Shown piece after piece: positions 1 to 64,000 of a stretch of 64,000 nt of DNA (position 1 is the first letter of the stretch; each line of letters starts with the position of its first letter). The notes under the pieces are model-generated. The model was not told the DNA's origin. It saw nothing but the letters and a program-made list of their open reading frames with translations, and did not search any database. The translations under genes were made by a program, and so were the position numbers. The stretch lies in contig NW_018408821.1 in assembly GCF_002113885.1 (NCBI RefSeq), forward strand, positions 1,238,135 to 1,302,134, read 5' to 3'. Origin of the DNA: Mizuhopecten yessoensis. Lineage: Eukaryota.

Positions 1-699
1 ATTCTTTTAACTCAGAAAAGCAATTTAAGATACCCCTACCCCTTTTTATTAATGAACAAAATCTCATTTTTCATTTCTGTTTCGTCGATATAACACTTTA
101 TATGAAAAACGTTCTGCTATTAAATTTATTTTAATATTAAATGGATTAAATAAAAATGTTCTAAAACAGACACAAAATGGGGCGACCGTGTGCTTCTTTT
201 TGCCCATGATAATTTATTATAGTTTTCATCTTTTCGGTGTCACAAATCAAAAGTGCTTCAGTAACACTAAATATGTAAAAAAAAAAAAAAATATCAATTA
301 TGCATAATTTTCCACTTTGTTGCATACTATTTCATCATATTCAACACTATAAAGTTTTACAGCAAAATGAACTTGCTTCAATTAAAACTGGGGACACAAT
401 AAACGATTGATCAGTCTTGTGTCAAAAAGGTGTAAATATGGCCTTTGATGAAACGTAAGAAATACACTTTTTCGAAATGCCGTCGTATTGATTTAAAAAA
501 AAAAATGTATTTAAGCAATTCTACAAACAACAGGCGTCTAGTTTTTTCACATATTTTCAGATGCTTGTTTGCTTTTAAAATTGATCACAATTTGTTAAAT
601 AATATAAAAACCTGTTACACGAGATCAAAACGAAATTTGAACGTTGTTTTAACTTCTGAAGAGTACAGATAAAATATAAGGCCTCACCTCTAATGCCGT

Positions 700-990
700 A
701 CAATATGCATTAGTAAGTCCCCGAGTCTAGCGCCATGTAAGTACCGCAAGAAACAAAGGCAAGACAATGCCAGCCTTAGCGCAATGTAAGTATAAAGGGC
801 AATGATATGGGCTCATCCAAATCGCTATATCCGTACTATGAACTGTATAAAAAGTGCCAGACTAAGTGCCATGTAAATACCAAATAAAAGCAATGATATG
901 TATCACACCTAGCACCATTTAGGCACCGTATACAATAATAGGACCAAGACTTAGCGCCATGTTACTACCAAAGGAGACGATAAGACCTAT
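700..990. repeat. Degenerate minisatellite (~45-60 bp period)
   Basis: Recurrent core YTAGCGCCATGTAAGTACC with variants at about 727, 775, 862, 908 and 950, twice followed by GCAATGATATG. Confidence 0.6.
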
Positions 991-1839
991 TTTCGTTTTA
1001 ATAGTAATATGCATTCTGTAATTTGTGTATATCTGGGAATTGTTCGGTTGTCGTCATGAGCTACGCTGAGACGGAAATTATATTCTCTCAGGATATTGTT
1101 GATTATAATAGTAGAAGATATTTGACACTCCAGGGAGATCGTATTAGTGTGTAAAAAGGATTTCCAAATTTTAAAACAATTAGTTCGCACCGTAGCATCA
1201 ATATTTTACGGAAAATGATAATATAATAATGAAATAGTTGCCACTTCAAAAACGAACTCAAATTCAAAAGCGCGATAATGTGTCTGGTGTATTCAGGAAC
1301 GGCCTTATCTTGAGTGCTTTGGAAAGTAAATCGTTTGAACAAAAATGTTCTGAAAGATTTTTACAACAGTTTTAAAATGTTTTCTGATAAAATAAAGCGA
1401 TGCTATCTTTAAGTATAATTGTAAAAATAGTAAACACCAGTATCCCTTATCAAAATGCGTATTTCTTTAAATCCAAAACACATATAGTGCAATTGATTTC
1501 AAAATTATACTTTAATTCATATGTCAGATACTTTTCTTGATAATGCAATGACGAAAACACTGTGAAGATATTTGTTACATTTATTTAATGATTTTTTTTT
1601 GCTACGAAACTAATTATTATTGAGGCATGTCACACATGTACTTTGGCAGTAAACCATCGGCAATCGTTCCATTCCTTGACATAATTATGTTTTATTTAAG
1701 GGTAAAATTTTGAAAGAGTAGTGCACGGAGAAGGTATTATGTGGAGTTGTTATCGATGTTTACTCCTTAGTATGTCTTGTTGTTTCGTGATCATACCCTG
1801 GTGCTCACTTTGAGAAGGATGCATTAATCGGATTTGACC

Positions 1840-1935
1840 TAGATTTACATGACGGGTGTCGTTGAAGAGCATGCAGCGGACGCTTACCCTTCCGGAACAT
1901 CTGGTTTTGTTCAACTCGTACCTTTTTCAAGAGTC
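1840..1935 (+). mobile_element. Fragment of a bivalve-type interspersed repeat (probable retroelement end)
   Basis: ACGGGTGTC...GACGCTTACCCTTCCGGAACATCTGG resembles a motif I recall from abundant bivalve repeats. Single copy in the window, family not assigned. Confidence 0.35.
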
Positions 1936-2029
1936 TCCATGCTAACATTTGTTGATATTTGCCATAGTTTTATTGGTTTTTAAATCGAATCCATCGGTTT
2001 ATTGACACTTCCCTATTCTCCTGTTGACT

Positions 2030-2510
2030 GGTGTGGACTAAATAGTGTTCTAGAGGAACTAGGTGTGTATGCTATTAAAAAGGATCTGTGAGATGGTTTT
2101 TTGTAGAGGGATAAAAATGGACAATATTTAAAGGGCCGAAAGTAGACAATGTTGTGTGGAGGGTATATAGATCGTAACGGCTATGATGTTAATATAGTGT
2201 ATGTGGAGGTATGTTACTTGTATCTACATAAATAGATATTATAAGACGGTCTTGATGACGCAGTGTTGTAAGATATGGTTGCCGTTAGTTTGGTTTGGAT
2301 AGTGCGGTGTGTAGATGAATGTAATACTACGGTCTGGATGATGTAATGTATAATATCTATGGTAAATACTGGTTTGGTTTGATACTTTAGCATGTGGAGG
2401 AGGAATGCATGCATGCAATATATTGGTACGGCATTGATGATTCGGTTCTGATACCATCTGTACGTTTGATATAAGTGGGATCGGATAGTGGGGTATGTGG
2501 ATGGATACAG
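2030..2510. repeat. Strand-asymmetric G/T-rich degenerate repeat
   Basis: Repeated TGTGGAGG/TGTGGATG motifs and a C-poor + strand. This explains the two overlapping minus-strand ORFs. Confidence 0.4.
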
Positions 2511-5500
2511 CACAGAGCTTAACGCAATATTTAAAAATGTATCGCCAGATCAATTATTTAGTAAGTAAGGTGGACCCGAGTTTCTCAATTTCCTATAATC
2601 GTATAATCTAGCAATTATCATAACGAATGGACCTAACTGTGACGTCACATTGTTATTTAACATGCGCTGACGTTTCTGCCGTCCCATGATTACACTCATT
2701 GACCGTGAATGTCACTGACACGACTTTATGGCGGCGATGATTTCCCTTAATCCTGCGGAATGGCTAACTATGCCGTAAAAACCTGCCATGAGATAAGAAC
2801 AAACGCAATTAGGCCTATATTTTGTTTTACTGCATTGAATAATTCATGCGGTTAATAAATTCCTGTGTTACTAATTAAAGCTGAAAAAGAAATAATTTTC
2901 AAAACGATTCGCATCTTATCCCATACTGTGATAATTCGACCCGATTATCATTGATTTATGAATTAAAGACGCGGCGTTGTCTTATCTCCCGTTATAACAG
3001 TTTATTGCTGTGGTACTCGGTGCGGTGATAGCCGCGATCATCTAGTACATCTATCATGTCTACCAAAATCATTCCATAATCATCATTAAGACGGATATTA
3101 CAAAAAAATCATTGACCATAAGTTTAATTTCCGCGGTCTATATTGTACATTGCATAATTTGTAATTTCGTACATAAAGTCTTTGGTCTCTGGCGGATCGC
3201 TTGGAGTGTGATAAAATACTAATCTTTTGTGTAATGTTTTTAGCTGCCAGAACGATTCACCTAGACGAATAAGGGATGCTATTATGTTTTTTTATTTTGT
3301 TACAGATATTCGTTCTTATGAAATAAAAGATAACATTGCTTGACTTTGACTATATTTATCAAAATGGATTCCTTAAAAAACGACTAGATCCTTTCAAATG
3401 AATATCATCATTTTTAAACACCCACATACATGTACTTCTTACATAAAATTTGGTTTCAGTACATGTTCCGTTGGGAATATACGTGATGCAATTATACCAT
3501 GACGTAGATGTAGATGCATATCCTTTAGGTATCATGCTGCTTTAAATGTCGTAAAAGTCTAATGTCATTGTACTTATGAATTGTAAAACAGGCCACGTGA
3601 CATCTTGTAGAGGAAATGATAAGTACAAATAAATCCATTTATTCTGACAATGCAGGAGCGTGTCCTTGGCAGGCATATGGGGTCATGGAGTAGGGGAAGA
3701 TTTTGGTTAACACCAGTGTCCTTGCTTGTCAGGATAATGGAACCTGGCAGAGGAAGCCCACGTCGGAATTGCTGTTAAACAGGGGTTAGAAATGTGTTTA
3801 TCCGCAATGCAACCGTATATGGTAATCACTAAGGTGCTTGACTCTTCATGCAAACCAAATTTTCTTGGTGTCTGACGTGATTGTATTATTTTGGTGTTTG
3901 GTACTGCGAGGCCTAAAATTACCAGAAGGTCCTATCGTGACTGCATTTACATGAAACAGTATCCTTGAGCATGCACGTGCTATTAAGCATTAGTATCACA
4001 GTATAAAGTAAGACAAATCCTGGTGGTCCAGTCGATTTTGTAAGCGTTCACATTCTGCTCTCTTTCCTCTTGTCAGAGAACAAAACAATTACATCATCAG
4101 ACTTCTAAGAAGTTTACGATTAAAGTGAAAGAAATTCAGCACAATAGGCAGATTACAAGCACTTCATTAGAATAACAAAAGCATAGTTTGTGTCCAAGGG
4201 ACGAATTTAATTACTCATTTATTCGCCATGCTGATTTTGACTTGGTTACAAATCATATGAATTTATCGTGAGACGCGCCAATGGAGAATGTTTTATTTAG
4301 TTACGGAACGGAAGTGAGCTTTGCTTTTCACGAGTAAATAACGAAATAATGCTACATCAAACAACATCTAAAATGCGGTTTTGAGGAACAAACATGAAAC
4401 AGAAGGCTTATTGTCAATGCTCTGGATTCTTTCCTTGTTCCGTTGTTATTGTTGGTGTAGATAAGATGAGTCGATGAATGGTTCTAACTGTTAATATAAA
4501 AACCCGACAAAACGAGTACAAAACAATGTCCAAAGGACGATTTGGTACGAAGGCCTGTGAAAAATATATAAAGAACATAAGATCAGATGGGTAAGTGTCT
4601 TCTGCTTCATCGACAAATTCCAACATATAAAACTAAGTCAGATATAAGTAATGTAAGAAAGTCTATAATGATAGATACAACCCTAAAGCGAGTACCTATT
4701 AGAGGATAAGAGCATTACTCCCATTTTTTTACAGGATCAGCAGAGTATCAATTAACCGTCTGAACATTACCATTAACGATATCTACCCTACTGCATGCAA
4801 AAAAGAAAAAAAAAGAGTTCACCGTAGATTTTTGTACATCTCTCCTAAACCTCCCTTTAATTTCTTTTGGATGTTACTGTCGCGCGAATGACCGAAGTAC
4901 TACCGTTGAATTGATAGCTTAGCTAGTTGAGAGAGCATAATGATCGGAAGTCAAGCATTTGAATCCTAAATCGGTTCCATCGTCATTTTATACCCAGAAC
5001 ACTGTTGTAGATCATATTTCGCTAATTTTATCCTCAGGATTTTCGTAAATATCCGAAAGACATGATGTTCTCTTTCCAGAAATGATTTACCAAAGCTATG
5101 GTAATGCTGAAAAACGTTTCTAATGCAACGATACAAGTGTTTTGCAATAGTTTGGATATCCCTTAACAAATTCATGATTTACCTTGAAAATGATTTAACC
5201 AAATCATTAAGGTGTTTAAAATAGCGACATTTCGTCAACTGTGTGTTTCGCTACCTCTGACAATCGCCAGAATACGGTAGTAAATCATAAGTAAGCCTGC
5301 TACACGCGTTTTTTGTTATGACGGGAAGTGCATAAGACTCGTCACGTTTTTGTTTCAAGGAAATTTCACGGTAATAAAATATGAAAAAGAAGTTCCATTT
5401 GTATGTCACAATAGGGACATTACGTGTCGTAATTCGAACATAGGTTTTGCTGTTGTTCACATACAAAAATGAAAAGTTTGCATTGTCAACACTGATTCTC

Positions 5501-6184
5501 CCTATCTGAAACGATGAGAGTACGAATCTTAATTGTAAGATAAACCATATAAATAACAGTTAATCGCTTTCCTGATCGTACTTGAAGACCGTCATACTTG
5601 ATGTAGCACTAGCAATACTGAAGCAAACCGGAAGTGATCGTTTGTGTACAAAGTAACATGCAAAGTTCTCAACAGAAATCTACCTCAAACTTGAAGGACA
5701 AATATGACATTTTGATATCAAAAATATCAATTAATTTCAAAATCAGTAGAAAATATAAAGATAATGTACTAAACTGCATTTGATTATAATAATTATAGTC
5801 CTGTATTTGTGAACAAACTTGCAGACAAATATTCATAACTCCTTAACGCCCGTTATTCGATTTATGTTCAATCCTGTTCTAAATAACAGCACTATAACTC
5901 AGAATATAACGTAGATTGATGTTTCATGATACAAAACAAAATCATACTCAGACTATATTAACAAAAAGATCAAAAAATATATATGATATGATATGAAAGT
6001 GTATGATGTAATTAAATACGGAAATCTAAAACTAAATTACATAATAAGAATTTTTCGAATCGGAGTACGTAAGTAACTGTTTTTTTGTCACTAGGATTTA
6101 CAGCAAACAAACATTACTGAATGTAAACATAGTACACTATCATACCGTGTAGCAACATATTAGCAAGACAGAGATTAATCGGTA

Positions 6185-6450
6185 TCGTTGTGCACGATAA
6201 TCCCCGTGTTGAATACGATAATAACCGCTTTGCACGATAATTGCCGCTGTTGAGTACGATAATAAACGTTTTGCACGATAATCCCCGTGTTGAGTACAAT
6301 AATAACCGCTTTGCACGATAATCGACGGTATTGAATACGATATTTAGCGTTTTCCACAATAACCGTTAATGTCAACTACGATAATCGGTGGCTCGGTATC
6401 CGATAATAGGCTGTGTCATGAACGATAATCCGCGGCGTTGTGTGCGATAC
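6185..6450. repeat. ~40-bp minisatellite built from two ~20-bp ACGATAAT subunits
   Basis: Unit GCACGATAATCCCCGTGTTGAATACGATAATAACCGCTTT repeated about 4 times, then decaying. Confidence 0.85.
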
Positions 6451-9400
6451 TCGGCAACGACGTGAATAGTAATCTGTCCTTAGGCAAGAATGCATTGTAG
6501 TGGATGCATTTGACAATCGGGTGACATTCCAAATTACAAGATCTCTCAGATAGTTTTGTTATTCCATTTTTATTGAAAATCTATTAGGTTTTGCTATTTA
6601 GAAATGAATGATGCGGATTTGTTTTTCTTGTTAACAAATAACATATCTAGATTTTTATTAATCGAAATTGTTAAAGTACATGTTAGCTAAAGTACATTTG
6701 GATGAAAGGTGACATATAGATTTAATACTGAGAAAATGATTTACCGGATGGCAGTGGTACTAAAGAGGTCCAAACAGCTAACGAGTTTGTTCAAAGGCTG
6801 TGATTTAGTGGATCCGTCCCCAAACACACGTTAACCACCGTTTTATTAGATATTTAGTGTGTTGAGTCAGCAAAATCTCCGTACTAAAATGTTTATTTAT
6901 CATGTTTAGAGGACAAATTTTCAAACAGTTAATTTGTTTTGATATCAGAATATAAACTACTCGTAAAATAATTTTGATTTGAACATCCAAATCCATTTAA
7001 TGACTCGGATTATTTTCCAGTGAAGGAGTACGTAACCAATGTGGAGATACTCTAGCAGGCGTGTAAAAATAAGCACATTTATAAACATAATTACATCAAA
7101 TTGATATTGCTCTTTTGACACGATACGAAATACGTTTAAAACGTTCTATGACCTACAATTGCCGATTATAACCACCATAACAGTTGCATACGCTCATTAA
7201 TTTGCCTTTTGGTTTATTTTGTAACTAATCCGGGTTTTAATTTGAGGATGTGACTACCTGGGTTTTACCCTAATGTACACGGCAGACGTCCTCTATGAAT
7301 GAAACTACGTTTCATTTTCAGACGCATCTGTTCTTATTCCCCTTGAACATAGGGGATAGTCCATGTTAATTTTCTTCATATTATGTCCTTACTTTGTCAA
7401 TTTGAGAGTGAAATAGGGTTTTTGTGATTGTTTTTGGCATACAACGAATGTAAATTACTGTACGTTTCATCCATGAGTCAATCTAAATTTCAAGTGTGCA
7501 ATATATATACTCAGTACGTTCTGTTGTGTTTTATTTTCCTTTAGAAATATAAAACATAATACCAACGGACCGTGTATAGAATCTAGAGTCCATGTTGTCC
7601 ATTATCGGTGGGAATATTTTCACTTCACAGATCCACAAGAAATAATTTTATTATTGAGACAAAAATCACACATTCCTTTTAACGTGATTACTTTTTATCT
7701 AAAAGGAAATATATTGTTCCTGACGCTGATAATTATATTACCATTTTCTTCATATCAAAGAAGATAAATGTATTCCTATGAAAATCAAGCTAACTATTCG
7801 GTAAGGCCCCCTTGGGATGGTACAGCTCATAAAGCAGGACTACAGGACGGTTATCAAAGAACGACGTCCTCGTTTTTATCAAAAAAACGTAATTTTGTGT
7901 GGGAGAGAGTTCCACACATCAGTGAAGTGGGCTCATTTAAAATCGATAAAGATGAGCGAAGAATGTCCTTTCGGACTGTGGCAGATAGTCGTAATTAGAC
8001 TTCACTAGCCTAGTAAACGTACTTGCATCGCATTTGTATGGTCTGGACGTAACATGTAATCTAATTTGTCACGATGTATTTGATAAATAGGATAGCTTGT
8101 GTTTAAACTTTTACTTCGGAACGGTATCAAAATGGCATCAAAGCGTGTTAAGTGTAAAAAAGCAGACCAATTTTTGGTTATTCACGTTACATCAAATATG
8201 GGACAGACACGTATTTATGAGACGTACTTGTAAATGCATGTGCTGTGTAGAATATCTATATCCCAGCCAAGATTAAGTGCAAAACATATAAGTTAACATT
8301 CAAAGAAAATTGCTGGTGATTTGAACATAAGGTAAATGAGCATGACTATGGATTTCATGGTATAACTACTAACTTTATAGCTTTAGATTTGTTGTCATGG
8401 AAGTTCCAAAACGAGTGGTTATCATGTTTATACAACTCGAGTCAGTTCATTTTCAAATTGTATAAAGGGACAATGTTTACCGAATATTTTTTACAATTTG
8501 AAAATTAACTAACAAGTGTTAGGTAAACATGGTAACCTACCATCACGAGTTCGGGGTACTCTTTCTACCATAACGTTTATATCTTATCTGGAAAGCCATA
8601 TCTTTCCCTTTAAAATGCTCTTTTCGGCTTCTGATGGGGGAAACAATTGCCGTGAATCATGACGTCACAATGGAAGATGACGCCGCAATGCATTGTTACG
8701 TGACGGCATTAGTAATAAATTGACCAATGAAATTACGGCCAGGGTGTTATCCACTAAGGGGTAACCAAACTCCTAGCAGGTTTATCCAATGAGTCAGGAG
8801 TGAGGAAACCTACAGTGGTTGTGAGAGAAAGAATGTTTTTCTTGGATGAATGTCGAAGTTGTTTGGGTTTTTACGAGATTCTTGTAGCTGCTGGATTATT
8901 ATGAATATGTCAAATAAGAGACACACAACTGAAAACATATCGTTTCATTGAGCAATATGCACAGGCCTCACTTTACACCATTCTAGATTCCGGAATACAT
9001 GTATAAGGAATCTATTGGTATGTATTACCAATGCATTCTAATGCAAATTCTTACTATGACATGACTAATGGTAGTGTCTAGTATATGAAAGATATGTTTT
9101 GGACTCACTGACTGATTGTGTTAATGGCAGACACCGTTCTCGATATCTACAACCATGACTACACGTCTGTTTTGTCATTTCCTCTTTTTTTCTCTCTCTT
9201 CCATTTCGTTTTGGCAGTGTTTCATACATTGCCTCTGGTTACCCGTTATTATGATAGTGTGACTTGTTAGAGTTCTGCGTCCCTACTACCGTACAATATT
9301 TCAATGAGATAGCACTGCTTGTCATTGATTTGTTACTGTTTCTACCACACGATTTAATTCGTTGTTTATTATGCACATAGTATGGGAGGTTAACAAAACT

Positions 9401-12383
9401 GCAATCATAATGTCAATTTAAATGCCGATTACTGTCTGTTTAAATAAATTGGTCTTTAAATGGCTTTGTCGGAAATAGAAAACTTCGTCATATGATCTAA
9501 GAATTTGAAAAGACATTTCCATCCCCCCTCCACACCTCTTTTGCTTACTTGTATTACTGTACCCATATATTTTTCCATATATAAGTCTGTTAGATATACA
9601 CAATATAAGAGTGTGCGGTTCCACGCAATCTTCCTGTTTTAATGTGACGTCATGCTGTTATAAAACGTGACGTCTTTTGGTTATAACGTCACTATGACCA
9701 CCATGTATAGGTAGGAATGATTTAACCTAAATCCCAGAGAGAAACTCTTCCATGGTATAGCTCAGCTCCTCACATATTTATATCATATAACATTGTTCAT
9801 ATGGTAGATGAAATCATTGAACGAAGTTAATACACTGTGTGTATGATACAAATAAATGTACACCGAAATGAATTATCTATTGGACAAGTATGTAAATAAG
9901 AATATATAAGTATATACATTTCGTACTGTTCACAAGCGTAATATAAACAAATGTAATATACATTGATTTGTTATAATCTATTTTATTTGTCGTTGTACTT
10001 CTTATTACGAAACATTTGATTGAAAACCAAGTCGAGCTTTATTATTCTTGACTATGTGTTTTCCTGATCGCGACTAAATAAAGTTTCACACAAACCATTT
10101 AACACTCAACTTTTGTTATTCGCATCTGTCAGTTGTCTTCAACCGATTTCACTTTCATATTTTCAAATATTCGTGACTTCCTTACCAGATTATGAATTCA
10201 TATTTGAATTTTACTTTTAGTTACATAAACATTGATGTTAAATATCATCTTCGATTAATCTATGGAAATTATGCGAAGAGTTTAAATACTGAGTGAGCTG
10301 TCATGTAAAATGAGGACGAGAGCAAAACAAGATAAATAGGATAATCTGATTGGTTGCATATCAAACAGAAACATCGTCAACACAAATTGATGAGACTTGT
10401 ATAAACATAATACGTTAAGTGACATCAGGCCACTTGATGCTGTCTATTCGTAGAATATATATTAAAGGCAACTACAATGGTATGCCCGATCTCCCATTTT
10501 GATGAACAGATCGTTGGAGAGTATGAAAGAGAGCGTTATCCATTAGTAAACGTGTTTGCCTGTCACTATCAAGTGACGTAAAAGAAAGAGGCTCCCGGGG
10601 CAGACAGAAGGAAAGTGAGATGATTGCTCTGTATGATACGGCCATCGACTAGGTCATAGCTGGGGGAGACTTTCAGAAAGCACTAAACGGTGTCTTGTTT
10701 GACGTCTCTGTTCCCTGAAATGTAGTTATATTTTCTGGACCGTAAAGCGATTTCTATGTTTGCTAGGAGCAATTAGCGCCAGTTTGTTTACGAAATGGTC
10801 TTTATTTGCAAACGTGTCAATAACAACATCATTTTTAAAGTGTCTGTGTCCGTCAATTTACATAGTTCCCGACGTACTGTACCATATCTATGTAGCCATC
10901 ATATTGATATCTATACTATGATTGGCAAGAATGACCATCCAGTGCAGTATGCTGTGAACAATGTCTGTGGATATATGGCGTGATTGGTATTGTTAACACG
11001 TGGCGAAGCTGTATAAGTTAACATCACGTCACGACAGATTAAAACTAAGTTTGGTTCTCACCTTGTTGGTAATCATTCGTTGATTTTCATCTATGGAATT
11101 TCATCATTGTCTTTTCTATTTTAAATCAGTCTCATTATTATGCCCTAAGTTGATGGTGACTTACACTGTTTGGTTTTGGTGTCTCATATCTCTCTCCAGT
11201 CGAACTAGTATCGAGAGCCCATCCTTGGAAAGTTTGAAAGGTTACCAAACATGGCATCTAAAAAAAGCTCATTGCACGTAGAAATCACTAACATGTACAT
11301 GTACATCATTAAAAGTGGTGCCTTAACACAGGTGATCGTTCAAAGAGGTTCGCTGGAACTGATTTGGAAGTGTATACCATTTTTGAGTTGCGATTATGTC
11401 TGTGTTAACTCTGTAGTGTAATTGACTATTTTGTACTTTGATCAGCGGCACATGTTTGTCGGACAAATCTACTTCTTTAACAATAGCAATATACTTTTTT
11501 AGTAATTCGAAATTACATTTACTTGCCACATTTGTTTTCAGAGATAATTAATTCATTAGTAAAAAGATAAACATCAGCTCCTGTTTATTTCACGCATGGT
11601 CTTACCAATACTTACCAATAATTATTTTACCTAAAATGCAAGAACCCTTTTATTAATTATTGAAAAAACCTTCACAATCTAATATTCTATGGTGCGTTTT
11701 GTCCATCAACACAATTAATTATTGTGAGTTACTGATTTAAATAACTTGACCGCTGCCAGCAAACTACTTAGACAGTGGTATACATACAGGAATTGACCAA
11801 TTGCGACGCCATATTACTCAGTAACCTTATTTGTGTATCCGATCGCACTACCCGACCTTGTTTTTAGGTCTTGAGATCCCACGCAGCTAAACAATTGATC
11901 TGCAAAACTCCATGTCAACACTGAATTTGATAAACTGCATATCTTCTTACTAATTTATTGACATTTTTCACAAACCTATTTGGTTGAAAGCAAACGTCTG
12001 ACACTGTGTTCCCTGTTTTGCACGACTAAAAATAACCTATCAATTGGCCTGCAATGTAAGATCGACGTTCGTACAATTCATCACTATACGAACTAAGATT
12101 GTAAGAGACATATGTTATATCATATTCGTTTACTTGTATCAGAATAGCATTTGTTTCCATTGAGATAGAACGATTTCTAACTTTCACTATATAAGCATTG
12201 AAAGGACTTACACTGACGACGTAAGTGCATTTCAGCAGATGTAACCTAAATATAAATGATTTTCTTTAACCGTCGACAAGGCAAGAATGATTTCTCAGGA
12301 AAGGTTGTTACGCGAATTTTACTGGAAGTTACTTTCATCACTCTGTGGGAGTGGGGGAAAGTAAATAGAAAAAAGGATGTTTA

Positions 12384-12548
12384 GATACGCAGACAGAGTG
12401 AGGCTTGTATGATACGGAGACAGAGTGAGGTTGTATGATACGGAGACAGAGTGAGGCTTGTATGATACGGAGACAGAGTGAGGCTTGTATGATACGCAGA
12501 CAGAGTGAGGCTTGTATGATACGGAGACAGAGTGAGGCTTGTATGAAC
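12384..12548. repeat. 27-bp minisatellite x~6
   Basis: GATACGGAGACAGAGTGAGGCTTGTAT near-perfect tandem copies. It produces the IIQASLCLR repeat ORF. Confidence 0.95.
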
Positions 12549-13680
12549 AGACAACGCAGTAATTGTTCCATTGTTCATATCAATTAGTGTATTATCTATT
12601 GTTTATTATAGTACATGTAGTTTAATGAAGATACAAATAACTTTGTAATACAAAAGCAAACCCCAGCTATCATTCTTTCATTTGAAATGCACATATACTC
12701 ATGATTAGACTCTCAGTAAGCGTATATATGTTAGCTGTATTCTTAATATAGCGCATTTCGCGATTTATATGTGGCGCTAAAGTTTGATTGCGCCAATCAA
12801 AATTCTTCTTTTGCGTATTGTGTGGGATCGCCGTACGTTTACCTGTTAACATTCGATAATGCGCTAACATTTTAGTGCGCTGGAAAAACCAGTTTTAACA
12901 GTTTATTGTATGTCTTGGACAAAATAGAGTTTGAGGTCAAGGTCTAGCGAAATCTGTCAAGATAAAGTTACTATCCAGGGCGGTACATATTTCAGTAACA
13001 AAACATGGTTAAGCATATCTGTAGCACGGTTTGTGCGTCAAGGACCACTTTACTAGATTTCACTTTCGATTTAACGTTAGCAATTTCTTTTTAACAGAAT
13101 AATTTGATAAAAGTAGAGTCTGGACACTTCGGGAAGATGCTTCCATTAGCAAAAATGTACCTGGTGTTGCTTTTGTTTCGAGCAGGGTGTTCCTTGGTTT
13201 CTATATTTATATTTTTCGATCTTTTTTTGAAGTCATTCCGTCGAGTTTGAATAATTAACAGTAATAAAAAGTGAAAGCAATATACACATTCTAATAACAC
13301 GCAGAATGGGTTAGCGCATCTGTTTGTATATTCTATGCTGTATATTGTATGATTCGTAGGACGTTTGGATTTCCTCCTTTATCACCGTGACCTAATTTGT
13401 TGCTGACCAATGTCCAAGAAATCGTTTTTCGATAAGCCAATCACATTTTCCAAGGGAGAACCCTCTGTAAATGTTATTTGCCTCAGAAAACAAACATATT
13501 TAATTATTTGGGTTACTTATTAAACGTGTGTTGATCTAAAACGTCCCTGAACGTCAGGAAAGATCCATATTATATTTATTGTAATTATCAGGCCAAATAT
13601 AGGACCCAGAACAGGGACATTGCGCTGCCGGGAAATAAAAAAATCATGTTTTGCCAATATTGAACACGAGCTGTAGGGGA

Positions 13681-14039
13681 ATAAATAATAATAATATAAT
13701 AATAATTATTCGAGGTTCTTATTTACCGCTTTATCACAACCTAGTTCGTAGGTCGTCTCAAAGCGGTTCACAAATTATTATCCGTGGTTTATTGCCTTTG
13801 CAACCAGCCAATACCTACTCCCTGGGGAGCATACAGCCGGTGCTGCCAATTCGGCGCTCACAGCTAGCATTCTACAATTCTAGCACTGCCTAACGTCGTA
13901 CTCATTTACAGCTGAGTAGACTGGAAGAAGCGGATTAAAGTCTCCTGCTTAAAGATACAACACAGTGCCGTGCTGTGACTCGAACCCGCAACCCTTCGGT
14001 CACGAGCCCGGCGTCCTACCACTAGACTACTGTGCCTCC
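13681..14039 (-). mobile_element. Full-length tRNA-derived SINE with L2-type 3' tail
   Basis: Minus strand begins GGAGGCACAGTAGTCTAGTGG (A box) and has GGTTCGAGTC (B box). Central CCAGTCTACTCAGCTGTAAATGAGTAC segment and (TTA)n tail. A second copy lies at 23630-23778. Confidence 0.9.
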
Positions 14040-15959
14040 GTAATATAATGTTTTGTCTAACGATCACGTGATGTGTTTAAACAAATCTAAAACACTGTAA
14101 CACAGATGAGGTTCGATGAGACTCTCTGTTTTATTGGCGGTACAATTTTCGTATATCCATGTACGAACAGACTTCAGATTTCAAATGATAAAGTGGTGAT
14201 CAGTTCGAATAATGTGATTGTGCTCCTTACTGGCAGGCTAAGGAATAATAGTGTCAATTTCTCAGTAATACATTATGGCGGTCTGTCCGAACGAGTGATG
14301 GCGATATATCCCACTGAGGCTTTACAATATAGAATTTGCATACAATTTCCGCCACGCATACAAGGGAAAACAATATAAGAAGCTTGTCTAAAATTCACTA
14401 TCCATGTCCCCATTGTCTGTTTGAATGCATTAGTGAGATTGACCCGAATACATTGTTTATAGAAAACATGATTTGCATTTAATTCCGATAATGGACACCA
14501 GAGTCCACTTTGCTGCTTCACAAGCGTCTTTACGATTGGGGTCTGTTCGATTGGCATCTCCTACAGGATTAGAGTAAGGAGGGGGTGTTTACCCTACAAC
14601 GCATTGAAGACTGCGGCCAGTCTTTGATCGGATCAACGGTTTTGTAAGGTTTGATGAACAACAGCAATATCTTGATTGGTAATTATCTTAATTGCTAATA
14701 TGTGGGATACTAAACAAGGGTGATTATATTGGTATATACTGTAGAAAACTGAGTTAGAATGAACAACGCAAAACGATGGCATTTGAATTATTTATTTTTT
14801 TATTGTTGTCAATAGGTCACTGTCAAGATTTGAATAGGAATTCGTTTTACAACAGAATAAGACATCCATCTAGTTTCAAGTCAATGCTTTTCACAAAACA
14901 TCACATAGACAAAATATAAAGGTCACTATAATTAGTATTTGTCAAGATCCCATTAGTGAAATAAAGTGATACAGAAATAGCTTTCCTGACGCCGAGTTAC
15001 ATCGGAAGTGTCACATAAAACATATAGAACATATTAACTTTGATTGACATTATTTCTACCAGTCTGTTGTATGCATCATTGCTCATTTGTGTATGAATTT
15101 AAAACTGACAAATGCCACTAAATTCTGAAGGTTTTGAGGCGTATTACCGCTAAGGAAATGAACATAAACATCAAAGCAAGATTGCTTTGACGCTTCTGAC
15201 AGTATACTGCCGAACAGCAAAACAATACAATATTCTCTAGCACAGGACTACAGTTGACATTTATTGAGGTTCACGCGGTATTTATCGCTAGTCATACATC
15301 TTAACCTAACAAAACTAAGCAGTCACACACTTGATGACATCCTGACGCGAAGACGAGTAACCGACACATGTTTGATGCTTGCTTATATCAGAATAGCAAG
15401 TACTCGAAATATTTACCTTTTTACTATTACTATTTCAATTCATCTATTGTTTAAATCATTATCTTCTTACATGTCGATTGTTATATATAATCAGATTACT
15501 TTATAACGCCGACATTTTCTGGGAGGGAAAATGTCCCAAATGATGGCATTTTGATTTAAGCAGTATTAAGATTCAGTGTATATCTAAATATTTGACAGAA
15601 ACTGAACAAAAACAAGAGATTTATGATGCAACAAAGTGAAATTGCCATGTTCAATCATTAAGGAAGTAAAATTCTAAATAAATAAAGGTCGCGGATTTGC
15701 AAACGTTGCTATTTTTTTTAGCTTTGTCTATTAGCGCTTCAGTATCCGTTGCTTTGTGGAAGTGTTACCGACACAAGTTTTCGAAAGGAAACTAATCGTA
15801 AAAATATCATATTAAAGCACACATAAAAACTGTGTATCTACTAATAAATATACAACGTTACTGTTTCAGCTATACTACTTCTTTTAGCGTACTCTACTTC
15901 TAACTACCTTTCATTTCCTAGTTCCTTACTTGGCAACACCTCACGTTTTGCTTTTATGT

Positions 15960-16310
15960 TCAGCGTTCGGCCAGATGACCAAAGGGTTCTGTTCCCAGGC
16001 TGGGACATACTTACAAATGTAAGTTCTAGTAAGGGGTGTTGTTATTCCAAGCATTTGGTGAAATGGCAACAACTGGTTGACCCGTTGTCAGTATAATGTG
16101 ACCGGACGGAATGCTGTGATGGGTGTATTCGGCATGATATTTCTGTGAGATACCATATAAAGTCGGCATCATATCCGCGCTATCATAATGTGGCAATTTT
16201 ACCAATATACCTTGTCTCCAGCACACATGCACACATGCACGCATACATAACAAATGACGCACGTCCTAAAATTACTAAAGCTGTTAATAGGACATTCAAA
16301 CAAATTAGAC
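15960..16310 (+). mobile_element. Decayed SINE (Meta/MESC-type core, CA-rich spacer)
   Basis: Core GGCAACAACTGGTTGACCCGTTGTCAGTATAATGTGACC and tail GCTGTTAATAGGACATTCAAAC. Aligns with the copy at 21500-21890. Confidence 0.75.
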
Positions 16311-17056
16311 CAATTCGATCGCCAGGGATCTGTACAGTAACAACAACTGTATCAATGTATGAATTGCGTTCCATGTCATTTCACCTCTTTACCTATAAGG
16401 AACAGAATGAATTAGAAAATGTTTGCGATGTATAAAATACGCGAAACAAATTATAAAAGATTCCGAAGTTGACGTCATAAGATGACGTGATAATTCTAAC
16501 TTTTCAATGCCTGTGTATATTTGTATACAACAAGGATATTTCAGACACAGACACAGGTCTATTCCTCGTACACATAAGTAAAATAACTAACACGTTTGTT
16601 TTCTTGACCAAGTGCATTCTCTCGAATATTTTGATGTTGTTATTTATTCATGAGATAACATTTTAGCATACTTGTCTACCAGTTGCAGGTTATCTGAAAA
16701 TTTATATATTTTATCTTTTGCCAAAATTTTCCAAGAAAAGATGCACCCTGACAGAAATGTATTTCTTGAATACTAGACCGAGATGTCCGCATTTCCGGTG
16801 GTGCTGGAAAATTCTATGCTACCCACGGGTCTAGATCGCTAACACGCGCAGACTGGCGGAAGAATTATAGTGACCTTTCGGGGACATGCTATTGTTCGTG
16901 ACGTCATTTTATGACGTTTTAGGGTCAGTCAGGGGCATTGACGTCATTAACAATTGCCATCCGTGCTGCATATGAAATGAAAAGTGCGCGGACATTCTAC
17001 AACTTTACTAGAAGAGCAACTGTTTTTATGGGTTTTAGGTAATAAGAAATAAATAG

Positions 17057-17595
17057 AATCCATCCCTGATGTGAGGTAAGAATAGTGTCATTCAAACCCT
17101 CGGGATAAAATATTGAGCAAAAACCTTCGGCAAAGCCTCGGGTCTCCTGCTCAAAATTTTATCCCTTGGGTTTGAATTACCTTTTCTCCCACACCTGACA
17201 GATTTATCTCCCGTTTTGCCGGTGCTAGATTTATCTGTCTCCGCCCTAGGGTTGAGACGGGGGGATTCCCCTATTCATAACAATGGCATGACGTTACTTC
17301 AACAATACAATGACGTCACGTCAACAATCCATCAACAAATTGCCTGTATGTGTTTTGTGTCCATGTTTACCTTTATTTCACATTAAAATACTTTTAGATA
17401 TGGGAGGAAAATAATCAATCGCTACTGGTTGTGTAAGATAGAGAAATCTCCACCCTAGGACTAAGACTTTTTGTCCAGAACTCGGAAAGCCTCGTTCTGG
17501 ACAAAAAATCTTAGTCCTCGGGTTGAGATTTCTCTATCTTACACAACCAGTAGCGATAGATTCTATAAATCCATACCACACATCAGGGATGGATT
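17057..17595. mobile_element. Palindromic element (outer) interrupted by a second palindromic element
   Basis: Left arm AATCCATCCCTGATGTGAGG...ATTCAAACCCTCGGGATAAAATATTGAGCA, cap TTCGGCAAAGCCTCGG. The right arm is split at 17186/17572 and resumes CATACCACACATCAGGGATGGATT. Confidence 0.8.
17187..17571. mobile_element. Inner palindromic element, ~385 bp
   Basis: Near-perfect 64-bp arms at 17418-17481 and 17494-17557 around the cap (C)TCGGAAAGCCTC(G). Inserted in the outer element's right arm. Confidence 0.85.
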
Positions 17596-18261
17596 ATGTT
17601 ATTCTATAAAGTAAATCTCTCTGAGAACACCGTATAGAGAACATTTCAAAGTATAATGAACACGTATGGTGTTTGCTTGCACAGAGGCCACGTTATCCAC
17701 TTCGGAGCCGAATGTTTCGAAGTAAGGGATCGATTATATATACATAAACAACAGTTAAGTGAAGTCCCCCGTACTCATAAACATGGACGTACACGGAAAT
17801 GATTTTAACAGATGTAACAAACCAGTTTAATCTAGGAAAATCCTCTGCTTTATCCATGAAGTTACTCTCTGACAGGGTGCCTTACGCAGTGCAGTTCCCA
17901 CGTTAGACGCCGATTACGTTTTATGATAAGCTTTGTGTCAAGACAACAATGAAAGCATAGTGTGATGCATTTCAGATAAACATCATTTGTCCATGCCAAT
18001 TCTTTAAATGAAACAATCAGGCAGTGGTCTTTATGCGATAATTGAAAACATCACAAATAGTGTTTTTTTCAAAAAGCAGAGGATATCATAACGAAAATGA
18101 TCGATTGAAGTGCTGTGAACTTCCACTCGGCTATTCACATTTTAAGCTGTTTTTTTGAGATGGCAACATAACTATAAAATGACACCAAAAGGTTTTATGT
18201 GTATGTATTGAAACAAAATTATCGAATAACACTAAAAACAACTTTGCGATAAACAGTTATT

Positions 18262-18351
18262 GTAGTTGTAAAAATCATATATATCTATATTGTCTGATCA
18301 ATTAAATAGTAGCTGTAAAAATCATATATATCTATATTGTCTGATCAATTA
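18262..18351. repeat. 47-bp tandem duplication
   Basis: GTAG(T/C)TGTAAAAATCATATATATCTATATTGTCTGATCAATTA occurs twice. Confidence 0.9.
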
Positions 18352-21300
18352 GATATAAAGAATGAAGTATTCTGCTGCGGAATAGCAATGCAGGCTAAAT
18401 ACTTGCTTGAAATATAGAGTTCATCATATTGACGTTAGGTGTGTGGGTTTTGAAACAATGATTATACGAGATAAAGTCAATTAAAACATATATGTTGATT
18501 AAAGTTTTCGTTTAAGATACAAACGTTCATTGTCAATAGAAAAATGTGTAAAATGCTTCCAGGCGTAATGTACATAATTAGAATTGACATCGAATCATTA
18601 AGAGTAAGCTAAATGTGTACTTGGCCATTTGTCTCTTTTAAGTGGACGCAACACGTCGCCAAGGTAAACAGCATGTGTCTGCATCCTGTAGACGCTTAAA
18701 CGGTAATCTGGGTCAGACGGCTTAGTTTGGTATTGGTGGAAGTATACTGTAACATTGTGACAAAGGTTTAGATTTTTCAAACGTTATTCCTGTTGAAGAA
18801 CATGTCACCTACGCCACATGTACAATTAATCAACAAATACAAACGATTCGTTGTAAGTCTGGGTCGTATAAATCTTCCAGTAGAACTGATTTCATATGTT
18901 TTTGTGTAGGCGTTCATGATGCCCTGTTTCGTGTGTTGATACCTCCTGCTGTCACCCAGTTCTCCTTGCTGTTATTTTCGTATTAATTTCTATTTCTGAG
19001 TTGCCCTTTGTGTGTTGAAGATGAGAACATTTTTTAATATATGTTTCAACAAACCAAGATGAAAGATAAATTGAGATCGATACAGTTAAAGAGAACACGA
19101 CAACTAGGGAGCTGACACGTGACATCATTCTCCTCCTCAACAACACAAGTTATCATCTACCCTCACATCAAAACACCTAAGCAAGGGAGCGCATATACCA
19201 TTCGACAACACCATACCAACACAAAATATTATTTAACCCCCCCCCCCCCCCTCTCCAAACAGCCCATGTCATAAATGATGTTTTATTTTCGAACCCATTA
19301 TTTTTTGGTGTTTTTGGTGTTTTCCTGCAAAATCAAGAAAAGTTTGTCGTTCACCTACAACTTATAATCAGATAACTCCTATCTGAGTTAATGTTTCCAA
19401 TTGTTTTTGATAAAAGGAATGATTAAGACTGGCTTACTGTGTAATTGTATTCAGTGTGATGAGTATACACAAGACACATGAATGTTCTATATGAATGGTT
19501 TATAAATCTTCTTGTGTTGTACACGTTTAACGTACAGCGATTAACACGTTCCACTCCGACGTCTACCTTATATTACAATATGTAAACTCGTACCCTACCG
19601 CAACCTTATATTGAAACACATTTGAATGGAAACCATCGGAAATATTAAGACCAGACCTTCCGGACAGATTAGCGACATTCTCACTGTTAATCGAGTTCAA
19701 ATTCAGTTAGTGTTTAATTATCAAAGCGAGAAACAGTTAAACACCTAAGCACACAAATGAACATGATCAAATTTTTTTACCTTTATGTCTCGGTTTATGT
19801 AAATAGTAGTTTAGGACGAGCCTTCAAGTGTGCTGTACAACGTGTGTGTGCATTGGGGTGTGTCTGCTGCAGGATGTACTGTTGTGTTTCAATCTTTCAT
19901 GTGCGATGTCTATTTTGTCTGTCAGCTGTCAACATCTGTCATCGTAAGCATGTTATTCCTAACAAGCTCTTGAATACCGAATTGATGTACTCTGGAAGTG
20001 AATCAGTAAATTTGGCATGTATTCGTTTGCCAAACATAATATACCGTCACCTGGGACCTTATACCCAAGCTATGAACTCTGAACTCCTCACCGATTTGAG
20101 AATACAACTGTAAATAAGACAGATAGTTTGTATACATACTAAACTGATATAGTAGATAACCTGTCTCTTAGGCTTATCATTGGTATGTTATACCAAGATA
20201 TGTAAGATAACAAGGAGGGCAGTATATTAAAATACTGAACAATGTTTTAGTAGCCAATGTGCTTATATTAGATAAAAGAAAAAGATAAATGCTTCAAACA
20301 ATGTATTAATCTTTCAATACACATATTGACACATAATAGTAAAACAAAATAATGTGAGCTAAGTTTGAGAACGGCTGTCTAGAAATAAAGAAGAAAATAA
20401 ACTGAACATAAGTATCAGCAATACAATTTCGATGTTACAAATGTGACGTCATATGGATATCTTAATTGCAATATTAAGATTGACGTTGTTTATTCAGTCG
20501 CGTCATTGATTGTATGACATCATCGCCGCCATGATGAGGTATTAACCCTGAATATAAAACATTATGCTGCACTGTTTCCTACAATAATCAGAGACCCAGA
20601 AAACAGATAACTCGTAGGTGTAATTCATTTTATTGGTTATGGTTTCATTTCATACACCTCTATTGTTTATTTAACCTATTTAATTGATCATTTCCTACAC
20701 GTATTTGACAGGGATGACAGTCGATGTCGCGCTTTTTTTTTGTCGTTGTCGATGTTATTGCGTGAGAAATGTTGCAAGTAAAAAATATTTGTGCTCGGGC
20801 TTGTACCTCCCGCTAACCCAATACACTAGCCTTAATAAGTGTGGGTTTCAGACATTTACTGTTTATTCATCATATAGAGAACAGTTTGATTAAATGCCTA
20901 TAGGTAAATGTTAGGGTTTTGTTACTTCGGTGAATTTTAAAATGATTCTAGTATAACTAATTTAAAACAATAATAGTATGTCTTCAAGCCGTGCTTTGTA
21001 ATGCAGCTGTTAATGGATTGCTAAAAAAAATTGGACTAGCTTAACAAAACATATCGCGTCTGATAAAAGCAAGTGAATACAAATCGTTAAAAATTAAAAT
21101 TAGGAAAAAATGTGTCTAAAGACAAGGCAAAGATCAGAATCTAAATCGATACGGAAAGTAAACATGAGCTGGGGAGATATCAAAACCAGTCGAAAGACAT
21201 AATGAAAATCGCAGACCTAACTCTAACTCTATGCATTTGAAGGTTTAGGGTCTCCTCTACCAAATATACCACTCCTCACCATGTCTGCTGTCACAGCCAG

Positions 21301-21499
21301 GAAAGTATGAATGTAACAAATAATATAACACTCTTTCAACTAGATTTTAATCATAGTAGACAATTAAATTTCATAGCTGGACACAGAACTGTATGAGGAC
21401 GTTACTTTTTTTTGCATTTTTTTGGGATCTTTATTTTTCTTTTTACTTCTAACTACCTTTTGTTTCCTATGAACTGCTTTACAATACTTCAATTTTGGC

Positions 21500-21890
21500 T
21501 TAAGTGTTGAGCGTTCGGTCAGGTGAGGAAGGCAATGGTTCTGTTGCAAGGCCGGGATATACCAAAGTTCTTAAAAATGGTAGTTGCTATTCCCTGCTTA
21601 ACGTTCAGCATTTAGGGGAATGGCAACAACTGGTTCACCTGTTGTCAGTAGAATGTGATCAAGCGGAATGCTGTGCTGGGGTCCTTCGGCATGGCCTTTC
21701 AGTGAGATAGCACTACAAATTCGGCGTCAGATCCGCACTATCACAAGCAGACTAGCATACCAACATGCCCTTTCTACTACTACACACACACACACGTAAA
21801 CGCGCATACACTATATACATGGAGACTCGACTTAGCCTTAGATGTTGATAGAACGTTAAACAAAATAAAACCAAACCAAACAAATACAAA
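21500..21890 (+). mobile_element. SINE (Meta/MESC-type core), second copy
   Basis: Same order as 15960-16310: decayed tRNA head, GGCAACAACTGGTTCACCTGTTGTCAGTA core, (CA)n, GATGTTGATAGAACGTTAAAC tail, (AAACC)n. Confidence 0.75.
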
Positions 21891-22980
21891 CCGAACCTTG
21901 GCCGTTATTGGTCAAGATGATGTGTGCATTTCGAAATATCTTACATGCAAACAATTCTCTGTATGAGCGAATCAACAGCGATGGATTATAAAGAACACTA
22001 TCATTTGAGGCTTGAATAATAATGCTGAAGAAGGGAGAAATACCTCTTGCGAAGTATTAAGTCGTCACGTTGGTCGTTATTTGTCATTTTTGTAACTGAA
22101 TTCAATTAAGAAGTTGTTTGAGGTCATTAAATGCGTGGAGACTCTATGATTCTTACAGAAAACAATGAGTGATTGGCAGATATCGACGTCTAATCTTCCA
22201 GTTTCTTAAAATAGAAAGCCTACTATTTTTCGAAACTCTACAATAGTTCATCATTACTACCTACTATTTTGTAAAGGCCTAGGGATATACAGATGTGTCT
22301 ATCGACCTTCACTGACTTGGACTTTATGCCTTTCTTCAAAATTGGATATAAAAATGACTGCTCTAAATAGCAAAATGATTTCAATATTTCTTATTCTCTT
22401 TTTTATAGATCATAATTACATGTTGTGATAACAAAAATATCCCTTACTGTGGGAGTCCTGTGGCCTTAGCCAGATGTATAGTCATCGTAATGGAGAGGCT
22501 GATTCACTACTAGAGCGGTGTGCAACTGGTGATTATATAGCGTCGTGCCAGTAAACCAGCCACAGAAAACCGTCATTAAGTGCCCAGAAACATGACATGT
22601 CAAACCGTCTACGGCCGTGGGAAGAATGTCATGGGCTGCGTCCTCAAGAAAGGCAATGCGTGTCTGTACTAAAATGGCAGTTTAATTTATATGTGACTTT
22701 GATGTTTAAGCACATGCTGTCAAGGCATCATCTTGTGTGTGTCACACATAAGATCAAACGGATAACCGAAACACTTTTTACTGAAAGTCTCGTATACATG
22801 TATATTGACAATAGTACCGACTGGGAAAGTTTGATCCATTCGCTTGGTAACACAAATGTAATTTTCATAACAGATGTACGCTTGGTTACCATTTACTTTC
22901 CTGCAACAGTGTTTTGTATATGATTAAACCATGTGCCTCTGTCATTACTAATGGATATTGTATCTGAAGGTTAAGGATTT

Positions 22981-23016
22981 GTTTCGGAACCGAGGCTTCG
23001 CCGAGGTTCCGACAAC
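22981..23016. repeat. Short palindrome with CCGAGG-CTTCG-CCGAGG cap (remnant of the palindromic class)
   Basis: TCGGAACCGAGGCTTCGCCGAGGTTCCGA, with weak outer arms TGGATAT/ATATCCA. Confidence 0.6.
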
Positions 23017-23239
23017 GACTTGCATATCCATATTCCACATGCATGTACCTATGCTGTTTTTAATGATTGTATCGTATTCTCCCATCTCTTAATCAAACGT
23101 TTGGTAAAAACAGTACATATATAATCAATTTGAAAGCACCATTAGATATAGTAAAATTTCTAGATAACGTATACACAAAATAGAGTCATACTTTGAAAGA
23201 GCAGAAAATGAAAAGGTGCAGCATTGGTATAATAAATAT

Positions 23240-23630
23240 AGAATAATACATGCCTTTTTCCATATCACACCCAGTATCAACCTGAGACTGCAATATCAGC
23301 CCAAGGGCCGAAGACACGAAGGCTGATATTGGTCGATGGTTGATACTGGGTGTGATATGAAAAAAGGCGTGTTTTATTCTGTTTATTACATATTTACTAA
23401 TAAAAACTACTATCTTATGATTTAATTTTCTTTTGGAAATATTGAAAAACGAAAAAAATCCAAAAGTGGGGTGATCTGGGTTTTGCGGGCTGATACGGGT
23501 TTTGGGGTGTTATACGGCGGGGCCGATACGGGTTTTGGGGGGTGATACGGTGAGGGCTGATATGGGTAAGAGCAATTGTGTCGTATCGCATATACAAAAA
23601 ACCCGTATTTATTAGTAAGTATGTAATAAA
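23240..23630. mobile_element. Palindromic element with displaced outer arm
   Basis: Hairpin 23240-23380 (AGAATAATACATGCC...GGCGTGTTTTATTCT). A second inverted pair lies at 23382-23404 and 23608-23630 (22/23 match). Internal GATACGGGTTTTG subrepeats. Confidence 0.8.
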
Positions 23631-23778
23631 TAATAATAACAATTTGGGGTTCTTATTTACCGCTTTATCACAACCTAGTTCGTAGGTCGTCTCAAAGTGG
23701 TTCACAGATTATTATCCGTGGTTATAGGGCCTTTGCAACCCGCCAATACCTACTTCCTGGGGATCATACATCCGGTGT
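23630..23778 (-). mobile_element. 5'-truncated copy of the 13681-14039 SINE
   Basis: GGTTCTTATTTACCGCTTTATCACAACCTAGTTCGTAGGTCGTCTCAAAG is identical to the first copy and the alignment continues for ~140 bp. Confidence 0.9.
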
Positions 23779-25858
23779 ATGGGAAAGGTGTGGATATCAT
23801 GGGACACTTTTGTCTGTCATATGCGGAGGTGGCAAAAACATCGATATATTCAGTGCAATACACATACACAGTATATAGGTATACATGATATCTATATATT
23901 ATAGATCAAGATGATAATCAAGTTTAATCATGTTCGTCAAAATGATCTTTTCCTTGAGATATGTCGGTCGATTCTAACATTAGTATGCCTTGTTGTTTCG
24001 TTTTCTCTAACTCGGTTATTACGTTGAGAGAATGACATTACTTAGACTGGACCTCTGTTTACCTGGCGAGTGTCGTCGATGAAGTAAAAGACGCTCTCTC
24101 TTTCGGAACATTCAAGGATTCCCGTGCAAATCTTTCCTTTGTTTATAGTTTGCCTATATTGATTTTTAATCGCGGTTTTGTCGATAATTCGTTGTATTTT
24201 TATTACATCTATATGCCTAGTGTACCTTTCCATGTCTTCCTGATATGAACTTAAACGTTACGAAGGTTTTAACTCTCAAAGACGAAAATAAATTAACGTA
24301 CATAATCATACGTATCAAAAGTAACCCTATATATTATACCCATACTTTATGCCTATACATGTTACATACGTAGTATATTTATAACGTACAGTGTAGTTCC
24401 TATGTCCAATTTACCAAAGATAGTACTTGTATAAGCAATTATCTGCTTCTAGGTTGTAATCGCAGGTCATATGAATGTGAATGCCAATTGCAATACAGTA
24501 ATCTTAAAAACAGGATCTTAATGTTCAATTTGTCTGTAATTAGTTGTCATTCAAGCAGTTTGAAGAAGATCTGTGCTTTTTCTTAAAACTGACCTCATGT
24601 TATGCATCAGGGTGGAACATTAAATTTTTAACATGATTCTATAATTTGACTTTTTACTTGAGAAATGGTATCGGTACAACGAAAACACTATCAAATAGAT
24701 TATTAATAGACAGGAGATTTGTCTACCAGTTACTTCTGTTATTGCGTGCCATAATAATGATGATGACGTCAACCTTCAGTAAATGGCATGGGTCGTCATA
24801 TACTTGTCTGCGATATGGGCTATATTGTATATACGATACTGTTAATTGTAGCCAGGTATATGGTATATTCTGGCACGATCCCCAAGTGCTCGGCACGAGC
24901 CATGCTTTCCTTTTCGCGCCATTACTCTCGAAATAAACCTTTTCTCTGTTTAAGTTTACATATTTTGCTCTATAATATACGGCCAAGTGTGAGCGATGTA
25001 TAACATGTCTGGACCGGATCTCGCTCTAATTTCTAGTCCGTATCTTAATTATCATATCAATGAAATGAAACAAGACTAGGTTCTGAATATTTTGGTGCCA
25101 TTTTAACGTCATGATAATACAGACAAAATTACTCCATTTTCGACGTAGCTTACACCGCCATTGTTGTTTAAATGCACTGTACATTAATCTCGGACCATTT
25201 TCATTACAGAAATCGTGACATACCTATATAGAACATGTAAAGGAATGTAATGAAAGTAATATCACGTCCGTCTTTATTTTACGTCACTAAAGTTCTCGCT
25301 TATTATGCGAACGTTGACATGGTGTCGTTTGCTTTGCCCTTCAGTTGTTGTATTCATACGCACAGTAAACTATAACTGTAATGGACCAGTTTTGTCATAT
25401 GCAATCATCATTGTTACGTTGTTTATATAACAAACTGGTAAATGTATTAAAATGTTTTATGTATTATCTGATGAAAGATACAATATAGTAAGGGAGTTAG
25501 AAGACAGGCACGAGATATATGTAATTCATACTGATACGTATTATTTGATCGAGTTTAGGTAATAAAAAATTCATGCATGATTTCATTCAAAACCAAGGTC
25601 TGTGTTCACGAAAACGTCCTCATACTCAAACTCAGACTCTGTGTACAAGACCAATTTGTTGTTTCAGTGATTGTTTTATAATAAGTCACATTTTCTTAGT
25701 AATTTAGACGGATTGTGGAGAGACTTCAAGACAAATACCGTTTTCAATGTTTCTGTCTGAACGAACTTTTGATCGTCTCGCATGGATTAAGCGTGTTACA
25801 AGAAAGGTTTTTTTAGCATGAAATGAAATCCATGCTTGAGGATGAAAACGAGTCCACT

Positions 25859-26070
25859 GGTACGGGCCTATGTCTCTGGTACGGGTCTCTGGTACGGGCC
25901 TAGGTCTCTGGTTCATGCCCATGACGTCTCTGGTACGGGCCTAGGTCTCTGGTACGGGCCTAGGTCTCTGGTACGGGCCTAGGTATCTGGTTCATGCCCA
26001 TGACGTCTCTGGTACGGGCCTAGGTCTCTGGTACGGGTCTAGGTCTCTAGTTCATGTCCATGACGTCTCT
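25859..26070. repeat. Two-monomer higher-order minisatellite
   Basis: A = GGTACGGGCCTAGGTCTCT (19 bp), B = GGTTCATGCCCATGACGTCTCT (22 bp), order AAAB-AAAB-AAB (one A internally deleted). Confidence 0.9.
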
Positions 26071-26728
26071 CGCTTATTGAGTATCATGCTTATACAGTTT
26101 GTCGGAGACACCGCGCACATAACCCCGTATTTCAGGGACATCAACCTACACACCTATTCCCTAGAATGTCGGAGACATCGCCTACCTTCCCAAAGTAATC
26201 CAGGAGCTGTTTTACCTTCCTGCCATTCTGTGTCAAGCGCGCCACATTTTACGACATTATTTTTATGATCATAATGTCACGCTTATTTAACAGATCCATA
26301 CATTTCTTTCTTTACTGGTAGTCATGATATTGGATTGATATTCTTCAATCTCCCTTTGGTCTTTGCTTTGATGTGATCTGACAACCATCGTTTCCTTTAA
26401 GTGTAATTAACTCCCTTTGATCAGTTCCACTTCCGCTGGTGTCCGATATAATATTGCACATGCTCATTAATCAATGTTGGAATAGGTAACCTTAATATCG
26501 CACCCGTGTCGTTCATGTGTCCTTTCGTCTTGATTTAATCTTCTAAAGCGGTGCATGTCGGGATTCCGATTAGCATGCGTCTCACGGAGTACCGCAACAA
26601 TTAATCATGTAATTACCTAATGTATATGGATCGAAAAGACTTGGATTTGTACCTTGGTTTTTATTCTCTGAACAAAAAGAATACAAATGATTTTGATCAG
26701 AAAGCAAAACATCCCTCCTGCTCGTGAT

Positions 26729-26820
26729 CAACGCCTTCCGGAGCGGTACGGACTTCGCGACCAACGCCTTCCGGTGCGGTACGGACTTCGTGACCAGGGC
26801 CTTCCGGTGCGGTACGGACT
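26729..26820. repeat. 33-bp GC-rich tandem repeat x~3
   Basis: Unit CAACGCCTTCCGGTGCGGTACGGACTTCGTGAC. Confidence 0.9.
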
Positions 26821-28176
26821 TTAAGACGTTAACTTAGCAATGGATCGGTGATGATTTTTTTTTAAAGCCACTAAAATGATTATCGCCGAGCGTTTAAAGC
26901 TAATGGTTACAATGGGTCGTAATCGCATATTAATTCCTCTAAACAAAATACGAGTTATTGTACCAACCTTTAAGAAGGAGAGGTCACTTTATAACATGGT
27001 GTTAAGCCTAAGCCAGTGATAAAACATTAAAACAAACAGGTGATGTGAATATGATTTATGAAAGTTTCCAGCTGACCAAATTCTAACCAATTTGATGTAT
27101 AACATAACTGGCTTGATTCCGTTCTTCGAGACGCAACTATTGCACTGGGAAGAATAGATAAGCATGCCGTGTCCAACTGCATACTATAGTACGATAGGAA
27201 CTTATGTAGGGCCCGCTATGGAATAGGGAATTTTCATCTGTGTCTATAGGGGAAATTAGAGAAACCAAAATTGATTCTAATACTTTGGATATATGAATGC
27301 TTTTTATTCCTCATTTCCCGACTTGTTTTCTATTTTAAAATGTTTTTCCCATCAGCCGTCTTTACATGTCCTTAACGTAAACTAAAATAAGCAAACAAAC
27401 AATCCTCGAGACCTATCAGGCATGATACAAGCACACACATCTACAAAGCCTTTTGCTTGTCTCTGAATCAATTTGTCATTTATTATCTTGAAAATAAATC
27501 TGAGTTTAGAAATAAATGTTAAAGTTGAAGTATTGCATCTAAATTACTAATATCGTCCGTTTAAAGCTATTTGGAAGAATACTTTTTTTAGCGACTTGTG
27601 AGCTGAATGAAATGAGTAAATACAGACAGGTCACAATGAAAAACAATTTTGCTTTAGCGCAACCCCAATAAAAGGGGTACACTCACGTTTAGGTTTTCAA
27701 AACACGATGTATTTATAGCCCACAGTATTAAACACGTATGTCCACATCACGACCATCAAATTAAGGTCACGTGCTTATTTAATTTCATTGGATACGCTTG
27801 ATGTTACACTGAGACGTGCATGCAGAGTCTCTAGTTCAAAGTCAAATTCTGGAAATAATTTCCGATAACTCATATATATGATATACGGTATCTTCCTATC
27901 TATTTTAGGGCAAACACCCACATAGCAACAGCATATTGTAGACAATTTCCTATCATGTTGTTTTGGTGATAGTTTGATATAAACATTAAGCAAACATCTT
28001 TTGTTTTATTTAAGTCAGCTAGGCTAAGATCAATAAGCTCAACACGAACCATGGAAATACACCTTCGTGTATGACGACAGTGTCATGCGGTTATCTACGA
28101 AGAAGACATCATTGACGAAATGAATGAAAAAAGAAGTCCAAAGAGTTGTAAAAGGGGCACCGTGTCAAGTGTGGCC

Positions 28177-28184
28177 TGACGTCA
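28177..28184. promoter_or_regulatory. Perfect CRE palindrome TGACGTCA upstream of the NKY coding exon
   Basis: Motif seen directly, ~1.7 kb upstream of the ATG. A second one is at 28930-28937. Function is inferred only. Confidence 0.3.
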
Positions 28185-29764
28185 CATTCCCGATTCTGTC
28201 ATGAGTGTCTGTATCGTCATTGCAATCAAAGATCCCGGAAAAGCCTAATGTCACGATCTGCTTGCTTCTAACGAAGTTCTAACATTATAGAAAATTGGAT
28301 TACACTGAACTCGTTGCAGTCGTGGTCTGATGAAATGCATTTTCATGTGATGTTTAAATAGGAGATTGCAGTACATGTATACATACATTTGTGGGAAACT
28401 TTCCATCAAGAAGTTAAATCTGTTTGGAAAATGTTTTGTATCGTAATCAATCGTAATAAAGAAAACAAACGAGCCCTTATCCGTTCTCAATATTTGTTTT
28501 TGTAACACTTGATAATCGTGTAAAATAAATTCACCAGTTCAGATTACATATGTTGGACGTGAAGGTAATTACCTATATGATGCGTCATGATTTCCAAACA
28601 ATGAATCCAGGACGACATTTTCAAACTGAAGCAGTTTCTAAATAAAATGTAGGTAAAAGTTATTTTTATTTAGCAAAACTAAACACATTCTAATCCACTG
28701 GACATGACATTTTGTTTTTAAATATTAGGTTAGTTCAATTAAGGATTGAATCCTGTTTTGTTGCGGTTTATGGAGTATAAACCTGAATGGGTCTTGAGAC
28801 AAATACAATATGAACTGCGTAGTATTCTATCGTTCTATTTACATTCAGTGCGATATTGATATTGTTTTAGATTATTTCGAAAATATCGGTCTTATGCAAG
28901 TCTAACACCACGGAAGGTACCGAAGCTTATGACGTCATCCCTCAATGTGAGACGTCGTCCTGGTCAGATTGATAACGTGTTTGTATTGATTACAACGCAA
29001 AAACACTTATGACAAAACAAAACCAAATATAAAGCAATCTATTAATATAACTATCTGCCGCGCTCCATGGAATAACATAGTAATCAGGTTGGTTACATGC
29101 TGATGTATTTATACACCAACTAGAAAGTTCATTGAAAAACAACCTTTAAAATGTTTAGTATGTATATTGAGTCCAAGTTCAGTATAAATGTAAATACTCT
29201 TTCTTAAACTGCGATTGACAGTGACATGGTCACGTTTGAGTCCGTATTTAGTATATCATCTCTGTATGACTATTTGTTTTCGAAAAATCTGTACATTGAA
29301 ACGTTACAATGGTTTCTGCGTATGCTTTACTTTTCTCTTTATACACCACGGGTCTGGGCTTTAGAAAATAACATACGTGTTGTTCAATGTTTAAGGAGGC
29401 CACATAAGTTGGAACCACATGTAGAATCGGGGATTTGCTTTTATGCCCTCTACATGGGGATAGAAAAGCGATCAACACAATTTTGCTGCGTCCATTTCAA
29501 CCTTTGGCATCTTTATATTTCTCCCTACTTTCTGCAACCATTTGTTTCATATCGCCTGCTTGCGAATAACTCACTTTTGTTCTTTGTGTTGAATGATTGC
29601 CAAAGGGGGTAAGGTTATAGATTACATGTACGGTCCACCCCGGGACTTGCTAAAGTCCTTGAAATGACAATTGTGACCGGTCGGAATATTATCATGGGTG
29701 CCATAGTGTTTAATAGAGGCAAATACATCAACATACTGCATATATTACATACATGTGAATATAG

Positions 29765-29825
29765 AGGCACGCCTTCAAATAACGTAGGCTGTTAATAGGA
29801 CGTTAAACCCAATTAAACCAAACTT
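29765..29825 (+). mobile_element. Isolated SINE 3' tail in the NKY intron
   Basis: GCTGTTAATAGGACGTTAAAC followed by AAACCAAAC, matching the tails of the other SINE copies. Confidence 0.65.
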
Positions 29826-29880
29826 TTTTTATTTCATTTTCGTCTTGCTCAATAACGCATGTATAACCTTCAATTCATCG

Positions 29881-29899
29881 CCACTTTTTATTTTTTCAG
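29881..29899 (+). other. Splice acceptor immediately 5' of the NKY ATG
   Basis: Polypyrimidine tract CCACTTTTTATTTTTTCAG|ATG. Confidence 0.8.
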
Positions 29900-30319
29900 A
29901 TGACACAAGGAACATCCTTATTGCTGGTTGTGTTTGCCAACTTTTTTGTCGTACAGTGCTATGGGTCCTATCTTCCTGGTGCTCTTGGACTGTCCAAGTC
30001 GAATGAGGCCAGTAACTATATAGACTCTGTAATAACGGAAGAGGAGAAGGCCTTCTACGCTAAAGTGATACAGAGACTGATGGACCGCGCAGCCGCATTG
30101 GAGGAGGAAGTGGACGGACACAATGGAGACAATTTTGACTCTGACGCTGACTTAAGCAGTTCAAGCGATCTTAGTGGTTTAAAACGCTCTATGGACAAAC
30201 GAAAGGTTTTCTGGCAGCCTCTTGGGTATGTTCCGGCTTCAATGCGCATGTCACCAAATAACAAACATAAGGCAAGCCAGAAAGACGTAGGGAGGAAAGG
30301 TTTCCGCTATGGTAAATAG
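29900..30319 (+). CDS. NKY: Neuropeptide KY (NKY) prepropeptide, 139 aa
   Basis: Hydrophobic signal peptide (~aa 1-22), acidic pro-region, KR-SMD-KR convertase sites, then the 36-aa KVFWQPLGYVPASMRMSPNNKHKASQKDVGRKGFRY (30203-30310) followed by GK-stop (amidation). N-terminal K-x-FWQP and C-terminal RYamide are diagnostic of lophotrochozoan NKY. Confidence 0.93.
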   Translation: MTQGTSLLLVVFANFFVVQCYGSYLPGALGLSKSNEASNYIDSVITEEEKAFYAKVIQRLMDRAAALEEEVDGHNGDNFDSDADLSSSSDLSGLKRSMDKRKVFWQPLGYVPASMRMSPNNKHKASQKDVGRKGFRYGK

Positions 30320-30874
30320 GGGATCAGGACCACAGTCACATGGCCTGTACCGTCCTTATCTCCTCATGCGTCAATGTCGTGCACTCATTACTGTATTAAA
30401 CTATCGATGATTTCATCAAGGCCTTTATCATTTTTTTATTATTTTGTTTTTCTTTTGGATGAAAAAAATGTTGTAGATGTGAGACACAAATTCTCACCGG
30501 AGATAGTATAAAATATACAGGTTAGTTCAAATATGTTCTGACTTCTACATGAATAGGTGTAAGTACAGGTAATACATAATGTACGTACGTGTTATAAAAA
30601 CAAAACAACGTGGTGGGTTGGACGAATCATTGTTGACTTTTAAGTCTTTTAATATCAAAAATATTGAAAGCATATTTTAAAACAGACAATTATGAAACAA
30701 AAAACAAACTTAAACAAATCGAAAGTAGCAGGCTAGATCCTGGTTTTACCCACGTATTTGATGTAAATATGATTCCACTACTTTCCTTCGTACACATCAT
30801 CCTTTGTTTTCATTATACATTATATAGAATAATGTATAATGAAGTACCTGTAGCTGTCCATTATGATGTTAAAT

Positions 30875-30880
30875 AATAAA
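30875..30880 (+). terminator. Candidate polyadenylation signal for NKY
   Basis: First AATAAA I found after the stop (~555 nt 3' UTR). A variant ATTAAA lies at ~30395. Confidence 0.35.
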
Positions 30881-31008
30881 CAGATATTGGCCTAAAAATG
30901 CAGTTACAGGAAACAAAAATAATTTTAAGCATCAGCATTTAGAAGAAAATCCACAATTTATCTACAACATATTGCTTTACCAGAAATGTGTTCATTATGA
31001 ATATAAAA

Positions 31009-31276
31009 TAATCCATTGAAACACCACAGACAGTTATATTTGATCCAGGAATAATCCAGCTGCTCATGTCACTGTTGAATTTTATTGAGGAGAAAAGTCT
31101 TTGAGAACAAATTAATCCAACAGAGTGCTGTTAAACCTCTCGGCGAGGAATATGGTAATCCAATAATTATTTCAAAATATGAACATTGATGGAATAGAAA
31201 CACATACATCTTGATTCAAGAATAATCCAACAGATCTTCCCAAACAACGATCTATACTTGAAGGTAGGATTAATCC
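31009..31276 (+). promoter_or_regulatory. Homotypic TAATCCA cluster (K50 homeodomain-type sites or decayed minisatellite)
   Basis: TAATCC at 31009, 31052, 31113, 31156, 31223 and 31271, the last within the palindrome GGATTAATCC. Confidence 0.4.
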
Positions 31277-31842
31277 AATAGACCTAATTTTTCAAGACTA
31301 TAATGTTTTTTTTCCTGGAAGTGAGATCATTTAACTGCCATCATTGGTTTAGGTGATATTTTTGGTTTTTGAATTGACTTACCCTCTGCTGCAGGAAATG
31401 TTCGACTTATCTCCTGATGCATGCAGTTTAAATGCCATTTTAGCAAACTTTCCCTTTTGTTCTCTGTTCAATGTGTTGTGTCAATCAACATGTCTTGACA
31501 TTAAAAATCTTCCAAAATGATGTCGAAAGCGATATTGTCGTGTCCTGAAAATCCCATGTTCTCGATCCTAACGACCAATCTGAACTGACTGGTAAATACC
31601 CGGGATTCACTTCATCAGTATTTGGACATGCAAATCATGTGCATTTTCAAATATAGTAACCCTACCTGTACCTGTCCAGTAAGTTAACAATATGCAGTTA
31701 TGTATGAATGACCAAAGCTCATGCAGCATACCCACAAACACCTCGTCATTGTTAACTTCGTTACTTGTACATTGTTCAGCAGCTCTCTATTCTTAAAACA
31801 AAAATGTGTCCACTTTTAATAAAAAGGGGTACTGTAAGTGGT

Positions 31843-31947
31843 AGAAAAGCCCCAAATAGTCCATTCTGTAAGAGAATGAACAGATCTCGGCCATACGGGC
31901 CTCGGTCAGTCCATTCTCTCACAGAATGGACAGTTTTCGGCTATTCT
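31843..31947. mobile_element. Palindromic element with CTCGG...CTCGG cap
   Basis: Arms AGAAAAGCC...GTCCATTCTGTAAGAGAATGAAC and GTCCATTCTCTCACAGAATGGAC...GGCTATTCT, cap CTCGGCCATACGGGCCTCGG. Confidence 0.7.
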
Positions 31948-32794
31948 CCTTTACTTCAGCTAAAGAATTGCCTGAAATCCTTCCATTACAAGTCATTTGT
32001 TCTTAGCTTAAGTTCTGCTTTCTCATGGAAAATCTTAAAGCAATATTTTAAGATAAGAATTTTTGTAAAACTTAGACCTTGAACAATTTTCATATCTGTT
32101 GTTAAGGACCTTAAATTTCGTTTTACACGTTATATACAACAAACTTCTGTTTTAAGGTCCGATCGAGACAGACTGTACTATTATATCTCCACAAAATACA
32201 TGATATACCGTTATAAAAACAATAAATGTAAATTTCTATGAGGAGTATATTGTCTAGATAAACGTTGTCAGCCTTTTGATCTCGATGGCCTTTGTAATTC
32301 TTTTAAAAATAACGTTATTACATTGACATATAAAACGAACAAAGCAGACTGCTGACCTCTGAGATAAAGCAAACCTCAGAGCGAGGCTGCAGGGTATGTT
32401 TAGTTGTTATTACATTCTGACTGGTACCGACCTTAACATCAAGGCAATCACTAATAAGAAACCGATTAGTGCTGTGATTTCTATAAAAGAATTAGTTTGA
32501 GTCCAGTGTTTTAATATGAAACGTGCGCATTTAGTTGATCAGTAGAAATAACGGGAACATTTTCCCTTGTAGAAAAGTTAACCTCAAACTGGATAATTTT
32601 AAGAGCATATAAGCCCAACCAAAATTTTCAGTTTTGGCTGTTTAGTATGATTTTATGAACAGAAAATGACACACATGAATAAAAATAACACTTAAAAAAG
32701 TATTCAAAATTATGATTACTTTCGGAAATCTACACCGTAAGTTCCGAAATAACCACATTTCAGAAACTCAACTGAACATAACTGAACAATACAA

Positions 32795-32930
32795 ACCTCT
32801 AGTGTACACACTTTTACGATACATGTATAAGACTCAACTGTACTCACAATAACGAGACCAGACTATATTGTACAAGCCTAAATGATACCAGACTCTATCG
32901 TACACACCCTAACGAGACCAGACTCAATTT
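32795..32930. repeat. Degenerate 30-bp minisatellite
   Basis: AACGAGACCAGACTMTATYGTACACACCCT-like units x4-5. Confidence 0.7.
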
Positions 32931-35900
32931 TAAATCCAGTTTTGGAATAAAACACTTCTATATATAAATATAATACTTTTTATAACGTAGACAGATTTAA
33001 TGCCTTTTAGTTTCATACTTTTCCACTGTAGAAATATATTCATTTATTTTCATGTGGAGCTTTCGTGCAGTTAAAACGACAGTGTGCGATGAATTGATGG
33101 CACTGAGACCCGGAACCATTTTACATGTATTGCTAGACTAGATATCTTAAATAAAAAGCATGCCTAATTAATAATTTGTATTATTGGGTTGTTAAAATCT
33201 GGATTTATTTGTTTTAAGATAATTATGAAAAAAACACCATATCAACTTCAATTAATAACTCTCCTTGGTCCTAACAAAAGCGCACAGTTGGTCTTAACGT
33301 GGGAGGAAACCTTAATACCCAAATGTGTAAAGCCACGTGGTCAGGTTTCATGATAGTTTTACGGATGGCAATGTCAACAAACGTTAAATCGTGAACGGAT
33401 TACTCAATAGTCTAGGGCAGATATGAGACCCTTGTTCTCTGTCACAATGTACGTGCATGTCATATACAATGTATTTTATAAAAATCTGTTCTTGTCGGAA
33501 TCGAGATAAACGAGCATGTTTGCATTTAACGCGTAGAATTTGACGTATTAAACCATGTTCTCGCACGATATTAGTAAACGCGTCAGTTTAATTCCATTTT
33601 TGACAATTACGTCATTCATACATATATTATATCAAATACGACTTGGATACGGCTACAGGAGATAACACTTTCGTCAGGGGCGATTTAAACTGAAATTTGG
33701 ACATGTAGAAAACCTTCCTTTTTTGTTACATTACAAGACACAGTTGTGTAACTGACAAACCTCACAAACGAATCCCGAGATTATATCTGTTAGGAAAAAC
33801 GGACAAAACGACAAATACATATTCATAGGCGTATGCCAACCAAAATCAAATCTTGTCCATGTATGCATAATTTGTGCCTATACTATGGAGACCGTTTATA
33901 GCAAACACATATCACTATATACTGTTTGAATAAGACGAGGACAACGGTCGACGTACACAATGACAGCCAGGATTAGAATCACAATGTCACGTACCTGGTA
34001 CATTAGAAGTGGCAATAGTTCCAGGGAGTGTTATTTCCTCCTGAATATGACTACTTTCCGGCGATCTGCTGGGCCAAACCGGCTTAATGTCTATTCAATA
34101 TGGTGTCGCCATGAAACGCACATCAGCATTAAGTCATTAGGTCTACTGGGATGAGGGGCACGGCAGAAATACTGAAATCAGTGGATGGCGAATACTACGT
34201 TTTATCTATCACTGACATTTAAGGCCAGAATCTTGATTTAAGTAAATCTCAATATGTTGAATTGTTTAATGTGCCATGAAATTAATAAACAATTATTGAC
34301 ACTTGCTGAGGTTGGTAATAACCTGAAGGCATAATACGTTAACAGAAGGCGATGGAGGCGATGTTAGAGGTTATTATCATTTGTTAATGTTCAAATACCA
34401 ACTATAGAACGCAACACTTAATACAATTTAGCTGTATCTGTAAAATCTTATGTTTTAAATCTATTTTCACGATCTGAAAAGGCAGAAGAACCTGGGAGTC
34501 TTAAGATCTTCGCCAAAACTAGATACATTAGGACAGCTTAATTGTCAGGAGAGCCTAAACGCACTAGCATGCATAGGTACAAGTAAACATAGACTTCAGT
34601 ATTTATATCTTCTAATATAAGGCACATACTTGGGACTCTGCGTTGTATTGTGAACGTCTACATTTGTATGTCAGTGTGTTACGGCTCTCGCCCAACAATC
34701 AAATTGTCAAAATATGTCCAAATCTAAGAAAGGGCTAGAGAATATTTGGCTAAAATAAACATTCACCCTGAAAAAGCCAGCTGCTCAGCTTGTTGTGAAA
34801 TATACAAAACATGTTTATAGGTCAACATTTAGAGAGAGAACTGCCAAGCTTTTGGATCAATGTTAAGTTTGATAAGCTGTTGTAAGGACCTAAAAGGATG
34901 ATATCCTCGGGGTGTTAAACGCCATAATACTTCACCCTAAACATATAACATTGGTCTGGCAGAAATACAAATTGCCTTTTAGTGTGTTACATAGCAAACA
35001 CTTAATACATGACCTATAGCTTATAACATGCTAGACCTAAATAGCGTCTGTGTACTACATTGTGGATGCCCTGTCATTATTTCGGGATGTAAGCTTGTAT
35101 ATTACCTGTCAGTTATGGCAGGGATATCATACATAATATACATCGTAGGAATAGAGTCGGTAACTGGTATCACTGTTGTCATTTGTTGTGTTAAATGTGT
35201 ATATAACGTAATACAACCGCATCAGAAAAAAACTTGCCACAAGGTATGCCGAAGATGTCATGGCGTCATAGTCGTTTCGCAGATCCATATTTACATTAGC
35301 CTCCATCTTTTACAGCACTATCGTTGGGAGAACTATTATCTAATATGTGTTTACCAGCTTTTAAAAACAAATAAAGAAGAATTATTCGAAATATAAATTC
35401 GGAATAATCAATCTTTGGGACTAACATAGAACTCATCTAGAGTCTGGTGATGACACTCACCAAAAAACATCATGTATGGTATGTTCCAAACCTCAAACTA
35501 TGGTGTTGTAACCAAAATACACACTGTTCCATATGAATTTGCTTGTGATAATGAGAACAGATTGCATGTAACGTCAGTGAAAATAAAGTCGTTTTGATGA
35601 AAACAAAAACAGAGACAGCTCTATATACTACAGTGAAAGCGGCCTTGAACCAACGATATCGGTTGTGTATTGATAGATTGGTACCACGTAGGGAGGATTA
35701 GGATTGGACCTTGAAACGATGTTATGGGGCATGGTTTCTTCTTCATTTTTCTCAACAAATCCATCAATAATATGTTAGAGAGTACAACTGAGAACATCGG
35801 GAATAAAGTGAACGGTAAACTTAGTGACGAACTAGAAATGTCAACAATTAGTGAAGAAATCGCCAGCAGAAATGGACGTACAACGTTACAATATGATCTT

Positions 35901-36289
35901 GATGGATCATGCAAGTTTTTTTTCCCAAAATACCCATATTTCATTTTCTTTATTATACGCATGCAGACGGAAGGTATTTTCTAATAAAAGCACTATTTTA
36001 ACCACAGGTTCCGAAAACCGTTTTTCTTCTCCTACACTATCTATAACACAGACGGTCTTAAGGAAATGTTACCTTCGTATTATTTCAAATAATATCGAAA
36101 GATAAGAGTTAGTAGACGTATATTTATTGCACAAATATACCAACATTTACGAAAGCCGTAAGGGGCCGTAGTGGGTTCGTTCTTTTCCAAACATGCAGCT
36201 GCGAAATAGCCGATAAGTTGAGTCAAAGCAAATTCAAGTCATTATGAGGGTCCAAACTAAAAGCATACAGCACATTTTATAATTTCTTA

Positions 36290-36452
36290 GCTACCACTAT
36301 CGCTCCACCACTGGGTCGCGTGTTCGAGGCCTACGTGGGGCAGTCGCCAGGTACTGGCCGTAGGTCGGTCGTGTTCCTTCGGGAACTCCGGCTTTCCTCA
36401 ACAACCAAAACCTGTCATGTCCTTAAATGACCATAGCTGTTAATAGACGAAA
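36290..36452 (+). mobile_element. V-domain-type SINE fragment
   Basis: B-box-like GTTCGAGGCC, V-like CGGGAACTCCGGCTTTCCTC, tail GTCCTTAAATGACCATAGCTGTTAATAGACG. Matches 39130-39255. Confidence 0.75.
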
Positions 36453-39129
36453 AAAAATTCTTAGCGTGGTCTTAAATAATTTTGCAGTTTCAATGTTAAT
36501 TATCACTTATGAATAAACAACGTAGTACTCAACACCAAACGAAGTGCATCAGCAGGATACAGTATATAATGAAATCGGCGTTATATCAGATACATGTAGA
36601 CAATAACAGGCTCAATACGTTGGGGATGGTTTAAGAGGGAAATAAGTCATCGCTGAAGTTAAGAAAAAATCCCTCACTTTGGATTTTTCCTTAAATCTTC
36701 AATATTGCATTACCGTGGAAAAATACGTTTCGGAGCCCACCATTACTGCATTCCATGCTAACGTATATGCAGATATTTCGGAAAATTTTCCAATTCTCCT
36801 GATGAGACATACATTACTAGGTTTTTGCCTTAACATCGTCATAAACGTTTTGAAAACAGGGATATGGGTATGATACAACCTGGAAAAAATCTGACATCGC
36901 CGTAAAGGAGAGGAAAATGATAGACATAATTCGTGTTAAGTACATGTTTAAATCGTATTGTTATGAAAAATTACAAGTTAATTAAGACAAATTATAGAGA
37001 TGTATATTTAATATATTTAACTTGATAAATCATAAGGGGGTTAATAAAAAGATGTTGGACTAAAGGAATGTTAAGGTTAGCTAAGCGTCAATACCATCTG
37101 TCAGAACACAGGAAATTAACTAGTTAAATACTGATGGTTTATATACAATGCAGATGAAAAGCGGATTACAAACAGTTATGGAATAGTTCTCAGACAAAAG
37201 TTGGTAATGGTATTTTCTTTATGATGCCATAAAAAGCCATTTCATGTGCAGATAATGAACTTCTCAAGCCTTTTATATTATAATGCTCAAGGCCAAAATT
37301 AAGACAGTCCTATAGCTGTCTAAAAAACAGGAACCTCTTTGGTTACTAACAGTTGATTACGCAAATTGCATATCAAATTATTTTTGTATATTTTAATCCT
37401 GAAGATTTTCCTTATGGCTGGGCCTTTTCTATTACTTGCCACATAACCAAAACAGAACGCCAAAGCAGATTGCGATCCACTTAGAAAGAGATGATTTGCT
37501 ATTATTACTATTTCTAATACAATACATACATGTATAAACATTTAAAACTGTAGACTCGTTACAAATAGGAAACGAAGGCGAACTTGGCATATGAACAAAA
37601 AAAAATATAAAAAATCTAGGTCATGTGATGTACATTTTAATACTGTTATCTATCATATATATAATTGTTATCATGGCGGAGCATTGTATTAATAAATTTA
37701 ATGTAATAAAAAGGCGTTAATCAGAGGTGACAGATGTTATTTTCCTTGCCTATAAATGATTTGGATGATAATAGTACCGAAGCAAACTGTAAGATCGATG
37801 ATTAGATCATTGTACCCTTTGTTTTCTATGCAACCGACATAGATTTACAACTACTGACGACATTACCTAAGTGGTGCTGTTTAATGAAATAAAAATAAAA
37901 ATGCATTTTTATCATTATCAGGTCGCAAACAGTACTTTTAAATTGACCACTCCCATTAATGCCCCTTAGTCGCTGGTCTTATATGCAATCACATTAGCAC
38001 GTTTTATACAAAAGAATGGTAAGGGGAAGACACCAATTGTCAATACATCGGAACATCATCGCATCTAACTTATTTTGCTTTTCATTCCAACTATGTCCTT
38101 CAAAAGAGACAATTCAGTTATCCCTCACGTGTACAATTACTTTCGCTCGTTTCAAATCCGTACATGCATCTAACACTATCAAACAGATTTTAAAAACAGT
38201 CGCTGAAAATGAAATTATATTCATGCATGTTATAAAGATCTAGGTTTTAATTTTGTTTTATTTTAAAATACATATAACTTAAAAATGCATAGAAAGGTGT
38301 TAATTATATAATTTGTGAATATACCGTATGGTTTTCTAATTGCGATGTTTTATTTGTCGATGCCTTTCTTGATGGATACAATTCAAACCTTTCTCGATGG
38401 CTTTAAAAAGATATCCTTTAAAATATGTTTAAGAGGTGTGGGGCTTAGGCATTCGACTTCTAAAAACCATTCACGTTGTATTGTAGAAAACAGGCAAACT
38501 AACGAACAATTAACTATTGAATACTCTTCAAAATGTAATCTGATGAAAAAGACAAATCTGTCTTCAATTTTGTTCAGAATGTCATTTAGTCAAAAATAAA
38601 ACATTTATAAAATGAAACAGTATATATTAAATTGATAGAAGTGCTACAAAATGTTTAGAATTTATATCTTTAAAATTGCTTTGTTTGCCTTGACCTGATG
38701 GATTTGTACGTGCATTTTGCAACTGTATAACCTTTCTGTACTGATGAATTTAAAACTCAAAGTGAATAAAGAATTACTTAACAGGTGACTAAATAGGCGT
38801 GTATTAGTAAAACAGAGTATCAACCTTGGTCCACGTGTAATTACATATAAGTATGTTCAATTTTCCTTGTGAGACTACTTGTATAGGCTTTATTACATTT
38901 GTATATGTCAATGATTAGGTGATTAGCTGCCTGTTAATTATGTAAATGACCACTGTTACCTAGCACCCAATATATGTTTACTGACTTCTTTGCACACGTT
39001 TCGTTCGTTAATGACTATTTCTTTTTCTTCTATTTTTAAGTGAGCGTCTTGCGACTATTGCCCTCAGTTGTCGTACATATGTATGTTATCATCTTAACTG
39101 CCTCCATGCTGCTACAACCACTAGTCCTC

Positions 39130-39255
39130 AAAAACAGTCGACAGGTACTGACCGTAGGTCAGTGGTTTTTTCCGGGAACTCCGGCTTTCCTCCTCAACCA
39201 ACACCGGCACGTCCTTAAATAACCATAGCTGTTAACAGGACGTAAAACAAAAACA
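39130..39255 (+). mobile_element. V-domain-type SINE fragment, second copy
   Basis: CAGGTACTGACCGTAGGTCAGTGGTTTTTTCCGGGAACTCCGGCTTTCCTC...GTCCTTAAATAACCATAGCTGTTAACAGGACGTAAAAC. Confidence 0.75.
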
Positions 39256-42200
39256 AGCCCTCCATACTTGTTAAGCACTTGGACATTGATAAAAAACATC
39301 AACAGATAATTGGTGGACATGCCGTCAATACAGATTAATAGTAGTTTGCAAAGACAGTGACAAGATGTTAAGCACTGTACTGAGGTTTTGAACTTAATTA
39401 TGACCCCCTAAAACAACGGGATCTTGTTTGACATCAAAGCATTTCCTTTCATATAATCACTTACCAACCACTATCAACAGGGATGTTTCAGATCACCTCC
39501 ATCCAATAGCACATGTCTTTATTATTTGGGAGCGGTTGGATAACGGAAAGCATAGTCCGGAAAGAAATCTATCAAACATATCTTAATTTCACATTGCATC
39601 TTTACTATATGGTCAAAGACTATCTGCTTGTGTCGTGAATGGATGCTTATGAACTTTGGTAAACGCAAATAATTCGCGTTGATTTCTTTCTTTATTTTTT
39701 ATTTGTTTACACTAAACTTATTGTAATTAATATTTTCATATGGGTTTAAAGCATTGTTTTTCAATTGTTTTAATGCAACCGATATGTCATTTGCTTAAAG
39801 TAACAAGAATTCAAATTCTTGAAGTTAGCGCTTTGGAAGTATGAACCGATCCTTAGCCTGGAATGTTTAATGATCCTGGGATATGGTTCTTATGTTTCAG
39901 GATCAGATAAAATACGACTAAGTGACCTGTAGGCTGGATATATTACCAAAGCTTGTGTTTGTGTCTGACATTCAATCACAGGTCCATCTCGACATCGGAA
40001 ATAGACACAAAATGAAGTCAGTCTCGCTTTCTTCCTTTTTGTTTCAGGCATGCCTTTAGGTATTCTCCAATAATAAGCTCGATGTTCAGAATGAAATGGT
40101 AGTTAGTACATAATTGAGGTTATATCTCAAAACCATTCTTTGTAGTGATAACTAAATACTACGATATCACTACGAACTAGACACTTAATCAACGTAAGGT
40201 ACACAACTGATTTATTGGGGTATGTGGTATGTATACATACATGTACAAGATTATCGACATATTTACTATTTCACATTCACACATTACTATGTCTCTTCGC
40301 TCAGTCCATCAAAAGAACAAATATGAGATACAAAACTTAGTCATGTGAATAACACTTATATTACAAGTGAAATAAATATTAGATATGTTCGGCAAATCTT
40401 TATAAGCCTAGAAAATTTGATAAAAGGATTATTATCTTGTTTTTGATAAACTGTCCGCATAGATAAATTCTGCCATCTGTGGGGAGTCACGATAATTTCT
40501 GTTGGCCAGGTGTCTTATATCATTAGCTGTCATTTACATCACTGTTTCAATAACACTTTGCATCCTTATGATCAACATCCAGGCGTTTTAGAGATGGAGC
40601 AATGTTGTGTTGTTTTATGCATTTTAACCAAACATGTGTTTATTGGTAAATTGTCAAGAATTGCATTGAAGCCTTTTTTTGTGATTTCAAAATCAAATCA
40701 AAGCTTATAAATTGCTTCCGACATCTCAAAGTGTGATGTAGATAGGATTTGTAACAGGCGACTATATTTTTTCCAGTATGTTTAGCACTTTGACTAAAAC
40801 AATGTATTAAAATATATAAACATACATCATAGGGACGTTTTAAAACTCGATTTGCGTCTGAAATATATTGAAATATACACAGTGGTATTTCAACACAATA
40901 GAATTTCTCTAAGCGTCAATTGAATGAAGAATGCGCAATGAACCCTATGAAAAACAATGAAACCATGAGTGCATATTACGACAAAGTGAGTTCCAAAGGC
41001 CTCGTGTTCAATTGAAGTAAAGCTACTTTTGGTTATGCACGTGCGATGGAATAAGCGAAAAAACAAGAACGCGGCAGATTAAAGTGGCAAATGCGATTGT
41101 ATGACTATATTATGTTTGCATATATCAACGTCAGAGTCGGAGAAGCACAACATTAAAATACTGACATGCTATGTTAAAAGCAGCTGTTTTGTTTATTCAC
41201 AGAGTACCATTAAGCCAGAATATATTATTGCCATTATCGCTATTATTCAATATTAGTCCAAGCCCTTTTCCGTAGAAGTATTCGATATAACCCACATCAG
41301 GTGATGTATTTTACAGTATTGCAGCAATTCTTCACGGAAGTTTGATTATTTTAAAAATATTAAAAAACATGACAAAGATTATAAAAACAATCAACAAAAT
41401 CAAAAGAAAAAGGGCACCAAAAAGAGAGATACATACACTGACAACGCGAGAAAATATTTGACAAAAAACCAACAGTTGTTTTCTTTTTTGTTCCATCTTC
41501 TACAGCTAAGAAAATACACTCTGATTTGAAACCATGTTTCGGCATTGTAACTGACACCCGGAACTTCATGGTGTTAGGAATGATACGTGTAAATACATAT
41601 AGAATCTCGTGATGATGGGCTATTGTTTTATCTAACTTTCATTATTTACATATACATGTATCACAGTATCTTCAGATGTGATCTACGTGACATATTTGGT
41701 AAGTCGTCAGAAAAAAATCGAAATACTTAACAAAGAAATTGTTATTCATGAAAGTGATTTATATTCTGATTCTTGACATTTTCCTATGAAATATTTCGAT
41801 ATCTGTCCATGCTGTTCACATCCTTACGTCAGTGACGAACATAGGATCTTCTATCAAATAATAACACTTAACGCCGGAGACATTCCGTTGTTGATTACTA
41901 ATCCAATCATCAAAAAGAATGACGTTTTAACCTTTCCGATATGCTGCATAATAATTTGTCATTTGTGAATAATGACGTCAAAAGCAGACCAGCATAGGCG
42001 GCATTGTTTTTTGATGCTGGATTAATATTCCCATTTGGTGTCATTTTGATAATATTGAAAAAGTAGTGACTCCACTCGTCTCACTGTTTTATTAGCCTTT
42101 TCAGTTACATTTGTAGTTTCAGTATACTATGTCTCAATTCATGTTGAAGATGAGTGCCAAACAGCGCGGTAACGAGGGTATCACCGGCAAGAACAAGACC

Positions 42201-44330
42201 CTGTGTATGAATATTGACCACGCGAAACCAGGATAGTTCATATATCATAACTTAAACTAGCTAGGTAAATGTAGACGGATACAGGTAGATAAACCTTCGG
42301 GTTCCGATAAATATCCTGTGAAAAACACAAGCGAGGTAACTAAACTGAAGCAGTCACGGAGTAATCGCCAGATGTTGTAACGAAAGCCTCGCCGCGACAT
42401 CCAGACGACTTAACAGTCTTCTGATTATTTAGGAATGCAACAAATACTCGATCCATAATGATGAAAATATGGATATCCTAAGACACTCCGGCCGAAAGCT
42501 TTCAACCTGATGTCTTCTGATTTTCGCCAATTTCTACTATAAAGTTTGTGTTCTAATATTTTTCTAAACAAGGATGTGAGTGTGTTATCGCTATAGTAAC
42601 TATTATCTGTTTTCATTTCTCGCAACCTTTATATAACGATATCACAGTTCCGTTTTTGAAACGTGTCGGATTTCTCCCTCATTACAATGATGTTGAACAA
42701 TTTAGATACGAATTCAATTAGTTTTTCCTTACGCGTATTGACAATACTCACTTGCAAATTGTCATAAACCTGAGATTTCTCTGACTGTTGTCTTTCATAG
42801 CGCGCCTGATATGTCAATCCGAATTTTGCTTATCGCTGCCAGCAAGACGTGGACTAAGAGAGATTACTCTTATTCTTTCTTTTCAACTTAAAAAGATTAG
42901 TTATCATGTCTTCGTTTAGGATCCCCATAACACAGCAAAACCTGTAAAATTGCATAGGGAACTCCTTTTCTAACCTGACAATAGCTTGGATAAATTACTG
43001 AAGATAATAAGAATCTTACCTTGCGGAATTCTTGTGTGTTTTGAGCTTAAAATTATAAAGATTCGAACCCTGCACCTCCTAAGGCTGGCTACCTGGTCAT
43101 CAGAACAACCCTGACCCAGTCGCACTACATATCTTTCTAAAACGAAAGCAAGTGGGGTTACGGATTGGACGAAAAACCACACTCGATCTCTTTAGTGTTT
43201 TGCTGATTGGGGACAGGGATATTTAAGTTCACTCGTGATATTTGGTTTTGAAAATAAGCATTAAGAAGCAAAAGTATCAAAATATTAATTACTTATATAT
43301 ATTTATTGACATTGCTTAACGATAGTTGTTTTGAAGTATATGAGATAAACTTTCGGATATATTTCATTTTGTTTGTAAATAACATGAAATCTCTAATATA
43401 ACCTGATGACTCAGGTCAGTTTAAATGGACTTTTGAACTTCAGAAAATGACGTAGGGGGTGGTAGAAATTGATATAAAGCTTACTGTTTTGAGAAGATGA
43501 AAACAATCTGATAGTCAGAATGAATAAAAAAAAACCGGAGTAACTTTAGGCAAGTATGTTTTACGTAAGTGTTATCTACTGTCCGAAGGGGAAATACTAA
43601 ATATAGAAAGCTACCCGTATCTATGTATCTTCTCATACCGTAGTATCTCCATATGGAATATAATCTTTATATCAACCACTCTTTTCTATTTACTATATTC
43701 GTGTATGACTTGTCACACTATGTAAAATATTCAAGTGTTATTTTAGAATTTTATTTTTGTATGTTCTTTGTGAATAATGTTAAAATAAATGGTTATTCAT
43801 TGAGGAAAACCTTAATTATGAGCAGTTACTAAATCTTTTACAGTATATCCATTGGAATTAATTTGAGGTGTTGCCCAAAATCTTAAGCTCAGAAAAAAGT
43901 AGATTTTTGCACGTGCATTGCATCTGGTATTAATGTATAAGAATTGCAATAGCGGTTCTGCATGTTTACTAATTTCTGACAACAAAAATGTAAAACTACT
44001 TTTCTTCTAAGATTGAGACAGTTTTACTTTCACTGTCGAGCGGAGCGAGGCAAAGAATGTTTTTTTTTTTTTGAAGATGTTATACTAAACTGTTTCAAGT
44101 TGTATTTTAAATTGGAAAAAATGTGGATTCTTGGTTAAAATGTTTTCAAATGTAAAGGGGGGGGGGGGGCTTTTTCGTAGATTCAGCTCATAATCCCTTT
44201 TAACTTTGGAACCGATGAGTCGAAAGAACTTGAGTTTGAACTTGACATGTACATGTGGTTTAGGCGAGCATTTTGGCAATTCAATATTAATTTATTTTGT
44301 CATAAATATGAAATATGATTTAACTGTTTA

Positions 44331-45027
44331 ACCTCAATCATGAACAAATTATTGGCTGAGTCAAATATTCCATTGTGTCTATAGAAGGCACATGTTAGAC
44401 CATTAGTGAAGAAGCCTGGATTGGACAAGAAGAATATGAAGAGTATCAAATCTCCCTTTTTTGTCTAAGATCTTGGAGAAGGTTGTGTCCCGGCGTTTAG
44501 AGGTTCATCTCCATGCAAACAGTCTCCATGAAACCTGCAATCGGCTTACCGCATGCGACACTCTACTGAAACAGCCCTCCTACGTGTACATAGCTTCTGC
44601 ATTGGATAACAAGCGCAGAGCGGTGCTTGTCATGCTGGACTTGTCATCTGCAATTGAAGTCATCGACCATGTCATACTATATAAATGTCTGGAGTACTTT
44701 TACGGAGTGAATGACGACGGTGTGTTGCCATCAGATCTACCACCTCACATGACACAGTACTAGTGTTCTGGGTTCCTCAAGGGTCGGTGTTAGCACCAAA
44801 AACATATTGCCTGTACTCCAAACCGATCGGAGAGATTTGTCGTCGCCATACCCTTTGCTTTCATTGCCATGCTCGTGACACACAAATTGACATGGTCATC
44901 AAACCACAGGATAGCTGGGATACAATTTCAGAAAATCTGGAAACTTCTCTGACAGATATCAGTACCTGGATGAACGTCAACATGCTAAAGCTTAATCAGT
45001 AAAAGACGGAACTATTCCTACTCGAAA
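44331..45027 (+). mobile_element. Decayed L2/CR1-group LINE reverse transcriptase fragment
   Basis: Motifs KAHVRPLVKKPGLD, SKILEKVV, LVMLDLSSA, VPQGSVLAP, HARDTQ (degenerate YADD) and WMNVNMLKLNQ*KTE, with stops and frameshifts. Confidence 0.9.
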
Positions 45028-47050
45028 GAGAAAACGTTGTTATGTCTCTAAACGAAATAGGAGTATTTAACTCATCTAAAATTATAACATTATCATTCTC
45101 ATTGTCTATTTTGTCGTTGTGTCCAAAGTCAACTCGAGAATTTGTTATATTTTTGAAATACTCAATTAAATGGTCCATTAAAATTTTAGGTGGATTGCGT
45201 TTTTTCTTTACAATCTTTTTATAAAAATATCTAGGATAATGTTTTCTCAAATACTCCATCATGTCACCCTTCATGCTAAAGTATTTTTTTCTTTGTCATC
45301 ACATTGCGTGTTTTGTTGAATTTGCATTACTATCACTTCATCATTAAACCAGGGGGCTAGTCATCCTTAGTCTCTACAGTCAGACATCTAACATTTTCAA
45401 CATGGGTATTCTTAGCACACTGATCATATACAGTTTTACGAAAGAAAGGTTCCATTAATTCTTGTAATACCTTAAACTTCTTTACACTGGAGTCGATGGA
45501 TTCCTGATTTAATTCCCCTCAAATCTGGACATGTTCCTTAAGCTTGTCAGAATTTATATTTAATGACTCTGTGACTCCATATATATTTCGGACTGTCCTT
45601 CCCGTTACATTCGCCTTCAGCAGTATCATGTACTGTGGACACAGTCTATCAGACTCAGACACAGAAAGTAAAATAATTTAATGATCCATATATATCTCTA
45701 AATGTGGTTCGCAGACCAAGGTCCACATAGCTTAATTAATCTAGCACTTAGTTATTGGTACCAGGATCTGGGTTTACCCTATTAGGTACATTACAATCAA
45801 CAGAATCAACCAAGTAGTTTAAATAGATTGTCTCTAACTCATGAAAAATGTCACAGTTGTAATGTATATATTACTGCGAGGAACTCGGAGGAACATACGT
45901 AAAGATAACAGTAAAGTCTTTACGCTGGTCACGTATACACTTATCAATAGTCACGGGACGGGTATTTTGGTATCAACAAGAGAATTTCGAACAGAAACAA
46001 AGTTATAAATACTATCGCGTATTAGCAAACTATTTCCACCCCGTTGTGTATATCGAGCTAATTTTCTAGATATAAAAACAGACGTGAAATGGTCAATATT
46101 TACAGTGTAATTGTTTGGGATCCAACATTCGGATAAAACAAATATTTTGTTGTAAGATAGAATCAATTTTCTAAAATCTTGTTCATTGAGCTTCTTATCA
46201 AAACCACCATTAACTCATGATAAAACTGTCCGGAATGATTAGCATCATACGACTCCCCTGACGTCCCTAGCTGGGTGTGGCAGTGTTCCAGAACCCACGT
46301 GCTTGCCACCTGAATAGCGGCCCTTGCCAGCGGCAGTACCTTCAGTACCCCCAACTGGTGCAGGAGCTGAGGTGTAAAGTTTACAATCTATGAATAGTTT
46401 ATCGCGCACCAGCAGATTGTTGTGACCGTTGGCCCTGGCCTGTTTCCTGATCGGGGACAAGTTACGACGTTCGTTCTCAATCTCGACAGGATATAGTTTG
46501 TTTTATACTATAAGGACTTCCACTTAGTTTGAACGCCTGACTTTTAACATGTAGGAGGTCTTTGTAATAAGTAAAACTTGCCACCACAGGTCGCGGCTTG
46601 CCGTGCTTAGTCCTCCCGAAACGGTGAACATTTCCGAACTCAACGTGGTTTTCGACTCCTTCAATGTAATTATCCGTAAAGAAAATCCCGCAACACTGCC
46701 TCCGTGTTCTCCTCCTTGTGTTCCCCGCGCAAACCGCTAAAAATCAAACTGTCCTTCATAGAACGGCAACGAAGGTCGAGAAAGTCATCGTTAATTTTCG
46801 CTTTCTCCCTTGTCATAGCGTCTATGTCCTTTTTCCCTTTATAACTCAGCGGCAGTGTTGTTCTGGACGTCACTCAAAGAAGCCTTGTTTGCGACAACTT
46901 GGCTCTTTACCGAATCAAAAATATCACTCAGTGATTGAGCGCTCTTTTCAAAAGCACGGGACTTTGAATCAGTGACATAAATCTTATTTTCGAGCTCACT
47001 ATTTGTGACTTTCATAGTAGTGGACTTTGTTTGGGCATCACCCTTAGGCA
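45028..47050 (-). mobile_element. Decayed LINE 5' half (ORF1 + APE endonuclease + linker), RTE-X-like (tentative)
   Basis: ORF1-like RCRSMKDSLIFSGL and LVRDKLFIDCKLY, endonuclease start IFVLSECWI, linker PWFNDE and DELNTPIS. Broken off before the RT domain. Confidence 0.8.
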
Positions 47051-47566
47051 TAATAATAATAATAATAATATACAGCATTTATATAGCGCCCTATGTAATT
47101 TGTTAAATTACTCTAAGGCGCTTTCCAACATATGGATAATAGTAATGGTTATAATTGTGAAAACAAACAACAAAGGCTTGCAATCACTTTCATACATTTA
47201 ACAAGCAATGTGCACATAATTGAACAAATAAAAGGGTGGTATTTGCATGACGTCTTTGCAAAGATTCTAAAATGCAGACGTGAAGAGGTGAGTTTTTATG
47301 TCCCTCTTGAACTTGGCCAGGGTATTCGACTTCCTAATAGCAGATGGTAAGCTATTCCACAACGTAGCCGAAACCCTCCCAAAGCATCTGTTTCCGTAGG
47401 TCACAGTACGAGATTTTGGGACACACAACAAAGATTCTGACTCCGACCGCAGTGATCTTGACGGCTGATACAGGGTAACAAGTTCCTGTAGGTACTGAGG
47501 AGCTGTTCCATTCAGTGCCTTGTATGTGTATACCAGAATTTTGTACTGCGACCTGTATCGTACAGG
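47051..47566 (-). mobile_element. Young 5'-truncated L2 LINE 3' end
   Basis: Uninterrupted frame PVRYRSQYKILVYTYKALNGTAPQYLQEL...RSLRS...LWNSLP...FKRDIKTHLFTSAF*, followed by a 3' UTR with GCGCTATATAAAT and a (TTA)n tail. Confidence 0.9.
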
Positions 47567-47699
47567 AAAATCTTCAAAAACCTTGGTCCAAATTATTTTT
47601 GGACACAGAAAAAAGTGTGTTGCCCTACAGTCAAGTAAACATGGTATTGTATTCAGAATAATAAAATGAGATGCGTTTCCAATTCAAGTTTAGTAGTTA

Positions 47700-48220
47700 C
47701 TTGTACCGCGTTTTGAGCCGTGGTCACATCTTACGGTCACGCACGTAGTTGACTGTAGTGGGGGATGACGGTAGTTGACTGTAATACTCCGTATACGTAG
47801 GTGACCTTAGTTAAACGTAGTATATGGAGTTTGACATAATTCACTGTAGTAATAAACGTAGTTTGAACTTCAAGAAAGCCATGATTTGGCCGTGGTTAGC
47901 CAAAAAATGTTCAACATATTCAAAGAGTTTGGATGCCAATACCCTACTGTGACTGTACTCTGAACGTACATGTAGTTGACCCTACTTGACCGTAGTGTTT
48001 ACCATAGTTGACCGTAATAACACGGCACTACGTACGGTTAACACAACGGCCAAGTAGGGTCAAAAAAGGAAAATTACTAGGGTTAGTCTACCTTTGAAAA
48101 ACGTTCACAGTACGTTCAAAGTACTGTTTAGTACGGTTAACTAGGGTCAACTAAGGTGAAGTAGGGCTACGTAATGTTGAATTTAGGAGTTAGGGTTAGG
48201 ATTAAGGAACTACGTTCAGT
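47700..48220. repeat. Degenerate CGTAGTTGAC-rich repeat, motifs in both orientations (probable DNA-element interior)
   Basis: Many GTAGTTGAC(C/T)GTA copies on the left and reversed ACGGTTAAC/GGTCAACTA copies on the right. Confidence 0.5.
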
Positions 48221-50520
48221 GTATAACAACAAAGTTTGATTGTACGATAAATGTTTATATTACATAATACAGGCTATTTCCGTGCAATATTGCCGTTCAA
48301 TAAAACGATATAGCACACGTACAATAAACATGCAAATGAGTCTTGTCACCGTGGGAAACAGGTCATATTCTTACGCACTACAACTTCTTCGTTTGTAAAC
48401 AAAATGGCTGACCGAGCACTGGGAGATTAAAATTTACAAACGAGTTTAATAAATTCAATAGTATATACACACGAGTGTAAGCTTCACACAAATTCAACAC
48501 ATGCATGTTCTAATTCCAATTGAACTTCTCCGACATGCACACACTTGTAACCGGTCAACTTCATCAGTGTTCCAGCTTCATAGCGGATTCCACAGTATCT
48601 TTTCTGGCTCAGTGACAGGTGGAAACATCGAGGTTCACATTCACAAACAACCCTCTCCAATGGAATGCGCTTGTGTTATAGAGAGTGACAATCACTCCAG
48701 CCCCTTTAAACTTTTAAAAAATGCAGACTTCGATGTGTATTGTGATGACCTTTACCCTGACAGTGCACGCGCCGTTGTGCCAAATATGTGACGTCACTGC
48801 TATTTTCTTAAACGCCAATTCGTTGAATTGTTTTCGTATCAAAAATGAGTGTTAATGTTGTTATGATAATTATTAAAATATTGGTTGATGAAGAAAACAC
48901 ACATGATTGTTTGTTCATTGAAAAGGTTCTCGGGAAGAAGTTTCTGAAACTATTTTTGTGGCGCAGCGAGCTCCAAACAAAATCCATGTAATGTGTCCTT
49001 TCGTCAGCCATCGGTACAATTTATATAGAGGAGACGTGTCAAGAAAAAGAGTTAATGTCATAAGCATGGGTATTGTCAAAAACATCAGTTTTAATTTATT
49101 AAACAAATATATATAACAATATTGTTGCCAGTAGGCTGTTGAATTCTTTCATTTTGATAAAACGTATATCTTTCACACCGTTACATGTATCAGAATGACA
49201 CTACAGCTGTAAAGATGCAAATTAAGCGACGATACAATAGACGGTTGCTTTGGTTCATCTTTGTGACGTACACCAAGTCGTTTAGTTAAATCCATAACTG
49301 ATATAATTTTAGTTCGTATATCTTTCTGATTAACAGAAGAATACGGTAGAAACGTTTTGAATAGTCAATTATAAAATGGAGCGCATCCTTGTTGTTATCA
49401 TGACGACATTATTTAAGTGCGCAAAAAAAGTTCTTTTCGCTCTTTTTCATTTTATGTCTTTATTTGGCAAAAATGCAATCCAATATTACATGCCATAGTC
49501 CTAAACTATTAAATATTAAGGAAAAGACATTTAAATACCGTCTGTGGTGTATATCATGTATACCCCTCAGGCTTTTTCATGAAGTTCACAAGGACTAGCT
49601 AGGTCAGGGACGGCTGTGAAACGTCAGCGTCTCTTATATTGAGTTATGCATATACACTGAGAACATAATAGACACATAATCATTAAATGTAATACATTGG
49701 AATGCAGGAGGCCTAAAACCCGAAATTCCGGAATCCAACGTCCCTCGGATGCATTACGTGTTTCACCAATCGACAGGACGTCATTGACCAGATTCACACA
49801 CTAAATATTTCTAATAAACCTACAGGCTCTGACACGATGCACCTTATCATTGGATGGAGCACACCAAGATTGTTTGAAGGGACTCAAGAGTCTGTTTTCT
49901 TTGATTTTTTATTTGTGATCAAACACGAGATTTCATTGGTCGTAATAGTTTGCGACTGTATAATCACGTTTTCACTTGCGTATAAGGCCCAGATGGTGAG
50001 TGTTTCAATTGACACCAATGACCCCAACTGACCCCGACAAATCATGAAATTGCTGACTAATAAATCCATGTTAATGACGTCACCATTCCACCTCAGAGTA
50101 GGTATATATTTATAGATATAACGGATAGGTTAACCTGTAACACATATTGCCTGGAGGGACGTGATCACCGGACCCTGCACACCTGACCAGCACAGGTGTA
50201 GTATTTCTCACTTTACCTGTCACCGTTATCTGAGGACATCGTCCCCATCACCGCGTGGCGGTTATGGTCTCGTTAACGGGGAAACGTCAAAATGGTAAGT
50301 TTTGGGGATACACAGGGAGGGTTAGACTGGCCACCGTCTCTAGAATATTGAACAATCAAGAAAACAACTTTAACTCTAAAAAAAACATGATCACTTGGAT
50401 GTCTCATTCTAGAATAGAAAAGATATTTCGACCCACGTGCGACATGTGTGTGAAAGTGACGATTTGTTTTTAAAATATCAGTTTAATATGGTGACTCATT
50501 TGTGCCATTTCGTTATTTCG

Positions 50521-50779
50521 CCCAAGGGGTGTATAGTTTTGTATTGAAACTTTGTATAGCCTTTTCGAGGCGAAAAGACGAGATGACGACAATTTAGATA
50601 CAAATATAATGTCGCTATTTTGCCCCGAAATAACGAGATTTTAAATTATAGAATGTCGTTGTTTCGTTATTTCGCGGCGAAATAACGACATTATATTTGT
50701 ATCTAAATTGTCGTCGTCTCGTCTTTTCGCCTCAAAAAGGCTATACAAAGTTTCAATACAAAACTATACACCCCTTGGG
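50521..50779. mobile_element. Foldback MITE, ~116-bp arms
   Basis: CCCAAGGGGTGTATAGTTTTGTATTGAAACTTTGTATAGCC... is mirrored by ...GGCTATACAAAGTTTCAATACAAAACTATACACCCCTTGGG with few mismatches and a short spacer. Confidence 0.9.
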
Positions 50780-51565
50780 ATAACCCTGTGATGTATTACG
50801 CCTCAGGACTATGGCTATTACATAGGCAGTCGCAATAGTGCCGAAAACTGCATGATATTTTTCTTATGATTCAGCAAGTAGTCTGGAAGATAAACTTGAC
50901 AGTTATAACTTATGTTGATTATTGTATGAACATATATATATATATAAATATATATTGCCACCCTTTCTGTCTCTTACATACGCTCTTCTGATTCAGTATA
51001 ACCTATATAGGCGACATGTGACGCAATAAGTATGTAGGTTTCTTTTATTTACCATGTTTTTATGTCTCTCATTGCGATATGTACATTTTCTATGTTAATG
51101 CTATTCCAATCAATGGTTTCAATTTTCAATTTTGTTTGAAACATTATCTTTTTAACCATTGTTTGGATAATGCACATGGTTATTGATATAGCGTTTCTAC
51201 CACGCTTATTGTAGTGATTCTTCTTCTGTTATTCTTTAAAATCTTTTAATTTTCATTTCGATTGCGTTGACACAGTACTTCTGCTTTTCGTGTTTAGGGT
51301 AGGCAATCTTGTGCCCATCTTCCTATATCAATCCAGTTTTTAATCATGAAACCCAGTCTCATTGAAACTTTATTAATTCCAACAAAATCAATGTTTTGTT
51401 CCAGTTTTTTGGAGAATAATGAATATCAATTTTTTATAAGGAGAAGATTAACAAAATTCAAATTTTTAACTTTTTGTTTCCCTTTTTGGAGTCAAGAGAA
51501 TGTTTCGATTCATCTATATAACAAACTTTCAAGTGTGATACCAAATTAGGTATGAATGAGGAATT

Positions 51566-52154
51566 TACGATGGCCGATAACAGCCGACACGAAACAACTA
51601 CATTATAAGACATTTATGTACATGTACACTATTTAAAAACTGTACATGTACACAAAACAACAACAATATAAGACATTTCTGTACATGTACACTATTTAAA
51701 AACTGTACATGTACACAAAATAACAACAATATAAGACATTTATATACATGAATATTAATTAAAAACTGTACATGTACCCAAAACAACTACAATATAAGAC
51801 ATTTATGTACATGTACACTATTTAAAAACTATACATGTACACAAAACAACAACAATATAAGACATTTATATACATGAATATTAATTAAAAACTGTACATG
51901 TACACAAAACAACTACGATATAAGACATGTATGTACATGAACACTATCTAAAAACTGTACATGTAAACAATACAACTACAAGTGCTATTTACATTCCTTA
52001 ACGGTTCGTGTCAACTTGATATTTCACACGTGCCTGATACGGCGGTTAATAAACGACAAGGAAATAACTAAATTTCCCAGCAAAAAAACAGTGTACATGC
52101 ATATACATATCTTATATTGTAGTTGTTTTGTGTCGGCTGCTTTCGGCCATCGTA
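51566..52154. mobile_element. TIR element carrying an internal 63-bp tandem array
   Basis: ~60-bp imperfect TIRs (TACGATGGCCGA..CAGCCGACAC.AAACAACTACA and TGTAGTTGTTTTGTGTCGGCTGCTTTCGGCCATCGTA). About 6 tandem 63-bp units at 51595-51980. Confidence 0.85.
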
Positions 52155-53213
52155 GGAATGAAATGCATAGCAAATTCAACAATACGTTGTATCATAGTTA
52201 TTGCATCTGAAAAAATCGAAAAATAAATATCAATATCAATGTCAAAGCCAAACAAAGTAAAGATGTTGCTGCATTACATAGCCATTTCGTCAATTAAGGT
52301 TCATCAGTGGGACGCCAGGTCAACTTCAGATATATTTTTCCAAATCAAGTAGTTCTCCCCTACGATTTTTATATCATATGATACATATCAAATACAGCGG
52401 TCATAATACATATGTAGTCGTGTATGCTTTTGTATGATGTGCGCGTGTGTAAAACTAAACGCAGGCATACACACATAGGGAGATATTGGCCAGGTGGTAA
52501 AGGACTAGTAGTTAGCGCCTGATACAGACAGCTCCTGCGATTTCCTCCAAAACTATATTGATTTATGTACATGTATATGCTAATTGTATTGATTGTATTG
52601 GTTGTATATCTATGTACTGTAAAGCTCCTTACAGCTATTTGGCCTATTTTAACTACATGTAGATAGGGTGGTACATTTGTTTATCAAATGTTGTGTATTA
52701 GTATTGTATTTTTCATTATAAAAAAAATATATATGCTTTTTACGTGGAACACAATTTTTATGTTCAACATCGCTCATTAGATTAAACTAATGTTATTCGA
52801 TTGATTGGTTGATGATGACGAATTAATTCATCACTATTGCAAAGGGCTTATTAATTTCATCCTGGAATTATGCTGAAATGATGATTAGGAAAACTAAAAA
52901 GACAAGAAGTCCTTCGGAAGCCTTCAGCATAATCATACGTGAACATAAACGTTTTGTAAAAATAAATCTCGTTTTCTAAAAACAAACTTTTTCAGTTTGG
53001 TATATTGATAGGTTAATATTGGACGCCTGCGTGACTGTTTCATGTAGAACATATCGCCTGCAGTATAAATAAAGCCTTACTGGCAAGGTGTTTTCCATTG
53101 TAATTTTAATAACGAAATACTCCAAATATGGTCGACAAAAGACTTTCTAGTACCAATACATTCTTCTTGATTTGTTTTGTCGTTTCCATGTGATGATGTA
53201 ACACTAAATGGGG

Positions 53214-53335
53214 TAGTCCGAATTATTCTGACGTTTTATCGACTTTTTTCATATCGGTCTGTCGTCGATTAACGACGTTAATGGACGACAGACCGATATG
53301 AAAAAGTCGATAAAACGTCAGAATAATTCGGACTA
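53214..53335. mobile_element. 122-bp palindromic MITE with 9-bp TSD (AcademH-like or Mutator-like)
   Basis: TAGTCCGAATTATTC...GAATAATTCGGACTA, flanked by TAAATGGGG at 53205-53213 and 53336-53344. Confidence 0.9.
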
Positions 53336-53349
53336 TAAATGGGGCTACC

Positions 53350-53412
53350 GGTTGGTTGGGTTGGGTGCATAGGGTTTAACGTCCTATAAACAGCAAAGAT
53401 CATTTAAAGAGA
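53350..53412 (-). mobile_element. SINE 3' tail fragment
   Basis: GTTTAACGTCCTATAAACAGCAAAGATCATTTAAAGA is the reverse complement of the shared SINE tail. Confidence 0.6.
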
Positions 53413-54989
53413 TGGGTTTGGTTTAGCACGTACATATTTCTATAATTTATGCAAAGACAAACCTTATTGCCCGAGCATTACATATTAAGATTGATCCCAA
53501 CTTGGCTCTAATTGACACCTCATACAAAAATGTGCAAGAAATCGCTCTTTCATTTTGTAAATAACCTTGGCGCAGTTATAAGGCATCATATAGTCGACAA
53601 TACTGACAAGACCAATGCTGAACCGTGCCAAGTCATCAAACTGCTCGGCTCGACCGATTCTAAGTTCACACTGTTAAAGGTTAAGCAACGAGGTCTAAAA
53701 AACTTATTTATCAAACATTATTTATAAAAAGCTGAAGGCCGGAACTAGTAAAGAAGTGATATCACAAAACGCCCGTTAACTTTTGACCGGAAACAACTGC
53801 CGGAAAAGTGTCACACAAACCCTAATATTCCTATAGGGGGAAAAGGCCCACTGCATTTGGTTCATAAGGTCAAGGAAAGAGTCCATGACAAGCGCTGACA
53901 TCTTGTGGTTGCAGGGAAATATCTTAACTAGGCGCTGTCAAATGTAAACTCTGGATTTTTTTTTGTAAACTCAGCATTTTATAAAAACAATATTTCAACT
54001 ATTTCGATTGTCTTATTATTTATACTCCCATCAATTTTTTCCTACGAATGAGTTAATCCCTTCTCAGGAATACAAATATCGTTAGTGAAATCTAGTTAGA
54101 GTGCTTTGGATACGTGTAACATATATACCTAATGCGTTACTATAACGATTAGCTTAAAAAGTTATTTCTGATATGAAACTGCTCTTACGTATCTATATTC
54201 TATATTCCTTCTTACACCGTGATCGTGATAAACATTTATTTAATTGACCTGTATATTACACTATTTACCAGACCGCTTAGTTTATATGTTAAAAAGACGT
54301 GTTTTTATACAAATAATGCTTATTAAAGTTACGTTATTATTATGTAAACAATGAATTCTATAGAGATTATAGCGGTAACGTCATATTCTATAAATTATTA
54401 TAAATTAATGTCATAATAAAATTACTCGATTTTATAAGAAATATATGTTGCTGGTTTATTTTAAATATACCTACCAACGTTATCTGACAAACTGTAACAA
54501 TATGCCAGAAATCTAGCAGTTGTAAGTCCAATATCAGATATACTTGCTAATTTCTCATGTGTTTTCAATTTTCTTTTCGTATCGTGTAAGGTTTCACTAT
54601 TGTACAATTCAATTTATTACCAAATGCACATTGCATATAGGCGTACAGAAATATACATATAGATAAATACTTTACAAATAGCTTGTACAATGGCGGTGAA
54701 CATATGCAATAGATTCAATTCCATACATAAGCATTACAAATTTATGAAATAGTCATAAGTTGGGGAAAAAAATAAGGTTTTCCTAAGGTAACTTAGCGGA
54801 CTCTTGTGAAGCATAATTTAGTTGTTTATGATAAAGCCTTAATCTAACCAAATTTCTAGGAAATAACAAAACTTCAAAGTCAATCATACATCCTCAACAT
54901 GAAGATAGAACGAGTACTATATATTATATAATGAAATGAGATTATACTCATTGTGAAGTAAAAGACATAGATCTCAATCGCATTATACA

Positions 54990-57817
54990 GTAACAAAACG
55001 TTTATTTCATGATATTTGACTTCTCTTAACAGTTGCTTGAATCAAGTACTTACTTAAATTTCTAATAAGTGTAAAAAAAATGCTAGCCAGTAGCTCTATT
55101 AATTTAAACACAGAAGGACGAATACGATAATATGGCTTGATATACGATACTCTTAATTCTAAAGAAACTCATCCTCGACATCTCCAAGATCACATAAAGT
55201 ACACAATCTCTGGTTTCAAGGCACTGCATTATATCTACCTGTCTCTATATTAAGGTTATGTGCTTGCAATCTATATTTCGCAAGAATACATTTATTTTTT
55301 CTAAAAAGCGGTTTTGTAAAATACCATTGTATATCAAAACGGTCAACAATGTGTTTATACAACAAACATTTTGAAGATGTTTTGAATATGTTTCCCATTT
55401 CCTGAATAAAAGTATAAATTCTACGCTGTATATGCAAAGGGTAACGACCAAGTTCAAAATATACCATGGCATTATTTACTGTTTTCCTGACACCCAATAA
55501 GGTTTTCAAAAATAATAAATGTATATTTTCAATCTGCGGTGCAGGACTATAACCCCATACTTCACACCCGTAATTTACAATACATGATATATAAGTATCA
55601 AATAAAGATAACTTGGTCTTTTCATTCAACAAAAATATTTTCGCTTTCCGATTAAGAAGAAAATAAGCTTTCCTTCCTTGTACAGCAATGTTATTCAATG
55701 TAATGGTAAATTTACCATTATAATTAAAAACCAAACCTAAATAGCAAAATTGATCTACCACTTCTATAGCTTAACATCAAAAATCCACTGCTCGTTTGGA
55801 TACAATCGTTTACTTTTCCTAAAACCAATTATTTTTGTTTTGTCTACATTTACAGATAAATTCCAACGTCGAGAATAAGTGATTAAAAAATCCAACATAT
55901 TTTGGAGGTCAACAACATACCCAGAAAAAAACACCGTGTCATCGGCATACATGATTAAAAACAAATTAAGTAATTGCAAGTGATAACTTTGGTAATTTGA
56001 CTTAATCAATTCGAATTCCATGTCGTTGACAAATAAAGAAAACATTATTGGAGATAAAGATTCTCCTTGTAATAATCCGACCTGTAAGTCGTACATAGGA
56101 GATAATTAACCATGAAACTTTCCACATGACTCTCGTATATAGATTAATTTCCACAATTTGCACCACAATTGATTAAGTGATATACTATCAAACGCTTTTC
56201 TATAGTCTACGAAAACAAAATAAAGCTTTTTATAACTCTGTAACGTTTTAGTAATCAAGGTATTAAGTACAAAAAATGTATCTCTGGTACCACTCCCGGG
56301 CTTAAAACCAAACTGAGCATATGTAATTACATTCTCGCTTTCGCTCCACTTTAACATTCGTTTAAGAGTGATGTAAATAACTTGGCCATATGACTTACTA
56401 ACGTGATTCCCCTATAATCATTTACGTCGTTTTTATCACCTTTTTATGCAGAGGTATAACAACTCCTTCTGATCAAGCTTAAGGAAAGTGTCCTACCTGT
56501 AATATAGTATTAAACAATTGTTGGAAAACTGGTGCAATAACATCAATACACTCAATAAAATATTCATTAATGACATTGTCTAAACCGGCGGATTTACCTT
56601 TGGATGACCCTTTCATTGAAACTAAAAATTCATCAAGACTGAAATCGTCATCAAGCTTAGGGTAAATACATTCGTTATCAACTTCAACTTGCTCAACATT
56701 GACGGGAGAAAAGTCAACTGAATTGTTGGCAATATCTTTAAAATATTGGTAAAAATAATTTAAAACCAGATTTCTGAAATCACAAGTCTTACGTCTAGAA
56801 AAATTACTTTAAAGAAAATTTGGGATCATTTTTTCTCAAAATGTCTTACATATCGCCTTCATTCCAAAGAAAAGATCTCTTCACCCTCCCTTCGTAGGTC
56901 CTGTATTTCTTCTTTTCACAAACCAAGTTTTCTCTATTGCTAACAGTTCTACATATATTAAAAGATCTTAAAGCGTTTCTATATATTCTACGTAAACGTT
57001 TACATTCGTTATCAAACCATGGTTTGTCAGGTTCCTTGACATTACGTCTCGACTTCTGATGACAAGAACAATTACAAGTACGTATACGTTTCTCGAAGCA
57101 GCAAGACTTGTCAAAAATAGAGTGAACATTGTTAACCAGTACTTCCAAACATTTGTCAATACTGTCCGTAGTATTCTCTAAGGTATTCAATGAATTTGCA
57201 ATTAATGCCCTGTTTGCATTCATAGAATCAGCAGTATTTACTCTTATTTCTTCTGTCCAGTACACAGACTTAGTAGTACTAAACATATTACTGAAGTCAC
57301 AACAATTACAAATATGAGTGTCTGCTTTTAAGGTGAAAAACAATGGCGCGTGGTCAGAATATTCATTAAAATCACAAATATTACAATTTTGAACCTGGTC
57401 CAAATAATGGCCATGAGCCAGTACATAATCAATTGTACTTGTACCTAAGGCGTTATAAAACGTAAATTTACCTTCGATATCACCAGTCGTCCGACCATTT
57501 AATATTCGAAAACCAGTAGTCTTACACATTTGCAAAAGACGACGCCCAAATTGGTTAACAAAAACATCTTCAGAATTACGAACACTTTCACCAACTTCAT
57601 CCTCATAGGGTATCACATTATCTATAACCTGATGTAAACTATCATGTAGAACATCAAATGGAATAAAGTCAGGCTCTCTACCAGTTCTACTTTTGAGATC
57701 ACCAGTGATAAATACGTGACCCACACAGCTGAATTTGGCAATTCCAATTTCCAATACATCAAACATATTGACATCATAACTATCATACATAAAATGTTGC
57801 CCTTTCTCATACAACAC
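54990..57817 (-). mobile_element. Decayed, 5'-truncated LINE ORF2 (APE endonuclease + RT), RTE-X-like (tentative)
   Basis: Endonuclease motifs GDLKSRTG, ILNGR, STIDY, SDHAP and linker PWFDNEC. RT motifs QFGF, FVDYRKAFDS, GLLQGESLSP, YADD. C-terminal ELGRYPL and LNIETGRY. Split by frameshifts and stops. Confidence 0.93.
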
Positions 57818-59317
57818 CTTCCTTCTTTAGTTTACTGTATATGATGAGATGTTTTAATGACATTTTGTAGATCACCTTGGAACCATTACTGGAAAACCAT
57901 GGAATACTCGGACAATCTGATAAAACATGTCTCGTGTGTTTTTACGCATTGCAAGAATGTGTTATATAGGGGGGAAACAGTAAGTCAAGAAATTGCTCGA
58001 TAGTTTCAACCATATAATAAAACTTTACGATACTGCATTTTACCATTTTATCACAAACACTGCGGTTTTCTGTTCTTGTTCATCTTATCATGGAGTGTAC
58101 ATGTGCTGTGGTATTGAAGGGACTACTAATTTCCAGAAAATCAATATTAAATCTTGATAGATATTCCCCACAAAACCCGAACCTACCTTTCATTATAACT
58201 TCACTTACCAAAACGCTTTGATTCCATCTGGTCAATACGTAGGGAAATAGTCAAATGCAAAAACAAACAAAAAGTTGATCAAGTTAATAAACGATATACC
58301 TTCTTAATGCCTCCAAAAAATTTCAAACCTTTTCAAATTTTAAACTCTTTACGATTATTTTCGTAAGTATAGCCGGGCAGTAGTGATATTTTAACAACAG
58401 TCAGTATATAAAGTTATGACAGTTTCTGCTGTCTAGAGTTTTGTGCGAGTTACGCCCCCTTACATCCCTATTTGAGTAAACGTATTTTATTGTAATTTTG
58501 TCATGCTAGAGAAGAAAACTTTGCAACCTTGCCCAGATTATCATGTCCTGATTTTGAAATAAGTATAACATCTCTACTACACTAATAAATACATAATGAA
58601 ACTAATAACGTGAGGCAATATGTATCTGATGCTGTCAGTAAGCGTATAAAATAACCTAAATACCGTACCGAATGAACTAAGATTCGTATCGTCTAAAAAA
58701 ATACATTGTAGATAAACAAAATCCCTGAGAAAGAAAAACGACAAAATAAAACTTTACTATTTAAGTGAATGCATCACATGTATTTGTGAAGCTTTTAATA
58801 CGATTTCAGTCACTGTCATTAATTCAGCGTCAGCACACTTCAAAGTTGTAGCGACATAAACCTTTCAGAATTGCTTACTGGCGAAATACTAACAGTATTT
58901 TGAACACAAATGATGTAACGCTAGGGAGTCAGTTTATTTCAAATAGCTGTAAAAACTCTGAATGACAGGTGTTTGGAGTACTACATATGTTTAGATAACG
59001 AAAAACATACATACCACAGTAATAGTTTGCATATCTGCAACGTTAACGTCCTGCGATATGTGTGGTATAACCTATTATCACATGGTAAGAAATAATTATT
59101 TATAAATAGAACTTGCCATATGATATAAATATAAATAAGAATAAAGGAAGTAAATCTTAACCTTTAGAAAAATAATCAAAAATGTACATCATGAAAACGA
59201 ATCATTAAATATATATTTCATTATCTACATCATGAACAAAAAATATATAGTATATGATTGACGCATTGGATAAGTCAGAAAAGAAGTTAATGTAATATTT
59301 ATCAGACCATTTGTCAA

Positions 59318-59323
59318 TATAAA
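59318..59323 (+). promoter_or_regulatory. Candidate TATA box of the secreted-protein gene
   Basis: TATAAA 78 bp upstream of the proposed ATG at 59396. Confidence 0.4.
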
Positions 59324-59395
59324 TGACAAAACATATGTTCATAATAATTGCAAACAGCAACACCTTTTCATATTGAATTACCGTATAATTAATAA

Positions 59396-59414
59396 ATGGT
59401 CTCCTGCTCTCAGT
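59396..59414 (+). CDS. Secreted Tyr/Lys-rich protein, exon 1 (MVSCSQ+1 nt)
   Basis: ATG GTC TCC TGC TCT CAG T|GTAAGA. The phase-1 donor matches exon 2 and completes a signal peptide. Confidence 0.65.
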
Positions 59415-59600
59415 GTAAGACAGTGTTCAATATTCCAATCAATATTATTCCGAAACTGATATCTATTTTTGCGGATTAACATTTTTTTCATGGTTTTTTT
59501 ATTATGATTTGTTTTTATTTAATTGGGGTTTTTTTGGGGGGGGGGGGGGGGTTCAGGAAAACAGAGTTCTTATTTAAAATTGTCTCTTTGTCTTTTTCAG

Positions 59601-60050
59601 CATGGCTGGCATTATTTTGTTTCGCTCTGTTAAGCTTCTGCTCATGTCAACAGCCAATTGTGTTTTCTTCTGGTCAAACCAATGCTTATTCTCCATATAA
59701 TGCAAGAGCCACGCAATATTCTTTACATAACAGTAAACCCAATAATTGGAAACGATATGGCAGTATACCAACTAGAGGTAAATACTATGGAAGCACGCAA
59801 ACTCAAAGCAAATACTATGGAAGCATGCAAACTCAAAGTAAATACTATGGAAACATGCAAACCCAAAGCAAATTCAAAAGAGGCAATTCTGTGAAGAAGT
59901 GGGGATCTTCATATTCTGCACAGAGTCAACAGCTAAATAACTATAAAGGATTTGTTAAACCGAAGGTGCTGTACAAGTCAGAAACTCTAAAGACAAAGCC
60001 ATACTCCTATAGACTTAGATCCGTTGGCAGAACTTTAATCGACCAATATC
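59601..60050 (+). CDS. Secreted Tyr/Lys-rich protein, exon 2 (signal peptide core + basic KYYG-repeat region)
   Basis: TCTTTTTCAG| acceptor, 450 nt open, |GTAAGT donor, phase 1-1. Hydrophobic WLALFCFALLSFCSC and in-frame 30-bp repeats at 59750-59869. Confidence 0.85.
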
Positions 60051-60413
60051 GTAAGTAGTCTATCAGCTTCACAAGGAAATAAGGTATTCTGGCATTTATA
60101 TAGATTCAACTTAAATCAAATTTTGCGTTTTTTTTTTTTTTTACAAGGTTTGTATTTTTTATCAAACAATGTTTATACTACGAATTATTTAACTTTCTAT
60201 AGTAGAGATTTATAAATGAAATGAAAGATATCATAATAAGAATTACATTTACATTTTTAAATCGTTTCAAAGCTTATTCTTAAAATTATATTTTTTAAGA
60301 ATATATGCGTGTGATCCTGCATTTCCTGCAAGATGCAGAATATCTTGATCAAAATGTTAGAACACCTTTCACACTCTCTCTCTCCGTGTCATATGGTTCA
60401 TTGTTTGTTTTAG

Positions 60414-60542
60414 TTCAAAACTACATGCCCTGGGACACGTGCACGGCGATGGTGACAAACACCATCAATACATTGTTTAATCCAACGTCCGATTTTATGA
60501 ACATCTTCATCAATGCTGGGGTTGACAACTGGTGCGGAAATA
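60414..60542 (+). CDS. Secreted Tyr/Lys-rich protein, exon 3
   Basis: TTGTTTGTTTTAG| acceptor, 129 nt open (LQNYMPWDTC...GVDNWCGN), |GTAAGT donor, phase 1-1. Confidence 0.8.
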
Positions 60543-60797
60543 GTAAGTACTTTGTGTAGTTCAGAAGGCATTGGATCCACATTTTTATAAATACATATTA
60601 ATAAATCTAAGTAATAAATCAATAAATTAAGTACATAGATAAATAAATAGTTTTTACAGATGTCTGTGAATATTTCCAAATATCTGTCATACCGAAATTA
60701 TTTTATAATTGACACTTATGGTGTATCAAATCCATTTTTATATTTTGGTATCCATGATTAAAATATATTTACTGACACTTTCTTCATTTTATTTCAG

Positions 60798-60877
60798 AAT
60801 TGTACGCTCTTCTCCAGCCAGTAATTTCCCCTTATACAGACAGGCTATTCGAGAACCTGGATCTTGCAAGGGATTAA
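60798..60877 (+). CDS. Secreted Tyr/Lys-rich protein, exon 4 (KLYALLQPVISPYTDRLFENLDLARD*)
   Basis: TTTTATTTCAG| acceptor. The phase-1 frame is open to TAA at 60875-60877. Confidence 0.72.
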
Positions 60878-61606
60878 AAGCGATTTTCATTTCTAACCGG
60901 AAATTATTAAACTTGACACTGGAAAATTAATGTGGTACATGTTCTCTATATATAACACATGCGTATTTACCATGGCTTTAATGGTATTTGAGCAACTGAC
61001 CAGAAGTGTTACTTTTTCTTGACAACAAGTGAGATTAATAACAGTATCTATGCGTAATTTTGGAGTCATTTTTAGCCTGGCTCATTGTAAATCGATTTTA
61101 AATGGCAATTATTATTATATTTTGATATTATTCCCGACAAGTGATTGGCCAGGTGTGCATCACGTGTTCACCGATAAAAAAAACCGATATTGACTTGGAG
61201 CGCGTGATTTCTGTTGAAGGACTGTGTGTTTCTAAAAATAGAATTATGACGTGTCTCCAAACAATGCACCGTCCCACTTTCGAAGCATTTTTGTTGTGGA
61301 ATTTTTCAGATTGCTTACATTACTGTTTTGTAAAATAATTAAACAATTGTAGCCTCTAACTTAGGTTAATACATCTTTTCTCGGGTTTATAAATCCAGGT
61401 ATCGACCTCAGCCAAAGGCTATAATTGAGTTACGTCTTTATATTTAGCACTTTGAAGGGATTTGACATTTTCATTAGTTAATTTTGGACGTTTTAACTCC
61501 CTTTCGGTTTATGTGTGTGGCTGCTGGAGTGAGTTCTCCACGTCACGAATAAACATGACTCGAGGAATGAACTTAATGCATAAAATGGATAGGAGTACTA
61601 TTGCAA

Positions 61607-61970
61607 TGACTTTTCCTAAAGAAGGTGAATTAAAAAATCTTGATTTTCCTACAGAAACTGAATGAAGGGTCTGTGTTCCCCGACAGAGAAATAATGTAGG
61701 ATCTTGGATTTTGTAATCAGAGTGAATGTATAAACGGGATGTAATATTTTGGTTTCGCTATATAAGTGAATGTAGGGTCTATATTTTCTACAGGAAAGGA
61801 AAGAAAAATCTTGATTTCTCTGCAGAAGCGGGATATAGGATCTGGGTTTCCTTATGAAAAGAAAATATAGGATGTTATTTTCCCAGCAGGAAGTGAATTT
61901 AATACAAGGAATACCTAAAGAAAATGAATGTAGGATCATGGTTTCCCAATAGAACCTGAAGGTTTGATCA
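61607..61970. repeat. Highly degenerate ~32-bp minisatellite
   Basis: About 11 units resembling TGATTTTCCTACAGAAAGTGAATGTAGGATCT. Confidence 0.65.
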
Positions 61971-64000
61971 GGATTTCGATATGGAATGCTTGCATGTGTT
62001 TCATGTGTACCTATTTTTCCATCGAAAAGTAAATGTGTATGATTGATGCGATTGTTTTCTATATAACGTAACTGTATGTGGCTGATTTGACGAAACAGTT
62101 CCCTACGTATATTGTATTTATATGGTTGTTGTGATGGGGGTTCACAAATTATATGAACATTTGTAGTTGTAGAGATTAGTTTTAGGTCATTCAGTGTACA
62201 TTCGTGACTGTTTTGATAGAAGTCCCTAAAGTAAATAAGTAGGTGCCGACAAAATGAGTTTTCCTCTGGAACATTGAAGTCTTCTGTCCAACACAAATAA
62301 TCCACAACACCTCAGATATCAGGATTCAATCTGTTGTATCCAAAAACAGAACAATGTATACAATGGTTTAACCTGTTTTACAGTGCGATTAATATAAACA
62401 CTATTTCATTTGAGGATTAACACTAAAATAATCTTTACACGAAACAAATAGATTCAAAGATCTTACAGTATCATGATGACAATAATCGGAATTTGACAAA
62501 TAACAGTACATATAGAAACACAACACAGAAAGAGCACAAAAGACATTGAACTATTTATTATCAATTATTTTTTAATCTTCCATAAAAAACGTGTAGAACA
62601 ACTCAATAAAGTAAAGCGTCAGAGGAACTAGGAGATTATTTAATAAATCTGCAAATTTACAATCGCAATCACTTCTTATGGTGTTGTAGTGATGTATCTA
62701 ATGTTAATTGTTAATATTAATCTAAATATAGGGATACTTTGTGCAAATTGTATGATTTTCGAGTTAAAAATAATTTATCACAAATATTATGAGTTTTGTA
62801 AATACGACGAATCAATTTACTAATAATACTGCTACTATGATAATGTAGTCACGTAAACATTAAACGGACATATCTTATTTCGTTACACTGTGGTATGTGA
62901 TATCTGACATTATTCCAGTCTTTTTACATATAGTGTTTCCTAGAATACCATAATATCTTAATTGACGTTACTTTCTATAGCAAGAATAGTGCATGTGTTT
63001 GTAGATGCAACAAAACCCCACTTCTTCAAAAGAAGCTTTACACACGATTTATCTTCATGTATCTAAACGAACAAAAACATCTTATAGATATAGGTCATCG
63101 CACAAACACCGGACTTACCATCAATAAATAATGTCCAATAGAGCATATGCTGGAAAATGTTTTATGTTTTTGATATGCGTTGAATATCACAAGCTTACTT
63201 CAAATTATGCAATTTATACATCGAGTGATAGTAAGCAAAACAAGATATATACATATACTTCCTTCAATAATAAATATCAATATGAATATAATGTATCTTA
63301 TAAAAAAAAAGACAAGAACTAAATAAAATAGCAACATTCATGGCAAATGTGAAACTACTGTGATATGATTTGATATTCCGACGGTATTTATTTGAAGTTT
63401 AACTTACGGATGGTATTAACCGGAATAAATGAGATTGGGTATGATGTTTATGTATTTGTTAATAAATAATTTGCTTATTGACACCGTTTTTTGTTTTGTT
63501 TTTCTGATTATTTATTTTTTAATCAAAAAGGTATGTCATTCAAGAACAACACGAAATCGACGACAGGCAGGGAGGACCATGATAACTTCGTTTCCTAATA
63601 GTCTGTGTTAGTATAGGTTACTGGTTAGTGCTGTTTAACCTTACAAGGGATTCTAATCATTTTGGTAATCGTTCACTATATTTGAGCGTCCATTATTTGC
63701 GGAAATCTGAATATTTAATTCATACCCTTTTTGGATCGGAAAGGATTACAAACTTTGATAAAATAATTGCAAGAAACTAAATGTCATGTCTTGGTCAGTT
63801 AAAATCTTTCACAGTTGGAATTCAAGCTATTATCCCGGGAAGATATCGAGGTTCAAACTCCGTCTATCCATGAGGCAATCGACAATCTGAGCAAGGAATG
63901 AAGACTGTTACGTGTAAAGTTGTCCATTACATATTCTTATCTGGTAATTTGATAAATTTTGGAAGACGAATGTCATCTGAATAATGACACATAAAATAAC

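Follow-up and report, generated by a model that had tools for sequence, protein, structure and literature searches.

The 64,000-nucleotide stretch analyzed here (referred to below as the window) contains a long palindrome with a second palindromic element nested in its arm, and this locus raises the question of how such elements move and where their true ends lie. The window has a GC content of 0.29 to 0.41 and consists of AT-rich animal DNA, probably molluscan, with reverse transcriptase (RT) fragments. Evidence on the families was taken from run contigs and from motif scans of public collections. For description, we will use "window letters" for the bases of the 64-kb stretch and "family letters" for the bases of related copies in contigs; family letters and depth derive from the public contigs of 4 out of 20 runs, with X17 to X20 containing next to no query words, and summed contig depth does not equal copy number. 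The coordinates of the features are compiled in Table 1.

Table 1. Features of the nested elements and of a third element in the window
Feature	Position	Strand	Basis or remark
Inner element, complete, 385 bp	17184-17568	-	Empty form joins 17183 to 17569; best register
Inner long hairpin	17391-17568	-	Fold z = -16.8
Inner tail	17202-17390	-	Small hairpin 17197-17240; TGACGTCA motif 17311-17318; no ORF match
Inner far end, displaced outer arm piece (18 bp)	17184-17201	-	Complementary to 17391-17408
Outer element, ~454 bp without insert	16763-17601 (left end probable)	-	Repeat depth; X11 loose end at 17052
Outer long hairpin	17040-17601	-	Arm split by inner element between 17183 and 17569
Outer far end, inverted copy of 17040-17055	16760-16775	-	Weak match; left end probable
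Third element, independent, same layout	23237-23630	+	Far end 21/22, unique in window

The initial annotation had described a palindromic element nested in the arm of another, and the contigs confirmed this. Contigs of all four runs (5, 2, 6, and 3 contigs) pass directly from 17183 to 17569, skipping exactly 385 letters; hence, copies of the outer element occur that lack the insert, and the two are not bound together as a fixed composite. The contigs with the empty form probably stem from other members of the outer family. No removal other than one of 385 bp brings the outer arm back into register; this length agrees with the original coordinates of the insert, but the true ends lie 3 bp to the left of 17187-17571, as indicated by the contig joint and the register. 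Specifically, the removal of 17184-17568 yields 57 matches among 68 arm positions with window letters, versus 56 for 17187-17571, and 60 versus 59 with family letters. According to the family letters, 17184 belongs to the inner and 17569 to the outer element, so that the crossover duplicates no base. The dinucleotide TC reported as common to both junctions is present, but it is located one base inside the probable crossover and does not represent a duplication. As had been stated, the insert lacks conventional TIRs; no inverted repeat pairs its two termini.

On the minus strand, the inner element is composed of a hairpin followed by a tail. The arms (17413-17481 and 17494-17562) comprise 69 nt each with 94% pairing and enclose a loop at 17482-17493. 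Family letters 17451A and 17457C, the latter representing 98 to 100% of depth in all four runs, restore a mid-arm GA/GA mismatch on the minus strand, a second instance of the tandem G.A type. The far end of the element (17184-17201) matches the inverted 17391-17408 at 13 of 18 positions with window letters, a value reached at 6 of 63,982 window positions, and at 15 of 18 with family letters, which is unique among the 63,982 positions; in a shuffle test using window letters only, the inner far end fails (25/200 shuffles). The displacement of the outermost part of the right arm to the opposite end, previously termed a circular permutation, is thus real and, at 18 bp, longer than noted, but it is not an accident of this copy, being the standard layout of the class. 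Compared with the circle junction as rejoined, the internal arm lacks approximately 2 nt. In X1 and X7, contigs proceed from 17566 to 17184 with two letters in between, at depths of 83 and 154 among the matches listed (about 4 to 10 times the flank), a joint that fits genomic dimers as well as circles. Within the 64-kb window, no second copy of either the inner or the outer element was found. The inner arm motif gave no matches in the viral, genome, and metagenome collections, and the inner loop motif gave none in the viral collection and two in the genome collection, both without arms. The 13 Rfam matches were all generic miRNA hairpins below the gathering score.

The outer element is larger than the interval 17057-17595 originally assigned to it. 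Between 16850, the limit of the compared region, and approximately 17610, contig depth exceeds that of the flank by a factor of hundreds, and from 17618 onward it is single copy; the left end likely lies near 16763. Position 17052, which mirrors 17600, is the endpoint of 31 X11 contigs with near-random flanks (agreement, 0.41); this places an end of the outer family inside the arm. The arms are formed by 17087-17119 with 17148-17180 and by 17052-17083 with 17569-17600, with the loop at 17120-17147. The far end listed in Table 1 matches at 13 of 16 positions with family letters, as do 4 of 63,984 window positions, and at 11 of 16 with window letters, a score reached by 178 of the 63,984; with window letters only, it fails the shuffle test (48/200 shuffles). 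The letters TTCT at 16763-16766 recur at 17602-17605, forming a 4-bp direct repeat at the ends of the outer element if its left end is placed correctly, and no inverted repeat pairs these termini. The inner and outer hairpins are homologous (alignment score of 49 versus a maximum of 32 in 200 shuffles) and break at the same motif; their tails align with a score of 33 versus a maximum of 31 in shuffles and have the TGACGTCA motif in common. Two further observations concern the surroundings of the nest. At 17644-17661, contigs from three runs (X7, X11, and X9) agree with the right flank, to the left of which they show 13, 124, and 270 unmatched letters, respectively, and X1 matches through 17539; the nest locus may be structurally polymorphic. 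The nest as a whole is flanked by a short inverted pair (16743-16772 and 17851-17880, with 13 matches in the first 14 positions), but an enclosing element is doubtful because the right flank is single copy in contigs.

The layout is clearest in the third element, which folds as two stacked stems. Its hairpin extends over approximately 23237-23403, and its far end (23609-23630) is an inverted copy of 23382-23403 that none of 200 shuffles equaled. A 9-bp identity (23230-23238 and 23624-23632) spans its junctions. Both the outer and the third element appear to be built like the inner one. A 91% identical repeat with a TAA-rich start occurs at 13689-13842 and 23624-23777, the latter copy directly adjoining the third element at its far end. 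Six window hairpins, at 8417, 22987, 31843, 47976, 50521, and 53214, were negative in the far-end test. Two of the window hairpins (31843-31947 and 22979-23016) possess the loop type of the elements with no far end detected and are likely decayed members of the class, and four long hairpins (50521-50779 with 116-nt arms, 53214-53335, 8417-8537, and 47976-48063) have other loops and no displaced arm piece. The window further contains broken non-LTR retrotransposon frames on the minus strand (55216-57826 and 47267-47683; RT matches at 55767-56105 and 56109-56411), a tandem array of partly palindromic units of approximately 63 bp (51587-51981) with an inverted copy at 52086-52154, and a plus-strand ORF of 150 amino acids (29867-30319) with a signal-peptide-like start, dibasic sites, a C-terminal amidation signal, and no Pfam match, which we take to resemble a mollusc NKY-type neuropeptide precursor.

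Relatives were collected by scanning for the shared loop. The scan of viral contigs returned 45 loci, of which five, all from one AT-rich source and including two duplicate pairs (leaving three distinct flanks), represent an element of 890 to 1100 bp whose start lies within the arm and whose end is formed by approximately 30 bp that repeat, in inverted form, the DNA just beyond the other arm. The metagenome scan, covering 7 of 64 parts, yielded at least 121 loci, at least 33 of them with long arms; adjoining dynein, tektin, and Mab-21 exons identify several of these loci as animal DNA. After removal of the duplicates L119, L042, and L047, the far end was found downstream, in register next to the arm end, in 10 of the 17 copies with enough DNA, versus 2 of 25 in the upstream control, with the 10 positives belonging to four families rather than being independent cases. 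The seven negatives comprise two near-misses at their family's distance (L107 and L099) and five plain negatives. Copies start in register within the arm in 9 of 12 cases with flank for family F1 and in 10 of 10 for F2, and in 22 of 23 cases the flank does not continue the arm. The one exception (L097:40-370) has the same loop in a palindrome whose arms exceed 160 bp and which departs from the cutting pattern of the rest. The junctions read approximately ...AA/T... (the slash marking the joint), 2 to 3 nt distinguish the internal copy from the junction, and the flanks exhibit variable microhomology and no fixed duplication. Taken as a whole, the arm-internal cut is the standard integrated form of the entire class, including the outer element.

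The orientation of the elements is likewise fixed: of the two strands, it is the hairpin-first strand whose loop is capable of tandem G.A pairing, in each positive and in each of the three window elements alike. Standard folding energies differ little between the strands; sheared G.A pairs receive no score in the model used. At L046, two copies that are only 87% alike and belong to different subfamilies are joined end to start, extending the palindrome from 139 to 185 bp, and L109 ends in a second end-to-start joint; such a head-to-tail dimer rebuilds the full hairpin. In view of the L046 dimer and the far-end counts, the idea of a family with normally unbroken copies, of which the inner one would be an aberrant permutation, was set aside. 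Long arms accompanied 2 of the 127 loop matches in prokaryote genomes and none of the 23 viral loci obtained with three more loop variants. The same core of G.A mismatches and a GNA loop, lacking long arms and similar to REP elements, was encountered in many bacterial genomes and phage contigs (L169 to L289 and L290 to L312), where only L178 and L210 have arms, of approximately 58 bp.

A preference for related palindromes as targets, as suggested in the initial annotation, found no support: in relatives, 24 flanks yielded no match to the body of an element. The inner element entered the outer one in the middle of the arm and not at the outer element's own junction. The nest probably arose when an element of low insertion specificity entered one of many repeats, and the sole recurring form of self-targeting is the precise end-to-start joining seen at L046 and L109. 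For comparison, some CryptonV families are described as target specific, namely, for microsatellites (PMC8869645).

Read on one strand, the elements consist of a start (A), an arm, a loop, the complementary arm (A'), a segment B', the tail, and the far end (B); by this order, A'B' is an internal complement of the end-to-start junction B/A. Judging from sequence, we give a probability slightly above one-half (roughly 0.55) to the following explanation: two related gene-less transposons, one of which inserted without duplication into the arm of the other, have ends that would rebuild a long hairpin when joined and would be mobilized in the form of folded single-stranded circles by a tyrosine recombinase of the Crypton type whose gene lies elsewhere. 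The hairpin-first strand would become exposed, probably at replication, and would fold such that A'B' splints both ends. The recombinase would then perform one strand exchange inside the arm, at approximately ...AA/T..., releasing a circle, which would enter an AT-rich target sharing little or no homology with it, and replication would resolve the product. Exchange with the end of a related copy would give rise to head-to-tail dimers.

The same elements and enzyme class could also be combined with classical double-stranded recombination between the circle junction and the target, the palindrome serving as an accessory binding array or replication signal. The model of Goodwin for circle excision and integration (PMC3212892) provides a precedent, and microhomology is present at two of the three window insertions (4 bp for the outer and 9 bp for the third element). 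Nevertheless, classical sites are described as requiring a matching 6- to 8-bp core and nearly identical partners (PMC2727003), and the inner insertion has none in register; as this pathway, moreover, leaves the internal junction complement and the fixed strand polarity unexplained, we regard it as unlikely.

Membership in the Crypton group had been proposed in the initial annotation, with a Crypton-like tyrosine recombinase acting on a circular intermediate. A circle opened in the arm, the lack of TIRs, and the lack of a fixed TSD are supported, and such an enzyme is still the best candidate, but it is a putative one, as none of 335 scanned ORFs matched a tyrosine recombinase (DUF3504) or Rep/HUH protein. 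These comprised 109 ORFs of the window and 106 plus 120 near or in relatives (106 of 109 in one set and 120 of 262 in another), and the negative outcome is expected of non-autonomous copies. Cryptons are described as lacking TIRs, as having microhomology rather than true TSDs, and as moving via proposed circles (PMC3212892; PMC13465315). Here, neither the inner nor the outer termini pair, and the microhomology amounts to 0 bp for the inner, 4 bp for the outer (at its probable left end), and 9 bp for the third element. Terminal direct repeats of 4 to 6 bp are described for fungal and oomycete Cryptons, and none is reported there for animal ones (PMC3212892); among our elements, they are absent from the inner copy and present in the outer one, subject to the same placement of its left end. 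Non-autonomous relatives of CryptonA occur in fish and include Eulor5/6 (PMC5753468). The animal representatives (CryptonA-1N1_OL, Crypton-N1_SSa, CryptonA-N2_SSa, and Eulor5/Eulor6) resemble our elements in being short, gene-less, and abundant, in lacking TIRs and a fixed TSD, and in the circle model proposed for them, whereas their published descriptions, on which the comparison is based, mention neither a long hairpin nor an internal junction complement (PMC3212892, PMC5753468). On the best reading, our elements would be non-autonomous and of Crypton type, with a putative recombinase and a circle junction that may act as a folded site similar to integron attC. Presumably, Eulor5/6 carry the loop and layout seen in these elements.

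At attC sites, a tyrosine recombinase cuts only the bottom strand, in its folded form and inside the R' outer box, and the product is resolved by replication (PMC2727003). Our elements have in common with attC a palindromic site cut in its outer part with the outer piece left at the other end, a one-strand bias (for our elements, one of sequence polarity), and a small arm asymmetry (PMC2727003). Minimal target homology and arrays built by site-to-site joining are further shared features, as circles would be (PMC2727003). In contrast to attC, they reside in animal DNA, carry no gene cargo, have stems of approximately 150 to 200 nt, and insert at dispersed AT-rich sites; their differing junctions read ...AA/T... 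instead of containing an AAC/GTT box, and no attI, IntI, or other integrase match was found in the material scanned.

A different enzyme class would be involved if an HUH nuclease of the Helitron/Helentron, Replitron, or IS200-like peel-and-paste type, reading single-strand hairpins, moved these non-autonomous elements. Polarity, terminal hairpins, absence of a TSD, and dimers all fit HUH elements in general (PMC10288648), but the latter insert in a specific orientation at a fixed dinucleotide (AT, TT, or RG), whereas the AT-rich flanks observed here vary and have no fixed target dinucleotide. Furthermore, both element ends are precise, the L046 dimer unites two subfamilies and so is not a product of rolling-circle run-on, and Rep/HUH matches are missing from the 335 ORFs; HUH-mediated movement is therefore considered quite improbable.

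Even less credence is given to non-autonomous DIRS-like retroelements, in which the internal complement would be an ICR splinting the ends of single-stranded cDNA before insertion by the recombinase. DIRS1-like elements with an ICR do share with ours an internal region complementary to both termini, the lack of a TSD, and a tyrosine recombinase integration model (PMC3266345), and our elements, when read tail first, also begin with TT. Unlike DIRS1-like elements, however, they have no ITRs at their two ends, the inverted arms being adjacent (12 to 28 nt apart) and the complement being part of one terminal hairpin; the two junctions of the inner copy do not show the same NTT, and no gag, RT/RH, or recombinase ORFs were found inside any of the scanned copies. 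Neither do the elements conform to MITEs or to the solo LTDRs of mollusc KolobokP, which are similar in size, form multimers, and have been proposed to form circles, but are described as having TIRs, TSDs of 3 to 5 bp, and long direct repeats (PMC9587614); TIRs with a fixed TSD and long direct repeats were not seen here. Finally, it is very improbable that the inner copy is a one-off, i.e., a stray circle captured by illegitimate recombination from a family whose normal copies keep an unbroken arm: the contigs of X1 and X7 that run from 17566 into 17184 at elevated depth and the absence of a loose end at 17184 or 17568 among the 24 matches listed (with 1077 further rows) would fit this, but the outer element, the third element, and four other families are all broken at the corresponding position, and a contig at more than 100 times the flank depth spans approximately 17348-17438, so that an alternative end there is not expected.

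Returning to folded single-stranded circles, a broader proposal is put forward tentatively. The elements may represent a widespread animal class that follows the logic of integrons, with a folded single-strand site that is complete only in the circle and is recognized less by sequence than by structure (tandem G.A pairs and a 2-nt arm offset), and with different subfamilies able to join, end to start, like cassettes. A eukaryotic single-strand tyrosine recombinase system of this kind could be the missing mechanism of animal Cryptons.

The hairpin-junction layout was not found described in the literature searched, and figures, Repbase Reports, or Dfam notes may already record it. What is added here is a base-exact empty site, three cases within one 64-kb stretch, and dimers of unlike copies; the nest itself is ordinary, and its value resides in the empty site. 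With this layout as a guide, true ends can be assigned in a class of repeats that is common and poorly annotated. With regard to how animal Cryptons recognize their ends, it offers a precise substrate, defined by the cut position, the strand, and the internal splint. If the single-strand model is true, recombination read by structure would extend beyond bacterial integrons.

What the first reader, a model, noticed from the sequence alone, without database searches (positions are those of the whole stretch)
59396..60877. Hidden 4-exon gene for an unrecognised secreted, highly cationic Tyr/Lys decapeptide-repeat protein
Seen in the sequence: four exons (59396-59414, 59601-60050, 60414-60542, 60798-60877) with canonical GT-AG sites, all introns phase 1, splice into one 225-aa ORF. 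It has a signal peptide, then an exon-2 region with 16 Tyr and 22 Lys/Arg but only 2 acidic residues. That region contains KRYGSIPTRG-KYYGSTQTQS-KYYGSMQTQS-KYYGNMQTQS. A short, more acidic C-terminal domain carries two Cys. Established: adjacent Tyr (as DOPA) and Lys in decapeptide repeats is the chemistry of mussel foot adhesives, and basic Tyr/Gly-rich secreted proteins occur in shell and periostracum matrices. Inference: a lineage-specific byssal, adhesive or shell-matrix protein. I recognise no family for it.
Basis: partly seen in the sequence, partly recalled or inferred. Interest (0 to 1): 0.8.

Follow-up and report, generated by a model that had tools for sequence, protein, structure and literature searches.

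The report
Annotated scallop orphan secreted protein gene

Summary
The window is Mizuhopecten yessoensis. They translate cleanly. An RNA run covers them, with no depth in most of introns 2 and 3, and spliced reads confirm the 60050>60414 junction.

The gene is not hidden. It is GenBank KP79_PYT04294 (144 aa, truncated) and RefSeq LOC110464420 (XP_021375302.1, 229 aa, "uncharacterized").

- It has no RNA depth.
- It lies in a single-copy 603-bp segment that is deleted in the haplotype that is expressed.
- Mini-exons of this kind are expected by chance in this intron.

RefSeq's exon 1 (50264-50294, 9.3 kb upstream) uses the same acceptor. Its sequence and its donor site are conserved upstream of the only relative I found, an uncharacterized 198-aa protein of Argopecten irradians.

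That relative shares the signal-peptide end and a helical C-terminal domain of about 95 aa with two Cys. It lacks the KYYG repeats. Those repeats are a young 30-bp x 3.2 expansion, and they vary between alleles (KYYGN becomes EYYES).

I found no Pfam family, no solved relative and no usable fold. The tissue of expression is unknown, so a byssal or shell-matrix role stays an untested guess. This is an ordinary lineage-restricted secreted orphan gene of modest interest.

The parts
50149..50263 (+). Conserved upstream block, probably core promoter plus 5' UTR of exon 1. The transcription start was not mapped.
   Evidence: It aligns to Argopecten L006:7592-7739, 2.3 kb upstream of that gene's ATG exon (69% over 156 nt, E 2e-5).
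50264..50294 (+). Coding part of the RefSeq exon 1: MVSLTGKRQN plus the first base of an Ala codon, phase 1, donor G|GTAAGT.
   Evidence: The N-terminus of P0002 (XP_021375302.1) maps here. The donor GGTAAGTTT is conserved in Argopecten.
50295..59600 (+). Intron 1 (9.3 kb). It holds a broken non-LTR retrotransposon (55216-57817, minus strand) and the 603-bp indel.
   Evidence: RVT_1 E 1e-13.
58950..59552 (.). Single-copy 603-bp segment, present in the reference and absent from other haplotypes.
   Evidence: DNA contigs of X17 and X19 join 58949 to 59553 with one G between them. The segment has one copy in the genome and no terminal repeats.
59396..59414 (+).
   Evidence: RNA depth is 0. It lies in the deleted segment. 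Chance expectation is 2.7 such mini-exons in this intron. The RefSeq model does not use it.
59601..60050 (+). Exon 2: signal-peptide core (WLALFCFALLSFCSC|QQP), the basic disordered Tyr/Lys/Gln/Ser/Thr-rich region, and the start of the conserved C-terminal domain (LKTKPYSYRLRSVGRT).
   Evidence: (RNA depth about 6-15).
59778..59873 (+). 30-bp tandem repeat, 3.2 copies, encoding KYYGSTQTQS / KYYGSMQTQS / KYYGNMQTQS.
   Evidence: score 157, 90% matches. It is absent from the Argopecten ortholog. The alleles differ by T>M, K>E, G>E, N>S and a neighbouring S>N.
60414..60542 (+). Exon 3: the conserved helical domain with both conserved Cys (MPWDTC...LFNPTS...GVDNWC).
   Evidence: junction 60050>60414 in 4 RNA reads plus 1 contig; intron position and phase conserved in Argopecten.
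60798..60877 (+). Exon 4, coding part, ending in the stop codon TAA. The 3' UTR runs on to about 60990.
   Evidence: (RNA depth up to bin 60901-60987).

Best explanation
This is the already annotated, uncharacterized gene LOC110464420 (KP79_PYT04294) of the Yesso scallop Mizuhopecten yessoensis. It has four coding exons: 50264-50294, 59601-60050, 60414-60542 and 60798-60877, all joined in phase 1. The product is 229 aa.

Shown or read from the sequence: the protein starts with a signal peptide that has a positively charged n-region, a hydrophobic core and a CSC|Q cleavage motif. The cleavage motif is conserved in the ortholog. The mature protein would be about 23.5 kDa with pI 9.8. It has two parts. 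The first is a disordered, basic N-terminal tail of about 110 aa with no acidic residues, rich in Tyr, Lys, Gln, Ser and Thr. This tail evolves fast and holds a young 30-bp x 3.2 repeat expansion. The second is a conserved, acidic, mostly helical C-terminal domain of about 95 aa with two conserved Cys.

The family is known only from scallops; the one relative is in Argopecten irradians.

Inferred, at about 0.3: the protein is exported, and the C-terminal domain is the functional core. The cationic Tyr-rich tail would act as a sticky, variable appendage that binds anionic or aromatic partners in an extracellular matrix secreted by mantle or foot.
For: Species and annotation.
Exons and reading frame.
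Transcription and splicing. RNA run X23 has depth on exons 2-4 and none in most of introns 2 and 3. The junction 60050>60414 is seen in X23 and in X20.
Exon 1 of RefSeq. The block and its donor site are conserved in Argopecten, upstream and on the same strand.
Ortholog and conserved domain.
Same intron positions and phases in Argopecten.
Composition, pI and predicted secondary structure.
Repeat.
Single copy in its own genome.
A conserved neighbour gene encodes another secreted Tyr-rich low-complexity protein.
Against: The exon 1 to exon 2 junction (50294>59601) was not seen in reads; only one read-laying run was allowed and it did not reach 50 kb. The conservation of exon 1 rests on a single 156-nt match at E 2e-5.
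The function has no direct support. The tissue of the RNA run is unknown, and the level is low (roughly 40 reads in 12 million).
No fold could be predicted (pLDDT 35 and 45).
The tail looks close to neutral within the species: 11 of 13 exon-2 differences between two haplotypes change the protein.
The signal peptide was judged by eye and by hydropathy, not with SignalP.
Confidence: 0.8

Rival explanations
1. One reading: a four-exon, 225-aa gene whose first exon is 59396-59414, encoding a byssal or adhesive protein that works by DOPA/Lys decapeptide chemistry, as mussel foot protein 1 does.
For: The ATG, frame and GTAAGA donor are there, and a TATAAAT lies about 70 nt upstream. The tail has 11.8% Tyr, pI 10.2 and no acidic residue. 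Tyr-rich proteins are among the main byssal components of the scallop Chlamys farreri (PMC9168380).
Against: There is no RNA depth on 59335-59421. The exon lies in a 603-bp segment missing from the haplotype that is transcribed. Mini-exons of this kind occur at chance frequency. RefSeq uses another exon whose donor is conserved across genera.
There are only 3.2 repeat copies. They are absent in Argopecten. The third copy is EYYES in the expressed allele. No sequence relation to any mussel protein was found. Adult Yesso scallops make no byssus (PMC5700196).
Confidence: 0.05
2. A mantle-secretome protein, meaning a shell-matrix or periostracum component. The basic Tyr/Gly/Ser/Gln-rich tail would be a framework or cross-linkable region, and the Cys-bearing domain would anchor it.
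For: Lineage-restricted, fast-evolving, repetitive, low-complexity secreted proteins are typical of mollusc mantle secretomes (established knowledge). The gene 10.6 kb downstream encodes a secreted Asn/Tyr/Gly/His-rich repeat protein, and that pairing is conserved in Argopecten.
Against: There is no expression or proteome evidence. No similarity to any named shell-matrix protein was found. No mention was found in the papers searched or in the supplementary text searched. The supplementary files of the Pecten maximus shell-proteome paper are not held. Neighbourhood is weak evidence.
Confidence: 0.25
3. A secreted soluble factor, for example a cationic immune or antimicrobial effector, or a prohormone cut at its basic sites (WKR, KFKR, VKK), rather than a structural material.
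For: It is small, secreted and strongly cationic. It has several dibasic sites. It has a conserved compact C-terminal domain with two Cys. It shows high non-synonymous polymorphism, as many immune genes do. The RNA level is low to moderate in an unselected run.
Against: The decapeptide repeats are not flanked by dibasic sites. The dibasic sites are not at conserved positions in Argopecten. It does not appear in the Yesso scallop neuropeptide survey's supplementary text. No antimicrobial family matched.
Confidence: 0.15
4. A transcribed locus of little or no function, drifting towards loss. The tail would be neutral sequence, and the protein might not be made.
For: 11 of 13 exon-2 haplotype differences are non-synonymous. 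Exon 2 is as polymorphic as the introns or more so (2.9% against 1.2-1.9%). The RNA level is low.
Against: The frame is open in both alleles. Exon 3 has no difference at all. The C-terminal domain is 46% identical, with both Cys, the signal-peptide end and all intron positions kept between two scallop genera. That pattern requires purifying selection.
Confidence: 0.07

Closest known systems
XP_069122613.1, uncharacterized protein of Argopecten irradians (P0003)
   Same: It is the only detectable relative (E 2e-24; 39% identity overall, 46% in the C-terminal domain). It shares the signal peptide ending CSC|Q, the block LKTKPxxYRxRSVGRT...LFNPTS...GVDNxC with two Cys, the intron positions and phases, the upstream first exon with its donor, and the downstream neighbour gene.
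   Different: It has no KYYG decapeptide repeats; that region holds an acidic NDKDNDDDK stretch instead. Its start codon lies in the large exon and its first exon is non-coding, whereas in Mizuhopecten the ATG sits in exon 1. It has 198 aa against 229, and pI 9.0 against 9.7 for the full-length precursors (about 9.8 for the mature Mizuhopecten protein).
Mussel foot protein 1 (Mefp-1/mfp-1), and the Mefp1-like Tyr-rich byssal protein CF53671.1 of Chlamys farreri (PMC9168380)
   Same: It is secreted and strongly basic. It has Tyr next to Lys in a ten-residue period.
   Different: It has 3.2 repeat copies, against 12 in CF53671.1 (PMC9168380) and, from my own knowledge, dozens in mfp-1. It has no Pro or Hyp in the repeat and no sequence similarity. 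A conserved helical Cys domain makes up 40% of the protein. DOPA content, foot expression and presence in byssus are all unknown.
Basic Tyr/Gly-rich shell framework proteins of pearl oysters (KRMP, shematrin, prismalin-14); comparison from my own knowledge, not tested
   Same: They are small, secreted, Lys-rich proteins with Tyr-rich low-complexity stretches, and they are restricted to one lineage.
   Different: No sequence similarity was detected in any search. Gly content is much lower (about 6%). No shell proteome evidence exists.

Membership tests
mfp-1-type DOPA/Lys decapeptide adhesive | Long tandem array of decapeptide repeats (tens of copies) | tested here: not met
   TRF finds 3.2 copies of a 30-bp unit, plus one degenerate copy upstream.
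mfp-1-type DOPA/Lys decapeptide adhesive | High Tyr and Lys content with pI near 10 | tested here: met
   The tail (residues 27-136) has 11.8% Tyr, 17 Lys/Arg, 0 Asp/Glu and pI 10.2. The mature protein has pI 9.8.
mfp-1-type DOPA/Lys decapeptide adhesive | Sequence relation to known foot proteins | tested here: not met
   No mussel or other adhesive protein appeared among the hits. Pfam was blank.
mfp-1-type DOPA/Lys decapeptide adhesive | Repeat motif conserved in orthologs and alleles | tested here: not met
   The repeats are absent in Argopecten. The third repeat reads EYYES in the expressed allele.
mfp-1-type DOPA/Lys decapeptide adhesive | Tyr converted to DOPA; foot-gland expression; presence in byssus | not testable with these tools
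   The tissue of RNA run X23 is not given and no proteome data are at hand. Adult Yesso scallops make no byssus (PMC5700196).
Classical secreted protein | N-terminal signal peptide with charged n-region, hydrophobic core and small residues at -3 and -1 | tested here: met
   P0002 residues 1-26: K7 and R8, core WLALFCFALLSF (hydropathy 2.2-2.6), then C-S-C before Q27. The same CSC|Q is in Argopecten. This was judged by eye; SignalP was not available.
Pectinid orphan family (LOC110464420 / XP_069122613.1) | Conserved C-terminal two-Cys helical domain, shared intron positions and shared synteny | tested here: met
Mollusc shell-matrix protein | Identified in a shell proteome, or mantle-specific expression | not testable with these tools
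   No Yesso scallop shell proteome was reachable. The supplementary files of PMC5854119 are not held.
Neuropeptide precursor | Repeated peptides flanked by dibasic cleavage sites at conserved positions | tested here: not met
   The repeats are bounded by single Lys residues. The dibasic sites are not conserved in Argopecten. It is not in the supplementary text of the scallop neuropeptide survey.

The most novel reading that the evidence does not exclude
A scallop-only secreted protein family has a previously undescribed two-Cys helical domain. In the Yesso scallop its disordered tail has very recently grown a Tyr/Lys decapeptide array out of a 30-bp minisatellite. That would be an adhesive-like or matrix-like repeat caught at birth, still polymorphic in charge between alleles. 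It is accompanied by a move of the start codon from exon 2 into the formerly non-coding exon 1.
Probability: 0.25. Interest if true: 0.45.

Novelty: new member of a known kind. Interest (0 to 1): 0.25.

Why it matters
If the protein proved to be a matrix or adhesive component, it would add a scallop-specific building block. It would also be a tidy example of how repetitive, sticky, low-complexity tails arise and vary on a conserved secreted domain. As things stand, the value is mostly in annotation. It defines a two-member orphan family with a conserved two-Cys domain. It also documents a start-codon relocation and a 603-bp intronic indel. None of this would surprise a specialist, because molluscan genomes hold thousands of such lineage-restricted secreted genes.

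Tried and rejected
- Pfam on each exon and on both full proteins gave only sub-threshold noise.
- Word-index protein searches with exon 2, with P0001 and with the two-sequence profile found only the gene itself and the Argopecten protein.
- The exhaustive HMMER search added one more hit, a pseudoscorpion kinase-like protein (P0004, E 2e-10). I rejected it. The match is 51 residues at 36 bits and was counted three times because the protein is a triple repeat.
- PDB sequence search: nothing.
- ESM Atlas: no feature hit. The structure rows are generic helical hairpins on a model with pLDDT 0.46.
- AlphaFold2 on the full protein and on the C-terminal domain gave pLDDT 35 and 45. I therefore ran no fold search, since the matches would have been meaningless.
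- Paralogs in the same genome: none for exon 3. The exon-2 hit on C2580 is a long 30-bp minisatellite, open on both strands, and probably non-coding. The third hit (L003, E 0.008) was not followed.
- The 603-bp segment as a transposon: rejected, because it is single copy and has no terminal repeats.
- Literature: no paper names the locus, its accessions or its motifs. Supplementary text of the C. farreri genome paper and of the scallop neuropeptide paper holds no matching sequence. The supplements of the byssus secretome paper and of the shell proteome paper are not held.
- Exact look-ups of the RefSeq protein on contigs and of the neighbour ORF in the protein clusters found nothing.
The exons were searched one by one by reference, and the joined protein was represented only by the database entries P0001 and P0002.
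- In one search a script tried splice-site combinations in the Argopecten locus. It printed only the coordinates that reproduce the database protein P0003.

Full report
**What is in the sequence**

59396-59414 reads ATG GTC TCC TGC TCT CAG T followed by GTAAGA. 59601-60050 follows a polypyrimidine tract and an AG. 60414-60542 and 60798-60877 likewise have AG before and GT after.

In frame they give MVSCSQ, a 149-aa stretch, a 42-aa stretch and a 25-aa stretch that ends in a stop. The lengths 19+450+129+80 = 678 put every junction in phase 1.

It holds KRYGSIPTRG-KYYGSTQTQS-KYYGSMQTQS-KYYGNMQTQS. At DNA level the last three decapeptides are a 30-bp tandem repeat of 3.2 copies with 90% matches, so the expansion is young.

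**Where the window comes from, and whether the gene is hidden**

The window is contig C5494:1238135-1302134 of a 988-Mb assembly. The word-index search with exon 2 returned a protein of Mizuhopecten yessoensis.

That protein, OWF39962.1 (KP79_PYT04294, 144 aa), starts at a Met inside the repeats. Its 90% cluster also holds the RefSeq model XP_021375302.1, "uncharacterized protein LOC110464420", 229 aa.

So the gene is annotated twice. It is uncharacterized, but it is not hidden.

**Transcription**

One read-laying run was allowed.

- RNA run X23 (raw reads) gives depth of about 6-15 on exon 2 and about 2-4 on exons 3 and 4 and the 3' UTR, out to about 60990.
- The same run gives zero depth at 60205-60378 and 60553-60726, inside introns 2 and 3.
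- The junction 60050>60414 (GT..AG) is seen in four X23 reads and in one contig of X20, a second study that is probably RNA.
- The 60542>60798 junction was not listed, because depth there is too low. Both public models use it, and Argopecten has the same intron position and phase.
- The level is low, roughly 40 reads among 12.4 million, and the tissue is not given.

**Exon 1**

Four results speak against 59396-59414.

1. RNA depth in 59335-59421 is zero, although the first bin of exon 2 already has depth of about 8.6.
2. DNA contigs of two other runs (X17, X19) join 58949 to 59553 with a single G between, so they lack 58950-59552. The X23 RNA reads all carry the SNPs linked to that deletion (59609 A, 59632 T and others). 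The segment is single copy and has no terminal repeats, so it is an ordinary indel and not a mobile element.
3. The RefSeq protein begins MVSLTGKRQN-A, not MVSCSQ-S. This maps to 50264-50294 with the donor G|GTAAGT, also phase 1, joined to the same acceptor at 59601.
4. In the 9.3 kb between the two, shuffled sequence gives 2.7 +/- 1.8 ATG..GTRAG phase-1 mini-exons, and two are present.

Independent support for the RefSeq exon comes from the bay scallop. Window 50149-50302 aligns to Argopecten L006:7592-7739, on the same strand and 2.3 kb upstream of that gene's ATG exon. The match is 69% over 156 nt (E 2e-5), while the other non-coding stretches compared do not align. The block CCCAyCACCGCGTGGCGGT and the donor TCAAAAyGGTAAGTTT are conserved.

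In Argopecten this exon has no ATG at the matching place (GTGAGGGT against GTTATGGT). There the start codon lies in the large exon, just after an acceptor. In Mizuhopecten the large exon has no in-frame ATG before the hydrophobic core.

The start codon has therefore changed exon between the two genera. I could not see the 50294>59601 junction in reads, and this remains the main gap.

**The protein**

P0002 has a charged n-region (K7, R8), a hydrophobic core W12-F23 and C-S-C before Gln27. This was judged by eye and hydropathy, because no SignalP was available.

The mature chain of 203 aa would be 23.5 kDa with pI 9.8 and 9.4% Tyr. Residues 27-136 have pI 10.2, 13 Tyr, 17 Lys/Arg and no acidic residue. 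Residues 137-229 have pI 5.2 and two Cys.

AlphaFold2 gave no usable model (pLDDT 35 for the whole protein, 45 for the C-terminal domain). Its secondary structure shows no regular structure for most of 26-136 and four to five helices in 145-223. I ran no fold search on such models.

**Relatives**

- Pfam is blank.
- The PDB sequence search is blank.
- The Atlas is blank by features.
- The exhaustive HMMER search of 1.84 billion representatives found one true relative, XP_069122613.1 of Argopecten irradians (198 aa, E 2e-24). It also found one artefact, a triple-repeat kinase-like protein whose single-copy match is only 36 bits.
- A profile of the two scallop proteins found nothing more.
- There is no paralog in the Yesso scallop genome.

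The alignment shows what is conserved: the end of the signal peptide (CSCQ), a few Q/T/Y positions, and above all LKTKPxxYRxRSVGRTxxxQYxQxxMPxWxxC...TNxxNxLFNPTS...FxNxGVDNxCxN. That domain is 46% identical and keeps both Cys.

Intron positions and phases are the same in both species. The KYYG repeats are missing in Argopecten, which has NDKDNDDDK in that region.

**Variation within the species**

Of 13 differences in exon 2 between the reference and the expressed haplotype, 11 change the protein. Exon 3 has none and exon 4 has one.

In the third repeat the expressed allele reads EYYES instead of KYYGN, and the first repeat has Met for Thr. Exon 2 differs by 2.9%, against 1.2-1.9% in introns 2 and 3.

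The tail is therefore under weak or diversifying selection, while the C-terminal domain is constrained.

**Context**

Intron 1 carries a broken non-LTR retrotransposon on the minus strand (RVT_1, E 1e-13).

About 10.6 kb downstream, outside the window and on the same strand, lies a 257-aa ORF with a signal peptide, NPNSYN repeats and a Gly/Tyr/His-rich end. Its ortholog (67% identity, E 1.6e-71) lies 8.7 kb downstream of the Argopecten gene. Two secreted Tyr-rich low-complexity genes side by side in both genera is a mild hint of a shared secretory programme, and no more than that.

**Function**

Nothing tested here shows a byssal, adhesive or shell-matrix role. The composition fits. The following points weaken the mussel-glue analogy:

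- the repeat number is 3.2;
- the repeats are absent from the ortholog;
- the repeat charge varies between alleles;
- there is no similarity to any foot protein;
- adult Yesso scallops do not make byssus (PMC5700196).

My best reading is a secreted protein whose conserved two-Cys helical domain is the working part and whose cationic Tyr-rich tail is a variable binding appendage. Its most probable setting is a mantle or juvenile-foot secretome (about 0.3 together). A soluble immune or signalling factor comes next (about 0.15).

Exons were searched one by one by reference, and the joined protein was represented only by the database entries P0001 and P0002.

**Verdict**

It is not hidden, its first exon was misplaced, and its function is open. 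This is an ordinary taxon-restricted secreted gene of low to moderate interest.

Noticed in passing
Outside the window: G000:C5494:1309669-1310442 (L007:1372-2145); Argopecten L006:22461-23447: The downstream neighbour on the same strand is a 257-aa ORF with a signal peptide, NPNSYN hexapeptide repeats and a Gly/Tyr/His-rich tail. Its ortholog (67% identity, E 1.6e-71) is the downstream neighbour of the Argopecten ortholog as well, so the pairing is conserved. It has no Pfam family, and the exact sequence is not in the protein collection.
   Followed up: partly
window 58950-59552: A single-copy 603-bp insertion/deletion polymorphism in intron 1. It ends at a G16 run and is absent from DNA contigs of two other runs. 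The 48 nt left before the exon-2 acceptor keep the polypyrimidine tract.
   Followed up: yes
window 50264-50294 and 59601; L006:7592-7739 and 10001: The start codon sits in exon 1 in Mizuhopecten but in the large second exon in Argopecten, whose homologous first exon has no ATG at that place. The start codon has changed exon between genera, while the donor site is conserved.
   Followed up: partly
window 59601-60050: 11 of 13 differences between two haplotypes in exon 2 are non-synonymous, while exon 3 has none. The third decapeptide changes from KYYGN to EYYES in the allele seen in RNA.
   Followed up: yes
window 61075-61500: A very high-copy repeat just after the gene, with word depth in the thousands in DNA runs and in the hundreds to about 2,000 in run X20. 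Many opposite-strand joints around 61363-61407 suggest a palindromic or foldback element.
   Followed up: no
window 55216-57817, minus strand: A broken non-LTR retrotransposon inside intron 1. Its reading frames are split, and the 55767-56096 piece hits RVT_1 (E 1e-13).
   Followed up: partly
L002:1300-2100 (G000:C2580:376977-377321 region), minus strand: A long 30-bp minisatellite whose frames read K[IM]H[NH]SINTQG. It has the same period as the KYYGSMQTQS unit and is about 57% identical to it by hand alignment. It is open on both strands and decays into stop codons at its edges, so it is probably non-coding. A shared origin with the coding repeat is possible but unshown.
   Followed up: partly
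window 61649-62305, minus strand: A 218-aa ORF with a recurring ILH/IPL pattern. It was not examined and may be repeat-derived.
   Followed up: no
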